Shown one piece after another: positions 1 through 64,000 of a stretch of DNA of 64,000 nt. Under the pieces are notes generated by a model. That model did not search any database and had not been told where the DNA came from. It was given only the letters and a program-made list of their open reading frames with translations. The DNA comes from Terriglobia bacterium (GTDB lineage Bacteria > Acidobacteriota > Terriglobia > 2-12-FULL-54-10): positions 1,408,001 to 1,472,000 of the forward strand of contig CAXVYR010000004.1 of the NCBI GenBank assembly GCA_963666975.2. The letters are read 5' to 3'. Position numbers and translations under genes: made by a program. The first letter of the stretch is position 1; each line of letters starts with the position of its first letter.

Positions 1-849
1 GGTTGCGCCAAGATACAGAGCCAAGATTACGGCAAAAGAATATACGACATTTCCCAGGTAAACCGTGTACTGACGAATCCAAACAATTTCCATCGCCATG
101 GTGCAAAGGCCGGTGAGGAACAGGAGCCACAATGTGTTTCCCTCAGAGAAGTCATAGAGCTTCCTGGGGGCCCTCGCTTCGGCAATCGGAGTTGCCGCTT
201 CTGCCCCGGCGGATGAAAACCGCCCCCAACTGAGAGCAAAAACTGTAGCTGCCAGAACGCCATTCAGGGAACTGGCAACCCGCAGAGTTCCCTGAAATCC
301 CAACAGCTCAATCAGAAAAAAGGCTGGAATGACGGTGCCCAGAATGGCTCCCAGAACGTTCGCGAGATAGAGATAGCTGAACGATTGTTGGGATTTCCCG
401 TTACCGGATTTCCGAATTGCGGCCATGGCGAGCGGGAAAGTTGCGCCCATGCAGATGCACCAGGGAAGCAGCGAAAGAGCGACACAACCGCCTGACATGA
501 AATAATAGAACGAAGAGTCCCAGGCCATCTCACTCCCACCACCCTGCAGGAACTCGTAACCGAGGTGAAGCAGACGCGGAACCAGCAGGCCGGACACACC
601 GATGAACACCTCAATCAGGCCATAAAGACGCAGAGGAGTTTTTGCCCCACGGTGTTCGAGCCGTCTGGCAAGCGCTCCGCCGCCCCAGGAACCCAGTGCC
701 AAGCCGGCCATGAAGACGGAGAGCACGATCGAAACCATCGGCGTGGTCACGCCGAATTTCGCCATAGCGAGCCGGAGCCAGACGATCTCGTACACCAGGC
801 CGCAAAAACCCGACACCAGAAAGAACCCGAAGTACCAGAATACTTTCAC
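1..849 (-). CDS. Fused MFS-like/spermidine synthase family membrane protein, N-terminal part (runs off window start)
   Basis: Absent from the ORF track because it has no stop in the window. Manual translation from GTG 849 (GGAGG upstream) gives VKVFWYFGFFLVSGFCGLVYEIVWLRLAMAKFGVTTPMVSIVLSVFMAGLALGSW...CMGATFP...LYLANVLGAILG...TMAMEIVWIRQY, typical of this family; open to base 1. Confidence 0.85.
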   Translation of the reverse strand, partial: MKVFWYFGFFLVSGFCGLVYEIVWLRLAMAKFGVTTPMVSIVLSVFMAGLALGSWGGGALARRLEHRGAKTPLRLYGLIEVFIGVSGLLVPRLLHLGYEFLQGGGSEMAWDSSFYYFMSGGCVALSLLPWCICMGATFPLAMAAIRKSGNGKSQQSFSYLYLANVLGAILGTVIPAFFLIELLGFQGTLRVASSLNGVLAATVFALSWGRFSSAGAEAATPIAEARAPRKLYDFSEGNTLWLLFLTGLCTMAMEIVWIRQYTVYLGNVVYSFAVILALYLGAT

Positions 850-1348
850 CACCCCTCCCGACTCTGCCGTTCCACCAAAGCGTTGTATCCTCCTTGCCCG
901 AGCGCTTGCCAGCAGACCGCTGCCGTTAGCCCGGATTTCTCACGAGCCCCGCCGGGGCTACACTCTCAACGCCCCCTCCGGGGCTCGGAATCGCCCACAA
1001 CGCTCAGATCGCCACGTCCTTCTGGACGATCCATCAGGAGGCCTGGTGAGAAATCCAGGGTAGCGGTCCGGATGATTTGCATCCGGAAAAGTGGCAAAGA
1101 CCACCGCTCCGGCGTACGGTTCCCCTCAGGCGGCCGGGAAACCGGCAGAGGAGGTCATCTGTATTTTGCCGCGGATGGAAGGATAAGTTTAGGGATGCTC
1201 ACGAGCAAGAACGAGCAAGTCGGGCGGGGCTGGCAGGGAAACTACCGCGGGCGGCAACACGTCATGGAGCTTTCTGATGCTGATGAATTGACGCCGCTCA
1301 TTCCAGAAGGGCTGCTGAACTCCGTTCGCTGAAGGCTCTTGGGGAGTT

Positions 1349-1543
1349 CTATTCTCCTTCTTCCTCTTCCCCTTCTGCGCTGGCCGTTCGCAACTGCTCA
1401 AAGCAGGCGTGTGTCCTCTTGGCAGCCTCAATGGTCGCGTGCTGCGCGTCTTCCGCGACTTCCTGCCAACCTTTGGCTGCTACTTGGCCCCATATCAGCA
1501 TGCCCGCCAGTACGGTCATGGCAAGGTAATAAACAGTTCGCAT
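1349..1543 (-). CDS. Small hypothetical protein (64 aa) with N-terminal hydrophobic segment and acidic tail
   Basis: ATG with strong GAGAGGAG RBS; signal/TM-like N-terminus; ends EGEEEEGE. Confidence 0.6.
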   Translation of the reverse strand: MRTVYYLAMTVLAGMLIWGQVAAKGWQEVAEDAQHATIEAAKRTHACFEQLRTASAEGEEEEGE

Positions 1544-1846
1544 AGTGCTCCTCTCATCGAACTCTTAGTTCCGTACGCAGAATTTTTTGCCGGGTTCTGT
1601 ATCTGTTCCCTCATCCGAAAGCTCCTGCCGCCGTCCTGGTATCCGCTCCGCAGGATGCTTTCCTGCGATGGTAACAGAAATTCCTGGGATGTAGACTGCG
1701 TGAGCCTTTTCCTGCACGTTTGACGGGCGGAAGGCAAACACGGATTTTTGGGCCTGGCTCCGGGGCGATGCCGGAAGGTGGTACATTGGGATACCGTTTG
1801 TGGTTCCCCAGCGGTCGCCAGGCAGGATTGAATCGAGTGAGTGCCT

Positions 1847-3733
1847 ATGCTGGATTTACTCATCGTATCCGCGTTTATCCTCTACAGCATCAGCAACGGG
1901 TTTCGGAACCGGTCGAAAGCATCACGGAATCTTGAAGAATATTTTCTTGCAGGCCGCTCCATTCGGGGATGGCGCGCCGGCTTCAGCCTGGCAGCCACGC
2001 AGTTTGCCGCCGACACACCGCTGTTAGTTACGGGGCTGATCGCGACCGGCGGTATTTTTATGCTGTGGCGGCTGTGGATCTACGGCCTGGGATTCTTGAT
2101 GATCGGGTTTCTCCTCGGGCGGGGATGGCGCCGGGCCCGCGTGCTCACCGATGCGGAGCTTACCGAGCTTCGTTACAGCGGCCGGGGCGTCTTGATGTTA
2201 CGCGGGCTCAAGGCCATTTATTACGGCACGGTCATGAATTGCACCATCATGGCCATGGTGCTGGTGGCCGCCACCCGCATCTGCGAAGTTTTCCTGCCCT
2301 GGCATGAGTGGTTACCCGGCGCGTTCTACCGATGGATGTACAACCTGGTGGAGTGGGTTGGCGTTCCGCTGTCCTCCGGCGCCACGGGGCTGGAACCGTT
2401 TGTGGCGACGACGAACAACCTATTCAGCATTCTGCTCATTATTGCCTTCACCGCCCTCTATTCCACCACAGGCGGACTGCGGTCCGTCATTGCCACCGAC
2501 ACCGTCCAGTTCACGGTCGCCATGCTAGGCACGCTGCTCTACGCTGTGTTTGTTGTCATCCAGTCCGGAGGCATCGGTCAGATTGTGAACAGCCTCGTCG
2601 AGCATTACGGGGCAGCCCAGGCGAGCCGGTTCCTTTCCTTCACCCCGAATACATGGGAAGCATTCATGCCGTTTTTGGTGGTGATCAGCCTGCAATGGTT
2701 TTTCGAGCGCAACAGCGACGGCACCGGATACTTCGCCCAGCGAATGATGTCCTGCCGAAGCGACCGCGATGCAAGAATGGCGGCATTTATTTTTACGTGG
2801 CTGCAAATTTTGCTGCGAAGCCTCTTCTGGCTCGTGATCGGGGTCGGCTTGTTGGTCATCTATCCCTTCGATCCCGCTTCTGCCGGAGGGGAAACTTTTG
2901 TGGCCGGCAGGGAACTTTTGTTCGCAACGGGAATCCGGGATCTTCTTCCGGCAGGTGTAAGAGGCATTATGCTGACCGGATTGCTGGCCGCGCTGGCCTC
3001 GACCATCGATACTCACTTGACATGGGGAGCTAGTTACTGGAGCAACGACTTATACCTGCGGATTATCAATCGAGAATGGCTGCAACGGGAGCCCTCCACG
3101 CGAGAACAGGTAATGGTCGCCCGGCTGTCGAATGTTGTGATCCTCGTTACGGCCCTGGTCATCATGGCGAACCTGCAATCCATTCAGACGGCGTGGTACA
3201 TCACCCTCTTATTCGGAGCCGGAACGGGCGCCGTACTGGTGCTCCGATGGCTTTGGGAACGGATTAACCTCTACTCGGAAATCGCTGCGATCGGCGTGTC
3301 GGTCATCCTGGCGCCGGTCATTCTTTTCACCGTAGAGGCCGAATGGCTGCGGCTGTTGCTGATGTCATCCATTTCAACAGTGGTCGTGGTCACGGTAACC
3401 CTGCTGACGCGGCCCACGGAGGAAGCCGTTCTGGTGGAATTTTACAAACGCGTTGATCCGCCTGGTTTCTGGAAACGAACCGCCGCAAAGGCAGGCGCTG
3501 ATGCGCGGCGTCCGATGCAGGCATTCCGGTCGGGAGCCTATCTCACCGTCACCGTGAGTTTGTCAGTCTATCTATTGTTGGTTGGATTCGGGAAGCTCAT
3601 CCTGCCGAACCCCTCCAGCGCAATGGCCTATTCATGGCTTTACATATTGCTAGGCGTTGCCAGTGTGGCGTTGTGGTGGCAAAAATTGTTTCCATCGAGA
3701 ACTGCTGCAAATTCGGATACGGAACAAAGTTAA
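1847..3733 (+). CDS. Sodium:solute symporter (SSS family)
   Basis: EYFLAGRS, ATQFAADTPL, GGLRSVIATD, AQRMMSCRSDRDA and LAALASTIDTHL motifs; many TM helices. Start is ATG 1847 or GTG 1841. Confidence 0.92.
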   Translation: MLDLLIVSAFILYSISNGFRNRSKASRNLEEYFLAGRSIRGWRAGFSLAATQFAADTPLLVTGLIATGGIFMLWRLWIYGLGFLMIGFLLGRGWRRARVLTDAELTELRYSGRGVLMLRGLKAIYYGTVMNCTIMAMVLVAATRICEVFLPWHEWLPGAFYRWMYNLVEWVGVPLSSGATGLEPFVATTNNLFSILLIIAFTALYSTTGGLRSVIATDTVQFTVAMLGTLLYAVFVVIQSGGIGQIVNSLVEHYGAAQASRFLSFTPNTWEAFMPFLVVISLQWFFERNSDGTGYFAQRMMSCRSDRDARMAAFIFTWLQILLRSLFWLVIGVGLLVIYPFDPASAGGETFVAGRELLFATGIRDLLPAGVRGIMLTGLLAALASTIDTHLTWGASYWSNDLYLRIINREWLQREPSTREQVMVARLSNVVILVTALVIMANLQSIQTAWYITLLFGAGTGAVLVLRWLWERINLYSEIAAIGVSVILAPVILFTVEAEWLRLLLMSSISTVVVVTVTLLTRPTEEAVLVEFYKRVDPPGFWKRTAAKAGADARRPMQAFRSGAYLTVTVSLSVYLLLVGFGKLILPNPSSAMAYSWLYILLGVASVALWWQKLFPSRTAANSDTEQS

Positions 3734-4004
3734 AAGTCACCTTAGCTTTCTAAAGCTCGTTTCGCTTTGGCAGAACCGGCATGAAAACCGCCTTCCACAT
3801 CCAGCATTCACAAAACGGGCACGTCGCCAGTTTGGTATGGCAATTCCCGCAATGAAATCGTAAAATTAAATGGAAGGCACTTGCCAGGGACCATATGAAA
3901 ACCCATCGGGCGTGAATGACGCCCGGCGAAGTCATATAGGTTTTTGGTTCCCGTCCCGACCCTCACCATAACCACGCTCTCCCAGAGGTGCCTATTGAGG
4001 TTTA

Positions 4005-4083
4005 CATAATATAGTGACACTTAGATTCGCTGGGCGGCCTTCTATAGGGCTTTTGAAGCCTGTGGAAATGTCACTATATTATG
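4005..4083. repeat. Perfect 15-bp inverted repeat with XerD/dif-like arms
   Basis: CATAATATAGTGACA (4005-4019) and TGTCACTATATTATG (4069-4083); outer extensions read TTATGTAAACC and TTATGAAATGT. Confidence 0.75.
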
Positions 4084-4143
4084 AAATGTTCAATAATTAA
4101 AAAGCCGCTTTCCTGAAAGCGACCGGGTATCGGTGCGCTGACT

Positions 4144-4191
4144 ACAGAACGACTATTAAAGGTCGTCATGTTGACCGATAAGGCGTTAGAG
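4144..4191 (+). other. Short attC-like imperfect palindrome
   Basis: ACAGAAC...GTTAGAG ends around an imperfect stem (AACG/CGTT, TTA/TAA, GGTC/GACC); only 48 bp. Confidence 0.3.
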
Positions 4192-4383
4192 ACGATGGAG
4201 AGCGAGTATCAAAGGTGAGTAGGTCCCATGTCTGTTAGCTGAATTTCAACGGTTGATCGCGCACAGTTCATGCGCCGCCGCAGGGATGCATAGCTTCTGA
4301 GCATTGTTTGCGTTTCCCTGCAGCGTCCGGCAAGCACCTGGCTTGCTGGAAAAATTCCTCCCGAGCCGGGAGGCGGACGTACC

Positions 4384-7300
4384 ATGAGCACCCTCAGGCA
4401 AATCCAAGAGTTCGTATCGAAAAGACTCGCGTTTTTTGTCGCCATCGGTGTCGCATCCTTCTCCGTGGTCTTATGGCAGGCGCTGATCGCGCAGGAACAT
4501 GCTCAGATCAAACGGGCAGTCGAGCATCAAGCTTTCGTGCTGCAATCTCAGATCATCGAGCGGATTGAACCGAAGATCTTGGCGCTGGAACGCATGGCCA
4601 GGCGCTGGGAAATTCGGGGAGGAACGCCCCGCGAAGAGTGGGAAGCCGACGGAACGCGATTTATAGCAGATCAGACCGGTCAGCGAGTAATCATTTGGGT
4701 GGATTCTTCATACATTGTGCGGTGGGTTATTCCGTCGAGGGGAAGAAGCCCTTACACCGGCCGGAACCTTGCGAGGGAAGAGCGGCAACGGGTAGCACTC
4801 GAGGCAGCGCGGGAAACGCGAGAGGTCAAGGTGACGCTTGCCGACGATCCGTTCTCGGACGATCGGGGAATGCTAGTTTTCGTGCCGCTGTTCGTGGGTG
4901 AGCGTTTCGACGGGACTTTACAGGGTGTCTTTCACATTGCGGAATTGCTCGATCCGCTGTTGTCTGAACACGCTTCTCTTGGTTTCTCGATTTCCGTCGC
5001 AGATGACGAGAAGGATATTGCCAGCCGTACGACTAGCGACAGGCAGGAGTATCTGCAATGGCTCCAGGAGACCGAAGTTGAGATTCGCAACGTAACTTGG
5101 CACATTCAAGTCTGGCCGGGGCCGAAACTGGTCGCCGACATGCAATCTTCGCTTCCGGAAGTGGCCTTGGTGTCGGGGCTCCTGCTGGCTTTGCTGATGT
5201 CGCTCACGGTCCGCCTGGCTCGAACGGCAAGGATTCATGCGCAGGGGGTTGAAGAAACCAACCAGGAACTAGAGGGACAAATCACCGAGCGCAAACGGGC
5301 GGAGGAGGCACTGCGGAAGCTTCAAGCGCGGCTGCATCATCTGCTTTCCGCCAGTCCGGCGGTCATTCATAGCTGCAAACCCTCGGGCGATTTCGACACT
5401 ACTTTCATCAGCGAAAACGTCACTGCGCAGATGGGCTACCCGGCTCGGGCGTTCATTGAAGATTCGAGGTTCTGGGCTGACAGGATCCATCCGGAAGACG
5501 CGCCGCGTATATTCGGGAATATACCATCTCTATTTGAGCAGGGTCATCTTAGCCATGAGTACCGCTTTCGATGTCCAGACGGGACCTATCGGTGGATGAG
5601 TGACCAAATGATGCTAATCCGGGATGCCCTCGGCAAACCGTTAGAAATTGTCGGTTGCTGGATGGACATCACCGAGCACAAGCGGGCGGAGGAGACGTTG
5701 CGGGAGAGCCAAGCCAACCTTGCCGAGGCCCAGCGAATCGCCCGCGTGGGCAGTTGGAAGTGGGATATCCAGAATGATAAAGCTTCTTGCTCCGAAGAGT
5801 TCTACCGGATCTTTGGGCTCCGAAGAGTTCTACCGGATCTTTGGGCTCCCTCAGGAAGAATTTATCAACTATGAGCAATACATGCGCTGTGTCCATCTAG
5901 ACGATCGGGAAGCTTTGGGGAGAGATGTAGAAGCAGCCCTATCCAGCGGCGAACCCTTCGATAGACTCTATCGGATCGTTTTGCCCGATGGATCCGAACG
6001 GGTGATTCATTCCCGATCTGAGGTCACTCTGGATGAAACTGGAAAACCAATCCGTATGATCGGAACAGCGCAGGATATCTCCGCGCGTAGACGGGCCGAG
6101 GAGGCGTTGCAGTTTACGCAATTCGTCTCTGACCACAGCCCCGTCGCTGTTTACTGGATGGATTCGGAGGCACGGATTACCTACGTAAATGACGCGGCTA
6201 CCCGTGCAACGGGTTACTCCCGCGAGGAACTGCTTTCCATGTCAGTCCCCGACCTCAATCCGGACTATTCGCCGGAAACTTGGCCGGAGGTGTGGAAGAA
6301 GAGAAAGGAGCACGGTTCCCAAACTTTTGAAACCCACCACCGCGCCAAGGACGGAAGGATAGTTCCTGTAGAAGTCACCGCGTATTATCTGGAATTTCAA
6401 GGGAAGGAGTATAACTGTTCCTTGGTCCAGGACATCACCGAGCGAAAGCGGGCCGAGGAGGCGCTGCGGCAAAAAGAGGAGCAACTCCGCGAGACGCAGA
6501 AGCTGGAGGCTGTCGGCACTTTGGCGGGCGGGGTGGCGCACGAATTCAACAACTTGCTTACAGGCATCATTGGCTACAGCGAACTTCTGCTGAAGAAGAG
6601 CAAACGAGACCCTCTCCTCAGCAAACGGGTTGAGGAAATCAAAAAAGCGGGAGAAAAGGCCGCTTCCCTCACCAGCCAGCTGCTGGCCTTCAGCCGGAAG
6701 CAGGTTCTGCAACCTCAGGTCCTCGACCTGAACGAAATTGTGACTGAACTGAACGAGACGCTACGCGGCCTGATGGGCGAGGACATCGTGATGATGACCT
6801 CGCTCAGCCCGGGACTGGGCAGAACGAAAGCAGACGCAGACCAGATGAGGCAGATTATCCTGAGCCTGGCGAGCAACGCCCGTTCCGCCATGCCTCGGGG
6901 AGGCAAGTTCATCCTGGCGACGGAGAACGCGGAACTGAGCGAGGACGATGAGAGCGGTATCGCGGGCGCGCATGCTGTCCGCCACGTGCTGCTTACCGTG
7001 AGCGACACCGGCTCCGGGATGAATGCGGAAACTCTGTCCCACGTCTTTGAGCCCTTCTTCACCACTAAGGAGGTGGGCGCGGGAACCGGACTGGGATTGG
7101 CCAGCGTGTACGGGATTGTGCAGCAAAGCGGAGGCCGTATCCAGGTTTCCAGCGAACCGGGCCGCGGCACAAAATTCCAGATCTACATGCCGCGGGTCGA
7201 CAAGCCGGCTTCCCCGCCGAAACGAGCTGCCGCCCGCAAGCAGCGGTCCGGCGGTGCAAAAACCGTATTGCTGGTGGAAGACACAATCCAGGTGCGACAA

Positions 7301-7666
7301 ATGGTCCGCCTGTTCCTCCAACGGGCAGGATACACTGTCCTGGAAGCGTCCAATGGCTTCGAGGCCTTGCAGGTAGCAAAGCAAAGCAAACAGCCGATTC
7401 ACATGCTTTTGACGGATGTGATCATGCCGGAGATGAACGGGCCGGACCTGGCCGCGAGACTTGCGGAGGACCGCAAGAACCTCAAGGTGCTCTATATGTC
7501 TGGGTATTCCAATCACCCCGTGGTCCAAGAAAGCGTTTTGAAGTCGGGAGCTTCTTTTATTGCGAAGCCCTTCGCTCCAGAGGCCCTGCTGCAAAAAGTG
7601 CGCGAGGTGTTCGACACGCCGGCAAAGGTTGGTTCGCAACGGAAACCCCACAGGGTGCGAACCTGA
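4384..7666 (+). pseudogene. CHASE + multi-PAS hybrid histidine kinase/receiver, frameshifted by a 28-bp tandem duplication
   Basis: ORF 4384-5874 (TM-CHASE-TM-PAS) and ORF 5648-7666 (PAS, GGVAHEFNNLLT H-box, FEPFFTTK, GTGLGL, receiver LLTDVIMP) join in frame when one copy of the 5789-5844 duplication is removed. Confidence 0.88.
5789..5849. repeat. 28-bp perfect tandem duplication with GCTCC microhomology
   Basis: GCTCCGAAGAGTTCTACCGGATCTTTGG at 5789-5816 and 5817-5844, followed by GCTCC. Confidence 0.97.
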
Positions 7667-7938
7667 GGGCCACAAACCGGAGCCAGCAGGAAACGGAAAA
7701 CAAAGACAAAGACATTAGGGCCACTGTTACCCCGGAATTTTCCTCCTTGCTTTTTACCGCTCGGAATTCCTCCCGCTGAACCGAATCCAATTTCGCAGCC
7801 CTCGGCTGTGATGTAGACTCTTTATTCGCATGGGTGCGAATCCCATGCCGGCTGCCGGTTCGTGTGCGCTCCCAAGGGAAAACTGACCGGAACACAAGGA
7901 GAACGAAGGCGAACGGGAGAAGGCCGGGAGAAGGATGG

Positions 7939-9345
7939 ATGAGTTCAGGGCAGAGCTATGACGTGCTGGTCGCAGGCAGTGGGAATGCCGCGCTCTGTGC
8001 AGCCATCAGCGCCCGTCGCGGCGGGGCAAGCGTGCTGGTGTTGGAAGCCGCCCCAAAACATTTTCGAGGCGGCAACAGCAGGCATACGCGGAATCTGCGC
8101 TGCATGCATGAAGGCCCGTCCGGCGTGCTGACCGAATCCTACCCGGAATCCGAGTTCTGGGACGACCTCCTCCAGGTGACCGAAGGCCAGACGAACGAGC
8201 AACTGGCCCGCATGACGATCCGCCGGTCCGCCACCTGCCGGGAGTGGATGGCCGGGCACGGGGTCCGCTTCCAGCCGTCGCTCGGCGGCACGCTGCATCT
8301 TTCCCGCACGAACGCCTTCTTTCTCGGCGGCGGCAAGGCGCTGGTCAACGCCTACAGCCGCACGGCCGAGAGGCTGGGCGTGGAGATCGAATACGACGCG
8401 GAGGTGCGCGAGTTGAACATCCAAAACGGAAGTTTCACCTCCGCGGTGGTCGCGCGCAAGGGCGACTCCCCTGAGGTTCTAGCAGATGTTCATGCGAAGA
8501 CGCTCGTCGCTGCTGCGGGCGGCTTCCAGGCGAATATTGCATGGCTGAAGGAGGCTTGGGGCGAGGCCGCCGGCAACTTCCTGATTCGCGGCACTCCCTA
8601 TGACACCGGCACGATTCTGCGCCAACTAATCGTCCAGGGGGCAAAAACCGTGAGCAGCCCGTCCCAGTGCCATGCCGTGGCGATCGATGCGCGGTCGCCC
8701 CGGTTCGACGGCGGCATCGTCACCCGCGTGGACAGCGTTTCCCTCGGCATCGTAGTCAACAAACACGCGGCGCGCTTCTACGACGAGGGGGAAGACTTCT
8801 GGCCGAAGCGCTATGCGATCTGGGGCAGGCTCGTGGCGCAGCAGCCGGACCAGATTGCCTTCTCCATTTTTGACGCTCAATCGATCGGCGGGTTTGTGCC
8901 GCCGTTTTTCCCGCCGTTTCAGGCGAATTCGATCCGGGAGCTTGCCGTCGCGCTGGAGCTGGACCCATCCACTCTCGAAAGCACCGTCGCGGAGTTTAAT
9001 TCCTCCGTGCGGCCGGGCACGTTTAACCACGGAGTGCTCGACGATTGTGCAACGGAGAATCTGAAGATTCCCAAGACGCACTGGGCGCGCCGCCTGGATT
9101 CTCCGCCTTTTTACGCCTACCCGCTTCGTCCCGGAATCACGTTCACCTACCTTGGCGTTGCCGTAAACGAGCGGGCGCAGGTCATCTTGCAGGACGACAA
9201 ACCGGCGGAGAACATCTACGCGGCAGGAGAAATCATGGCGGGCAACATCCTGGGCAAAGGCTACCTGGCCGGGCTCGGGATGACCATAGGAACCATCTTC
9301 GGGCGAATCGCCGGCGAGGAGGCTGCGCGTTATGCCGTCCGCTAA
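7939..9345 (+). CDS. tcuA: FAD-dependent tricarballylate dehydrogenase
   Basis: GSGNAALCAA FAD motif, GGNSRHTRNLRCMH, LSRTNAFFLGGGKAL, FYDEGEDFWPKRYAIWG, GEIMAGNILGKGYLAG. Confidence 0.92.
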   Translation: MSSGQSYDVLVAGSGNAALCAAISARRGGASVLVLEAAPKHFRGGNSRHTRNLRCMHEGPSGVLTESYPESEFWDDLLQVTEGQTNEQLARMTIRRSATCREWMAGHGVRFQPSLGGTLHLSRTNAFFLGGGKALVNAYSRTAERLGVEIEYDAEVRELNIQNGSFTSAVVARKGDSPEVLADVHAKTLVAAAGGFQANIAWLKEAWGEAAGNFLIRGTPYDTGTILRQLIVQGAKTVSSPSQCHAVAIDARSPRFDGGIVTRVDSVSLGIVVNKHAARFYDEGEDFWPKRYAIWGRLVAQQPDQIAFSIFDAQSIGGFVPPFFPPFQANSIRELAVALELDPSTLESTVAEFNSSVRPGTFNHGVLDDCATENLKIPKTHWARRLDSPPFYAYPLRPGITFTYLGVAVNERAQVILQDDKPAENIYAAGEIMAGNILGKGYLAGLGMTIGTIFGRIAGEEAARYAVR

Positions 9346-10450
9346 AGCGCTTCCACCATCCATTCCATTGAAGCTGCTGCAAGAGGGCGAGCGGGCCATG
9401 CGGCTTTGCAACGCCTGCCGTTACTGCGAAGGGTTTTGCGCGGTCTTCCCCGCCATGGAGCGGCGGCTCGCGTTTGCCGAGCAAGACCTGAACTACTTGG
9501 CCAACCTTTGCCACGATTGCGGCGAGTGCTACTCCTCCTGCCAGTATGCGCCACCCCACGAGTTTGCGCTGAACCTTCCGCGCACGCTGGCCGAAATCAG
9601 GGCGGAAAGCTACCAGAAGTATGCATGGCCCGGTTTCCTCGCCGGCCTGTTCCGCCGGGGTGGCGTGGTGGTCAGCCTTTGCGCGGTAGCAGGCCCTCTC
9701 CTGTTTATTATCGCGATGCTTTTGTTTACCGAGCCATCCGTATTGTTCGCGCCCCACACCGTCGCCGAGGGTTCTTTCTACCGTGTGATGTCGCACAACG
9801 TCATGTCGCTGAGCTTCGGCGTCGTCGGCCTGTACGTCCTCGTAGCCCTTGGGATGGGATTCGCTGGCTTTTGGCGCGAGACGGGCGAGCGGTGGAGCGC
9901 GTTCCTAAGCCCTCGCGCCCTGGGACAGGCGGTTGCGGACACGTTGCGTCTACGCTATCTCGACGGGGGCGGCGAGGGCTGCGCCTATCCGGACGAGCTA
10001 CCCTCCCATGCACGGCGGTGGTTTCACCATCTGACGTTTTACGGGTTCTTGCTGTGCTTCGCGGCGACCACCGTCGCTGCCGTCTACCATAACTTTTTCG
10101 GCTGGGAAGCTCCTTACCCGTTGCTGAGCGCTCCGGTTGTTCTGGGATCGGCTGGCGGGGTGGGGTTGCTGATTGGGCCGGTGGGATTGCTCTGGCTCAA
10201 GGGCGCCCGCGATCCAAGCTTGAGCGACCGGCGGCAGACCGTTATGGATGTCGCCTTCCTGGCGCTTCTGTTTTTGACAAGTCTGACCGGCTTTTGGTTG
10301 CTGGCCTTGCGCGAGACGGCGGCTATGGGCGTAATGCTGGCGGTGCACCTGGGCATTGTGATGGCGCTGTTTCTTACGCTGCCCTACGGCAAGTTCGTGC
10401 ACGCCGTCTATCGCTTTGCCGCGCTGGTCCGAAACGCGCTGGAAAAGTGA
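9332..10450 (+). CDS. tcuB: Tricarballylate utilization 4Fe-4S membrane protein
   Basis: CNACRYCEGFCAVFP and CHDCGECYSSCQYAPPH ferredoxin motifs, HHLTFYGF, LPYGKFVH; overlaps the tcuA stop. Confidence 0.92.
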   Translation: MPSAKALPPSIPLKLLQEGERAMRLCNACRYCEGFCAVFPAMERRLAFAEQDLNYLANLCHDCGECYSSCQYAPPHEFALNLPRTLAEIRAESYQKYAWPGFLAGLFRRGGVVVSLCAVAGPLLFIIAMLLFTEPSVLFAPHTVAEGSFYRVMSHNVMSLSFGVVGLYVLVALGMGFAGFWRETGERWSAFLSPRALGQAVADTLRLRYLDGGGEGCAYPDELPSHARRWFHHLTFYGFLLCFAATTVAAVYHNFFGWEAPYPLLSAPVVLGSAGGVGLLIGPVGLLWLKGARDPSLSDRRQTVMDVAFLALLFLTSLTGFWLLALRETAAMGVMLAVHLGIVMALFLTLPYGKFVHAVYRFAALVRNALEK

Positions 10451-10485
10451 GCAGCGGGTAGCCAGGGCGAGCGTTGTTTTTCGCC

Positions 10486-10523
10486 GCGGGCTTTTCCCGA
10501 TTTCACGAACCCACGGCAAATTG
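10486..10523 (+). repeat. 38-bp imperfect direct repeat, copy 1 (copy 2 at 11431-11468)
   Basis: GCGGGCTTTTCCCGATTTCACGAACCCACGGCAAATTG vs GCGGGCTTTTCCCGAATTTACGACCCTACGGCGATTTG, 32/38 identical; each lies just downstream of a stop codon. Confidence 0.8.
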
Positions 10524-10635
10524 GAACTGTCAATTGGGGGTGGCTGCCCACTTCAACAATCAAGCGCTCCGAAGCATCTTGTCGTTCAGCTATAATTCTC
10601 ACTGTCGTTGCTGCTAGACCAGTTTCAGGGTTGAT

Positions 10636-10840
10636 GTACAGCACGTTGTTGGCGAATCCATCCGAGCCGCGACCGTGAGGGAGCGGACCAAAGACAGTGG
10701 TTAGTGGTAAGTGATGAGCAATCAATGAACCTGACGCCAGTATTCTTTTCACTTGTCATTTAATCACTTAATCACTGCTTTTCTGTCCGCTTGCTGACGC
10801 GCGCGGCTCTGACTATACACGAACTGTGATAGTGCTCTAC
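10636..10840. mobile_element. REP doublet (REPIN-like) inside short outer inverted repeats
   Basis: REP arms TCCGAGCCGCGACCGTGAGGGAGCGG (10661-10686) and CCGCTTGCTGACGCGCGCGGCTCTGA (10787-10812); outer IR GTACAGCAC/GTGCTCTAC; inner AGTGG/TCACT short repeats. Confidence 0.7.
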
Positions 10841-10855
10841 TGAAAGGAATCCTCG

Positions 10856-11413
10856 ATGGGCAAGGTATACGCCGAGATCGATGACAGGCTGAGAACATTC
10901 ATAGAAGCCCAGTAGATGTTTTTCGTGGCTACCGCGCCGTCGGGCTCGGAGGGACACGTCAACCTCTCACCCAAAGGCCTGGAATCCTTGCGGATACTCG
11001 GACCCAGGACGATAGCCTACGCGGATTTTGCGGGGAGCGGTATCGAGACCGCTGCTCATCTCCGCCAGAACGGCCGGATCGTCATCATGCTGTGTGCCTT
11101 CGCCGGTCCTCCCAACATCATTCGACTGCATGGACGCGGTGAAGTCGCCGAGCCGCAGGACGCGGCTTTCGGCTCCCTGCTGGCTCACTTTACCCCTGCT
11201 CTGGGAATCCGTGCCATCATCCGGGTCGAGGTGGACAGGATCAGCGATTCTTGCGGGTACGGCGTGCCGCTGTACCGGCACGAAGGCCAGCGACCTCAAA
11301 TCGCCGCCTGGGCGGAGCGGAAAGGCGAAGCCGGTCTTATCGATTACCAGCGTGAAAACAACTCGCGCAGCATAGACGGCCTGCCTGGCTTGCGCTGGGC
11401 GGGAAAGCAGTAG
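10856..11413 (+). pseudogene. Pyridoxamine 5'-phosphate oxidase-like FMN-binding protein with in-frame TAG at codon 20
   Basis: AAAGGA RBS, then MGKVYAEIDDRLRTFIEAQ*MFFVATAP...VNLSPKG...GSGIETAAHL...SCGYGVP; TAG at 10913-10915. Confidence 0.85.
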
Positions 11414-11430
11414 CTACGGCGAGCCGGGCT

Positions 11431-11468
11431 GCGGGCTTTTCCCGAATTTACGACCCTACGGCGATTTG
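11431..11468 (+). repeat. 38-bp imperfect direct repeat, copy 2
   Basis: See the copy at 10486-10523. Confidence 0.8.
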
Positions 11469-11490
11469 AGAGGAGAACTCCAAGAGCGCA

Positions 11491-11785
11491 ATGGTCGAAA
11501 TCACTTTCACCCCGAAAGCCGTCGAGGATCTGCGCTGGTTCAAAAAGGTGGAACGAAAAAAAGATCCTGGCGAAACTGGTATCGCAGTTAAGCTACGAGC
11601 CCGCAACCGAGACTCGGAATCGAAAACGTCTGCGCCCGAACAAACTCGCGTAGTGGGAACTGTGCCTGGACCGGTTTCGGGTGTTTTTTGTCATTGATCC
11701 AGAGAACCGGTTGATTCGGGTGGAGGCGGTCGGTTATAAAAGAGGGAGTCGCCTGTTCATTCACGGCAAGGAATACGAGTTATGA
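11491..11785 (+). pseudogene. RelE/ParE-family type II toxin, inactivated
   Basis: MVEITFTPKAVEDLRWF..., an extra A in the A7 run near 11555-11562, then ...ILAKLVSQLSYEPATETRNRKRLRPNKLA*WELCLDRFRVFF...EAVGYKRGSRLFIHGKEYEL. Both a frameshift and an internal TAG; the stop overlaps the next ATG. Confidence 0.85.
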
Positions 11786-12030
11786 AAACCATCAAAGTTT
11801 CCAAACAATCCAAAACGTTGAACGCTCTACTGAAGCGCGCCCGCAACGGAAATGTTATCCTTCGGTCTGCCGAAGGCGAGGAATTCATCCTTGCGGAAAT
11901 TGATGATTTCAATCGCGAGATCGAATTAACACGGCAGAACAAGCAGCTCATGAAGCTGCTGGAGTCTCGTGCCAGGCAGAAAGAGACCCTTTCGTTGGAA
12001 GAAACTAAACGGCTATTGGACCTTGGCTAG
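11782..12030 (+). CDS. Putative antitoxin (82 aa) of the upstream RelE/ParE toxin
   Basis: ATGA coupling to the toxin; Phd-like N-terminus (LNALLKRARNGNVILRSAEGEEFIL); C-terminal SLEETKRLLDL. Confidence 0.75.
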   Translation: MKTIKVSKQSKTLNALLKRARNGNVILRSAEGEEFILAEIDDFNREIELTRQNKQLMKLLESRARQKETLSLEETKRLLDLG

Positions 12031-12036
12031 AAGGGT

Positions 12037-12148
12037 TCCTAACACGGCGTTGCAGGCGAGGCGTTTCGGGTTGCTGATGCATTTCTTCGCGCTCTCTCGC
12101 CCGGGATGAATGCTCGTTCCGCGTGGCCCAACGTCTGAATCGTCGGGC
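12037..12148 (+). other. Degenerate attC-like integron cassette site
   Basis: TCCTAAC-ACGGC-GTTGCAGG starts 6 bp after the antitoxin stop; complementary CGTCTGAA at 12132-12139; R' degenerate (CGTCGGGC). Confidence 0.5.
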
Positions 12149-12223
12149 GGAATCCTCGCGGTGATCCCATAGGCGGCACGAAATCCCGTCTCGAAACAAA
12201 GTCAAACAGAAAGGAGGACAAGA

Positions 12224-13999
12224 ATGATCAGAACTTTATTTTTTGTGATGTCCCTTGTTTGCGGAGTCATCGTTTTCGGAGTGATCCCGCCGGCGGCCGT
12301 AGCGCAGGTGGAAAACTTTGTGCCCGTGACGCGAGAAATGCTGCTCGACCCCAGCCCCGACGACTGGCTAATGTTCAGCCGAACCTACGACGCGCAACGC
12401 TTCAGCCCGCTCGATCAGATCAACCGGGAGAACGTAGGCCAACTGCGCATGGTGTGGGCGCGAGGAATGGCGCCCGGCACTCAGGAAACCATTCCTGTCG
12501 TCTACCGGGGCGTCATCTATACCGTCATCCCCGGATCGGTCGTCCAGGCGCTGGATGCCGTCAACGGCGACTTGATTTGGGAGTACCAGCGGAAGATGCC
12601 CGACGATGTGAGAGATGTTATTGGCATCGGCGCAAGAACCAAAGCTCTAGCCATTTATGAAGACCTCATCCTGTACACCGCTCACGACGGCTATCTGGTT
12701 GGGCTGGACGCCCGCACCGGCGAGGTTCGGTGGGAAACCATGGCCCACGACTACAAGACAAACACCATGCACACCTCCGCCCCCATCGTCTTCGATGGAA
12801 AGGTCCTCGCGGGCCGGTCCTGCCGCGAGTCGCGAACCGGCTGCTTCGTTTCGGCGCACGACGCCCGGACGGGAAAGGAATTGTGGAAGTTTTACACCAC
12901 GGCCGCGCCGGGCGAGCCGGGAGGCGACTCCTGGGGGAAGGTGCCCTTGGAAAAAAGGCTCGCCTCGCCTTGGGGATTGCCGGGTTCCTACGACCCGGTG
13001 CGCAGGCTGGTTTACTGGGGAATCGCCAATCCCACTCCCTACACGCGGCTGAAACGCCATGGCAGCGCCGACGGCACGTCGCGGTCCGCGCCCGCCGATG
13101 CTTACAGCAACTCTACAGTGGCACTCGATATCGACACCGGCAAACTGGCATGGTATTACCAGCATTTGCCGGGCGACGACTGGGACGAGGATCACACCCA
13201 CGAAAGAATTCTCCTCCGAACGGCTCTCAATCCGGACCCCAGCGCGGTCAAGTGGATCAATCCCAGAATCACTCGCGGCGAGCAGCGGGACGTCTCGGTC
13301 TCGGTAGCAGAGGCGGGAGGCCTCTGGGTGCTCGACCGCGCCACGGGTGAATTTCTTTGGGCCATGCCTTTCCCTTACGACGGGCCGGAATTCAATATTT
13401 CCCACATTGACGTCGAAACCGGCAAGACGTACATCAATTGGGACCTGGTCTTCCAGAAGGACGGAGACAGACGCCTCATTTGCTCTTTCAATACCAAAGG
13501 TTACTGGCCCATGACGTACCATCCGGGCAACAACTCCCTGTACGTTCCCTTCCACGACGCCTGTCTGGATATGACCGCGAATATGAGCCGCGAGTCGGGG
13601 TTCGGGCCTCGGTTCGGCCTTCCCCGTCCCGGTTCCGATCCCAATGCGTTCGCCGGGATCGCCAAGATAAACATGGAGACCGGACAACTCCAGCGGATTT
13701 ACTCGGCCCGGATTCCCGGCAACGGAGCCATGCTGGCCACGGCCGGAGACCTGATTTTTTGGGGAGATTTGAATCGAAGGTTCCGGGCGTTTGATGCCGA
13801 TACCGGAAACATCCTTTGGGAAACGATTCTCGGAGGGCCCATTCAGATGAGCACGGTCACTTACGCGGTCAACGGAAAACAGTATGTTGCAGTCATGACG
13901 GGGGAGGGCCAGTCGGCCACGGCGGCGCTTCTCGGCCAGATTCCCGAAATCAATTTTCCGAGAGGCCACAACGCGATTTACGTTTTTGCTTTGCCGTAA
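12224..13999 (+). CDS. Secreted PQQ-dependent dehydrogenase (8-bladed beta-propeller)
   Basis: Signal peptide; DWLMFSRTYDAQRFSPLDQINRENV; repeated A-x-D-x-x-x-G-x-x-x-W Trp-docking motifs; YSNSTVALD, DDWDEDH, TYAVNGKQYVAV; AGGAGG RBS. Confidence 0.92.
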   Translation: MIRTLFFVMSLVCGVIVFGVIPPAAVAQVENFVPVTREMLLDPSPDDWLMFSRTYDAQRFSPLDQINRENVGQLRMVWARGMAPGTQETIPVVYRGVIYTVIPGSVVQALDAVNGDLIWEYQRKMPDDVRDVIGIGARTKALAIYEDLILYTAHDGYLVGLDARTGEVRWETMAHDYKTNTMHTSAPIVFDGKVLAGRSCRESRTGCFVSAHDARTGKELWKFYTTAAPGEPGGDSWGKVPLEKRLASPWGLPGSYDPVRRLVYWGIANPTPYTRLKRHGSADGTSRSAPADAYSNSTVALDIDTGKLAWYYQHLPGDDWDEDHTHERILLRTALNPDPSAVKWINPRITRGEQRDVSVSVAEAGGLWVLDRATGEFLWAMPFPYDGPEFNISHIDVETGKTYINWDLVFQKDGDRRLICSFNTKGYWPMTYHPGNNSLYVPFHDACLDMTANMSRESGFGPRFGLPRPGSDPNAFAGIAKINMETGQLQRIYSARIPGNGAMLATAGDLIFWGDLNRRFRAFDADTGNILWETILGGPIQMSTVTYAVNGKQYVAVMTGEGQSATAALLGQIPEINFPRGHNAIYVFALP

Positions 14000-14151
14000 C
14001 TTTGCTTTGCAGTAACAGCGATCAATACGACCGCCCGATGCTGCGGTTCCTGGGGGCGTCGCGTGGCTCGCAGGCTCGATGAATCCGTTGCTGCCTGATC
14101 GGCCTTGAAGCGGCGGGGCGGACATCGCGGAGACGGTAGGCGGCGTTGGCC

Positions 14152-15090
14152 TTATTGTGCGGCTTCTTCGTTAGCTAGCGGGCTGGCCAGCGGGTTGGAG
14201 GTGTCGAGCACCGCGTGGGGCGGCATCACCATGCGCGATTCATCAAACGGCTCGCGGAATGACCAGTCCTTCACATTCCGTGTCCCATAAAGTGACCGGT
14301 CCTGTTTCCAATACAGAGTGGCCTTCGTCGGAACCCTCAGCCCGTCTACTGTAGCGTATTCTTCGTACAGAATGATTCTCGCCGGGTCCGGCTCTCGGCG
14401 GGCGAAAGTAACGATAAATTCAGCCGCCTTCAGGAGGTAGCTTGCGGGATCGATATACAGAATGTAATAGTCGTCCGGCGAGTCGCCCACACCGTGTTCA
14501 AAGGTCATCTTCACAGTGATGTAATCCGTCGGGTCGTCCCAGAGTTTTCCGGTTCCCGGTTCGCCCAGTATCACGCCGGGGTCCGCCGCAACCCAAGGCA
14601 GATTCATAAAGTAGTAGTTCACTCGCGCAGAAAACCGGGCGGAGCGATCCACCTTTGCGTTCTCGGTCCATGCCTTCTCTCCATCCCAGGACATCCGGGA
14701 ACCTTCTTGCAGATAATCGTGGTAGGCGCGGCGTGATCCCTGCTCCACTGTCTCCCGGACAATTCGCCCCGGCCTTTTTGCCGGCATGACGGCGATTTCA
14801 AAACTCACCGTCGGCGCGGACTCCCATTTCTCCAGGCCGCCGTGCGCAGCGATCATTCGTTCGACGACTTCTCGTCCAGGTTCTCTTTCAGGGTTTCTTT
14901 CAGAGCCCGGCGGCGCAGCCTCAGGGCCGGAGGAGGAGCATCCCAATAAGATCAACGGCGCAAGCAAGAGAAACAACACTGGACAGCGCTTGGAGAATGA
15001 GTTGTTCCCGGCACCTGGGGCATTTTCTGATTCTGCCGAATGCCGGGTCCTATGTATGCCACAACGAGTTGCAGGCCATTCCCTGTGCAT
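14152..15090 (-). CDS. Hypothetical lipoprotein (DUF6503-like)
   Basis: LILLGC lipobox; MIAAHGGLEKW, YYFMNLPW and GVGDSPDDYYILY motifs; start uncertain. Confidence 0.65.
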   Translation of the reverse strand: MHREWPATRCGIHRTRHSAESENAPGAGNNSFSKRCPVLFLLLAPLILLGCSSSGPEAAPPGSERNPEREPGREVVERMIAAHGGLEKWESAPTVSFEIAVMPAKRPGRIVRETVEQGSRRAYHDYLQEGSRMSWDGEKAWTENAKVDRSARFSARVNYYFMNLPWVAADPGVILGEPGTGKLWDDPTDYITVKMTFEHGVGDSPDDYYILYIDPASYLLKAAEFIVTFARREPDPARIILYEEYATVDGLRVPTKATLYWKQDRSLYGTRNVKDWSFREPFDESRMVMPPHAVLDTSNPLASPLANEEAAQ

Positions 15091-15191
15091 TGTTTTCCCC
15101 TGCCTGATTAAGAACTGGTGGTGAGAGATTACACGAGATAAAACGGCAAATCAATCGCCGCCGCGGTCTGAGGTTGCGCCATCCCGCGTTC

Positions 15192-15272
15192 CTATTCCTT
15201 CTTGACGATGAAGTAGATGTTCTGGATGTCGTGAGGATGTCGGTTGACCTCGACGCTCGCAAACCCGGCCTC
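15192..15272 (-). pseudogene. C-terminal remnant of a class I SAM-dependent methyltransferase
   Basis: Manual translation EAGFASVEVNRHPHDIQNIYFIVKKE*; no upstream body. Confidence 0.5.
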
Positions 15273-15413
15273 CCCATCCTATCCACACGCAGGGGGCGCC
15301 CGCAGCTGGCTATACGCCGCAACCGGAAAATACCAGCATTTTGCGGCAGATTCAATTTGTGGTAAATCTTGCTTGTTTCCGGGTAATCGAAAGGGAAGGG
15401 GGGACTGCATAAA

Positions 15414-16397
15414 ATGAAAATCTCTTATTTAGCAATAGGTCTTTTCGGAATCCTCCTAGTAATTGCGGCAGGAGCAGGCTGCGGGTCGGAGACGCCAAGG
15501 GGCGGGGGCACTCTCAGCGGCATGATCCAATCTTCCGACGGGGAGCTTTTGGCTGGAATTCCCGTCCGGGCCCGCCTTCCGGGCACGAACGTTGCCGTCA
15601 CGGTATACAGCAATCAGGAGGGCGGGTACGCTTATCGAGATTTGCCGCCCGGGTCCTACACGGTGAGTGTTGCAGCGGCGGGGTTTGAGCCGGTTCAGAT
15701 GGAAGCTGTGGATATTGTCCCGCAAGGGATTGTGCAACTGGAAATTGCTTTGCAGTCCCGGACACCGGTGCTCGATGAGTTGACGACCTCGGAGGTTTTA
15801 TTGGCTCTTCCGGGCGGGGAGGAGCAAAAAGCGGAAGCCGCCCGGTGCTCCAACTGCCATCCCCTGCAGTTCGCCATGCAGCAGAGACGGGACAGGGCGG
15901 GCTGGCTGGCCACAATAGAGAAGATGCGCGGGATCATCCCGTCCGGAGCCATGCAGACTGAGGAAGCAGTTCAGGCGATTCTTCGGCGGACCCGCGATGC
16001 TAACCACAAACTGGCTGACTTTTTCGCCTCGGTTCGGGGGCCCGATTCTCCCGATCTTCCCTTCAAGGTGTCCGGCGCTTTGGAGCGCGCTCGGGAAATG
16101 GATGGCCAATGTTTCCCGGTTCTCGATGGTGAAGCGCTGGCCGGCATGGTGACAACGGAGATTCTGGAAAAGGCTTGGGGCGACGGCGACCCGGAGCGGC
16201 GCTTGGATTCGTTGCCTCTTTGGAACGATCCCGCTGTCCACGTCCACCCCGATAGCCCGTTGGAAGACGCCCTGGATCTGCTCAGCCAGACCCCGGGAGC
16301 GCTGCCGGTCACCAACCGCAGCGACACGAGGCGGTTAATGGGCGTGATTACGCTGGACAGCATCCTGAAGGGCTTGCACGCCTCCCGGCGCTTCTAA
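15414..16397 (+). CDS. Lipoprotein with carboxypeptidase-regulatory-like domain, CxxCH heme motif and C-terminal CBS pair (probable chimera)
   Basis: GAGC lipobox; LPPGSYTVSVAAAGF; CSNCH; CBS-like FPVLDGEALAGMVT and VHPDSPLEDALDLL...LPV...LMGVITLDSIL. Confidence 0.7.
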   Translation: MKISYLAIGLFGILLVIAAGAGCGSETPRGGGTLSGMIQSSDGELLAGIPVRARLPGTNVAVTVYSNQEGGYAYRDLPPGSYTVSVAAAGFEPVQMEAVDIVPQGIVQLEIALQSRTPVLDELTTSEVLLALPGGEEQKAEAARCSNCHPLQFAMQQRRDRAGWLATIEKMRGIIPSGAMQTEEAVQAILRRTRDANHKLADFFASVRGPDSPDLPFKVSGALERAREMDGQCFPVLDGEALAGMVTTEILEKAWGDGDPERRLDSLPLWNDPAVHVHPDSPLEDALDLLSQTPGALPVTNRSDTRRLMGVITLDSILKGLHASRRF

Positions 16398-16473
16398 CCT
16401 GCGCCGCCGAAAGCGACCACAGTTATGAGGTGATGAAAAACCGCAAGTACGCACAATTCGGCCAGTGCCCAGA

Positions 16474-16501
16474 TTGACATCCGCCCGGCAGTCGATACAA
16501 T
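16474..16501 (+). promoter_or_regulatory. Sigma70-type promoter of the cupin-cupin-AAA operon
   Basis: TTGACA-16 nt-TACAAT, about 30 nt upstream of the AGGAG RBS and ATG 16533. Confidence 0.6.
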
Positions 16502-16532
16502 ATGTGCCCCGGCGGAGAATAGGAGAACACTT

Positions 16533-17060
16533 ATGGCAGAGAGAGAACGGGAAAGAGTAAGAGAGCGCGGCCCCCGGGAGGAATCGCCGTACGAGAAGCT
16601 ATACTCGTCCCGGGAAGAATTTCATGAACGGCAGCGAACCGGCAAGGTCGTGGTCCGGCAGAGCGACAGGGAATACGAGCTGAACCGCCAGGGACGCATC
16701 CTGTGGTTCTTGAATCCCATGTCCTACAACGACACTTGCCTCAACGACTGGCTTTTGTTCATTCATGACATCCGGACACACTCCGGGCGGCACCGGCATC
16801 AGGGAGGGCTTGCCTTGTTCGTCATCGAGGGCAAAGGCTACACGGTCGTCGACGGAGTGCGCTACGACTGGGAAGAGGGCGACCTCATTTTGCTGCCGTT
16901 CAAGGAAAACGGAGTCGAGCATCAGCACTTTAACCGCGAGCCGGGCAAGAGTTGCAAGTGGCTGGCATTTATTAACGTTCCGATCTGGGAGTGGGGCGCC
17001 GCTGAAATGACGCAGACCGAGTTGTCCCCCGAGTGGATCGCCCAGCAGGGAACCCAGTAG
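16533..17060 (+). CDS. Cupin domain protein (metal-binding motifs intact)
   Basis: SGRHRHQGG...IEGKGYTVVDGVRYDWEEGDLILLP...VEHQHFN; AGGAG RBS. Confidence 0.85.
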   Translation: MAERERERVRERGPREESPYEKLYSSREEFHERQRTGKVVVRQSDREYELNRQGRILWFLNPMSYNDTCLNDWLLFIHDIRTHSGRHRHQGGLALFVIEGKGYTVVDGVRYDWEEGDLILLPFKENGVEHQHFNREPGKSCKWLAFINVPIWEWGAAEMTQTELSPEWIAQQGTQ

Positions 17061-17105
17061 GGAACCCCGTGGGGAATAGTTAAGCCGCGAAAGGAGAAAA
17101 ACACC

Positions 17106-17597
17106 ATGGCTCAAAAATCGGAATCCAGCCAAAAGAATCTGTTTGAGGATCTGATCCAGTTACGGGACCAGTATCGCCAGCGAGCCCAGGACGCGGTAGT
17201 CGTCATCAAGGCCAAGGATGTGCAGTTTGAGAAAAACCGCCTCGGCCACATCGGCTGGTACCTGCACCCTTCCCTCACCAACACGGCCATTCGCACCATG
17301 ATGACTTACGTGCAGGAGATTCCCCCCGGCGGGCGCAGCGGACGGCTGCACTTCCAGGGCGGGCAGGTCATCTACGTATGGGAAGGAAAAGGCCATACGA
17401 TGCTCGACGGCGTGCGGCATGAGTGGCAGCAGGGCGACTCGATGAACCTGCCGCTCCGCCGCGACGGGATCACGGTGCAACATTTCAACGACGACCCCAG
17501 CGGGCGCGTCCGGCTGATTGCCTCCGAGCCGAACGTTGTCGATCTGTTCGGCATGGACCGGGGAACCCGGTATGAGGTGCTGGAGGAAGCCCCGTGA
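17106..17597 (+). CDS. Cupin domain protein, paralog of the upstream cupin with degenerate His motif
   Basis: SGRLHFQGG...WEGKGHTMLDGVRHEWQQGDSMNLP...TVQHFN; AAGGAG RBS. Confidence 0.85.
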   Translation: MAQKSESSQKNLFEDLIQLRDQYRQRAQDAVVVIKAKDVQFEKNRLGHIGWYLHPSLTNTAIRTMMTYVQEIPPGGRSGRLHFQGGQVIYVWEGKGHTMLDGVRHEWQQGDSMNLPLRRDGITVQHFNDDPSGRVRLIASEPNVVDLFGMDRGTRYEVLEEAP

Positions 17598-17643
17598 GAT
17601 TTTGAGCCGCCGGGGACTTCATAGCGGAGAGGAAATTGAGCGG

Positions 17644-19785
17644 ATGAGCACATTGCAGGTGGACCGCGCAACGGTTGACTCCGGGGTCAATTCCAGGGCC
17701 CTGGCGCAGGTGTCGGCCGAAACGGCCCGCGCCTTGGGAGCGGCGGCCGGCCAGGCGGTGCGGCTGCTGAGCGAGCGCGCCTGCAGCACGGTGGCGCGGC
17801 TGGAAGTAAAGGAGGGCCTTCAGGGAAACGGAATTCATCTTGACCGCCATATCCGCCGCGCATTGAAAGCGCACTTGAATGATCCCGTGCAGGTCGAACC
17901 GGTGGAACTGAATACGCTGTCGATGCTGGAGCTGACTCCGGCCGTGGACGTCTCGACCGCGCACGATCTGATCCCCCATATCCGCGCGACGCTGCAGGAA
18001 TCACAGGTTCCGCTGGCCAAAGGCTCCGTAGTCTATCTGACATTTCCGCACTCCGGCGGGGGCACCACCTACGTGGTGCACAAACTGGATGAAGCGCCGG
18101 GCATGGTCGGCCCCGATACAAAAATCCATCTGCACTTCGCCGACTCCCACACGCCGGAGGGCGCCTTCGAGGTGACCTTTGAAGACATCGGCGGCCTGGA
18201 CCGCGAGATTCGGCTGGTGCGGGAGCTGGTGCAACTGCCGCTGCAATTTCCCCATTCCTACCGCCAGTTGGGAATTCAGGCTCCTCGGGGAATTCTCTTC
18301 CACGGCCCGGCCGGAAGCGGCAAGACTCACCTGGCGCGCGCATTGGCGAACGAGATCAATGCCCGCTTCTACTACATCAACGGTCCGGATATCCTGGGCG
18401 CTTACGCCGGGGAGACCGAGGCCAACCTGAAACGGATGTTTGCCGAGGCCGCCCACCATGCCCCCTCCATCATCTTCATCGACGAGGTGGACGCCATCAC
18501 GCCCCGGCGCGGCCAGACCGGCGCGCACTCCGACACGCGGATGGTGGGCCTGATGCTCACCCTGATGGACGGACTGACGAAGGTGGACAGTGTGGTGGTC
18601 ATCGGCACGACCAATCGCGTGGACTCGGTGGACCCGGCGTTGCGCAGGCCGGGGCGCTTTGACCGCGAGCTGTTCTTCGTCCCGCCCAGCGAACAGGGAC
18701 GCCGCCAGATTCTGGAGATCCATACACGAGAGATGCCGCTCGAAGAGAGCGCCGAGCAATCGCTCGACTCGCTGAGCCAGCGGACGGCGGGCTTCGTCGG
18801 CGCTGATCTGATGGAGCTGTGCCGCGAAGCCGGGCTGAACGCCCTGCGGCGCAACGCCGTCGGCATCCGGGACGTTTTGGGCGCGGTGTATCTGCCGGAC
18901 GACAGAATCACGGTGAACGGCAGCGACTTTGAAAAAGCCCTGGAGTGGATCAAGCCTTCCGCCATGCGGGAGACTCTGCTGAGCGCGCCCTCGGGCAACT
19001 GGAACCAGATAGCGGGCCTCGAACCGGTCAAGGCGCGTCTCAAACGGCTGGTGGGGGAAGCTCTCTCGGAGAACAAGACCGGCCTGGGCATTCTGCTATG
19101 GGGACCATCAGGAACCGGAAAAACCATGCTGGCCAGAGCGCTGGCCCGGGAGTTCTCCGCCAATTTCATCCCGATTGAAGGTCCGGAACTATTCACCCAA
19201 TGGGTGGGAGAGTCGGAAGAAGCGGTACGGCACGTCTTCCGCATCGCGCGCCAGGTTGCTCCGGCCATCGTTTTCTTTGACCATCTCGACGCCATCGCTC
19301 CGGTCCGCGGCAACCAGCCGCAAGGCACCTACACCACCGAGCGAGTGGTGAATCAGCTTCTGGCGGAGATGGACGGGATCGAACCGCGCCGCCGGGTGGT
19401 TGTGCTGGGGGCCACGGACCGCCGCGACCTGATCGATCCTTCGCTGTTGCGGCCCGGAAGGCTGGGCACGCACATCCACGTGCCGTTGCCCGACGCAGCC
19501 GCCAGGAAAGCCTTGGTTCAAATGTGCATGGGAACTGAATCGCCCGATGCGGGTCGCCATGCAAACGAAATCGCCACGAAGGCGGCCCGCAAGACGGATG
19601 GATTCTCCGGCGCTGATATTGTCCAGCTCTGCCATGAGGCTAAGATTTTGGCCGAGGAAGAAGCCGATGCCTCCGGCAGGCGGCAAGTCATCTGGAAGCA
19701 CTTCCAGGCTGCGCTCGCCGCACGAACCGCGCAGATCATCCTTGGCGCCGGAAGTAGGCGCCAAAAGAGACCGGCTGCTAAGTAG
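17644..19785 (+). CDS. Cdc48/p97/VAT-like double AAA+ ATPase
   Basis: N-domain, TFEDIGGL; D1 GPAGSGKT/IIFIDE/DPALRRPGRFDRE; D2 GPSGTGKT/QWVGESEE/IVFFDH/LLRPGRL. Confidence 0.9.
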   Translation: MSTLQVDRATVDSGVNSRALAQVSAETARALGAAAGQAVRLLSERACSTVARLEVKEGLQGNGIHLDRHIRRALKAHLNDPVQVEPVELNTLSMLELTPAVDVSTAHDLIPHIRATLQESQVPLAKGSVVYLTFPHSGGGTTYVVHKLDEAPGMVGPDTKIHLHFADSHTPEGAFEVTFEDIGGLDREIRLVRELVQLPLQFPHSYRQLGIQAPRGILFHGPAGSGKTHLARALANEINARFYYINGPDILGAYAGETEANLKRMFAEAAHHAPSIIFIDEVDAITPRRGQTGAHSDTRMVGLMLTLMDGLTKVDSVVVIGTTNRVDSVDPALRRPGRFDRELFFVPPSEQGRRQILEIHTREMPLEESAEQSLDSLSQRTAGFVGADLMELCREAGLNALRRNAVGIRDVLGAVYLPDDRITVNGSDFEKALEWIKPSAMRETLLSAPSGNWNQIAGLEPVKARLKRLVGEALSENKTGLGILLWGPSGTGKTMLARALAREFSANFIPIEGPELFTQWVGESEEAVRHVFRIARQVAPAIVFFDHLDAIAPVRGNQPQGTYTTERVVNQLLAEMDGIEPRRRVVVLGATDRRDLIDPSLLRPGRLGTHIHVPLPDAAARKALVQMCMGTESPDAGRHANEIATKAARKTDGFSGADIVQLCHEAKILAEEEADASGRRQVIWKHFQAALAARTAQIILGAGSRRQKRPAAK

Positions 19786-19917
19786 CTTCTGTTATTGCAG
19801 TCCAATATCCAGCCCGCCCCCCCCGCGAAATGAAAGAGGCTGGGTCTTCACCTTGCCTCCGCGATGCTTTTGAGCGCATACTTTTCCCAGCTATTTGATC
19901 CAACAGGTGGGCTGAAA

Positions 19918-22611
19918 ATGGAACACGACTCTAAGCCGCGCGAAGAACCCACGCCGGGTAAACTGAAGAACGGCGAGCCGGAGGAAACCAGCGAGTGGCT
20001 GGAATCTCTGGAAGGATTGATGGACACCGCGGGGCCGAAAGGGACTGAGTTCCTGTTGAAACGGGTCCTGGAGCGAGCCCATCATCACGGCATGTCGCTT
20101 CAGTTTGCGGCGAGCACTCCGTACGTCAACACGATTTCGCAAAAACGACAGCCGAAATATCCAGGAGACGGCCGGATCGAGTGGCGCATCCGGAGCCTCA
20201 TCCGATGGAACGCCTTAGCCATGGTGGTGCGGATCAACCGGGAAGAGCCCGGCATCGGCGGCCACATCTCGACCTACGCGTCGCTGGCGACCCTGCTCGA
20301 AGTGGGATTCAACCATTTCTTCCATGCCAAAAAAGAAGGCCACTGCGGAGACATTGTCTATTTCCAGGGACACGCAGCTCCCGGAATCTACGCCCGCGCC
20401 TACCTGGAAGGCCGTCTGGAGCCCGGCCATTTGAAACGCTTCCGCCGGGAACTCGGCGACCGGCCGGGTCTCAGCTCCTATCCGCACCCCTGGCTGATGC
20501 CCGGCTTCTGGGAATTCCCCACCGTCTCGATGGGACTCGGTCCGATCTCTGCCATCTATCAAGCACGGTTCAACCGGTATCTGGAAAACAGAGGTCTGCA
20601 CTCCTGCGGGAACAGAAAAGTCTGCGCCTTCCTCGGCGACGGAGAAACCGACGAGCCGGAGACCCTCGGCGCTTTGACGCTCGCCTCCCGCGAAAAGCTG
20701 GACAACCTGGTTTTCATCATCAACTGCAATCTGCAACGGCTGGACGGCCCGGTGCGCGGCAACGGAAAAATTATCCAGGAACTGGAGGCGGCTTTTCGCG
20801 GCGCCGGCTGGCACGTCATCAAAGTGATCTGGGGGAACGACTGGGACCCGCTGCTGGAAACGGACACCAATGGATTGCTGGTTCAGCGGATGGAGGAGGC
20901 CGTGGACGGCGACTATCAGAACTACGCCGTGCGGTCCGGCGCATGGACGCGGGAACATTTCTTCGGCAAGTATCCCGAACTTCTTCAAATGGTGGAAGGG
21001 CTGAGCGATGACGATCTCAAGAAACTGCGCCGGGGCGGCCACGACCCAGAGAAGGTCTACGCCGCTTACAAAGACGCCTGGGAGCACAAGGGTTCTCCTA
21101 CGGTGATCCTGGCCAAGACTATCAAAGGCTACGGCCTGGGAGAGTCCGGCGAAGGCCGCAACGTCGCCCACCAGCAGAAGAAGCTGAACGAGCAGGAACT
21201 GAGAGATTTCCGCGACCGCTTTCAGATTCCGATTCCGGAGGAGAAGATCAACGATTACCCCTTCTATCGCCCTCCGGAGGAGAGCGAGGAGATTCAATAT
21301 CTGCTGGAGAGGAGAAAAAAGCTGGGAGGATTTCTGCCGGAGCGCAAGGTCCGCGCGGCACCGCTGGAAGCTCCCCCGCTCGAACAGTTCGCCGAGTTTT
21401 TCCAAGGCTCCGGGAACCGCGAGGTCTCGACCACCATGGCCTTTGTGCGGCTGCTTACTCTTCTGCTGAAAAACCCCCGCATCGGCAAGCTGATTGTCCC
21501 CATCGTTCCGGATGAAGCCCGGACCTTTGGAATGGAGTCGCTGTTCCGCCAGTTCGGCATCTACGCCAGCCAGGGGCAGCTTTACGAGCCGGTGGATTCG
21601 GATGTGTTTCTCTACTACAGGGAAGCCAAGGACGGGCAGATTCTGGAAGAAGGGATCACCGAGGCCGGCGCCATTGCATCGTTCATCGCGGCGGGCACCG
21701 CTTACGCCACGCATGGGATCAACACGATTCCCTTTTTCAGCTATTACTCGATGTTCGGCTTTCAACGGATCGGAGATTTGATCTGGGCCTTTGCCGACAT
21801 GCGAGGAAAGGGTTTTCTGATGGGCGGCACGGCCGGCAGGACGACGCTGGCCGGAGAAGGCTTGCAGCACCAGGACGGCCACAGCCACCTGCTGGCCAGC
21901 ACCATTCCCACGCTCGCCTGCTACGATCCTGCCTTCGCCTATGAGACCGTGGTGATCGTCCAGGACGGTATCCGCCGCATGTACCAGGAACAGGAAGACC
22001 TCTTCTATTACATCACGATGTACAACGAAAACTATGCCATGCCCGCCATGCCGGAGGGCGAGGCAGAAGGAATACTGAAGGGGATCTACCGTCTGCGCCG
22101 TGCAGAGAAGGGCAAAATGGCGGTGCAATTGTTCGGCAGCGGAGCCATCCTGCGGGAGGCGCTGCGGGCGCAGAAAATTCTTTCCGAGCAGTTTGACGTG
22201 GCCGCAGACGTCTGGAGCGTGACCAGCTACAACCAACTCCGCCGGGATGCGCTGAACGTGGACCGCTGGAACCGGCTGCATCCCCAAGAACCGCCTCGCC
22301 GCTGTTATCTGGAAACCGCCCTCGGCAAGGCGGAAGGCCCCATCGTCGCCGTCACCGACTACTTGAAGATGCTGCCGGACCAGATCGCGCCCTGGCTGCC
22401 CGGCCGGTTTCTCTCGCTTGGCACGGACGGTTTCGGCAGGAGCGACAACCGTTCCCGGCTGCGGCGCTTCTTTGAGGTCGATGCCGAGTCGATCGCCGTT
22501 GCCGCTCTCTATCAGCTATCGCAGCAAGGAAAGATTCCCGCCGAGAAAGTTTCCCAGGCCATCCAACAGCTGGAGATCGATCCGGAGAAAGCAAACCCGA
22601 TGACGTCCTGA
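19918..22611 (+). CDS. aceE: Pyruvate dehydrogenase E1 component, homodimeric type
   Basis: GGHISTYAS, YFQGHAAPG, GLSSYPHP, GDGETDEPE ThDP motif, NLQRLDGPV, EGITEAG, YSMFGFQR, GEGLQHQDG, LGTDGFGRSD. Confidence 0.96.
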   Translation: MEHDSKPREEPTPGKLKNGEPEETSEWLESLEGLMDTAGPKGTEFLLKRVLERAHHHGMSLQFAASTPYVNTISQKRQPKYPGDGRIEWRIRSLIRWNALAMVVRINREEPGIGGHISTYASLATLLEVGFNHFFHAKKEGHCGDIVYFQGHAAPGIYARAYLEGRLEPGHLKRFRRELGDRPGLSSYPHPWLMPGFWEFPTVSMGLGPISAIYQARFNRYLENRGLHSCGNRKVCAFLGDGETDEPETLGALTLASREKLDNLVFIINCNLQRLDGPVRGNGKIIQELEAAFRGAGWHVIKVIWGNDWDPLLETDTNGLLVQRMEEAVDGDYQNYAVRSGAWTREHFFGKYPELLQMVEGLSDDDLKKLRRGGHDPEKVYAAYKDAWEHKGSPTVILAKTIKGYGLGESGEGRNVAHQQKKLNEQELRDFRDRFQIPIPEEKINDYPFYRPPEESEEIQYLLERRKKLGGFLPERKVRAAPLEAPPLEQFAEFFQGSGNREVSTTMAFVRLLTLLLKNPRIGKLIVPIVPDEARTFGMESLFRQFGIYASQGQLYEPVDSDVFLYYREAKDGQILEEGITEAGAIASFIAAGTAYATHGINTIPFFSYYSMFGFQRIGDLIWAFADMRGKGFLMGGTAGRTTLAGEGLQHQDGHSHLLASTIPTLACYDPAFAYETVVIVQDGIRRMYQEQEDLFYYITMYNENYAMPAMPEGEAEGILKGIYRLRRAEKGKMAVQLFGSGAILREALRAQKILSEQFDVAADVWSVTSYNQLRRDALNVDRWNRLHPQEPPRRCYLETALGKAEGPIVAVTDYLKMLPDQIAPWLPGRFLSLGTDGFGRSDNRSRLRRFFEVDAESIAVAALYQLSQQGKIPAEKVSQAIQQLEIDPEKANPMTS

Positions 22612-22656
22612 CTAGGGCTTCGGAATCCAGGCTTACTTTCGGGCACATCCGCCCAC

Positions 22657-23394
22657 TTACCGTAGCAGGCTTGCCGAACGCGGAAACTTCTGATCCGAGG
22701 AACTGGAAAGGCTCCGCAAGGCGGGTTTCTTCAGGAAACGAACCAGCGGCATCCCTTTTTCAAAACAATCCAGAATGGTGGGCAACAAGCGGGAACTGAG
22801 CGCGAGGCGCGGAGGGAATACTTTGGCAAATAGAAATTGTTTGTACTTCAGGTACTCTGCGGCAGGATGATTGCCGGAAAAACCCTTCGGCATCGATTGC
22901 AACGCTTCGCCTTCCAACTCGCCGAAAGCCGACCGAAAGCGCCCTTCCTGCAGGATAGAAAGAAACCGGCGCGGAGAGGCTGCGATCTCGTCCCGAACGG
23001 CGCGCAAGGTTTTCGGTTCGGGCATGTAGATGCCGCCGCCGATTAAAACCTCTTCCGTTGAAAAGTGGAAATACAGCCCCGGGCCAGCATGCTTGTGCAA
23101 CCCGCGCACGGGAAAAACGGCGGCCACTTGTGTCTTGTACGGAGTCTTGTCCCGGCTGAAGCGCGTGTCCCGATAGATGCGGTAAAGCGAACTCCGGGGG
23201 TCGGCCACCATCTCCGGCGCAAAGCGGCGAAGGGCTTCGCCGACCAGCAAAATCATCTCGACCATCGGCTCCTTGACAGCTTTCTCGTAGATGTCTTTGC
23301 GCGCCTGAAACCAGGGCCGGTTGTTGTGCCGCTTGAGATCGGCGAGAAACTGGAGCGCTGGCGGAGGGAACCCCTTAAATTTTTCCCGCTTCAT
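22657..23394 (-). CDS. DUF2461 (TIGR02453) family protein
   Basis: FLADLKRHNNRPWF, RIYRDTRFSRDKTPYK, GGGIYMP. Confidence 0.88.
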   Translation of the reverse strand: MKREKFKGFPPPALQFLADLKRHNNRPWFQARKDIYEKAVKEPMVEMILLVGEALRRFAPEMVADPRSSLYRIYRDTRFSRDKTPYKTQVAAVFPVRGLHKHAGPGLYFHFSTEEVLIGGGIYMPEPKTLRAVRDEIAASPRRFLSILQEGRFRSAFGELEGEALQSMPKGFSGNHPAAEYLKYKQFLFAKVFPPRLALSSRLLPTILDCFEKGMPLVRFLKKPALRSLSSSSDQKFPRSASLLR

Positions 23395-23722
23395 TATTTC
23401 TGTTTCCCCGTTCTCCCATCATCTTATTATTATTAATTTATCAATTTCTCACTCTGCCTGCTCTTCAATCTGCGGAAGCAAACAGCAGGCAACGCATATA
23501 GGAAACGGCCTGTCTGCCCCATTTAATTCAAATGGTTTTTTGAACGAGGGGGAGACTCTATTAGAGAATAATTCTATAGGAACGCGGTAATAGAAATACC
23601 CTTACAAACACTGGAAAGAATGCCGCGAAAAAATCCCGCAGCAGGCTTTCCTGATCACCCATAGTCACCCATGATGGATGATGGATGATGAATGGTGAAT
23701 GGTGAATACTGAGCCCCAATGA

Positions 23723-23941
23723 TTAACCCTTGGAAGCTCGTCTAGCCGCCCAGCGCTTCTTGGCAGCTTCTGAAATACGCTGCCGCGCCTTGGCAGACAG
23801 GCGTCTCCGAGGGCGCTTTCCGCCTCCTTTTGCAACAGAACGTTGCGCCTGAAGCTTTCGGAGCGTCGAAATAATTTCCTGTATTTTTTTCCCTTCTTGC
23901 TCTAACTCCCGAATAGCACTTTCTACTCCAGATGGTTGCAT
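23723..23941 (-). CDS. Small basic protein (72 aa): coiled coil plus Arg/Lys-rich helix
   Basis: AAAGGAG RBS; RRRLSAKARQRISEAAKKRWAARR motif, as seen in small acidobacterial basic proteins. Confidence 0.75.
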   Translation of the reverse strand: MQPSGVESAIRELEQEGKKIQEIISTLRKLQAQRSVAKGGGKRPRRRLSAKARQRISEAAKKRWAARRASKG

Positions 23942-24043
23942 GCTTTCTCCTTTGGGATAAGTTCTAACTATACGATATGTATCCGGCCTATTGCAGGTTC
24001 CAACTCTATTGTGCGAACCGGAGTAAGCTATCGCAAGGAGGGC

Positions 24044-24072
24044 ATACTATAGACAAACGGATGATGTGTCAA
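24044..24072 (-). promoter_or_regulatory. Sigma70-type promoter upstream of the small basic protein gene
   Basis: Minus-strand TTGACA-17 nt-TAGTAT. Confidence 0.55.
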
Positions 24073-24145
24073 CAATTTCTCCGTTGAAGAATATCTTAGA
24101 AAGGGCTGGATAAGACTTGTTTACAGAGGAAAGCGAGACTCTCGC

Positions 24146-24679
24146 TTACCAGTTGACCTCTTCGGTTTCGAAGACGATATCCGGACCCGGAGTTGCTGCA
24201 TCACCCCGGGTTTCCGCAGTGATAAAAAGGATGAAGCTGCGCAGTGGAGTCAGTGTTGTAATATCCGCCGTATTGTTCTCGTCCACGCGAAGCTGGCCCG
24301 CGTTGACAACACGCTGCCGGTCGGGCGTAGCAACCCAAAGGACGTAGCGGGTGAATGTGTCCTTTAGGGTTGCCGGGTCCGGCACCTTCGACAGTTCCAC
24401 CTCAATAGTGTTATTCCGGTTGTAGGTCAGATCAATCCGCGCGCTGGCCTCTCCTGCTCTGGCCAGGGGAGAGGGAGTAAACCGAATCTTTTTTACGCAA
24501 GCTGTCCCCAACAAGCACAGGACCAGCAGAGCGGCGATCAACCATTTTGGCGTCGTATGTGTTGCGGTAAAAATCTTTCCGGCCTCCCGGTCTGGATGCA
24601 AGCCAGTATAGCGCAGAGATAAGTCCACTGCCAATCCGCGCGGAGGGAAAGAGGGAATCCGGATTCCGTTTGATTTCAT
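24146..24679 (-). CDS. Hypothetical lipoprotein
   Basis: LLGTAC lipobox; YVLWVATPD and FILFITAE motifs; true start probably downstream of the listed TTG. Confidence 0.6.
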   Translation of the reverse strand: MKSNGIRIPSFPPRGLAVDLSLRYTGLHPDREAGKIFTATHTTPKWLIAALLVLCLLGTACVKKIRFTPSPLARAGEASARIDLTYNRNNTIEVELSKVPDPATLKDTFTRYVLWVATPDRQRVVNAGQLRVDENNTADITTLTPLRSFILFITAETRGDAATPGPDIVFETEEVNW

Positions 24680-24952
24680 CGAGTTTTATTCGCTCCCGCC
24701 GCGGGTCCGCCGTCTCCGGCGGCATGGTCCAAAAGGTGGGCGTGACCAGCAATCTTTTCGCCCACAAACAGGGCAAAAAGACATACAATGATAGCGTCCC
24801 GCAGACGCTGGCACGTTTACCAAAGAGTCGCGGGCATCCCGGAGTGTCACCACAAAGCCATGCATACGGAGAGCGACAAGAACAATAGCTCCTGGTATGA
24901 ACTTCCTCAGCCTTTCCTTCCCAGCTTAGGCACACGCCTGCGAAAAGGGCAT

Positions 24953-26332
24953 ATGAACCTCCGCATGCTGCTCCTGGCGGGGTTCGGAGCCATGTTAGTG
25001 CTGATCCTGATCTCCGGGGTGGTCGCCGTGCGCATCGCGGAAGAGATTCGGAGCCAGGAAACCGAGCACTATGACGACTTCCAAGAAACCCAAGCCATCC
25101 TGAGCAGAATCGAAGTCAACCTGCTGAAGGCTCAAATCGGGACCAATGACTTCCTACAAAACCGCGCGCGCGATATGGACGATTTCTATGAGCGGCAGCT
25201 CTGGGGCATTCAGCAAGAGCTGGAGAACGCCCACTCCATGCAGGAGATTTTATCTCTCACCCCCCAGCAGAAAGAGACATGGAACCTGCTGCAGGCCGAG
25301 GTGGACGAGTTCTGGAAGATGCTGGCGCCGATCTTTGAATGGACTCCCCGCCAGAAAGCGGTCCGATCCGGGCGATTTCTGCGCGAACAGGTGTTTCCCC
25401 GCAGGTCAGCCATCCTGGAAATTGCGGACCAGTTCAGCACGCTGAACCGCCAGCTTCTGCAGGAGAACCGGAGGGCGGTAGTTGCGGACGCTTCCCGGCA
25501 GTTTCGCAGATGGATGATGATTATGGGCGCCCTTTCCTTTTTGATTGCTTTGGTGGTGGCGCTGTGGACCACGCGCTACGCGGGGCGGCTGGAAGGAAGC
25601 CTGCAAGCACAGTATGAGGAAAGCAATACCGCCAAAACCAACCTGCAACGTCTCTCGGCCAAGCTGGTTCATGCCCAGGAGGACGAACGCCGCGCCATCG
25701 CCCGCGAGTTGCATGACCAAATCGGGCAGGCCCTGACCGCCATCAAGGTAAACCTGGGCATGCTGGAGCAAAAAACGGGAACCGTTGCGCCGGAGATTCG
25801 CGATCGCATTCATGAATCGAAGGTGCTGGCCGAGCAGATGGTTCAGGAAGTCCGGGAACTCTCGCGTCTTTTGCGGCCGGCGATGCTGGATGACCTGGGA
25901 CTGGTGCCAGCTTTGGAGTGGTACGTCCGGAGTTTTTCCCGGCGCTTCGGAATACCGGTGAACTTGAATACCGACCGCATGCTGGGCCGTCTTCCGGAAG
26001 AATGGGAAACCTGCATTTACCGCAGCGTCCAGGAAACCCTGACCAACACGATTCGCCACTCGGAGGCCACCGAGGTATTCATCCAGATGGAGCAAACTCC
26101 GGAGTCTTTGACCCTTACGGTGGAGGATAATGGACAGGGATTTGAGTTGAGCTCGCCCGCGGGCGGACTGGGTCTCATCGGCATGAGAGAAAGAGCCCAT
26201 GGATTGGGAGGAACCTTGTCGGTGGAATCCAATCAGCAGAGCGGGACCCGAATTCGGATCGTGTTGCCGGCGCCTCCGCCCGTCGCCACCGCGGACCAAC
26301 CAACCGAAACCGCTTCTGAAATTTACTCATGA
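24953..26332 (+). CDS. Membrane sensor histidine kinase (HisKA_3, NarX/DegS type)
   Basis: Two TMs; EDERRAIARELHDQIGQ, LRPAMLDDLGL, QETLTNTIRHS, EDNGQGF, GLGLIGMRERA. Confidence 0.93.
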   Translation: MNLRMLLLAGFGAMLVLILISGVVAVRIAEEIRSQETEHYDDFQETQAILSRIEVNLLKAQIGTNDFLQNRARDMDDFYERQLWGIQQELENAHSMQEILSLTPQQKETWNLLQAEVDEFWKMLAPIFEWTPRQKAVRSGRFLREQVFPRRSAILEIADQFSTLNRQLLQENRRAVVADASRQFRRWMMIMGALSFLIALVVALWTTRYAGRLEGSLQAQYEESNTAKTNLQRLSAKLVHAQEDERRAIARELHDQIGQALTAIKVNLGMLEQKTGTVAPEIRDRIHESKVLAEQMVQEVRELSRLLRPAMLDDLGLVPALEWYVRSFSRRFGIPVNLNTDRMLGRLPEEWETCIYRSVQETLTNTIRHSEATEVFIQMEQTPESLTLTVEDNGQGFELSSPAGGLGLIGMRERAHGLGGTLSVESNQQSGTRIRIVLPAPPPVATADQPTETASEIYS

Positions 26333-26982
26333 CCCTCCCGATCCGCATTCTGTTGGCCGACGACCACCGCATCGTGCGTCAAGGGTTGCGCCGCATTCTG
26401 GAGGAAAACTCCCGGATGGAAGTGGCCGGCGAGGCCAGCGACGGCAGAGAAGCCGTCCAGATGGCTTTGGATAAAGTGCCCGACGTCATCATCATGGACG
26501 TTGCCATGCCTCACCTGGGGGGGATGGAGGCGATCCGCCAGATTTCCAAGCGGCTCCCGGCAGCCAAAGTCTTGGTGCTGAGCATGTACTCGGATGAAAG
26601 CTACGTGGTTCAGATGCTGGAAGCCGGAGCCAAAGGATATTTGCTGAAGGACTCCGCCGATACGGACTTGGTGGAGGCGGTGCTGGCGGTCAGCAACGGC
26701 AAATCTTTTTTTAGTCCGCTGATTTCCAAGATTCTGCTGGACGAATACGTCAGACAGCTCCAGGAGAAGGGAATCTCAGATCGCTATGAGCTGCTTACCG
26801 AGAGAGAGCGGGAAATTTTGCAGCTGATTGCCGAAGGCCAGACGAGCCGCGAAATCGCAGAGTTGCTGAACCTCAGCACCAGCACGGTGGATACGCACCG
26901 CGGCCACATCATGGAAAAACTGGACCTGCATAATCCTTACGAAGTTGTTCTCTACGCCGTCCGCAAGGGTTTGATCTCTTAA
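26329..26982 (+). CDS. NarL/LuxR-family response regulator
   Basis: LADDH, MDVAMP, LTEREREIL...TVDTHRGHIMEKL HTH; ATGA overlap with the kinase. Confidence 0.95.
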   Translation: MTLPIRILLADDHRIVRQGLRRILEENSRMEVAGEASDGREAVQMALDKVPDVIIMDVAMPHLGGMEAIRQISKRLPAAKVLVLSMYSDESYVVQMLEAGAKGYLLKDSADTDLVEAVLAVSNGKSFFSPLISKILLDEYVRQLQEKGISDRYELLTEREREILQLIAEGQTSREIAELLNLSTSTVDTHRGHIMEKLDLHNPYEVVLYAVRKGLIS

Positions 26983-27136
26983 TCTCCCAAATTCTGCGAA
27001 TGCGAACCCTTCCGGTTTGATTGGAGAGCCTCCAAGGTGGAAATGGCACCCTTTAGCTTCCAAAATACTCTCCTTCCAGTATGGTGCCGCTCTTGGTTGG
27101 TTCGCTACGCTTAAGGGATAGGATCAGGAGTGGACT

Positions 27137-28654
27137 GTGCCCAACCAAGATAGAATACAGGGGTTTATTCGCTCTAGCCTCTCCAAGACTCTTTTTGTCG
27201 TCGTTTCCAACCGGGAACCATACGTTCATAGCTTTAACAAAGCAGGCGAAATCCAGTGCAGCAAGCCTACCAGCGGAATGGCGTCTGCCTTGGACCCGGT
27301 TCTGCAAGCCGGAAGAGGCATCTGGATCGCCCACGGAAGCGGGGAGGCTGACGCTGCCGCAGTGGACGGCAGAGGTTATGTGCCGGTTCCGCCGGATAAC
27401 CCGAAATATCTGCTGCAGCGCGTTTGGTTGAGCCCCCAACAGCAGGAAGGTTACTACCAGGGCTTTTCCAATCAGGCATTGTGGCCTTTATGTCACAACT
27501 CCTACGTTCGTCCCCACTTTGACTGGAACCATTGGAAAGTTTACCGGGAAGTCAACGAGCTGTTTGCAGAGCAAGTGCATCGCTCGGTGGGTGATGCCCG
27601 GGCGTTGGTATTCGTGCAGGATTATCACTTAGCCCTGTTGCCCTACTTGGTGAAACAAAAGTGTCCGCGGGCCGTGGTAGCCCACTTTTGGCATATTCCC
27701 TGGCCGAGCCCGGAAATTTTGCGGATCTGTCCCTGGCAACGCGAGATCATAAAAGGTCTGCTGGGCAGTGACCTGCTCGGCTTCCACCTGCCGCAGTATT
27801 GCCGCGATTTTCTGGCTGCGGCGCGGGCTCTGTTCCCGCAACCGCGCCAGGGACGGCGAAACACCGTAACCCACGAGGGCCGCGCCACCCGGGTCCGTCC
27901 TTTCCCGATTGGCATCGACTTTGATGAATTCGACCGCCTCGCCGGGTCCCCCGAGGTATCCCAAAGGATGGAAGACATCCGCCGGCGCTATCCTCTGCCT
28001 CGCTGGCTGGGAGTGGGAGTGGACCGGATGGATTACATCAAGGGCATTCCGGAGCGGATGGAGGCGGTAGGCCGGCTTTTTGAGATGTACCCGCAATATC
28101 TGGAGCAGTTTTCTTTTGTGCAAGTGGCCGTTCCCAGCCGTACGGAACTTGCTCCCTATCAACAACTGGCCAGAACGGTGCATCGCCTGGTAGACCAGAT
28201 CAACGAACGGTTCGGCACCGATGCATGGAAACCGATCCATCTGTTGGCAGAGAATCTTCCATCGCCGGACGTAACCGCATGGTACCGGCTGGCCGATTTT
28301 TGCCTGGTCAGCTCCCTGCACGACGGCATGAACCTGGTGGCGAAAGAATTCGTCGCCTCCAAGCGGGAAGCAGACGGTGTGCTGCTGCTAAGCCAGTTTG
28401 CGGGGACGGCGGAAACCCTGCACGATGCGCTGCTCGTCAATCCGTACGATATCGACGGAATGGCTCGTCAAATGGACCGGGCATTGCACCTGGACCCCGC
28501 CGAGGCGCGGCAACGCATGCGGAGAATGCGGACCACGCTGCGCCGCCGCAACATCTATCGATGGGCGGTGGATATACTCGCCGCCGCCGCAGAGTGCGGG
28601 CAGAGTTCCCTGGGAACGGAGGAAGAACCACTGGCCGCAGTGACAAACTTTTAG
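27137..28654 (+). CDS. otsA: Trehalose-6-phosphate synthase (GT20)
   Basis: VVSNREP, YYQGFSNQALWPLCH, VQDYHL, HIPWP, GVDRMDYIKGI, DGMNLVAKEFV. Confidence 0.92.
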   Translation: MPNQDRIQGFIRSSLSKTLFVVVSNREPYVHSFNKAGEIQCSKPTSGMASALDPVLQAGRGIWIAHGSGEADAAAVDGRGYVPVPPDNPKYLLQRVWLSPQQQEGYYQGFSNQALWPLCHNSYVRPHFDWNHWKVYREVNELFAEQVHRSVGDARALVFVQDYHLALLPYLVKQKCPRAVVAHFWHIPWPSPEILRICPWQREIIKGLLGSDLLGFHLPQYCRDFLAAARALFPQPRQGRRNTVTHEGRATRVRPFPIGIDFDEFDRLAGSPEVSQRMEDIRRRYPLPRWLGVGVDRMDYIKGIPERMEAVGRLFEMYPQYLEQFSFVQVAVPSRTELAPYQQLARTVHRLVDQINERFGTDAWKPIHLLAENLPSPDVTAWYRLADFCLVSSLHDGMNLVAKEFVASKREADGVLLLSQFAGTAETLHDALLVNPYDIDGMARQMDRALHLDPAEARQRMRRMRTTLRRRNIYRWAVDILAAAAECGQSSLGTEEEPLAAVTNF

Positions 28655-28777
28655 TCTCGTCCCGGCCCTGTTCCCGAGCAACGAATTCTATCCATGGCAG
28701 CCTCATCCTGAGAAAGCCCTTGCCAGCCTATGGGCCCTATGCTAGTGTGGATTTGACCTCCCTGGTGAGGAAAAAGT

Positions 28778-29566
28778 TTGAGTTCCCTTCCACTTGCAGC
28801 CCTGCGAAATTGTGAGGATCGCGATGCGGATTTGCTCTCGCAGATCGACATCGACAGGATTCCTCGCCATGTTGCCGTCATCATGGACGGGAACGGTCGC
28901 TGGGCTCGCCGCCGCCGCCTGCCTCGCATAGCCGGGCACAGGGCCGGCGCCCAGGCCGTGCGCAAAACGGTGGAAATCTGTTCCCAGTTGGGCATGCGCG
29001 TTCTCACCCTGTATGCCTTTTCGGCGGAAAACTGGAAACGGCCGCAACGGGAAATCAACGTACTGATGGACCTGTTGCGGGAGTACCTCCGCAGGGAGAT
29101 GGGTGAAATCCACAAAAACAACATCCGCCTGCAAATCCTGGGGCGCTACGAGCAACTCCCGCAAAAAGTGCAAGAGGACCTGGAAGACGGTCTCCGGCTG
29201 ACGGCGAAAAACACCGGCATGGTGCTGAACGTGGCCCTCAACTACGGGGCGCGGGCCGAATTGGTGGATGCCTTCAACGCCATCCTGAAAGCAATGCTGG
29301 ACCGCGGGGTTCGGGAGCCGGAAGTAACCGAGGGGATGATCGCCGAGCACCTCTACACGCGCGGCCTGCCCGACCCGGACCTGCTGATTCGCACCAGCGG
29401 GGAGATGCGTGTGAGCAATTTTCTCCTGTGGCAGATCGCTTACGCTGAAATTTGGGTTACAGACACTTGCTGGCCGGATTTCACCCGCAGGCATCTGTTG
29501 CAAGCCGTGATCGATTTTCAAAAACGCGAGCGCCGCTACGGGGGGCTCGGCCGCAATGGCTCCTGA
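28778..29566 (+). CDS. uppS: Undecaprenyl diphosphate synthase
   Basis: PRHVAVIMDGNGRWA, YAFSAENWKRP, LNYGAR, IRTSGEMRVSNFLLWQ. Confidence 0.97.
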   Translation: MSSLPLAALRNCEDRDADLLSQIDIDRIPRHVAVIMDGNGRWARRRRLPRIAGHRAGAQAVRKTVEICSQLGMRVLTLYAFSAENWKRPQREINVLMDLLREYLRREMGEIHKNNIRLQILGRYEQLPQKVQEDLEDGLRLTAKNTGMVLNVALNYGARAELVDAFNAILKAMLDRGVREPEVTEGMIAEHLYTRGLPDPDLLIRTSGEMRVSNFLLWQIAYAEIWVTDTCWPDFTRRHLLQAVIDFQKRERRYGGLGRNGS

Positions 29567-29587
29567 GTCCCGTACCTGAGTCCCGTA
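29562..29587. repeat. 13-bp perfect tandem duplication across the uppS stop
   Basis: CCTGAGTCCCGTA x2. Confidence 0.9.
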
Positions 29588-29588
29588 A

Positions 29589-30386
29589 ATGAGGCGCTTT
29601 CTTACCGCTGCTCTCTTGATTCCCCTGGTGATCGCCCTGGTTCTGTGGGGCCCCCCAACCCTGCTTGGGTCGGTGGTGGTTGCGCTGACAGCCGTTGCCT
29701 TGTGGGAGTACTTCCGGCTGGCCGAAGCCGCTGGAATGAAGGTGCTGTCTGTTCCGGGATACGCCTTTGCCTTGGCTGTGGTGCTGTTGCTCCTGACAGA
29801 CTCTTCTCCTGTCTCAATCCTGGCAGCAGTCGTTTTCTTTCTCATGCTGTTGTGGGTGGCTGCGATGTCGCCCAGCCGTCCGCTGGCGGCCTGTCTGGGC
29901 TCGGTCTCCGCCACCTTTCTGGGTGTTGTTTATGTAGCCGTGCCGCTCGGCTTGCTGGCATGGATCTGCCTGCGCCGCGACGGTCCTTTCCTGATTCTAT
30001 TTATGTTGGTGGTGATTTGGGCGGGGGACGCGGCAGGTTTCTATGTCGGAAGCGCGTGGGGCCGCCACAAGTCCTCGCCGCGCATCAGCCCGGGCAAGTC
30101 CTGGGAAGGCACGGCGGGATCGCTGGCGGCAGCGTTGCTTATCGGATTTCTGTTCGTACGCTTCTTTTGGGGAGCCGATACGTATTGGGAGACTGTCCTG
30201 CTGGCGGCGGCGCTGAATGGCGCTGGGCAGTTGGGCGACTTGGCGGAGTCGGCATTGAAAAGGGCTGCGGGCATGAAGGATTCCTCGCAACTTGTACCCG
30301 GCCACGGTGGAGTGCTGGACCGCATCGACGCCTTACTTTTTGCCGTCCCGGTTCTATGGTATTATTGGTTGTGGAAAGCGTTTTGA
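29589..30386 (+). CDS. cdsA: Phosphatidate cytidylyltransferase
   Basis: ISPGKSWEG, GDLAESALKR, KDSSQLVPGHGGVLDRID; canonical position after uppS. Confidence 0.96.
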   Translation: MRRFLTAALLIPLVIALVLWGPPTLLGSVVVALTAVALWEYFRLAEAAGMKVLSVPGYAFALAVVLLLLTDSSPVSILAAVVFFLMLLWVAAMSPSRPLAACLGSVSATFLGVVYVAVPLGLLAWICLRRDGPFLILFMLVVIWAGDAAGFYVGSAWGRHKSSPRISPGKSWEGTAGSLAAALLIGFLFVRFFWGADTYWETVLLAAALNGAGQLGDLAESALKRAAGMKDSSQLVPGHGGVLDRIDALLFAVPVLWYYWLWKAF

Positions 30387-30408
30387 GCTTCATCCCCGGT
30401 CTATCCAT

Positions 30409-31581
30409 ATGAAAAGATTAGGTATTCTTGGTTCGACGGGTTCCATTGGCCGCAATTGCTTGAGTGTCATTGAGGAGTTGCCGGAGCAGTTCCGGGTGGT
30501 GAGTCTCACGGCCGGTGAGAACGTCAACCTGATGGCAGAGCAGGTGATGGCGGTGCGTCCGGACTTCGTCTCCATGGCGCACGAGAAGGCGGCCAACTGT
30601 CTGCGAAAGCGGCTCAAGCAGGCGGCCTGCCACCCTCTTCCCGAGATCGCCCATGGCCCGGAGGGAATGAAGCAAGCAAGCACTCTGGCCGAAGTCGACT
30701 TGGTGATCTCCTCCACGGTAGGAGTCTTCGGTTTGCCGGCCACCTATGCTGCTTTGCTATCGGGCAAGCAGGTAGCCCTGGCGAATAAGGAAGTGCTGGT
30801 GTCGGCCGGCAAGTTGGTTACCTCCGCAGCCAAGGAACGTAATTTAGAGTTGCTGCCCGTGGACAGCGAGCACAACGGGGTTCATCAGTGTTTGCGTGCC
30901 GGACGAAGAGAAGAGGCGTGCCGGTTGGTTCTCACGGCCTCCGGCGGACCGTTCCTCCATACCCCGCTCGAACAATTGCCGGCCATGAGCGTGGAAAGGG
31001 CGCTCGATCACCCTACTTGGAAGATGGGAAACCGGATCACGATCGACTCGGCCACTATGATGAATAAAGGTTTTGAGGTGATCGAGGCTTGCTGGCTGTT
31101 CGGCTTTTCCCCGCAGCAGGTGCAGGTGAAAATCCATCCGCAATCGACCGTACATTCCTTGGTGGAGTTTGTCGACGGGTCCATCCTGGCGCAGCTTTCC
31201 TCAACCGATATGAAGATTCCCATACAATATGCGTTATCCTATCCGAAGCGAGTTGCATCCAATCACCATGCTTTTGATTGGGGGAGTTTGAGCGTGCTGC
31301 AGTTTTCCGAGCCCGACACGAAACGGTTTCCCTGCCTGCGGCTGGCTTATCAGGCGATGGAACAGGGCGATTCCTATCCGTGCGCGCTGAATGCTGCAGA
31401 CGAAGTGGCGGTAGCAGCCTTTCTGGAGCGACAGATTCCCTTTGGAGCGATCTCCCGCATTGTCGGGGACGTGCTGCAAACCGTCGCTCCCCGGCAATTC
31501 TCCGGCATCGAGGATGTGCTGGACCATGACCAACTTTCCCGGGCACGCGCCCGGGAGATGCTTTCCCGTTACAGGAATTAG
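30409..31581 (+). CDS. dxr: 1-deoxy-D-xylulose 5-phosphate reductoisomerase
   Basis: LGSTGSIG, LANKE, PVDSEH, TASGGPF, HPTWKMG, IDSATMMNKGFE. Confidence 0.97.
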   Translation: MKRLGILGSTGSIGRNCLSVIEELPEQFRVVSLTAGENVNLMAEQVMAVRPDFVSMAHEKAANCLRKRLKQAACHPLPEIAHGPEGMKQASTLAEVDLVISSTVGVFGLPATYAALLSGKQVALANKEVLVSAGKLVTSAAKERNLELLPVDSEHNGVHQCLRAGRREEACRLVLTASGGPFLHTPLEQLPAMSVERALDHPTWKMGNRITIDSATMMNKGFEVIEACWLFGFSPQQVQVKIHPQSTVHSLVEFVDGSILAQLSSTDMKIPIQYALSYPKRVASNHHAFDWGSLSVLQFSEPDTKRFPCLRLAYQAMEQGDSYPCALNAADEVAVAAFLERQIPFGAISRIVGDVLQTVAPRQFSGIEDVLDHDQLSRARAREMLSRYRN

Positions 31582-31595
31582 GAGTTTTTGATTTT

Positions 31596-32945
31596 ATGCT
31601 GTACGTAGCTATCACCAACGTGCTGGCCGTGATCTTGGTTCTGGGCGTCATGATCCTGATTCACGAGTTGGGCCACTTTCTGGCGGCCAAGTATTTTGGC
31701 ATTCGCGTGCATGTGTTTTCTTTCGGGTTCGGGCCGCGTCTGTTCGGCATTAAATACGGAGACACCGATTACCGTGTCTGCCTCCTGCCGCTGGGGGGGT
31801 ATGTAAAAATGGCCGGGGAAAACGTCGGCGACACGGTCAGCGGAGATGTTGACGAGTTTCTCTCTAAGCCCCGCTGGCAACGCTTTATAGTGGCCGTGAT
31901 GGGGCCCGCCATGAACATCTTTCTGGCCATCTTCCTATTGACGGGCCTGTTCATGTACCGCTATCAGATCCCCGCTTACCAGGAGGGCCCTGCGATCATT
32001 GGCTGGGTGGAAGAGGACTCCGCCGCCGCTGCCGCCGGTTTCCAGACCGGGGACCGCATCACTCGAATCGCAGACAACCAAGACACCGAGTGGCGGGACG
32101 TGGAACTGCTGATCGTCTCCAATCCGGGAAGCCCGCTGGAAGTCACGGTGGAGCGGGACGGACAGCCGCTGACGAGCACGATGACGCCGCGGCCCGAAGG
32201 CCGGACGCGCCTTGGCTCCGCCGGGTGGTACCCGCGCATGGCGGCCAAGCTGCAAGCAGTGGCGCCGGGGCTTCCGGCTGAGCAAGCGGGCCTGGAGACC
32301 GGCGATGAGATTGTCTCCGTCGATGGCGTCGCGGTAGGGTTCTGGCCCAGAATATCGGAGATTCTCCAGACCAGCGAGGGGAAAACCCTGGAGCTTGGTC
32401 TCCTTCGCAACGGCGAGCTGATGACCACCCAGATCAACCCGGTCCACAGCACCGCTACCGGCGACCCGCAGACGAAGTGGCGGATTGGTGTGGCCTTTCA
32501 AAACGAAGTCATCACACGGGAACTCGGCTTTTCGGCGGCGCTGTCGGAATCGCTGGCCACCAACAAGAAGTTTACCCTCTTGATCTTTGAGGTCGTCGGC
32601 AAGATATTTTCCGCCGAGATGTCTCCGAGGACGCTGGAAGGGCCGATCGGCATTGCCCGCCTCTCCGGGCGCGCCGCCCGCCAGAGCTTGGGAGACCTGC
32701 TCAGCCTGATGGCCGCCATCAGCTTGAACCTTGGCATCTTCAATCTTTTCCCGATCCCTGTCCTGGACGGAGGCGTCATTCTGTTGCTGCTGATTGAGAG
32801 CGTCATGCGCCGGGACCTCAGCCTGCGCATCAAAGAGCGGGTCATGCAGGCCGGCTTCGCCTTCCTGCTCCTGATCGCCGCCTTCGTTATCTATAACGAC
32901 ATCGTCAAGGCACTCCCGGAACGGTTTGAAAAATTCTTTCCGTGA
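31596..32945 (+). CDS. rseP: RIP metalloprotease RseP
   Basis: HELGH, LGGYVKM, two PDZ domains, NLFPIPVLDGG. Confidence 0.95.
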   Translation: MLYVAITNVLAVILVLGVMILIHELGHFLAAKYFGIRVHVFSFGFGPRLFGIKYGDTDYRVCLLPLGGYVKMAGENVGDTVSGDVDEFLSKPRWQRFIVAVMGPAMNIFLAIFLLTGLFMYRYQIPAYQEGPAIIGWVEEDSAAAAAGFQTGDRITRIADNQDTEWRDVELLIVSNPGSPLEVTVERDGQPLTSTMTPRPEGRTRLGSAGWYPRMAAKLQAVAPGLPAEQAGLETGDEIVSVDGVAVGFWPRISEILQTSEGKTLELGLLRNGELMTTQINPVHSTATGDPQTKWRIGVAFQNEVITRELGFSAALSESLATNKKFTLLIFEVVGKIFSAEMSPRTLEGPIGIARLSGRAARQSLGDLLSLMAAISLNLGIFNLFPIPVLDGGVILLLLIESVMRRDLSLRIKERVMQAGFAFLLLIAAFVIYNDIVKALPERFEKFFP

Positions 32946-32986
32946 TCCTGGCACAAAACCGTTATGGGCTAGCCATCGAAGACACT

Positions 32987-33184
32987 ATGCGTCCGAAATA
33001 CGACTTCAGCAAGGGTGTGCGGGGAAAGCATGCAGCTCGTTATGCCGCTGGAACCAATGTTGTGGTCCTGGAACCTGACGTGGCTGTCGAGTTCCGCACT
33101 GCAGAAGATGTGAATGACACCCTTCGTGCGGTAGCCGGCATTTTGCGGCGGCGTAAAAGACGCACGAACCGCAAAATGCCCTAA
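32987..33184 (+). CDS. Orphan BrnA-like/DUF-type antitoxin (possibly N-truncated)
   Basis: MRPKYDFSKGVRGKHAARYAAGTNVVVLEPDVAVEFRTAEDVNDTLR, a motif usually found next to BrnT toxins; no toxin gene upstream. Confidence 0.6.
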   Translation: MRPKYDFSKGVRGKHAARYAAGTNVVVLEPDVAVEFRTAEDVNDTLRAVAGILRRRKRRTNRKMP

Positions 33185-33211
33185 GAGGTTGTTGAAAAAC
33201 TGGTGCAGGGT

Positions 33212-33237
33212 CCGCTTGCTAACGCGCGCGGCTCGGA
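33212..33237. repeat. REP copy of the RAYT-associated family, preceded by IS-TIR-like AGAGGTTGTTGAAAAAC
   Basis: CCGCTTGCTAACGCGCGCGGCTCGGA, nearly identical to 10787-10812. Confidence 0.75.
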
Positions 33238-33454
33238 TTGTAGGTTTGGAGTTTTTCGGTTCCTTCGGAGTCGTCGGGAAAATTTTCTGGTCTTGGTTCC
33301 TACATTCAATCATGCTGGCGGGGGAGAGAGGGCGTCTGTACGCCCGTTACGGAGGCAAGCAAGGCGCAAAAATAAATTTTTGCAAAGCCAAAAGATCCTT
33401 TGTTTTCAATAGGAGTTGCCGCAGAAAGCACGAAACTGATCTAGAATTGCTTCT

Positions 33455-34696
33455 ATGGCCAGAATCGAGCGCAGGGAATCCGTTGTCGCCGAAATAGGCG
33501 GGGTTAAGGTCGGCGGGACGCACCCGATCGTCGTCCAGTCGATGACCAACACCGACACCGCCGACGTGCCCGGCACCGTCCGGCAGGTGGCTGCGCTGGC
33601 CCGCGCCGGCTCCGAGTTGGTTCGCATCACGGTGAACACGGAGGCCGCCGCAGCCGCCGTGCCTGCCATCGCCGAGGGACTGGAAGCCGAAGGCCTGCCG
33701 GTTCCGCTCATCGGCGATTTCCACTACAACGGACATCTTTTGCTGACCCGCTACCCGGAGTGCGCCCGCCGCCTGGCGAAATACCGCATCAACCCCGGCA
33801 ACGTCGATATCGGCAAGAAGCACGACGAAAATTTCCGTACCATGATCCGCGTGGCCACCGACAACGGCAAGCCGGTGCGGATCGGCGTGAACTGGGGCTC
33901 GCTCGACCAAGCGCTGCTGACCCGGATGATGGACGAAAACGCCCGTCAGGCCGTGCCGCTCGACGCAGAGGAGATCACCCGTCGGGCAATCGTCGCGAGC
34001 GCGCTCGAATCGGCCCGGATGGCCGAAGAGTACGGATTGGCTCACGAAGCGATCATCCTCAGCGCCAAGGTTTCCAGCGCCCAGAGCCTGATCGATGTCT
34101 ACCGCGCCCTCGCCGCCCGCTGCGACTACCCTTTGCATCTCGGCTTGACCGAAGCGGGCATGGGAAACAAAGGCGTGGTGGCCAGCACGGCGGCCATGTC
34201 CGTCCTGCTCCAGGAGGGAATCGGCGATACCATCCGCGTCTCTCTCACCCCCGCGCCCGGCGGCGACCGCACCGAGGAAGTGCTGGTCGCCCAGCAGATT
34301 CTGCAATCGCTTGAGATTCGCAGCTTCACGCCGCAGGTCAGCGCCTGCCCCGGATGCGGCCGCACCACCAGCACCTTCTTCCAGGAGATGGCCGATCAGA
34401 TCCAGAGCTATCTACGCGAGCAAATGCCGCTGTGGAAACAGCGCTACCGCGGCGTCGAGGAGTTGCGCCTAGCCGTGATGGGCTGCGTCGTCAACGGGCC
34501 GGGCGAATCCAAGCACGCCCACATCGGCATTTCTCTCCCCGGCACGTTTGAAGAGCCCAAGGCTCCCGTCTACGCCGACGGGCGGCTGCTGGTCACGCTC
34601 AAGGGCGAGACCATCGTTCGCGACTTCATCCGCATCTTGAACGATTACGTCGAATCCCACTACGGAAGCAAGGTGGAACAGGCTTCTGTGAATTAA
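33455..34696 (+). CDS. ispG: (E)-4-hydroxy-3-methylbut-2-enyl-diphosphate synthase
   Basis: [55 protein letters not shown]. Confidence 0.97.
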
Positions 34697-34910
34697 TCCG
34701 GCAAGACGGCGCCGATACTGCCTGCATACGGAAAACCCCCAGCGTTCAAGCCCTGTCGTACCGAAGCCATCACCCCGGCGCATTTCCTAATCGAGTTGTT
34801 AGCCGTCCTGCCGATCATTAAAAAGCGGGATCATTTAGCCTGAGGACATCCCGAAGGTGCCGTTGGGCAACTAAACCATCAATGACGGATTCTGCCCGTA
34901 GAGGAAGTTT

Positions 34911-36950
34911 ATGAAACCGATTTTCTGTTTTTTTTGGGTTCTGTTTGCCACCGTCCTGAACGCAGCCGAGTTGCCGGTCCGCGAGGTGGTGCTCTACAAG
35001 CACGGCGTGGGTTTCTTCCGGCGCTCCGGCCAATTGCAGCCCGGCGAATCGGCGCGCCTTGATTTCAAAGCCTCCGAGATGAACGACGTGCTGAAATCGC
35101 TCACGATTGAGGAGCAGGGCGGGGGCCAAATCTCAGGTCTGCGGTACGATTCAAGCGAGCCGCTGGAACGAAAACTCTCGGAGTTTCCTTTCCGGCTGGG
35201 GCCGGGCCAACCGCTGAGCGCGGTGCTGGACCAACTGAAAGGCGCTATTGTGGAGTTGCAGTTTGCCGCCGAGACCGTCCGGGGGGCCATCGTCAGCGGG
35301 CGTGTGGTGCCGGGCAATGAGAACAGGCCACAGAGCGAGCAGATCACACTGCTGCTTGACTCGGGCGAGCTGCGCAACTTCGACCTGGCCGCGGCCGCGA
35401 GCATTCGATTCACCGACGCCAGCCTCCGAACGCAGTTCCGGGAATATATGGCGGTGCTGGTCGGAGCGCGCTCTAAAGAGAAGCGCAGCGTTTATATCGA
35501 TTCTACCGGCTCGGCCAACCGCCGGATCGTCGCCGACTATATGATCCCCATGCCGGTCTGGAAATCGAGCTACCGGCTGATCTTTGGAGACACCGGGGGC
35601 GACAACGGCGGCGACAGCGGCGACCCGACGCTCGAAGGCTGGGCCATCGTGGACAACACCACCGGCGAGGACTGGACCAACGTCGCCCTGGCGCTGGTCT
35701 CCGGGCGGCCTATTTCGTTTGTCAGCCGTCTCTACGAACCTCGCTACATCCAACGTCCCGTAGCCGAGCTGCCGGGTGAGCGTGCACAGGCGCCGGTGAT
35801 TTATAGCGGAGCCATCGAGATGGAAGAAGACCTCCAGGAAAATAGGCCGGTCGCGGCGAAATCGGCAGTCCTGGCCAACAGAAGGCTGCGCGCCGACATG
35901 CCGGCGAGCGCTCCGATGGAGCAAGATGCCTTCGCCATGGGAGGCCGCCTCAACGCCCTCAGTTCAGTTGCATCCACCGCGGCGGCCCGCGAGTTGGGCG
36001 AGCTGTTCGAGTATCGCTTCTCCACTCCGGTTACGGTGCGCAAAAGCGAGTCCGCCATGCTGCCCTTCCTCCAGCAAAAAGTAGAGGCGCGGAAGCTTCT
36101 GGTCTACTCCGGCGCAAACTCGATCCATCCGATGAACGCCGCCGAGATCACCAACTCCACGGGCAAGACGCTCGACGGAGGGCCGATCACCGTTTACGAG
36201 AGCAATGCATACGCCGGCGAGGCTCTGGTGGAAACCTTGAAAGCGGGCGACAAGCGGCTGATCAGCTACGGCGTGGACCTGGGCACGCGCATCACGACTC
36301 AGTTTGATTCCAAAGCGGAGGTGGTGCGGGAAATTCACCTGCGGCGCGGCATCCTCACGACCCGCACGGCTGCGGTCGAGACAAAAACTTTTACCATTCG
36401 CAACGTGGATGAAGATGCGAAGACGCTCATCATCGAGCATCCGGTCCGGCCACAATATAAGCTGCTGGACCTGAAACCCACCGAGACCACTGCGAATGCC
36501 TATCGCTTCCAGGTGAGCCTGCCCGCCGGAGCAACGGAGAAGTTTCCGGTAACCGAGGAGCGCGTCTACCAGAGGACGTTTGAGATTATGAACCTCACCC
36601 CGGATATCTTAGTGACTTACATCCAAAACAAGGACCTGAGCCTGGACGCCCGCACACAGCTCGAGCAGATCGTGGACCAAAAGCGCCAGATCGCCGAGAA
36701 CGCAGCGGAAATTCAGCGCATCGAAGCCGAGATCAACACCATGGTCCAGGACCAAGGGCGCATCCGGCAAAACATCAACAGCCTGAACCGCGTCAGAGGG
36801 CAAGAGCAGCAGGTGCAGGCTTATGCCCGGCAACTGGCGGCGCAGGAAAGCCAACTGGCATCGCTGCGCGACCACGCCTCGGAACTCCAGCGGCAGAGGA
36901 CCGTGTTGCAGTCAGAACTCAATTTCCTGATCGAGCGAATGGAGTTTTAA
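34911..36950 (+). CDS. Secreted DUF4139-family protein with C-terminal coiled coil
   Basis: Signal peptide; VVLYKHGVGFF, MNDVLKSL, WAIVDNTTGEDW, GELFEY; long C-terminal heptad region. Confidence 0.8.
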   Translation: MKPIFCFFWVLFATVLNAAELPVREVVLYKHGVGFFRRSGQLQPGESARLDFKASEMNDVLKSLTIEEQGGGQISGLRYDSSEPLERKLSEFPFRLGPGQPLSAVLDQLKGAIVELQFAAETVRGAIVSGRVVPGNENRPQSEQITLLLDSGELRNFDLAAAASIRFTDASLRTQFREYMAVLVGARSKEKRSVYIDSTGSANRRIVADYMIPMPVWKSSYRLIFGDTGGDNGGDSGDPTLEGWAIVDNTTGEDWTNVALALVSGRPISFVSRLYEPRYIQRPVAELPGERAQAPVIYSGAIEMEEDLQENRPVAAKSAVLANRRLRADMPASAPMEQDAFAMGGRLNALSSVASTAAARELGELFEYRFSTPVTVRKSESAMLPFLQQKVEARKLLVYSGANSIHPMNAAEITNSTGKTLDGGPITVYESNAYAGEALVETLKAGDKRLISYGVDLGTRITTQFDSKAEVVREIHLRRGILTTRTAAVETKTFTIRNVDEDAKTLIIEHPVRPQYKLLDLKPTETTANAYRFQVSLPAGATEKFPVTEERVYQRTFEIMNLTPDILVTYIQNKDLSLDARTQLEQIVDQKRQIAENAAEIQRIEAEINTMVQDQGRIRQNINSLNRVRGQEQQVQAYARQLAAQESQLASLRDHASELQRQRTVLQSELNFLIERMEF

Positions 36951-36989
36951 GGCTGACCTTGGTTTTGGGACTGATAACTCCCGCCGGGC

Positions 36990-37499
36990 TCACTCGGATT
37001 TTTCCTTCTCCCATGGCGTGAGACGGGGAACCCAGCGGGGAACTGCTCTCCTGTACAGAAGATACTCCTCCCCAAACCGCCGAGCCAGCCCCGGCTCTTC
37101 CGACGTGATGAAGTAGACGTGGTTGATCGTCACAAACAGAAGAGCGAAGATAAAAACAGGCCAGGACCCCAGCAGAACGGACTCTCCCAGCAGGATACAA
37201 AGAACGCCGGAGATCATCGGGTTCCTTACATGCCGGTAGGGCCCCTGAGCGACAAGTTTCCGGGTGGGGTCCCAAGGCGCCAGCGTCCCCTTTCCGATGG
37301 TGGCGAACAGATGAATCGTCTTGCCGAGCAGAGTCAGCCCCCCACAAATCAGAATACAGCCTGCGAGCAGTGGCGCGAGGATCAGCGGAAATTGCAGCGA
37401 CCAGCCAACTTTCGGCCCGCCGGTGAACCACAGTATCGCTGTAGGAATGATGACGGTTGCCGTTGTCGGAAGGATCAGGATGGCCTTCAGATGCCGCAT
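36990..37499 (-). CDS. Isoprenylcysteine carboxyl methyltransferase/PEMT family membrane protein
   Basis: GKGTLAPWDP, LVAQGPYRHVRNPM, EEPGLARRFGEEYLLYRRAVPRW. Confidence 0.88.
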   Translation of the reverse strand: MRHLKAILILPTTATVIIPTAILWFTGGPKVGWSLQFPLILAPLLAGCILICGGLTLLGKTIHLFATIGKGTLAPWDPTRKLVAQGPYRHVRNPMISGVLCILLGESVLLGSWPVFIFALLFVTINHVYFITSEEPGLARRFGEEYLLYRRAVPRWVPRLTPWEKEKSE

Positions 37500-37559
37500 C
37501 GGTTCATTCCGAAAAACTGTCTCTCCTGAAAACAGGGCCGGCTCTCCAACTTTTATACA

Positions 37560-38462
37560 CTACAGCTGAGTGATCCCGAACGTCTTTCGCCAGAAGGCCA
37601 GCACGCGCCGCTCGTACTCTTCGCCTTTACACTCCCAGCCTTTTCCGTGCGGGGAACACTCCGGTATTCGCCACAACTGTTTGGGCTCACGCGCCGCTTG
37701 ATAAACCGCTTCCACCGAGTCGCTGGGGAATGGGTCATCTTCGAGGTCGTCTATAAGAAAGACCGGGCGCGGGCTGATCCTGCCGATGGCTTTAACAGGC
37801 TCCACGTCTTCCATGTTGATGCCCAGGCGGAGTTCGCAGATGAACTTGCTGACCGGCGCAAAGGGGAAACTCGGCAAGCCGACCAAACGCCGGAAGCTAT
37901 GATCGATTACGCTGCTGAGACTCTGGAAGGGGACTTCTGCGATCACGCCCTTGATCTCCGGCCTTTCCGCCGCCGCGAAGATAGCCGCCACAGCGCCCAA
38001 CGAGTTGCCTTGCACGCCGATCCGCCCCGTGTCTACATCGTGCCGTGTCTTTAGATAGTCCACCGCACCCTCGACGTCCCACGCCTCCTTGGCTCCGAGC
38101 GTATGTACGTCACCTTCGCTCTCCCCATGGTAGCGGAAGTCGAACAGCAGCACGGATAAGCCGTTCCGGTGCAGATAGTCGGCATGCGGCAGCATCCATG
38201 TGCGGTTGCCGCCCCTGCCGTGGGTCAGGATAACGGTTGCGCCGTTTGTGCCCGGAAGGAACCACCCCGCCAGCCTCAGACCATCCCGGCTCTTGAAATG
38301 GATGTCTTCCGGGCGGGGCAGGTCGAACTGCGAAAGATGGTACTCCTCCGGGTCGGGCTCCGGATGGATGCCTCGCTCGCAACCGATCCAGCCGATAACT
38401 AGAACCACTACAACCGAGACCCCCAGCACAATGGCTACGATCCAATAAATCTTCAGGTCCAT
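37560..38462 (-). CDS. Membrane-anchored alpha/beta hydrolase
   Basis: N-terminal TM; SRDGLRLAGW, THG, DFRYHGESEG, GNSLG nucleophile elbow. Confidence 0.9.
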   Translation of the reverse strand: MDLKIYWIVAIVLGVSVVVVLVIGWIGCERGIHPEPDPEEYHLSQFDLPRPEDIHFKSRDGLRLAGWFLPGTNGATVILTHGRGGNRTWMLPHADYLHRNGLSVLLFDFRYHGESEGDVHTLGAKEAWDVEGAVDYLKTRHDVDTGRIGVQGNSLGAVAAIFAAAERPEIKGVIAEVPFQSLSSVIDHSFRRLVGLPSFPFAPVSKFICELRLGINMEDVEPVKAIGRISPRPVFLIDDLEDDPFPSDSVEAVYQAAREPKQLWRIPECSPHGKGWECKGEEYERRVLAFWRKTFGITQL

Positions 38463-38517
38463 AAATGTGCCCCTTAAATCGGCTGGTTCTTTGATATCAC
38501 TGGCTGATACTCCATTC

Positions 38518-38554
38518 CGCTAACAGTTTAAGGTTCACCGAAACGCTGTTAGCC
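38518..38554 (-). other. Truncated attC-like palindrome
   Basis: Minus strand GGCTAACAG...TGAACCTTAAACTGTTAGCG with an 8-bp perfect IR (GCTAACAG/CTGTTAGC), 7 bp after the stop at 38562. Confidence 0.35.
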
Positions 38555-38561
38555 ATTCGTA

Positions 38562-39647
38562 TCACTCAGACAACTGCGCAAGTATAGCCGCAACCTGGCG
38601 TGTGTCGTTCAGTAAATAGCCATGTTCGCGCGCCGTCTTGTGCACAGTGTACGGCACACCCTCGGGAGGCATCGCTCTTGGAAATTCCACGCGGTTATCG
38701 CCGGGTTTTTTGGCAGCCGTATGAAAATCCCAACCTCTTACGGCACGCGGCCCGTCCCTTACAACGGTGGCGAGAGTTGGATGTCTGTCACTGGCCAGCA
38801 CTGCAACAGGCGGATACTGAAAGGATTTTTCTTCCTTGGACACCAGCAACCGTCTGAACTCACTTGCCCGGCGCAACGCCATGCGGAGATGTGTCCGGTG
38901 TTGCTCGGTCACCTGAACCGCATCAGTCATGGCGAAGATTCCCAGCTTCTGACGCTCCCAATCGTCCGCTGAATACCAATCGTGCGGGATTGAGTCCCCG
39001 GTCTGTTCCACCAACGCAGACTCCGGCGTTTCCCAAGGAAAAAAGGAGTACCGTGATACGAACGTAAACAATACCTGCGGGCTCAAGATACGCTTGTTCA
39101 GACCGGTTGCGGTGCCAGCATGCATGTCTTCCAAAAAACTGATTCCGGGGCTGAACGGAACACCGGCAAACAGAACACTGTGAAAAAGGTCGGGAGAACG
39201 GTTCAGCGCCACAAAGCTGATGAGCCCTCCCATGCTATGTGCCGCCACTTGAACCTTGACACCTCCGTGCAGACCGCTGATTGTCTTCAGAAATGCCACG
39301 AAGTTTCTGACGCTTTCGAGATTATCGCGACGCCAATCGTATGCGAACGGGTAAAATGCGCGCCCGGATGCCTCGGCCCAATCGAGAAAAGGGGCATAGA
39401 TGTCATGCCAGGCCACTCTGCGGAGCGGCTCTTTCGCGGCCAGATCATCGCGCCGCTGGGTGTCGCTGTCGCCGTTCCAAACCAGCGGCAGGCGCAGGTC
39501 AGGAGAAGCAAGTCCGAGAGCCTGCCACCATGTGAGCCAGCGCAGGTTGCCCTGGGGATCTGTCAGTGTGCTGCCTTTGAAGCCGTGGATGAAGACCAGC
39601 GGAGGCAATAAGCGATCCGACGAACGCGATGGCATAGTGGAAGGCAC
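38562..39647 (-). CDS. LCAT/PGAP1-like lipase-acyltransferase (alpha/beta hydrolase)
   Basis: VFIHGFKGS, FAYDWRR, AHSMGG, GVPF, PGDNRV, REHGYLL. Confidence 0.85.
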   Translation of the reverse strand: MPSTMPSRSSDRLLPPLVFIHGFKGSTLTDPQGNLRWLTWWQALGLASPDLRLPLVWNGDSDTQRRDDLAAKEPLRRVAWHDIYAPFLDWAEASGRAFYPFAYDWRRDNLESVRNFVAFLKTISGLHGGVKVQVAAHSMGGLISFVALNRSPDLFHSVLFAGVPFSPGISFLEDMHAGTATGLNKRILSPQVLFTFVSRYSFFPWETPESALVEQTGDSIPHDWYSADDWERQKLGIFAMTDAVQVTEQHRTHLRMALRRASEFRRLLVSKEEKSFQYPPVAVLASDRHPTLATVVRDGPRAVRGWDFHTAAKKPGDNRVEFPRAMPPEGVPYTVHKTAREHGYLLNDTRQVAAILAQLSE

Positions 39648-39680
39648 CGCCCAATACTATCCAGTTCTTTGAATTTTCAA

Positions 39681-41180
39681 TCAGCCGTCGATATTCTCGA
39701 TCAACCGGATATAAAAACGCACGGCGTCGGCGAAACCATCTACGCTAATGCGTTCGTTTGTACCGTGGGGACGTTTTAGATCCTCTGAATCAAGAACTAA
39801 TGGGCCAAAACGGTAGATGCCCTCTGCCAACTGACCAAAGTGGCGGGAGTCGGTTGCGGCAATCACGAGATAGGGTGTGACAACAGCTTCGGGGAACACT
39901 TCCCGCACGGTCCGCTCAAGAGTCCTGTAACCCTCGGTGTCGGTTTCAGAAATAGGAGAAGGATTGCTCACTAGAGGAGAGTCGGAATGGATTACCACCG
40001 TGACATTCGGATCATCCTGGAACAAACCACTGACGTGCTCGCGGACGCTATGAATAGTATCTCGATGATGAATACGAACATTAACTAGTGCTTTTGCATA
40101 AATGGGTAGGACGTTTTCCTTGGGACTGCCTCGGAGCATAGTCGGCGCGATGGTTGTCCTGAGCAGCGCATTAAGTTCTTTGGTTCCCCCAGCGCCCGCC
40201 CGGTACCATCGTGATACAACTCTGTCAATCAAGGAACCAAAAAGCCATTGATTCGCGATCACGGCACGCGCCGCGAAGGGAAATTCAGGCCCCAGCGCAT
40301 CGAGCATTTCGCTCACTACTCCCTCGATGCCGCCGTCAAACGGATTCTGCTGAAGTTTTGTGATTGCCCGCGCAAGCCGGGTTACCGCCGTGTCATAGGG
40401 AGGCATGGAAGAATGGCCGCCTTTCCCTTCTGCAATAAGTCCCAGCGTAACGTAGCCCTTCTCCGCAATACCGAGAAGGGCTACAGGTCTATCTATTCCG
40501 GGGATCACGCCGCGGGTGATAGCGGCTCCTTCATCGATAATCCACTTCAGGTGGACGCCGCGACTTTTCAGCAGTTCCGCAATTTTAACCGCGCCGTTCC
40601 GGCCCCCGACTTCTTCGTCGTGGCCGAAGCCGAGCAGGATCGTGCGTTGCGGCTGATGGCCTTCGGCAACTTGCAGCTCAACTGCTTCCATAATGGCGAC
40701 GAGAATGCCCTTCATGTCCAGGGTGCCGCGACCCCAGATGAAACCCCCGGAAATGGCGCCGCCAAAGGGCGGTTCGGTCCACTCACCTACAGAGTCCTGG
40801 TCAACCGTCACTACGTCCATATGAGCGAGGAAAATCACGGGCTCCAGGGAAGCATCCTGCCCTTCCCAGGTGTAGAGCAAACTATGCTCATTTACGATTT
40901 CCCGTTTCAAAACACGGTGCGCAGCCGGATAAGTTTCCTCAAGCCAACGGTGAAAAGCGAGAAGTTCGCTGGCATCGTTATCTGCCGGCTCTTGGTGAGA
41001 AACGGTCTGGAAACGAAGCGCCTCGGCCAGGTGCGAGGCTGCTGCCTCGGCGTTGATCTCACGCGGCTCGACGGGTATAACGTGAACTTGCTCTCCAAAG
41101 GGGTAGGTGAGCGTTCTGATTACCACGACAGCGGCAAGCACCGTGATGAACGCTGCCAGCCCAATCAATAGCTTTTTCAT
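39681..41180 (-). CDS. M20 family peptidase (carboxypeptidase S/PM20D1-like), membrane-anchored
   Basis: AHMDVV, WGRGTLDMKG, GHDEEVGG, DEG, GGHSSMPP, ATDSRH, HGTNERI. Confidence 0.92.
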   Translation of the reverse strand: MKKLLIGLAAFITVLAAVVVIRTLTYPFGEQVHVIPVEPREINAEAAASHLAEALRFQTVSHQEPADNDASELLAFHRWLEETYPAAHRVLKREIVNEHSLLYTWEGQDASLEPVIFLAHMDVVTVDQDSVGEWTEPPFGGAISGGFIWGRGTLDMKGILVAIMEAVELQVAEGHQPQRTILLGFGHDEEVGGRNGAVKIAELLKSRGVHLKWIIDEGAAITRGVIPGIDRPVALLGIAEKGYVTLGLIAEGKGGHSSMPPYDTAVTRLARAITKLQQNPFDGGIEGVVSEMLDALGPEFPFAARAVIANQWLFGSLIDRVVSRWYRAGAGGTKELNALLRTTIAPTMLRGSPKENVLPIYAKALVNVRIHHRDTIHSVREHVSGLFQDDPNVTVVIHSDSPLVSNPSPISETDTEGYRTLERTVREVFPEAVVTPYLVIAATDSRHFGQLAEGIYRFGPLVLDSEDLKRPHGTNERISVDGFADAVRFYIRLIENIDG

Positions 41181-41243
41181 GTTGTGCCTTCCAAGGCGCA
41201 ATTCTGAAAGCCAGCGTCGGCGTCCCAGCCATTCACGCGAAGG

Positions 41244-42257
41244 TCACTGGGAGAATGCCAGTACTGCCCCGTAAACACTCTGAACCACCATCGCCATGCG
41301 GTCATAGTCCAGAGTTTCAGCAGTATCTTGCGCGGTATGATAGTTCGTATTCCGGTTTAAGGCAGTATTAGTGACCATCACCGCCGTGTAGCCGGCTTTC
41401 CAATAATTGGAATGGTCCGACCAGTCGATTCCCTCAACGGATTTTGGGGCATTGAATGAATAGACGGGCAGAGGTGAAGCCGCGCGCATCGCTTTCTTCA
41501 CGCGGCGAACGGCCAAGCCCTGATCGAGCTTTCCAACAACGGCAATCCAGTTCCCGCGCGCTGGATAAAAAAATTTCATAACCGACAGAGGAAAGCTCTG
41601 GCTATTTTCGGCGTCACGGAAGAATCCGATCATCTCCAGAGAAAACATGATGCGAACCGGGACGCCTTGTTCTTTGAGCAAAGCCGCATGGCGAGCACTC
41701 CCGCCATACGGCGTGCGAAAAGTTCCCGGCCCTCCCAAGACAAGCGGCTCCTCCAACGTAAAGGCAACCAGCTCCACACGCATGGGGAGGGATTTGCTCC
41801 GACCGAGCAGGTAGGCAAGTTCAATGAGTCCGGCTACTCCGCTGGCGTTGTCGTCGGCACCGGGCAACTCACCCGCCGCGTCATAGTGCGCGCCGACGAC
41901 GATCCGTTCCTTCGTCTCTGGTCCAAACAGTGCCATGACGTTGCGGTAGGTGTTTCCACACAGCTTGTACTCTTGCTCTGACACCATCCCGTTCGCTTGC
42001 TCAAACTCTTTGCGAATGTATGCCGCAACTCGGTCCAGATTTTCAGGGTGTCTCCAGTCTCGTGGAAACAACGTCTCGGACAACATGCGAATGTGTCCTT
42101 CCAGTCGCGCAGGTTTGACGGCGGGGCTTGGCTCATTCTGTGCCCTAACAGGCAATACGGGCTGAGTTACCGCGAACCAAACTGCCGTCAAGAAGATCAG
42201 AACAGCAATTCCTATCAGCAAAACCACTTTCAAAAGACCTCCCATACAGAACCTCAT
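41244..42257 (-). CDS. M28 family peptidase, membrane-anchored
   Basis: VGAHYD, GADDNASGVA, LEEP, LEMIG, SDHSNYW, NYHT. Confidence 0.92.
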   Translation of the reverse strand: MRFCMGGLLKVVLLIGIAVLIFLTAVWFAVTQPVLPVRAQNEPSPAVKPARLEGHIRMLSETLFPRDWRHPENLDRVAAYIRKEFEQANGMVSEQEYKLCGNTYRNVMALFGPETKERIVVGAHYDAAGELPGADDNASGVAGLIELAYLLGRSKSLPMRVELVAFTLEEPLVLGGPGTFRTPYGGSARHAALLKEQGVPVRIMFSLEMIGFFRDAENSQSFPLSVMKFFYPARGNWIAVVGKLDQGLAVRRVKKAMRAASPLPVYSFNAPKSVEGIDWSDHSNYWKAGYTAVMVTNTALNRNTNYHTAQDTAETLDYDRMAMVVQSVYGAVLAFSQ

Positions 42258-42473
42258 TCCTTTCGGGGTACTACCTCACCTCTCCCGCGTCAACCATCCG
42301 ACTTTAGCTCACAACCCTACCCGGTGCCGACAAACCAGGCAATAAATGGCATGACACTTTCTTGACTGTCACATCGCGAAGGTAGGGTGTAGAATCGGGC
42401 AAGGCAAGAACACAACTACTACCAGCACATGCTGGCCAGCACGGGCGTTGTCCCGCCTTGTGGGGTTGTCGGG

Positions 42474-43370
42474 ATGGATATCCGCATCAGCAAAGAGAGC
42501 GAAGTTCCGCTCCGCTTGCAAATCGGGCGGCAGGTCGCCTTCCTGATTGCGACGGGCAAGCTGAAGCCCGGAGAAGCCTTGCCGAGCGTGCGAGGTCTGG
42601 CCGACCGGCTCAAGATTCACCACAACACCGTCAGCCAAGCCTATCAAGACTTGGTGGGCACCCAAATGCTTGAGCGGCGGCGCGGGAGCCGCATGGTTGT
42701 TTCTTCCCTCGAGCATCCGCAAGAGCCGGCGCGCCGCCAGGACCTCGATGATCTGATCAACGCCACCATCCGGACAGCGCAACAACGCGGCTACACGCTC
42801 CAGCAACTGCGCCAGCGCGTTCGGGAGCGGCTGCTGCTCCATCCGCCCGACCACTTCCTGGTGGTGGAAGAGGAACCGGGCTTGCGGCAGCTGCTTCAAG
42901 AAGAAATCAAGGAAAACTTAAAGTTGCCCGTCGATGCATGTTCGCGGAACGAGCTGTCTGCAAACCAAGGGCTGGCGATCGGCGCGCTGGTGGTGAGTCC
43001 GCCGGGGACCGTCCGGGAAACCACGCCTCTGGTTCCCAAGGATCGCCCTCCCATCCAGATCACATACAACACGGCGGGGCTGCATGTGGAGTTGGTTCGG
43101 CAGTTGCGCGAGCCTTCCGTAATCGCGGTGGTCTCGGTGAGCGAGCTGTTTTTGCGAACGGCGCGAGGCTTGCTGGCTGCTGCGGTCGGCCGCCGCCATA
43201 CGATGCGAGAGTTTTTCCTGCCTCTGGAAAAATCGATCAATCTCACCGCCGCCGACGTGGTCTTCTGCGACTCCATCGCGCGGCGACAAGTCACAGCGCC
43301 TAAGACGGTTCCCTACCGGCTGATTTCTTCCGCCTCGCTGGAATTTCTCGCCAGCGCCATCGGGCGGTGA
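42474..43370 (+). CDS. GntR-family transcriptional regulator with extended C-terminal domain
   Basis: SEVPLRLQI...LKPGEALPSVRGLADRLKIHHNTVSQAYQDL winged HTH. Confidence 0.9.
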   Translation: MDIRISKESEVPLRLQIGRQVAFLIATGKLKPGEALPSVRGLADRLKIHHNTVSQAYQDLVGTQMLERRRGSRMVVSSLEHPQEPARRQDLDDLINATIRTAQQRGYTLQQLRQRVRERLLLHPPDHFLVVEEEPGLRQLLQEEIKENLKLPVDACSRNELSANQGLAIGALVVSPPGTVRETTPLVPKDRPPIQITYNTAGLHVELVRQLREPSVIAVVSVSELFLRTARGLLAAAVGRRHTMREFFLPLEKSINLTAADVVFCDSIARRQVTAPKTVPYRLISSASLEFLASAIGR

Positions 43371-43396
43371 AAACGTTTTCCGAATTGCGACTAGGC

Positions 43397-43566
43397 CTAG
43401 AGCGATTTTCCTGTTGCTGTATCCTGCACCGCGCCCCTGAGGATGTCATCCCGAGGGATCTGCTTTTCCTTCAAGTGGTGGGTCGTTCCCATGAGAAAAG
43501 AGCAGATCCCTCGCTGCGCTCGGGATGACAGCTAGGGAGGATACAGCAGTAGTAAAAACGCTCTAG
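43397..43566. mobile_element. MITE with 29-bp TIRs (CTAG ends) carrying a REP-type hairpin
   Basis: CTAGAGCGATTTTCCTGTTGCTGTATCCT / AGGATACAGCAGTAGTAAAAACGCTCTAG (25/29); inner TGTCATCCCGAG-GGATCTGCT...AGCAGATCCCTCGCTGCGCTCGGGATGACA. Confidence 0.85.
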
Positions 43567-43567
43567 T

Positions 43568-43771
43568 AACGTCGCCAAGATTACGGCCAAGATTACGGCC
43601 AAGATTACGACCTACGTTACCGACATGGATGAATATCAGAGCCAGGAAGTGAGGGCCGTGCGCGCCGGGCACTTCGGGGATCACAAGCCGGCGAGCACTT
43701 CGATGGAGATTGTACAGCTGGCAAATCCCGCCTATCGGGTGGAAGTCGAAGCCATTGCCGTCCTGCCGTAG
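43568..43771 (+). pseudogene. C-terminal half of a Rid/YjgF-family protein with an in-frame 12-bp triplication
   Basis: NVAKIT(AKIT)2TYVTDMDEY...VRAGHFGDHKPASTSMEIVQLANPAYRVEVEAIAVLP*; GCCAAGATTACG x3 at 43574-43609; 5' half missing at the MITE edge. Confidence 0.75.
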
Positions 43772-43789
43772 CCGTTCGAGGCAGGCCGG

Positions 43790-45442
43790 TCACCGCTGTT
43801 TGTCGATCAGCAGGAAGGTGATGTCGTCGGTCTGCGCCATGCCGTGGGTGAATTGTGCCATTGCTTCCAGGATCTTTTTTTTCAGGACCTGTCCTCCGGC
43901 CGGCGCCTCTCGATGGATAATTTCCAGCAGCCTTTCCTCCCCGAAAATCTCTTCTTCGTGGTTTTGCGCATCGGTCAGGCCGTCGGAATAGACGAGCAAG
44001 ATATCTACTTTGCGGAGATGGAACGGGCGGGAGCTGTAAGAGGCAAAAGGAAAAGCGCCCAGGATGAGACCGTCCGAGGCCAGCTCTTCCACCTTCCCCG
44101 TGGCCGCGCGGAACAGATAAGCGGGATTGTGCCCCGCGCTGATGAATTGGCCATTCCCCTGCGAGTTCAGCACGAAAAGAAACAGGGTGACGAATCGGTG
44201 GGACTGCGTCTTCTCACAGAGAAACTTGTTCACACGGTTCAGGGCCTCGTCGGGCTGGGTGGCGGAACGAAACTCCATCTCGAGAGCGCCCTGCAACAGG
44301 GAACCGAGCAGAGCCGCGGAAATCCCCTTGCCGGAAACGTCCGCCAGAATTCCCAGCAGCTTTTTTGAATCCAGCGGCAGAAAGTCGTAAAAGTCGCCTC
44401 CCACGTAACGGGTCGGCTTGCTGTAGGCGTCAATGCCAAAATTCGGAAACTCCGGCAAGGACTGGGGCAGAAGGCTCTTTTGGGTTTCCTCCGCCAGCGC
44501 CAATTCCTGCTCCATCTTCTTTCGTTCCTCGACGCCTTTAATCATCTCGAGCTTCTCAAAGACGTTGCCGGCTTCCTCCGCCAGCTTGCTTAAAATCCTC
44601 TGGTCCAAGCCGGAAAGCGAGTGCATTTTCTTGGTGCTGTCCAGGTAGAGGATTCCCAGCACCTCCGGCGTGTCGGCGCGGGAAGAGATCGCCTCCAGGG
44701 GCAGGCAGGCGACCGCCGTAAGGTTCATGACGAGGATGCTTTCCTGTCCGGCAAATTCTCCCGTGATCCGTTCCGTCATGAACACGGCCTTGCCTTCGCT
44801 CGCCACCCGGCTGACGACGGCCCGGCTGGCTCTGAACTCCGCCTGCGGCAGGGTCCGGCCGTCTCCGTCCATTCCCACGGAGTATTCAAACCCCTCCTGC
44901 TGCTTCAACAGGATGAAGCCCCGCTCGGCTCCGCTGATTTCCAGGGCGGACCGGAGTATCTGCTGAAATGCTTTTTCGGGCGAGAAGCTCTTTCTCCAGT
45001 AATACTGGAAATCCAGGATACAGGAGATTTTTTGCAGGTCGGAATAGCCGGCGTTCGGAGAAGGCAGAATCGAAGTCAGGTTCTGAATCGACGTATCCAA
45101 ATCGCTGCCTTTCCAGGCACCCGCGAGACCGGCAGCATCCACCTCGTCCGAGCAATATAGAAGCTCAACTCTCCCTTTACCCAGACGAATTCTGTCGCCA
45201 TGGCGCAGCCGTTGCTGCTCCACCTCATGGCCGTTTACATACGTGCCCTGACTGCTGTTCAGGTCGAAGATGGAAAAGCCTTCCTCGTCCCGGACAAGCT
45301 TCGCATGGCTGCGGGAAATGCCCCGGTCGGTCAAATGAATATCGGCATCTGTTTTTCGCCCGATCACTATCTGGTCGGCTTCGAGGGGGTATACTTCTTC
45401 GTGGTTATGGGGACCGGTCCATTGGAGTGAGGGAGTAGCCAT
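43790..45442 (-). CDS. FHA-GAF-SpoIIE (PP2C) phosphatase
   Basis: FHA: IGR, ISRSHA, SSQGTYVNG. GAF: GAERG, GILYLDS. PP2C: VGGDFYDF, ADVSGKG, SAGHNP, YSDGL, DDIT. Confidence 0.92.
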   Translation of the reverse strand: MATPSLQWTGPHNHEEVYPLEADQIVIGRKTDADIHLTDRGISRSHAKLVRDEEGFSIFDLNSSQGTYVNGHEVEQQRLRHGDRIRLGKGRVELLYCSDEVDAAGLAGAWKGSDLDTSIQNLTSILPSPNAGYSDLQKISCILDFQYYWRKSFSPEKAFQQILRSALEISGAERGFILLKQQEGFEYSVGMDGDGRTLPQAEFRASRAVVSRVASEGKAVFMTERITGEFAGQESILVMNLTAVACLPLEAISSRADTPEVLGILYLDSTKKMHSLSGLDQRILSKLAEEAGNVFEKLEMIKGVEERKKMEQELALAEETQKSLLPQSLPEFPNFGIDAYSKPTRYVGGDFYDFLPLDSKKLLGILADVSGKGISAALLGSLLQGALEMEFRSATQPDEALNRVNKFLCEKTQSHRFVTLFLFVLNSQGNGQFISAGHNPAYLFRAATGKVEELASDGLILGAFPFASYSSRPFHLRKVDILLVYSDGLTDAQNHEEEIFGEERLLEIIHREAPAGGQVLKKKILEAMAQFTHGMAQTDDITFLLIDKQR

Positions 45443-45472
45443 TCCGGCCTTCTATATTGGGAAACAGAATGC

Positions 45473-47704
45473 TTACGCTAGTTTCTCCGCGGTAACCAGC
45501 GCATTATAGTCCGGCTCGCCGCTTTCCGGGTCGAGTATATGAGCGAGCAGCACGTTCGCTTCGGGCCAGAACGCCTGCAAACAACCGGGCCTCACGTCTT
45601 CCACCGCACAGATTCCCCGAAACTCTCCGTGGCCGGATCGCAGCCGCACCGCGTCGCCGTCGCGGAGGCCCAGCCTCTGGGCGTCTTCGGCGGAGAAAAA
45701 TACAATATCCCGCCGCTTGCTGCCGGTGAGAGCATCCGTGTCGCTGTAGATGATACTGTTAAACTGGTCGCCCCGGCGAGTGGTCAAATAAAATGTCCCC
45801 GGCGGCAAACTGGAGGACACAGGCCGGACCGGGACCAAGCGGGCGCGTCCATCGGGCATCTTGGGACAGACGCCGCCTTGCAGCAACCGTGGCCCGCCGT
45901 ATTGCACCGAGTCGCCTTCCTTTCGCAGGTCTTTGATGCCACGGTATAACGGCATGGCCTGCTCCATCTCTTCCATGATTTGCCGGACATCCGTGTACTT
46001 GATCCGTTGTCTTGCGGGCTCGGGCAGGGCACGTTGCCCGACCAGCGACAGGATCTCCCACTCCGGCTTGGTTTCCCCGATCCGAGGGCCAGCCACCTCC
46101 GGGGTGAACCGGATACGCCGCTCCGTGCTGGTTGTTGTGCCCCCGCCCCGCTGCTCGTAGCGCGTCTGGGCGGGAAGCAGGATCACCCTTTCTCCCGGCT
46201 CCACCAGCGTTGAGGTGTTCAGGACCAAATCCTGGTGGACGCGCACGGGAACCTTGCGCAACGCCTCCTCCATAAAATTCGGCTTGGGCATGGTCTCCAG
46301 GAAGTTGCCGCCTGCCACGTAGAAGAAGTCGAGTTGGCCGGCATGGGCCGCCTCGAGCATCTGGCTCGCATTCATGCCCTTCCAGGACGGGACCGGATGG
46401 CCCCAGAGCTGCTCGAAGTGCCGCGCATTTTCCTCATTCACCGGCAGGCCCCCCGGAAAGCTGCCTGGCACCGAGCCGCATTCGGCTCCTCCCTGCACGC
46501 CGCTGTGGCCTCGGATGGGCACCAGCCCGCAGTTCTCCCGCCCGATCATTCCGCGAGCCAGCGCCAGATTCACCACCGCGCGCACATTATCTACTCCCCG
46601 CCGTTGCTGGGTGAGCCCCATGCTCCAGATGAAAACAGCGTTTTTCACCCCGGCGTAAAGTTCCGCAAAGCGCACCATCTCGGACCGTGGCAGACCGGCC
46701 CCCTGTTCCAGCATCTCCCAGCTTTGCGATGCCAGCTCCACGCGCAACTCAGCAATTCCCGTGGTGTGCTCGGCGAGGAAGCGGTGGTCCACCCAGTCCC
46801 GCTCCAGAAGAACTTTCAGCGTGCCGTTGAGAAACGCCACATCGCCGCCCGGCCGGACAGGGAAAAACTCATCCCTCAGGCGGCTGCCAAACAGCGCGCT
46901 TTTCGCAATCGACGGCACCCAATAACGCTCCAGGCCCGGCTCGCGGTAGGGATTCACCACCACGATGCGGGCTCCATTCTGCCTGGCGTAATAAAGGTAC
47001 TTGATGGCCACGGGCTGGTTGTTGGCCAGGTTGGTGCCGAGCAAGACAATCATCTCGGCCCCGATCCAATCGCGGTAGGAACAAGTGGAGGCGCCCACGC
47101 CGACCATCTGCTGGAGCGCCACGGTGCTGGCCGCGTGGCAAAGGCGGGCGGCGTTGTCAATGTGGTTGGTGCCAAGCAGGCGCGCCAGCTTCTGCGCCAC
47201 GTAATACACTTCGTTCGTCAGGCCCCGCGAGGTGGTATAAAACGCAATCCGCCTGGGGTCGGCGGCCCCGAGAGCCGCTCCGGCTGACTCCAGAGCCTCA
47301 TCCCAACCGACGCGGCGGAAACCGGCATCCCCTCGCCGGTAGATCATAGGATAAGGTAAGCGGCCCAGCTTGCGAAGTTCGCGGCTGCTCATGCTGCGGA
47401 GCCGGCCGATGTCAGTCAGCTCGGCCGGATCCAGAGCCGGCATCGTATTCAGGCGCAGCATTTTAAGCCGCGACATGCAGAGGTGGACGCCGGGAATGGT
47501 GTCGTCCCGCAGCCCGTAGGGCCCCAAAGAACAGCCGTCACAAACCCCGTGCCGCAGAATCTTCAGCCCGTAGGACAGGTTGTCGCGATTGTCCCACAGC
47601 ACCCGCAGCATGTCGCGAAAGTGATGCGGCTTTTTCTCGCCCAGGCCAAAGGGCACAAGTCCGGCGATGGAGGCGCGGCTGGGTCCTGCTTTCGGTTCCG
47701 CCAT
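45473..47704 (-). CDS. FdhF/YdeP-family molybdopterin oxidoreductase
   Basis: CDGCSLG, GRLPYPM, NAARLCHAAS (Cys ligand), WSMGLTQ, IRGHSGVQG, TRRGDQFNS. Confidence 0.9.
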   Translation of the reverse strand: MAEPKAGPSRASIAGLVPFGLGEKKPHHFRDMLRVLWDNRDNLSYGLKILRHGVCDGCSLGPYGLRDDTIPGVHLCMSRLKMLRLNTMPALDPAELTDIGRLRSMSSRELRKLGRLPYPMIYRRGDAGFRRVGWDEALESAGAALGAADPRRIAFYTTSRGLTNEVYYVAQKLARLLGTNHIDNAARLCHAASTVALQQMVGVGASTCSYRDWIGAEMIVLLGTNLANNQPVAIKYLYYARQNGARIVVVNPYREPGLERYWVPSIAKSALFGSRLRDEFFPVRPGGDVAFLNGTLKVLLERDWVDHRFLAEHTTGIAELRVELASQSWEMLEQGAGLPRSEMVRFAELYAGVKNAVFIWSMGLTQQRRGVDNVRAVVNLALARGMIGRENCGLVPIRGHSGVQGGAECGSVPGSFPGGLPVNEENARHFEQLWGHPVPSWKGMNASQMLEAAHAGQLDFFYVAGGNFLETMPKPNFMEEALRKVPVRVHQDLVLNTSTLVEPGERVILLPAQTRYEQRGGGTTTSTERRIRFTPEVAGPRIGETKPEWEILSLVGQRALPEPARQRIKYTDVRQIMEEMEQAMPLYRGIKDLRKEGDSVQYGGPRLLQGGVCPKMPDGRARLVPVRPVSSSLPPGTFYLTTRRGDQFNSIIYSDTDALTGSKRRDIVFFSAEDAQRLGLRDGDAVRLRSGHGEFRGICAVEDVRPGCLQAFWPEANVLLAHILDPESGEPDYNALVTAEKLA

Positions 47705-47778
47705 GATTTTATCGGACCGCCAGTATGGGCAGGGATAGGAATGATGTCCGGATAATCGGACTTCCACCGCGTGACGAA

Positions 47779-48324
47779 TTACGGCTTGGCAGCAGCCATG
47801 GCCGCCATGCGCTCCTGCATCTGCCGCGTCAAGTGCGGCACCAAGCCGAGCTGCCGCTCGATCAGCATGAGCTGGCCTCTGTGGTGCATTTCGTGCTCTT
47901 TGACCGAGAGGATCATCTCAAACCGGCTCTTGGTTGCGGGCGTCGCGCCCGGCGGCATGGTGACCGGCTCGGCAAGGAACGCTTCTGAAAGCCCGCGAAG
48001 CCATCCCGCCCACGTCTCGCCATTGCGGCGGAGCAGATCAATGATCTCGCTCTTGGATCGCTGCTTCTGCTCTTCGGCCGCGAGGCGTTGCATGAGCGAC
48101 GGGAAGTCAAACCCCTCCAGCGTAGTCCGGCGCTCGACGGCGTGAACCTGCTCTTGAAAGCTGTAGATCAGCGCAATGTGCGTCAGCATCTGCGCGACGC
48201 TGCGTGTCTCGGGCGATGCTTTGAAAGCGTACTGGTCTTCGGGAATCTCTTCGGCAATGGTAATCGTGTTATTGCGGACGGTTTGGAAACTCTCGGCCAA
48301 TTCTTTCGGCCCGTAGTAAGTCAT
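47779..48324 (-). CDS. DinB family protein
   Basis: IAEEIPEDQYAF, SVAQMLTHI, EHEMHHRGQL; AGGAGG RBS. Confidence 0.9.
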   Translation of the reverse strand: MTYYGPKELAESFQTVRNNTITIAEEIPEDQYAFKASPETRSVAQMLTHIALIYSFQEQVHAVERRTTLEGFDFPSLMQRLAAEEQKQRSKSEIIDLLRRNGETWAGWLRGLSEAFLAEPVTMPPGATPATKSRFEMILSVKEHEMHHRGQLMLIERQLGLVPHLTRQMQERMAAMAAAKP

Positions 48325-48479
48325 GCGGCCTCCTTCAATTTTGGGAAACTAGCTTCAAGTATAAACGGAACGAGCCATGCGTGCCAATGGCTCATCGCCC
48401 GGTTGGGTTAAAGACAGCAGAGGCTGGATGGAACACTCTGGATAGAACATGGTGGTCGAACGTCTTTGCTCCAGCGAGG

Positions 48480-49313
48480 CTAATTCCCAGGCTTTACCGC
48501 CTCGATGGTGGCGGAAACAACGTAATCTTCGATGCGACGACCCGGAGCCCATTCCCGAATGAATTCGCGGCTCCCGTCCTTGGGAAGGATGCGAACTTCC
48601 CGGAACCCGGCGGCTTCGATCATTTCTACTAGCTCACTGATGGGCGCCGCTCCCGCAATGCATCCCGAAAGGAGAGCCATATCATTGCGAATCTCGGCAG
48701 GCAGTTCCGCTGTGGCCACCACGTCCGCGACGGCAAGACGCCCTCCCGTTCTCAAAACACGAAAAGCCTCCTGAAAGACGCTGGGTTTATCCGGCGAGAG
48801 GTTGATGACGCAGTTGGAAATGATTGCGTCAACACTCTGGTCGGCGACCGGCAAGTGCTCAATCTCCCCCAGGCGAAACTCGACGTTGGGATACTCGCCC
48901 TTTCTGGCATTCTCCCTGGATTTGTGGACCATCTCCGGCGTCATGTCCACACCAATCACTCGCCCTCTTTCTCCCACTTGGCGGGCCGCCAGAAAGCAGT
49001 CGAACCCTCCTCCGCTGCCGAGGTCCAAAACCGTTTCGCCGGGCCGCAACGCTGCAATGGCCTGCGGATTACCGCAACCCAGCCCCATGTCGGCGCCCTG
49101 CGGCGCGCTCTTTAACTCTTTTGCCGAATAGCCCAAGCGTTCGGAAAAACTCTCTGTGGAGACGATCGCATCCTCTCCGCCGGGTGTACAGCAAGAAGTC
49201 GCTGAACCACCACCGCATGCCGTGGCCAACCCTTTCGCTACCGCCCTGTAATTCTCCAGAACGGCTTGGCGTGTTTCCTCGTGTTGCGTTTCATTAGATT
49301 GTGTTTCATGCAT
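48480..49313 (-). CDS. arsM: Arsenite S-adenosylmethionine methyltransferase
   Basis: SCC, GLGCGNP, VLDLGSGGGFD, GVDMTPEM, ISNCVINLSPDK, GCIAGA. Confidence 0.92.
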   Translation of the reverse strand: MHETQSNETQHEETRQAVLENYRAVAKGLATACGGGSATSCCTPGGEDAIVSTESFSERLGYSAKELKSAPQGADMGLGCGNPQAIAALRPGETVLDLGSGGGFDCFLAARQVGERGRVIGVDMTPEMVHKSRENARKGEYPNVEFRLGEIEHLPVADQSVDAIISNCVINLSPDKPSVFQEAFRVLRTGGRLAVADVVATAELPAEIRNDMALLSGCIAGAAPISELVEMIEAAGFREVRILPKDGSREFIREWAPGRRIEDYVVSATIEAVKPGN

Positions 49314-49422
49314 TTTTCACCTTCCTTAAGGAGGCTCGCCAGAAATTGCACCTGTATGGGGAGCCTTACATTAGATGTCCCGCCAATTCCGTAAGCTTCG
49401 TGTGTGTATGTTAGTCGGCGGC

Positions 49423-49692
49423 CTACGCAACCGGCTGTCCCAGCCCTGCGGCCCGCAACACAGCTTCGTCCGGGCCACGGCCCGCGCAGCAGTTTGCGAG
49501 CTTGCCGTCGATCACCACGGCGGGCACCGAGCGGATGCCCATGCTCTTGGCACGGCCGGCCACGCCGGGGTCCTTCATGTCGAGGACGCTGACCTCGCAC
49601 GCAGGGCAGGCCACGCGGTTGACGAGTGCAATCGTCTCCTTGCAGGCGGGACATCCCGCGCTGAAAACCTCAATCTTGCGTTTGGCGCTCAT
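49423..49692 (-). CDS. Small thioredoxin/glutaredoxin-fold protein (Cys-rich)
   Basis: IEVFSAGCPAC, CPAC, GIRSVPAVVIDG, CCAG; ATG overlaps the upstream stop. Confidence 0.85.
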   Translation of the reverse strand: MSAKRKIEVFSAGCPACKETIALVNRVACPACEVSVLDMKDPGVAGRAKSMGIRSVPAVVIDGKLANCCAGRGPDEAVLRAAGLGQPVA

Positions 49693-50027
49693 TTGTTTTT
49701 CTCCTCTCGTATGCTTTCCGCGCTCCGGATCGCCGCAACGATCTTTTCGACCGGAGGAACTTTTTGCATTCGGCCGTCGCCGCCGGGATACAACCGGCAA
49801 CTCGCGCTTCCGCTCATTGGCGCGGCGTCAATCACGTCCTTGCCGCCGACCAGGATTGTCGGCGAGCCGTAGCGCGCAGCGTGCGGCGGGCTGTCGGATG
49901 CCTCACGGTTCCATTCCGACCATCGCGGCTCCCTTCCGGCCTCGGCAAAGGCGCGCAGCAGTTGGGCTCTGGCCTGGTTCACGTTCGGGCAATCGAGATC
50001 GTAAATCAGTTCAATGGCTAGCAACAC
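49689..50027 (-). CDS. Thioredoxin-like protein of the type found in mer operons
   Basis: IELIYDLDCPNV, YGSPTILVGGKDV, SCRLY; GTG start overlaps the merR end. Confidence 0.75.
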   Translation of the reverse strand: MLLAIELIYDLDCPNVNQARAQLLRAFAEAGREPRWSEWNREASDSPPHAARYGSPTILVGGKDVIDAAPMSGSASCRLYPGGDGRMQKVPPVEKIVAAIRSAESIREEKNK

Positions 50028-50434
50028 TTTGCTCCATCCTGACCCAGGGCGTCCAGTATCGGGCACTCGCTGACCGGTCCCCGGCCCTTGCAAGAAGCCA
50101 CCAGACCGTTGAGCGCCCGCTTCACTCTTTGGAGGGCCCGGATTCTGTCCTCGATATCGCCGATCTTGGCCTGGGCGCGCTCCCGGATTTCCTTGCAGGT
50201 CGTCTCCGGATCGACTCGAAGCGCGAAAAGCTCCTTGATCTCCTTGAGGGAGAATCCCAACTCCTTGGCGTGCCGGATAAACCGCAGACGCGCAACGGCA
50301 TCTTCCGGATACAGCCGGTAGCCGGATTCCTTGCGTGGCGGCTCCGCGATGAGACCTTCCCGTTCGTAGAACCGTATGGTCTCGATTCCGACCCCGGCGC
50401 GGCTGGCAACCTTACCGATGGTGAGCGGCTTCAC
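50018..50434 (-). CDS. merR: MerR-family metal-responsive regulator
   Basis: TIGKVA...ETIRFYEREGL...GYRLY...AKELGFSLKEI; Cys triad TCKE/SCKG/ECPIL plus terminal CC. Confidence 0.88.
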   Translation of the reverse strand: MKPLTIGKVASRAGVGIETIRFYEREGLIAEPPRKESGYRLYPEDAVARLRFIRHAKELGFSLKEIKELFALRVDPETTCKEIRERAQAKIGDIEDRIRALQRVKRALNGLVASCKGRGPVSECPILDALGQDGAKCC

Positions 50435-50457
50435 GGCATCCCTCCGAATACACCTTA

Positions 50458-50489
50458 ATCCTAAACTCTGTACATTACTACAGAGTCAA
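50458..50489 (-). promoter_or_regulatory. MerR-type promoter/operator
   Basis: TTGACT-20 nt-TAGGAT with the perfect dyad ACTCTGTA-N6-TACAGAGT (50465-50486); an over-long spacer is the MerR hallmark. Confidence 0.88.
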
Positions 50490-50592
50490 GAGTTATTTTT
50501 GAGAAAAAGATGCGCCTCTAAAACCGGACCAGGAAGCTTTTGAATCGCCTGCTGGGAAGAGGAAAGGAAGGAATTAAAATGAAAGGGAACGG

Positions 50593-51534
50593 TCAAGAAG
50601 AGAGATGTTCGCCTGCCTGAGGACGAACGCCGTGGATGAAGTCTGCGGCTCCCACCCGGCGCTTGCCTTCCATCTGCAACTCCAGCAACTCGAGGCTCGT
50701 GCCGCCTCCGCACGCCACCGAGACATGGTCCTGTTCTATCACCAGTTGTCCGCAGGAGGCCGCGCTGTCCCGGCTCTCGGCAGGATTCGGCCTGGCCCGC
50801 CAAACCTGCAACTTTTTGCCACGAAACGCAGTATGTGCTCCCGGCCAGGGAAGCAAGCCGCGGACACGGTTGAAGATCCCCTGCGCGGACAGGTTCCAAT
50901 CGATGCGGCCGTCGTCTTTCTTGAGCAGCGGCGCGCGCGAGGCAAGGGAGTTGTCTTGCGGGCGTGCGACGAGAGCGCCATTTTCCAGGCCCTTCAAAGT
51001 TTCAATCATCAAGTCCGCTCCGGCAAGGCTCAGCCGTTTGCCGAGCGACACCGAGGTCTCCTCCGCGCCGATCTCGGTCTCCCACTGCAACAGCACCGGA
51101 CCGGTGTCGAGCCCCGGGTCCATCTGCATGGTGGTGACGCCGGTCTTGGTCTCTCCGCGAACTACGGCCCACTGGATGGGTGCCGCTCCCCGGTAGGCGG
51201 GAAGCAGCGAGGCATGCAGGTTGATGCACCCGAAGCGGGGAAGCTCCAGCAGCCAGGGCGGCAGAATCTGGCCGTAGCCCACCACGACCACCGCCTCCGG
51301 CTGGATGTCCTCGAAAAAGGCGCGGGAATCTTCCCCCTTGATCTTTTCCGGCTGAAAGACCGCGAGGCCCAGCTTTCGAGCGGCTTCTTTAACGGGCGGA
51401 GCCTCCAGTTGATGCCGCCGTCCGGTGGGCCGGTCCGGCTGGGTGATGACCGCCCGGATATCGTGGCCTGCTCCGGCCAGCCTTTCCAATGTGGGGAGGG
51501 CAAAGAGGGGCGATCCGGTAAAAACAATTTTCAT
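50593..51534 (-). CDS. fmt: Methionyl-tRNA formyltransferase
   Basis: VITQPDRP, YGQILP, INLHASLLPAYRGAAPIQ, GLDTG. Confidence 0.96.
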   Translation of the reverse strand: MKIVFTGSPLFALPTLERLAGAGHDIRAVITQPDRPTGRRHQLEAPPVKEAARKLGLAVFQPEKIKGEDSRAFFEDIQPEAVVVVGYGQILPPWLLELPRFGCINLHASLLPAYRGAAPIQWAVVRGETKTGVTTMQMDPGLDTGPVLLQWETEIGAEETSVSLGKRLSLAGADLMIETLKGLENGALVARPQDNSLASRAPLLKKDDGRIDWNLSAQGIFNRVRGLLPWPGAHTAFRGKKLQVWRARPNPAESRDSAASCGQLVIEQDHVSVACGGGTSLELLELQMEGKRRVGAADFIHGVRPQAGEHLSS

Positions 51535-51541
51535 GGGAAAA

Positions 51542-52133
51542 TCAGAGCCGCGACCGCGAGGGAGCGGTCAGAAGAGTCATCCAGAGCTTTCCCACACGGC
51601 CATTTGTTGACCCTGCTCCCGAACGACGTAGTGAACGGCGGCACCTACCTCCTCAGGCTTCCAAAGATACCGCGTGCTTCCATGCTGGGTCCATCGCCTC
51701 CGCGAGGCGTTGTCTAATCCCTGCCGGTTCAAGGCACGGCTGGCGTACGATTTCACCTGGTTCAGAACTTTCTCCGGACGTTCCGCGGCCGCTACCACAA
51801 AGTGAACGTGGCTGGATCGCACGTGGGCTGCCAGGAGCCTCCAGCCGCGCTGGGCACAATGTTGCCGAATGGAGTGCAGCACAGTCGTTCTCCGCAGGCT
51901 GTCGAGTTTGTAAGGCTGCTGCCGCATTTGCTCATGCTCGGCCCGAACCCTTTTCCCGCTCGGCGAAAGAAGGGGAGCACCGAAGATATTGTGGTTCCGA
52001 TCCACTGAGCCAGCCTCATCTCCGTGCAGCCTTCTGCCATAACAGGTAAAGGTAATCAAATAGGCGAGTGGAATCGAAGCGCCCAAAGTTTCGCACGACC
52101 TTGTGAACCGCTCCCTCGCGGTCGCGGCTCTGA
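51542..52133. mobile_element. REPtron: RAYT flanked by perfect 27-bp inverted REPs, between def and fmt
   Basis: TCAGAGCCGCGACCGCGAGGGAGCGGT (51542-51568) and its exact reverse complement (52107-52133). Confidence 0.88.
51577..52086 (-). CDS. REP-associated tyrosine (HUH/Y1) transposase
   Basis: AYLITFTCYG, HVH HUH motif, KSYASR, RWTQHG, AVHYVVREQ catalytic Tyr. Start uncertain: TTG 52086 or GTG 52158. Confidence 0.85.
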   Translation of the reverse strand: MGASIPLAYLITFTCYGRRLHGDEAGSVDRNHNIFGAPLLSPSGKRVRAEHEQMRQQPYKLDSLRRTTVLHSIRQHCAQRGWRLLAAHVRSSHVHFVVAAAERPEKVLNQVKSYASRALNRQGLDNASRRRWTQHGSTRYLWKPEEVGAAVHYVVREQGQQMAVWESSG

Positions 52134-52147
52134 CTGGAGGAAACCGC

Positions 52148-52657
52148 CTACCACTCACCGGCCTTGATCATCTTCCGGATTTTTCGCTGGATGAGGTCGC
52201 GTTTCAGCACGCTGAGGTGCGAAAGGAATAGCTTTCCGTTCAGGTGGTCGGTCTCATGGCAGGAGGCGCGGGCCAGCAGCCCCTCCGCCTGCATCGTGAA
52301 TTCCTTTCCTTTCCGGTCCTGGGCACGCACCGTCACCTTTTGGGGGCGCTTCACCGTCTCGCGAAAGCCCGGCAGGCTGAGGCATCCTTCTTCCTCTTTT
52401 TGGTGGCCCTCGACGGCTATGATCTCCGGGTTGATGATGACGATCCTGGCGTCAGGGTCCTTGCCGGAGGTGATGTCAATGACGGCCATATGTCGGGAGA
52501 TACCAATCTGCGGCGCAGCCAGTCCGACCCCGCTGGCGGCGTACATGGACTCAAACATCTCATCCAGCAGGCGGTCGAGCTTGCCGTCGAACTCCGTTAC
52601 CGGCTCGGCTTTCCTCGCCAGACCGTTATCGCCGAATTTGACTATTGGATGGATCAT
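52148..52657 (-). CDS. def: Peptide deformylase
   Basis: GVGLAAPQ, EGCLS, HETDH. Confidence 0.97.
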   Translation of the reverse strand: MIHPIVKFGDNGLARKAEPVTEFDGKLDRLLDEMFESMYAASGVGLAAPQIGISRHMAVIDITSGKDPDARIVIINPEIIAVEGHQKEEEGCLSLPGFRETVKRPQKVTVRAQDRKGKEFTMQAEGLLARASCHETDHLNGKLFLSHLSVLKRDLIQRKIRKMIKAGEW

Positions 52658-52663
52658 GGAGGA

Positions 52664-53980
52664 TCACTCGGCCTGATTGCCGGCGGCCAAGGCCCTCGGC
52701 TTTTCCTCTATGGATTCGACCTCGGGAATGTCCTCGCCGGTGGCGGCCCCCAACTCCTTGAACTTTCGAGCCGAGATCAGGACACGGCGTTCGAGCGATC
52801 CGGTGGCGTCATTATAAGTATCCACAGCCTTGCGGAGCGCAGAGCCGACACCCTCAAAGTGCTCGGTAAATTTCCGTATGCGGTCGTAGAGTTCCTTTCC
52901 GAGGTCGCTGATCTGTTGTGCATTTTGCGCGAGCTGCACCTCTCTCCAACCGTATGCCACCGCCCGCAGCAGCACAATGAGCGTGGTGGGAGTCGCCAGG
53001 ATCACGCGTTTCTCCATCCCGTCCTCGATCAGACTCCTGTCCTGTTCCAGCGCCGCGCCGAAAAACGATTCGCCGGGAAGAAACAAGATCACAAAATCCG
53101 GAGCCTTGTCGAATTGCTCCCAATATTTCTTTGCTCCCAACTGGTTCATGTGCGCCCGGACTTGCTGGCCGTGACGGGCAAAGTGAGCGCGCCGGTCAGT
53201 TTCTGAGGCTGCCGAGGCGGCGTCGAGAAAGGCCTGCAACGGCACTTTGGAATCCACTGCAATGCGGCGGCCTCCGGGCAAATTCACAATCATATCCGGG
53301 CGTTGCTGGCCCGTTCCGCCCGTCAGCGTCTCCTGCTCGGTAAAGTCGCAGTGCTGCGACATCCCCGCCAGTTCCGCCACCCGTCGCAGCGTCATCTCAC
53401 CCCAACGGCCCCGCACCTGCGGCGTCCGCAGAGCAACATCGAGGCTGCCGGTCACCCGCTGCAGAGACTTCAGCTGATTCTCCAAACTTCCGTAGGCGTT
53501 TTGGCGGCTTTTTTCCATCTCCGCAATCTGCTTTTCATACCGCACCAGCGATTCCTTCAGTGGGTTGACCAGCCCGTCGATGGCTTTTTGCCGCGTTTCC
53601 AGGTCACCTTTGGCCTCAGCCTGGACTGTTTTCAACTCCCCTTTGGCCATCGCGACAAAGGATTGGCTGTTGTCTTTCAGCACGTCCGCCGCCAGCGCCT
53701 TAAATGTGTCGGTCAGCTTCGCTTCGGCATTTTGGAGCAGTGCCCGTTCCTCCTCCAGGGAGATTTGGACCTGATTTAATTTTGTTTCTGCGGCGACTTT
53801 TTGCTCGCTTTCCCTGCGGACCTGCTGCTGGAGGTCGTCGATCTGCCGGTCTTTCGCTTCCTGGCCTGCGTAGTGTTGCTTAATTTGCGAGCGGAGTTCG
53901 CTTACCTTGGAATTTGCCGCAAACCAAGCCGCCGCGCCTCCCAATACCAAACCCACTCCTAGCAATACCCACTCGTTCAT
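52664..53980 (-). CDS. rmuC: DNA recombination protein RmuC
   Basis: N-terminal TM and coiled coil; RGRWGE, RPDMIV, VDSKVP, FLPGE, ATPTTL. Confidence 0.94.
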   Translation of the reverse strand: MNEWVLLGVGLVLGGAAAWFAANSKVSELRSQIKQHYAGQEAKDRQIDDLQQQVRRESEQKVAAETKLNQVQISLEEERALLQNAEAKLTDTFKALAADVLKDNSQSFVAMAKGELKTVQAEAKGDLETRQKAIDGLVNPLKESLVRYEKQIAEMEKSRQNAYGSLENQLKSLQRVTGSLDVALRTPQVRGRWGEMTLRRVAELAGMSQHCDFTEQETLTGGTGQQRPDMIVNLPGGRRIAVDSKVPLQAFLDAASAASETDRRAHFARHGQQVRAHMNQLGAKKYWEQFDKAPDFVILFLPGESFFGAALEQDRSLIEDGMEKRVILATPTTLIVLLRAVAYGWREVQLAQNAQQISDLGKELYDRIRKFTEHFEGVGSALRKAVDTYNDATGSLERRVLISARKFKELGAATGEDIPEVESIEEKPRALAAGNQAE

Positions 53981-53997
53981 GCTCTCCGTCCCTTTTA

Positions 53998-54138
53998 GAG
54001 TCTGTGTGAAAACTATGGCGAAAGCAAAGCAATCCGAGCCGCGCGCGTCAGCAAGCGGTCCCTCAGCCTTCTTCAGCCTGCCCAGGTTTTGGAGACGCTC
54101 CCTGACGGTCGCGGCTCTGATGGTTTTCCCACAGACTC
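53998..54138. mobile_element. MITE with 16-bp IS-type TIRs enclosing a REP doublet
   Basis: GAGTCTGTGTGAAAAC / GTTTTCCCACAGACTC (15/16); inner REP arms at 54033-54058 and 54096-54120. Confidence 0.85.
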
Positions 54139-54150
54139 CTTTACACCCGG

Positions 54151-55323
54151 TTAAAACGCCCGAATCTGCTCCCGGTAGCCCTCGAAGTTTCGCCGCGTCT
54201 CATCGAGAGAATCTCCGCCGAACTTCTCGAGCAAACAGCGCGCCAGCACCAGCGCCACCATGGCCTCCGCCCCCACGCCAGCGGCCGGGACCACGCAGAC
54301 GTCCGACCGCTCGTAGGCCGCCTTCACCGGCTCTTTCGTCTCCATGTGCACCGACTGCAAGGGCCGCCGCAGCGTGGAGATGGGCTTAAGGTACCCGCGG
54401 ACCACGACATCCTCGCCGTTGCTGATGCCGCCCTCCAGGCCCCCGGCATGATTGGCGGGACGGGTAAAGCGCTGCTCGTCGCGGCTGTAGTCGATCTGGT
54501 CATGAACCCGCGATCCGTGCGAGACGGCGTTCTCTATCCCCGTGCCGATCTCCACCGCCTTGACCGCCTGCAACGACATCACCGCCTGGGAGAGTAAACC
54601 ATCCAGCCGCTCATCCCAGTTGGCGTGCGTGCCCAGGCCAGGGGGAACGTTATGCGCCACCACCTCAAAGATGCCGCCCAGGGTATCGCCCGTGCGCAGT
54701 ACCGCATCGACCGCCGCCTTCATCGCCATCTCGGCCTCGGCGTCGACGCAGTTGAATAGGATGTCTTGTTTGGCCGCCGTCTTCTTGATCTCATCCCATC
54801 CGGCTGTCTTCCCGGCATGGACCGCGCCCACGGCGATGACGTGGCTGAGCACCTCGATCCCAAATTGAACCAGCAGCAGTTTGGCCAGACCGCCGGCGGC
54901 CACCCGCGCCGCGCTCTCCCGCGCGCTGGCTCGCTCCAGAATATAGCGCGCTTCATGGAAATTGTACTTCAGGCAACCGGCCAGGTCGGCGTGCCCCGGA
55001 CGTGGCGGGTTCAAAGACTTGTATTTCGCGGCGGTCTGCTCCTGCTCCTCCACCGGAAGCGCTTCAGTCCAGTTCTCCCAGTCGCGGTTGGTGATCAGCA
55101 TGGCCACAGGCGCTCCGATGGTCTTGCTGCGGCGGACGCCGGAGAGAATCTCCACCTGGTCGGATTCGATCTTCATGCGGCCGCCCCGTCCGTAGCCGCC
55201 CTGACGGCGTTTCAGCTCGCGGTTGATGGAGGCGGCCTCGACAGGAATGCCCGCAGGAAGGCCGGAGACCAGAGCCACCAGCCCCTGCCCGTGAGACTCA
55301 CCTGCGGTTTGAAATCGCAACAT
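54151..55323 (-). CDS. aroC: Chorismate synthase
   Basis: TAGESHG, RRQGGYGRG, PRPGHAD, ERASARE, GGLEGGISNG, ERSD. Confidence 0.97.
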   Translation of the reverse strand: MLRFQTAGESHGQGLVALVSGLPAGIPVEAASINRELKRRQGGYGRGGRMKIESDQVEILSGVRRSKTIGAPVAMLITNRDWENWTEALPVEEQEQTAAKYKSLNPPRPGHADLAGCLKYNFHEARYILERASARESAARVAAGGLAKLLLVQFGIEVLSHVIAVGAVHAGKTAGWDEIKKTAAKQDILFNCVDAEAEMAMKAAVDAVLRTGDTLGGIFEVVAHNVPPGLGTHANWDERLDGLLSQAVMSLQAVKAVEIGTGIENAVSHGSRVHDQIDYSRDEQRFTRPANHAGGLEGGISNGEDVVVRGYLKPISTLRRPLQSVHMETKEPVKAAYERSDVCVVPAAGVGAEAMVALVLARCLLEKFGGDSLDETRRNFEGYREQIRAF

Positions 55324-55483
55324 AAGGCCGCCTGTACCTAATTGAAATCCTTAAACGCCCGCTTCATTTGGTAATTCGCTAGCTGATAAGCATACATCAG
55401 CTATCGGGCAGCGTGCAAAACGGCTGACGATGAAGATCGTGGGGTATTAGTGCGTTTCCAAAGTGGGTGTAAACCACGACGCG

Positions 55484-55536
55484 TTGTCATTCCGAGCCCC
55501 TTCGGCGTTGCTCAGGGCAGGCTCTCGCGGCTCGGA
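55484..55536. repeat. REP-like hairpin downstream of the FmdB-family gene
   Basis: TGTCATTCCGAGCC...TCGCGGCTCGGA; combines ends of both REP types seen in the window. Confidence 0.5.
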
Positions 55537-55537
55537 T

Positions 55538-55753
55538 TTACTTGCATCCGCAGGTGGTGGGAGTGCAGGCGCAGGAGCCGGAAGATGGCCCGGCATCACT
55601 CGCGCCGTTCTTGCCAGGGGTGCTGACTACGGAGAACTGCAGGGTATGGCGAGGGCTGCCGCACGACGGGCAGGCAATGGACTCGGTCTTGCTAAGAAGC
55701 AGCTTCTCAAAAGGATTTTTGCATGCTTCGCAAACGTATTCATAGATCGGCAT
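55538..55753 (-). CDS. FmdB-family zinc-ribbon protein
   Basis: MPIYEYVCEAC...CPSCGS...CACTPTTCGCK. Confidence 0.88.
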   Translation of the reverse strand: MPIYEYVCEACKNPFEKLLLSKTESIACPSCGSPRHTLQFSVVSTPGKNGASDAGPSSGSCACTPTTCGCK

Positions 55754-55803
55754 AAAAAAAGCCCGGCATACAAAACTTCCGGCATAAAACAATCTCGGGC
55801 AAC

Positions 55804-55850
55804 AAAAATTCGGGTAACAATGTGCTGTTGCAGCACGCTGTTACCCGAAT
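55804..55850 (-). terminator. Rho-independent terminator-like hairpin after the radical SAM gene
   Basis: ATTCGGGTAACA...TGTTACCCGAAT stem followed by a T-run on the minus strand. Confidence 0.6.
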
Positions 55851-55902
55851 GGATCATTCGTCACTCGTCATCCGTCAATTTAGATGCAACCGTCCGGACG
55901 GC

Positions 55903-57935
<2,033 letters not shown>

Positions 57936-58616
57936 CTGCTTATTGTCTCCTGACGAAAAGTTTCTTAAAGTAACTGGGATGCCTAAAAATGCAATTCCTT
58001 GATGATGTGCACCCACTCCTGAGCAGCATCATCAGGGGGCGCCCCTAGGCACCACGTAAGGTACACCTCTACTTAAATACCAGGCTATGCTAAAGCCTAG
58101 TTCCAGGGCAACCTAAGAGATTTTGATTAAACTGTGATTTTTCATAGCTGTATGGGTCAATTAAGTGCCCGAATGGGGGATCAAAGGAGGACACTTTTCG
58201 GAAAAGGTTGAAAAGGCTCGCCTACAAGTACCGTGCTTTCTTTATCTGGTTGAGGCAAGGGACGTCTGGGCGTAATCTTGCGGCATGGCTAAGATCACAT
58301 GGGAGCAGGTTTGGAAATGGATCGAGCGTGTCCAGACCTTCAAGTGGCTTGTTGGGCTTGTTGTGGCTGGCGGTATGATGACCTTTATTACCACAGTCCT
58401 GCAAGTCCTGGGATATGTCTCGGGGCCTTGGTTAATTGTGCTCGCTTGCGGAATATTCGCTCTGGTTTTGAGCGGACCAGTTTTCGCAGTAGAAAGAGGC
58501 TGGATTGCCCCAAAGCGGCAGAACAAAACGACTATGGCTACCCAGAAAGAATCAACGGCCACATTCTTGATAACCGATGTCCGCATAGCGAAGAGACATC
58601 TCTATCGCTTAAATCG

Positions 58617-60065
58617 GAAGGTGTCCCAAACTCAGTTGCAGGTTGGGACGGCGGGTTGAGTTCATATTACGCCACTTTCTCCTTGTGAGAGGAAGCAGCG
58701 TTTGGACTTCGGCCGAGAATCGATGCCAAAGCCCAGAGATCGTGATAACCCATGATCTTCCGGAAATTCTTCTCGGTCAGCAGAAACGCTCCTGCCACCC
58801 AGCGCAACGTCATCTCGCCGTCGCGCCAGCGGCAAACATTGCCAGTCTTTTTCCGCACGCCCGACTGCGGGCTCTCGATGAGGTTCGTGGTTGCCAGGCA
58901 GCGGTGGAGGCTGGGAGGAACGTCGGCTCGATTGATCGTAAAGGTCTCCTCCAACCCTTCGCGCAAGCTGGCGGCTGCTGCCGGATGATCGCACTCGATC
59001 ATCCCAGCGAGCTTTTTTATGCGCACGATGCCTTCCTCGGCTTGGGGCAATCGCCAGGCGGCGCGCATCAGCGACCGCACCTGATTCGCCAGCATTTTGT
59101 CGCCCTTTGGTAACCGCTCAGCCACGTTGCGCAGCTTATGAGTACGGCAACGCTGCACCAGCTGATTGCTGCCGAATACTTCCTCGATCCCCGCGCGGAG
59201 CGCTTTGGCGCCGTCGATCACAAACAGATAGCGCTGATCCGTGCGCAAACCTTGCTGGCGCAGGCGGGTGAGAAGGTCTTTCACCGCAGCGGCGTTTTCG
59301 GTCGCGCCCAGTTGAATCCCCAGCACATGCTTGCGGCCCTCGATGTCCACGCCCACGGCGCTGATGACGTGGTGGGAGCCGAACCGCATTCCGTCCAGGT
59401 AAATCACCAGAATCTCGACCTCCTCCCAGCGCCGCGCCAACAGTTCTTCCAGCCGCCGCGCTCCTTGCTCGGCCGCTTCCCGGCTCACCTGAGACTTCGA
59501 CACCCCAGCGCTGTTGGCCATCTCCGGGATCACCTCGCGGTAGTTCCGCGTCGAAACCCCTTTCAACAGTGCCTCGAACATCTCCTCGCCCGTCTTCTCG
59601 CTTTTCCGCAGTGCTTCGTAGGCCGGCACCGCTTCTTCCCCTCCGCCCTTCCGGCGCAGCCGGGGCCGCTCCACCCGCAGCTGGCGATCGGCCAGTTTCA
59701 CCCTCCCCAATTGCCGGCCATGCCAGCGCACCTCTCCGCTCGCCTTCCCGGGACTCTTTGGCCCCGCGATTTGCTCTGCGCTCATGCTCAGAATCGTTTC
59801 AATCAAACCTCGCCCGGCCCGATCAATCACCTCATCCACCGCCAGACGCGCCTCCGTGATCAGATCCACCACCGGCAACAGCATCTGTCCGTTGGTTTGG
59901 CAAAACTTCTGGATGGTTTCTTCGGCTCCCTTGGAACCCAGTTCCAAAACGTGATATTTTCCCTTCATTCGGCGGTTCTCCTTCTATAGGATTTAGGCTT
60001 GGCCCGATTCTATTCGATTCGGGCCGAACCGCCGTTCAACCTTCAACTATGTATGGGACACCCTC
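58617..60065 (-). mobile_element. IS256-family element, copy 1 (1449 bp)
   Basis: Ends GAAGGTGTCCCA / TGGGACACCCTC; 8-bp TSD TTAAATCG at 58609-58616 and 60267-60274. Confidence 0.92.
58667..59968 (-). CDS. IS256-family (Mutator-like) DDE transposase
   Basis: GVSTR, IYLDG, AVGVDxEGRKHVLG, FVIDGAKAL, QRCRTHK, TTNLIES. Confidence 0.95.
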   Translation of the reverse strand: MKGKYHVLELGSKGAEETIQKFCQTNGQMLLPVVDLITEARLAVDEVIDRAGRGLIETILSMSAEQIAGPKSPGKASGEVRWHGRQLGRVKLADRQLRVERPRLRRKGGGEEAVPAYEALRKSEKTGEEMFEALLKGVSTRNYREVIPEMANSAGVSKSQVSREAAEQGARRLEELLARRWEEVEILVIYLDGMRFGSHHVISAVGVDIEGRKHVLGIQLGATENAAAVKDLLTRLRQQGLRTDQRYLFVIDGAKALRAGIEEVFGSNQLVQRCRTHKLRNVAERLPKGDKMLANQVRSLMRAAWRLPQAEEGIVRIKKLAGMIECDHPAAAASLREGLEETFTINRADVPPSLHRCLATTNLIESPQSGVRKKTGNVCRWRDGEMTLRWVAGAFLLTEKNFRKIMGYHDLWALASILGRSPNAASSHKEKVA

Positions 60066-60266
60066 CCTTTATTACCACAGTCCTGCAAGTCCTGGGATAT
60101 GTCTCGGGGCCTTGGTTAATTGTGCTCGCTTGCGGAATATTCGCTCTGGTTTTGAGCGGACCAGTTTTCGCAGTAGAAAGAGGCTGGATTGCCCCAAAGC
60201 GGCAGAACAAAACGACTATGGCTACCCAGAAAGAATCAACGGCCACATTCTTGATGGGACACCCTC
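60066..60266 (+). repeat. 190-bp copy of 58382-58571 followed by a second IS terminus
   Basis: 60066-60255 matches 58382-58571; flanked on both sides by ATGGGACACCCTC (60053-60065 and 60254-60266). Confidence 0.93.
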
Positions 60267-60804
60267 TTAAATCGAGAGCAACAGAGTAAATACACGAACC
60301 ATGTTCCACAACGTCATCAAATAGAGGATGAGATGCTCGGTCTTGTCGCAATATTTACAAACACTCCACCAGAGAGAACGGCTGGCGAATACATCTCGGA
60401 TGTACATGCGCAGTTATCCTTTCAAAAAGAAGGCGAGATAGAGCCAATACGGATTGACTATGGATGCTGGGTAGATGCGGATATTAACGAAGTGTCTTTC
60501 GCTCGTGGGGGCGCAAATGCCTTGATTCTAGCTGTTCAATTACGAGGGGGGGAACTTAGTTGGTGTGCAGTTGAGGATGGAAGGGATCAATATAAAAAAT
60601 GGCACGCCCCTGCATATTGGGAACTCTCAACACCGGCAGAGCTCTCCGTAACGGTCCGGTTGATCTCAAGCAATGGCAAATTAAATTCGGAGTATCTCTT
60701 TTCGGTTGATACTACGGACGAAGGCTCGATTGAGTATAAGGGAGAGAGCGGTGCCTAGCTCGACTAGCTGCCAAGGAGATTGTTCAATCAAGAGGTTGTT
60801 ACCT

Positions 60805-61534
60805 CTACGCTGCAACCGCCTCGCCCCTTTGGTGCGGTTGCAACTTTTGGGGCGGTCTTCCCCCATAGTTGGCCTTCCTCACGAGCAAGTCGGTCTTGAC
60901 CATGTTCCAGATTGCCCTCTTGGTCCGGTTGCGATAGTGGATTTTGGCCCGCTTCCGATAGTAACGGTTCGCCCGCTCGACATGGTTGGAGGTCCGGGGG
61001 CAGTCGATGTAGTCCAGGAAGGTGATGGCCTTGGCAAACTGCTCGGTTCGGAGCGTTCGGACCACTCTCTTGAGCGGGTCGCTGAACGAGTACAACTCAT
61101 TCTCGATGATCTCCCGACGTTTGCCCCAGGCCTCCAGGTGGGTTTGGTTTCGCGTGAAGAGGCCGAACACCTTCAGGACAAGGTCTCGGATCAGGCGGAG
61201 GCGGGCGTAGCGGGCGCTCAGTTCAGCAATGGCCGCCCGCTGGGTCTCACTCAGCTTCTCCTCTCGGCTCAAAAGGACGTAACGGAGGCCCCACAGCTTG
61301 CGGGAATCCTCTTTAGTGCCCACCTTTCGAGCAAGGACGCCCCGAAGGTCGTTGATGGCGGTCAGGACGTTCTTGGTAATGGCGCGGGTGTAGTGGAAGA
61401 TGCAGAGTTGCTGTCTGATCCCCGGCCAAACTTCTTTTGGGACGTTTTGGTAGATAGGTGCACCGTCGGTCACAATGACACTTGGATGAATCCCCAAGTC
61501 TTTAAGGTGTGTCAGGAATTGGCGAGCTCTTCTT
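60805..61534 (-). pseudogene. 5'-truncated DDE transposase (ISL3/IS66-like)
   Basis: IVTDGAPIY, QQLCIFHY, RTSNHVERANR; cut by IS256 copy 2. Confidence 0.7.
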
Positions 61535-62983
61535 CAGGGTGTCCCATACATAGTTGAAGGTTGAACGGCGGTTCGGCCCGAATCGAATAGAATCGGGCCA
61601 AGCCTAAATCCTATAGAAGGAGAACCGCCGAATGAAGGGAAAATATCACGTTTTGGAACTGGGTTCCAAGGGAGCCGAAGAAACCATCCAGAAGTTTTGC
61701 CAAACCAACGGACAGATGCTGTTGCCGGTGGTGGATCTGATCACGGAGGCGCGTCTGGCGGTGGATGAGGTGATTGATCGGGCCGGGCGAGGTTTGATTG
61801 AAACGATTCTGAGCATGAGCGCAGAGCAAATCGCGGGGCCAAAGAGTCCCGGGAAGGCGAGCGGAGAGGTGCGCTGGCATGGCCGGCAATTGGGGAGGGT
61901 GAAACTGGCCGATCGCCAGCTGCGGGTGGAGCGGCCCCGGCTGCGCCGGAAGGGCGGAGGGGAAGAAGCGGTGCCGGCCTACGAAGCGCTGCGGAAAAGC
62001 GAGAAGACGGGCGAGGAGATGTTCGAGGCACTGTTGAAAGGGGTTTCGACGCGGAACTACCGCGAGGTGATCCCGGAGATGGCCAACAGCGCTGGGGTGT
62101 CGAAGTCTCAGGTGAGCCGGGAAGCGGCCGAGCAAGGAGCGCGGCGGCTGGAAGAACTGTTGGCGCGGCGCTGGGAGGAGGTCGAGATTCTGGTGATTTA
62201 CCTGGACGGAATGCGGTTCGGCTCCCACCACGTCATCAGCGCCGTGGGCGTGGACAGCGAGGGCCGCAAGCATGTGCTGGGGATTCAACTGGGCGCGACC
62301 GAAAACGCCGCTGCGGTGAAAGACCTTCTCACCCGCCTGCGCCAGCAAGGTTTGCGCACGGATCAGCGCTATCTGTTTGTGATCGACGGCGCCAAAGCGC
62401 TCCGCGCGGGGATCGAGGAAGTATTCGGCAGCAATCAGCTGGTGCAGCGTTGCCGTACTCATAAGCTGCGCAACGTGGCTGAGCGGTTACCAAAGGGCGA
62501 CAAAATGCTGGCGAATCAGGTGCGGTCGCTGATGCGCGCCGCCTGGCGATTGCCCCAAGCCGAGGAAGGCATCGTGCGCATAAAAAAGCTCGCTGGGATG
62601 ATCGAGTGCGATCATCCGGCAGCAGCCGCCAGCTTGCGCGAAGGGTTGGAGGAGACCTTTACGATCAATCGAGCCGACGTTCCTCCCAGCCTCCACCGCT
62701 GCCTGGCAACCACGAACCTCATCGAGAGCCCGCAGTCGGGCGTGCGGAAAAAGACTGGCAATGTTTGCCGCTGGCGCGACGGCGAGATGACGTTGCGCTG
62801 GGTGGCAGGAGCGTTTCTGCTGACCGAGAAGAATTTCCGGAAGATCATGGGTTATCACGATCTCTGGGCTTTGGCATCGATTCTCGGCCGAAGTCCAAAC
62901 GCTGCTTCCTCTCACAAGGAGGAAGTGGCGTAATATGAACTCAACCCGCCGTCCCAACCTGCAACTGAGTTTGGGACACCTTC
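61535..62983 (+). mobile_element. IS256-family element, copy 2 (1449 bp), inverted relative to copy 1, no TSD
   Basis: Ends CAGGGTGTCCCA / TGGGACACCTTC; near-identical to copy 1; flanks CTCTTCTT and CGACTTCT differ. Confidence 0.92.
61632..62933 (+). CDS. IS256-family DDE transposase
   Basis: 433 aa; two visible residue differences from copy 1 (GVDSEG vs GVDIEG, HKEEVA vs HKEKVA). Confidence 0.95.
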   Translation: MKGKYHVLELGSKGAEETIQKFCQTNGQMLLPVVDLITEARLAVDEVIDRAGRGLIETILSMSAEQIAGPKSPGKASGEVRWHGRQLGRVKLADRQLRVERPRLRRKGGGEEAVPAYEALRKSEKTGEEMFEALLKGVSTRNYREVIPEMANSAGVSKSQVSREAAEQGARRLEELLARRWEEVEILVIYLDGMRFGSHHVISAVGVDSEGRKHVLGIQLGATENAAAVKDLLTRLRQQGLRTDQRYLFVIDGAKALRAGIEEVFGSNQLVQRCRTHKLRNVAERLPKGDKMLANQVRSLMRAAWRLPQAEEGIVRIKKLAGMIECDHPAAAASLREGLEETFTINRADVPPSLHRCLATTNLIESPQSGVRKKTGNVCRWRDGEMTLRWVAGAFLLTEKNFRKIMGYHDLWALASILGRSPNAASSHKEEVA

Positions 62984-63555
62984 CGACTTCTCGCGCTATA
63001 TCATCGCCTGGCGGCTGTGCAAAACCATGAGCGCAAGTGACGTCTCGGCCACGTTGCGGGATGCTTTGCAAGCCACCGGCCTCGACCGCGTGGGCGCCCG
63101 GCACAGACCTCGCCTCCTGAGCGACAACGGGCCGTGCTACGTCTCTTCCGAACTGCAATCATGGCTGGCAGAAAACAGCGTGCCGCATACTCGCGGCAAG
63201 CCCTATCACCCCATGACGCAGGGCAAGATCGAACGCTGGCACCGAACTCTGAAAGACCGCATCCTGCTCAACAACTATTACCTGCCAGAAGAGCTGGAGC
63301 GGCAGATCGATGCCTTCGTCAACCACTACAACACCAACCGATACCATGAAAGCCTGAACAACCTGACACCGTATGACGTTTTTACAGGCCAAGGCAGTGC
63401 CATCCTGCAAAAACGGGATCGCATCAAAGAGAAAACTATGATCTTAAGAAAACGGTTGCACTTCAAAAGAAGGGCAGCCTAACATCAACCCAGAGGAGCC
63501 TGAACGCCACCTTATCTTTTTATGCTCTGTGTCCAACATTATCTGACGACGTACA
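62984..63555 (+). mobile_element. 3' remnant of an IS3/IS481-type element (integrase core plus right IR)
   Basis: DFSRYIIAWRL...RLLSDNGPCY...HPMTQGKIERWHRTLK...YNTNRYHESL, stop at 63482; terminus ...ATCTGACGACGTACA at 63555. Confidence 0.85.
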
Positions 63556-64000
63556 GTGTCAATATTCCCAATCCCCTCCACCAAAAGCGCCGCCAGCCGC
63601 ACTGAACCCCCGCCGCCACCCTGGGCTAGGGTGGAACCAGTTCCGGCAGTGACACCTATGACAGAAATTAATCCGTTCAGCGTGATTCGCTGCGCAGCGG
63701 CGATTACCAACGCCCCGCCGCCCCTCCCCCCTTCCGGGCCTTGGGTTACACCATCACTAGACGCCCCGCCATTTCCTCCCCCACCTCCTAACGGGGGATA
63801 TAGCGAGCCCGCTGCCGACAGCGAACCGGAGCGAGGACCGAAACCAGCGGGGCTAAAACCGCCTTGGTTGGAGCCATCCCCTTGTTGGAAAGATGAGGAT
63901 AGCGATGCAATGAGGGCAGTTTCTTCCAGGATTACATCTTGACAGGAGAGGATGATAACCGGAGGCCCCGGAACTGATAAAGAAGGATTGAAGAACCCCG
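63556..64000 (-). pseudogene. Glycine-rich protein entering from the window end, interrupted by the IS3/IS481 remnant
   Basis: Open minus frame ...PPVIILSCQDV...GGGGGNGG...GGRGGGALVIAAAQRITLNGLI...GGGGGSVRLAALLVEGIGNIDT| abutting the IS end. Confidence 0.65.

Follow-up and report, generated by a model that had tools for sequence, protein, structure and literature searches.

A gene trio behind a promoter-like site

We examined a 64,000-nucleotide stretch of the genome of a Terriglobia bacterium (hereafter the window), in which two cupin genes and an AAA+ ATPase gene follow one another on the forward strand. A single promoter had been noted ahead of the trio in the first-pass annotation, and a sigma-70-like match (TTGACA-16 nt-TACAAT; 16474..16501, + strand) is indeed found 31 bp 5' of the first start codon. 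This promoter is putative, being a consensus match only (11 of 12 positions), and is the top of three promoter-like sites between 15300 and 23500, where shuffled sequences gave a mean of 1.6. The first gene, cupA (16533..17060, +), encodes a 175-aa monocupin (Pfam Cupin_2, E 1.1e-9). The second, cupB (17106..17597, +), encodes a 163-aa degenerate paralogue of cupA, a pseudo-cupin that scores 26.8 bits against the Cupin_2 cut-off of 27.2. The third (17644-19785, +) encodes a 713-aa Cdc48-type double-ring AAA+ ATPase with two PF00004 modules. The promoter-like site and all three genes were confirmed at these coordinates. The gaps of 45 bp (cupA to cupB) and 46 bp (cupB to ATPase), each with a GGAG-type ribosome-binding site 5' of the start codon, agree with the earlier description of gaps of about 45 bp and good ribosome-binding sites. 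For the ATPase we preferred the ATG at 17644 over the upstream TTG at 17518 given in the list of open reading frames, because an orthologue with 96% identity also opens with MSTLQV.

Within the window, the neighbors of the ATPase gene are the cupin genes and aceE. The arrangement is well beyond chance, and the same genes are grouped in other phyla. We propose that cupA, cupB, and the ATPase constitute one functional module.

cupA and cupB as halves of a bicupin

The cupA protein begins with MAERERERVRERGP. A conserved disordered tract (residues 1-18) and a helix (19-36) precede the barrel, which carries H87, H89, Q90, H130, and H132, all invariant across an alignment of 24 cupA sequences. The HRH (residues 87-89) and HQH (130-132) motifs are thus intact, as first described. 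The predicted model has a pLDDT of 81.3, with residues 1-8 below 50, and a structure search with it returned cupin folds. The cupB protein is 35-36% identical to cupA and has L-H-F in place of H-R-H and V-Q-H in place of H-Q-H. Its histidine ligands had been described as partly lost; the loss is real, but it is not partial, as all three canonical positions are occupied by other residues (L, F, and V). The alignments therefore bear out the contrast between a cupA that retains the histidine site and a cupB that has lost it. Other residues are specific to cupB and invariant across 36 sequences (R20, R24, W51, H54, P55, Q125, H126, and N128).

Natural cupA-cupB fusions exist, and on sequence grounds we therefore regard the two proteins as a split bicupin, as the first-pass annotation had suggested, with gentisate and salicylate dioxygenases as relatives. 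One locus (L045) encodes a 369-aa fusion in this order immediately 5' of its ATPase gene, and 35 longer clusters matching cupB are 350-404 aa in length, of which the one that was checked (P0122) likewise reads cupA, then cupB. In addition, cupA aligns with both cupin domains of the gentisate dioxygenase 3bu7 (E 4.6e-19), and a catalytic cupA followed by a degenerate cupB has its parallel in the order of the halves of bicupin gentisate dioxygenases. We regard cupA as the putative catalytic subunit.

Three of the cupA histidines (H87, H89, and H130) align with the Fe-ligand histidines of gentisate 1,2-dioxygenase (3bu7; 2d40 is a further structure of this enzyme class) and of salicylate 1,2-dioxygenase (3nst), where they correspond to His119, His121, and His160 in the chain numbering; H132 corresponds to His162. 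Arg127, His162, and Asp174 of salicylate dioxygenase bind the substrate carboxylate and 5-OH group, according to the part of the source available to us (PMC10306065). Only His162 is kept in cupA, where Leu95 and Ala145 stand at the positions of Arg127 and Asp174, respectively. The monocupin 5-nitrosalicylate 1,2-dioxygenase (8ch4) is similar in size to cupA and has a matching fold. Both proteins nevertheless fall below the cut-offs of the NCBIfam models for gentisate dioxygenase and MabB (TIGR02272 and NF049978, with cut-offs of 442.1 and 650 bits), with scores of 24.0 and 32.1 bits for cupA and 20.9 and 25.1 bits for cupB. Unlike class III cupin dioxygenases, the enzyme here is split over two genes and linked to an ATPase, and some carriers look anaerobic. 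We infer the dioxygenase label of cupA and cupB from these alignments.

A Cdc48-type ATPase with a second ring predicted to be inactive

The assignment of the third gene to the Cdc48 type holds. TIGR01243, the Cdc48/VAT family, is its best NCBIfam model, although the score (593.6 bits) remains below the cut-off (802.65). The best solved relative is VAT of Thermoplasma (PDB 5g4g/5vc7; E 2.6e-159 for 5g4g), with which the ATPase shares an N-domain and two AAA modules in a full-length alignment that begins at residue 22. The N-domain (residues 1-175; 17644..18168, +) is Cdc48/VAT-N-like; its CDC48_N score over residues 4-88 (25.3 bits) falls short of the cut-off (35.1), and an RLDR..R..LK motif is conserved in 20 orthologues. 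The remainder comprises two PF00004 and two AAA_lid_3 stretches. The D1 ring module (18169..18978, +) has complete catalytic motifs, as in Cdc48, p97, and VAT: Walker A GPAGSGKT, Walker B D280-E281 (both residues invariant), the sensor GTTN, RRPGR, and the pore loop GAYAGETE. The D2 ring module (18979..19785, +) retains an intact Walker A (GPSGTGKT) and the pore loop QWVGESE, but in Walker B the usual D-E has given way to D546-H547 (nt 19279-19284). The D2 sensor-1 is also altered in the lineage of the window, with D in place of N. Judging from these motifs, D1 looks active, and D2 probably binds ATP but does not hydrolyze it.

All 16 cupin-linked ATPases have another residue in place of the D2 Walker-B glutamate (DQ in 12, DH in 3, EQ in 1), whereas D2 reads DE in 12 of the 14 ATPases that are not linked to cupins. 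A ring predicted in this way to be hydrolysis-dead is the defining feature of the cupin-linked clade, one that the first-pass annotation had missed, and it sets the clade apart from the Cdc48/VAT family, as does the tie to cupin genes. The same division of labor between rings is found in NSF, a eukaryotic ATPase with an active D1 and a nucleotide-binding but inactive D2 that acts on SNARE complexes via SNAP adaptors. For the window ATPase the likeness is predicted from motifs, and NSF has no cupin link.

Both rings of the window ATPase have aromatic pore loops, as in Cdc48, p97, and VAT, while the Phytohabitans ATPases have a D1 pore loop without an aromatic residue. Unfolding and segregation are textbook activities of Cdc48 and VAT, and the disordered, conserved N-terminal tail of cupA could start threading. 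The ATPase could accordingly serve as an off-switch that dismantles or unfolds the cupin enzyme to stop its pathway, or that feeds it to a protease. We think this unlikely. Some archaeal Cdc48/VAT proteins have an HbYX-type C-terminus and a 20S partner, but the window ATPase ends in ...RRQKRPAAK, with no HbYX motif, and the single PF00227 match in its genome is HslV, so that the genome has no alpha/beta 20S proteasome. No protease gene is conserved near the trio in the neighborhoods that we compared, and a dead D2 would be more in keeping with remodelling than with processive unfolding.

Cpa, an actinobacterial Cdc48-like protein, is also a bacterial double-ring relative without a classical HbYX motif. 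According to the part of its description available to us, the D2 motifs of Cpa are strictly conserved and its D1 is mildly degenerate; the gene shares an operon with psd and pssA, and the protein binds the 20S proteasome (PMC6017811). The window ATPase shows the reverse pattern (D1 intact, D2 predicted dead), has cupin partners, and occurs in a genome without a 20S proteasome; the word "cupin" is absent from the Cpa paper (PMC6017811).

The trio recurs across phyla

Synteny outside the window, on which the first-pass annotation had staked its hypothesis, was found by two independent routes. In a search anchored on cupA, the ATPase is present at 17 of 79 loci, which span Acidobacteriota, Bacillota, Alphaproteobacteria, Actinomycetota, Chloroflexota, and Myxococcota (six phyla, as counted). 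At 15 of these 17 loci cupB lies directly 5' of the ATPase gene on the same strand, with a gap of -4 to 146 bp in the 13 loci measured. A metagenome scan anchored on the ATPase, which sampled the best 80 relatives, yielded seven proteins without the D2 Walker-B glutamate (DQ or EQ). Window-type cupA- or cupB-like genes flank six of these seven, compared with none of the 73 that have the canonical DE; at the seventh locus (L105), a gene for a 316-aa Cupin_7 protein lies two genes upstream.

The ATPases linked to cupins group in one clade. In a quick tree of 30 rows, a single branch separates them from unlinked ATPases (SH-aLRT 100, length 1.04), and pairwise distances among cupB proteins correlate with those among the ATPases (matrix correlation r 0.84, with none of 2000 permutations as high); shared ancestry of kin makes both the Mantel and the clade statistics overstate independence. 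Linked ATPases from other phyla are 46-58% identical to that of the window, and a divergent Phytohabitans pair is 38% identical. Across 400 sampled genomes of the phylum of the window, we found 14 other Cdc48-like proteins (34-46% identical to the window ATPase), none of which has a cupin within 1.5 kb, and cupB was found in none of the 400. This rarity of cupB in the phylum fits transfer of the genes as a unit.

The genes might have been transferred together and yet work independently, their linkage being a by-product. The rarity of the trio in the phylum and the variation of flanking genes between loci would agree with this, but we consider it highly improbable, given that adjacency outlives rearrangement and that, in the metagenome scan, an ATPase defect specific to the clade goes together with cupin linkage. 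As to rearrangement, Stellaceae trio loci have a divergent cupA, Phytohabitans has the order cupB-ATPase-cupA, and the cupins of L045 are fused. Strict adjacency of cupB and the ATPase is dispensable, because in one close relative (L002) cupA lies directly 5' of the ATPase gene and cupB is elsewhere in the genome. At five further loci, cupA-cupB pairs occur with no ATPase in the flanks.

The cupin family is much larger than the trio. Five Chloroflexota genomes that we searched contain 12 to 53 family matches each, and most copies are distant from the ATPase, inside catabolic clusters. Each of the five has 1 to 19 standalone cupA-type genes (51 in total, at a threshold of at least 125 bits) and exactly one D2-DQ ATPase, with no cupin neighbor within 1.5 kb. 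These numbers bear on whether the cupins could be cofactors or, as the first-pass annotation had also considered, adaptors of the unfoldase, comparable to UBX or Ufd1-Npl4 for Cdc48, with cupB, perhaps together with cupA, selecting proteins or sensing a small molecule or metal and passing clients to the ATPase. In favor of this, cupB is conserved despite its catalytic degeneracy and has a closer genomic association with the ATPase than any other gene. Protein interaction is a further role of cupin folds, and the fold matches include the CENP-C cupin domain (7x85) at rank 19. An adaptor role for the cupins is improbable in our view, however, as cupA retains four invariant histidines, the family reaches dozens of copies per genome in catabolic clusters that are mostly apart from the ATPase, fused bicupins look like ordinary bicupin enzymes, and the neighborhoods compared show no further conserved gene beside the trio that might encode a client.

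Catabolic and EutA-type genes in the neighborhoods

Neighboring genes encode GntR, IclR, and PucR regulators, CoA ligases, UbiD decarboxylases, Rieske proteins, and amidohydrolase_2 proteins, as well as NMT1 and Tct transport proteins. UbiD genes lie beside cupin pairs at 13 loci, and some carriers have neighbors of the anaerobe type, such as the aldehyde:ferredoxin oxidoreductase and Fe-alcohol dehydrogenase encoded at a Bacillota locus (L004). Together with the replacement of Arg127 and Asp174 of salicylate dioxygenase in cupA, this could mean that the pair is not an oxygenase and takes part, with UbiD-type decarboxylases, in an ATP-coupled conversion of aromatic acids or their CoA esters that needs no oxygen, the ATPase powering catalysis or the assembly of a larger complex. 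We judge this very unlikely, since the three-histidine site and the His162 equivalent are retained, Rieske or flavin oxygenase genes are neighbors in many carriers, and AAA+ proteins of the classic clade are not known to drive chemistry directly.

A gene of the EutA type, an enzyme-reactivase family, is found near more distant cupin pairs or bicupins at 14 loci, one of them in an archaeon, and also at four Stellaceae trio loci. The Stellaceae ATPases have 8 histidines among their first 18 residues, and that of L105 has 6 among its first 23. Metallochaperones often have such His-rich tails; the extension hinges on the start codon chosen and is confined to one ATPase sub-lineage.

A proposed helper of split-cupin enzymes

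We give about an even chance to the reading that the ATPase serves cupA/cupB enzymes as a dedicated remodeller or activase. Weighing against it are the lack of a cupin neighbor for the ATPase in the five Chloroflexota genomes, the cupA-cupB pairs that have no ATPase in their flanks, the separate cupB of L002, and the non-aromatic D1 pore loop of Phytohabitans. Indirect support for activation or metal loading, both raised in the first-pass annotation, comes from the EutA-type ATPases beside related cupin pairs, the His-rich N-terminal extension, the single ATPase in genomes with many standalone cupA-type genes, and the catabolic and regulatory neighbors. In the proposed mechanism, cupA would be the metal-binding catalytic subunit and cupB its catalytically dead paralogue, the two forming one split bicupin enzyme. 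Its distant relatives would be gentisate, salicylate, and 5-nitrosalicylate 1,2-dioxygenases, which are ring-cleaving enzymes of class III. The substrate would probably be an aromatic or other organic acid, or a CoA ester of one. With D1 as its working motor, the ATPase hexamer would physically bind the cupin complex as its client and tug a flexible end, thereby opening or exchanging subunits so that the metal centre may be loaded, repaired, or rid of an inhibitor. The ATPase would thus act on the enzyme as an activase or reactivase, and in genomes with many paralogues one ATPase would serve all cupins.

The candidate flexible end is the conserved N-terminal tail of cupA, and cupB may be the docking subunit. 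The conserved tract also occurs in paralogues distant from any ATPase. The case for the tail as a handle is weakened because the long N-terminal arm of 5-nitrosalicylate dioxygenase, in the part of the source available to us, only holds the tetramer together (PMC10306065).

A bolder version, which we hold as a tentative possibility, is that a D1-only Cdc48-type hexamer is an ATP-driven machine for subunit exchange and metal-centre repair in an expanded split-cupin family. Here cupB would be a docking adaptor that presents interchangeable catalytic cupA paralogues, and EutA-type ATPases would play the same role for sister cupin families. If this is true, bacteria would have their own version of cofactor-guided Cdc48 segregase action, used for the upkeep of catabolic enzymes.

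The proposed logic resembles that of the AAA+ proteins Rubisco activase and CbbX and of EutA, which acts on ethanolamine ammonia-lyase: these are ATPases that restore or establish the activity of a neighboring enzyme. As an analogy, the window ATPase would likewise be encoded beside the one metabolic enzyme that it remodels. The double-ring Cdc48-type architecture and the client fold differ, and the likeness is one of function rather than membership.

A literature search found no description of a system combining a cupin pair with a Cdc48-type ATPase. In eukaryotes and archaea, Cdc48/p97-type machines are known for their role in protein quality control, and little is understood of their relatives in bacteria. 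The locus defines a well-delimited bacterial Cdc48 clade that can be tested through its natural, predicted hydrolysis-dead D2 and its recurrent, specific split-cupin partner. For the question of what a bacterial Cdc48 does, the split cupin is a defined candidate client and Phytohabitans, for instance P. suffuscus NBRC 105367, a cultured carrier. The analysis also flags a large, unstudied cupin family among genes of aromatic and organic-acid catabolism. Recurrence of the trio in distant bacterial phyla points to an undescribed helper machine for this large enzyme family, and, if the activase reading is true, enzyme-dedicated AAA+ helpers of the Rubisco activase type would extend to non-haem metal cupin enzymes.

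The cupin–ATPase locus

Three co-directional genes make up the locus: cupA (16533-17060, +; 175 aa), cupB (17106-17597, +; 163 aa) and a gene for an AAA+ ATPase (17644-19785, +; 713 aa). The genes are separated by 45 and 46 bp, with a GGAG-type ribosome-binding site in each gap, and the trio is preceded by a sigma-70-like promoter match (16474-16501, +) of the form TTGACA-16 nt-TACAAT, with 11 of 12 consensus positions. CupA matches Pfam Cupin_2 (E 1.1e-9), and its paralogue CupB (35-36% identity) falls just under the threshold of that family (26.8 vs. 27.2 bits). Pfam recognizes two AAA modules in the ATPase, for which the top NCBIfam model is CDC48 (TIGR01243; 593.6 bits, cut-off 802.65) and the closest solved structure is VAT (5g4g; E 2.6e-159). 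The nearest relatives of the locus carry the labels Acidobacteria and Terriglobia. The trio is single-copy in the genome of the window, an assembly of 4 contigs and 4.23 Mb that is 98.9% complete, and the sole other classic AAA match there is a 648-aa open frame that, judged by its length and 39% identity, is probably FtsH. Within a 110-aa open frame, the same genome also has a stretch (G000:C3:551089-551313, L192/L082) that shares 65-66% identity with the last 75 residues of CupB, probably left over from another cupin pair such as those in locus L003 and in the L002 genome.

The gene aceE (19864-22611) begins 79 bp 3' of the ATPase gene and was considered as a component of the system; this order is shared only by L001 and L002, both close relatives, and not by other phyla, so we take aceE as lineage-specific. 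L001, which is 96% identical, has two extra genes between the ATPase gene and aceE (L001:3819-4277), one with a SocA/Panacea antitoxin domain and the other a small ORF. Upstream, the genes for a PQQ-dependent dehydrogenase (12224-13999, +; 591 aa; PF01011, E 3e-55) and a DUF6503 protein (14152-15090, -) are not conserved beside the trio in other loci. Directly upstream is a 327-aa ORF (15414-16397, +) of odd domain architecture, in which a hydrophobic N-terminal segment is combined with a CarboxypepD_reg domain (E 2.7e-14), a C-terminal CBS domain, and a CSNCH (CxxCH haem-c-like) motif accompanied by a weak SorB cytochrome match. It is kept in L001 and is not found in the other trio loci.

Conservation of the trio

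We scanned one genome per species with cupA as the anchor. This matched 149 stretches, 109 of them confirmed, and the best 80 were kept, giving 79 loci that were searched by tblastn with the window's proteins. A Cdc48-like ATPase is present in 17 of these 79 loci (best 80 of the 109 confirmed stretches), from several phyla: Acidobacteriota (L001, L002, L027), Bacillota (L004), Alphaproteobacteria including Stellaceae (L006-L012), Phytohabitans of the Actinomycetota (L015, from P. suffuscus NBRC 105367, and L016), an unclassified bacterium (L005), a Myxococcota or 'delta' MAG (L045) and Dehalococcoidia (L046, L047). In 15 of the 17, cupB lies immediately 5' of the ATPase gene on the same strand, with gaps of -4 to 146 bp in the 13 loci measured, four of them metagenome loci. 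L005 and L002 differ: the genes are convergent in the former, and in the latter a 74%-identical cupB is found elsewhere in the genome. The position of cupA differs among loci (mostly upstream, divergent in Stellaceae, downstream in Phytohabitans and in the metagenome locus L102), which shows that the cupin-ATPase pairing survives rearrangement.

The association was also approached independently, from the ATPase side, by scanning metagenome contigs with an alignment of nine ATPases that have a neighboring cupin gene (hereafter linked). Among the 80 best loci kept, the Walker B motif of the second ring (D2) reads DQ or EQ in seven (L102-L108) and DE in the other 73; window-type cupins flank six of the seven DQ/EQ ATPases vs. 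none of the 73 with DE. In the seventh, L105, a 316-aa Cupin_7 gene is two genes upstream. At L107:3-3369, three cupin-domain ORFs (two of ~375 aa and one of 249 aa, cut by the contig end) stand in tandem directly 5' of a D2-DQ ATPase, followed by TctC and two MmgE/PrpD genes. Among the best 150 representatives of clusters at 50% identity from a library of 1.84 billion proteins, D2 is DQ, DH or EQ in 20, DE in 118 and other residues in 12, and the 12 top BLASTP scores all belong to the DQ/DH/EQ group.

Within the window's own phylum, 14 of 400 other sampled genomes encode a Cdc48-like protein, 34-46% identical to that of the window. No cupin lies within 1.5 kb of any of these 14 genes (13, if the unpublished G049/L101 is left aside), and cupB was found in none of the 400 genomes. 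A quick IQ-TREE phylogeny of 30 ATPases, omitting the truncated L047, has a single branch parting 16 linked from 14 unlinked sequences (SH-aLRT 100, length 1.04). CupB distances, taken pairwise over 14 loci, are correlated with those of the ATPase (r 0.84, reached in 0 of 2000 permutations), a value inflated by near-copies. We conclude that cupA, cupB and the ATPase gene very probably form one functional module. That they merely travel together and work independently is highly improbable in our assessment.

RNA evidence for the trio was sought in Logan contigs. In RNA-seq library X2 a single 229-nt contig, 100% identical, covers 17643-17870, and run X1 (guessed to be RNA), from a relative, yielded short contigs on both cupin genes and on the ATPase gene in its 5' part. 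No contig bridging two trio genes occurs in the X1/X2 assembled contigs, and DNA carry-over is possible in both. The pile-up at 18463-18498 stems from other organisms and reflects a conserved AAA motif. In L104, what looks like an 872-aa CupB-ATPase fusion was dismissed as an open upstream extension of the ATPase frame that overlaps cupB in a different frame, and no cupin-ATPase fusion was found among the proteins of up to 2000 aa searched, where the longest match is 404 aa. The predicted complex of CupA and CupB with the ATPase N-domain as partner (score 0.01, mark 0.32) speaks neither for binding nor against it. That the cupins are adaptors bringing other clients to the ATPase we consider unlikely. 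In the openly accessible literature searched we found no link of cupins with Cdc48-type ATPases, and queries for a cupin with an AAA+ unfoldase, or for gentisate dioxygenase with an AAA ATPase and a cupin, returned nothing.

The ATPase rings

The first ring (D1) has complete catalytic motifs, comprising Walker A, Walker B (D280-E281), the sensor-1 Asn and an arginine pair, and its pore loop (GAYAGETE) includes an aromatic residue. D2 retains Walker A and a W-V/W-L pore loop, and its Walker B glutamate is substituted in all 16 linked ATPases (DQ in 12, DH in three, EQ in one). Unlinked ATPases have DE at this site in 12 of 14. The D2 sensor-1 residue in the window's lineage is Asp, not Asn. The remaining two unlinked sequences, the acidobacterial L095 and L099, have DT at D2 Walker B and occupy their own long branch in the tree; they may be another, independent dead-D2 lineage. 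Replacement of the Walker B Glu by Gln is a classic laboratory mutation that blocks hydrolysis and leaves ATP binding intact, and from its motifs D2 would therefore have a structural or holding role, with D1 as the putative motor. NSF has this same arrangement of a D1 motor and a holding D2, and the predicted layout of the window's ATPase resembles it. In contrast, Cpa shows the opposite pattern, with a strictly conserved D2 and a degenerate D1, according to PMC6017811.

We looked for an HbYX-like C-terminus in the ATPase and found none, and the only proteasome-family match in the window's genome is HslV; a proteasome partnership thus seems unlikely. A role for the ATPase as a dismantling or turnover switch for the cupins is, in our view, improbable. 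The reading we favor, at even chances, is that of a dedicated remodeller or activase of the cupins, which would act on the metal centre or on subunit exchange. Depending on start-codon choice, the Stellaceae ATPases (L006, L009, L012) have a predicted His-rich N-terminal extension, for example with 8 His in residues 1-18, and the predicted N-terminus of the L105 ATPase, with the same dependence, has 6 His within its first 23 residues. Such His-rich tails are typical of metallochaperones.

The cupins as halves of a bicupin

CupA is similar to each of the two cupin domains in gentisate dioxygenase (3bu7; E 4.6e-19). In the alignment, H87, H89 and H130 of CupA fall on the histidines that ligate Fe in gentisate and salicylate dioxygenases, and H132 falls on His162 of salicylate dioxygenase (3nst); together with Q90 these residues are invariant across 24 family members. 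In CupB the three ligand positions are occupied by L, F and V, and a different set of residues is invariant (R20, R24, W51, H54, P55, Q125, H126, N128). Two substrate-contacting residues of salicylate dioxygenase are described in PMC10306065: Arg127, which is essential and contacts the carboxylate, and Asp174, which contacts the gentisate 5-OH. Neither is kept in CupA, where by the same alignment Leu95 and Ala145 take their places, which makes gentisate or salicylate an improbable substrate. The predicted structure of CupA (pLDDT 81.3) consists of a disordered N-terminus, a single long helix and the cupin barrel. Foldseek returned generic small cupins (TM1459, E 1.9e-6), with 3bu7 at rank 21 and the monocupin 5-nitrosalicylate dioxygenase (5NSDO, 8ch4) at rank 35; the fold matches to this model did not narrow the chemistry. 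An ESM Atlas search with CupB gave only unnamed or generic cupin clusters.

Judged by natural fusions, CupA and CupB behave as two halves of one bicupin, catalytic half first. L045 encodes a 369-aa CupA-CupB fusion immediately 5' of its ATPase; the structure of the fusion predicted without an alignment (mean pLDDT 32.4) is too poor to give the CupA-CupB interface. A cupin search among longer proteins gave 35 clusters of 350-404 aa, and in the one checked, P0122, a CupA-like half with its histidines kept (48% identity) precedes a degenerate CupB-like half (51% identity).

The charged N-terminal tract of CupA remarked on in the first-pass annotation is a conserved motif, M-x-E-R-x-R-E-R-x-R-E ... 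Y-E. It is kept even in the L045 fusion and in paralogues encoded at a distance from any ATPase gene, and in 5NSDO a long N-terminal arm stabilises the tetramer (PMC10306065); by analogy, the tract may be an oligomerisation arm, a threading handle, or both.

Genomic setting and family expansion

The flanking genes in other genomes vary, yet they are metabolic. They include regulators of the GntR/FCD, IclR and PucR types, genes of CoA chemistry (acyl-/aryl-CoA ligases, enoyl-CoA hydratase, thioesterase, acyl-CoA dehydrogenases), decarboxylases and hydrolases (UbiD, amidohydrolase_2, MmgE/PrpD), oxygenases (Rieske and a BoxB/PaaA-like di-iron protein) and transport components (NMT1/SsuA-type, TctABC). 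The Bacillota locus has an aldehyde:ferredoxin oxidoreductase gene, which cautions against presuming O2 chemistry. We regard it as quite improbable that the trio is part of an O2-independent, ATP-coupled aromatic-acid enzyme system.

The cupins are greatly expanded in Chloroflexota. Five genomes (G401-G405, which hold L020, L029, L019, L036 and L042) have 12 to 53 cupA matches each. Of the cupA type they encode 51 standalone genes scoring at least 125 bits (19, 11, 8, 12 and 1 in the individual genomes); the cupB type is represented by 8 standalone genes and by 19 halves within open frames of 355-413 aa. Tandem cupin arrays occur, such as four consecutive cupA paralogues in L043, as do many fused bicupins. 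All five genomes encode one D2-DQ ATPase and no more, with no cupin within 1.5 kb of it, and the other Cdc48-like paralogues there are DE.

A second ATPase family beside related cupins

In 14 loci, a gene of the EutA family, to which the ethanolamine ammonia-lyase reactivating factor belongs, lies near cupin pairs or bicupins that are more distantly related to CupA and CupB (25-30% identity). The loci are L058-L066, L068 (a Thermoplasmataceae archaeon), L070, L074, L075 and L079, and the gene immediately follows the cupin pair in L063 and L075. Alicyclobacillus is also among the carriers. Genes for a TctABC transporter, amidohydrolase_2, a CaiB-type CoA-transferase and citryl-CoA-lyase-like proteins are often near. 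A EutA-like gene is found in four Stellaceae trio loci as well (L006, L010-L012), and in L012, the one of the four annotated in full, it adjoins a bicupin. A search of the accessible literature for EutA with cupin dioxygenases gave only ectoine reviews and nothing relevant. EutA with the distant cupins has the look of another undescribed module of cupins plus an ATPase. Related cupin enzymes thus have two unrelated families of chaperone-like ATPases attached to them, and this is the strongest hint that the ATPase of the trio services a cupin enzyme.
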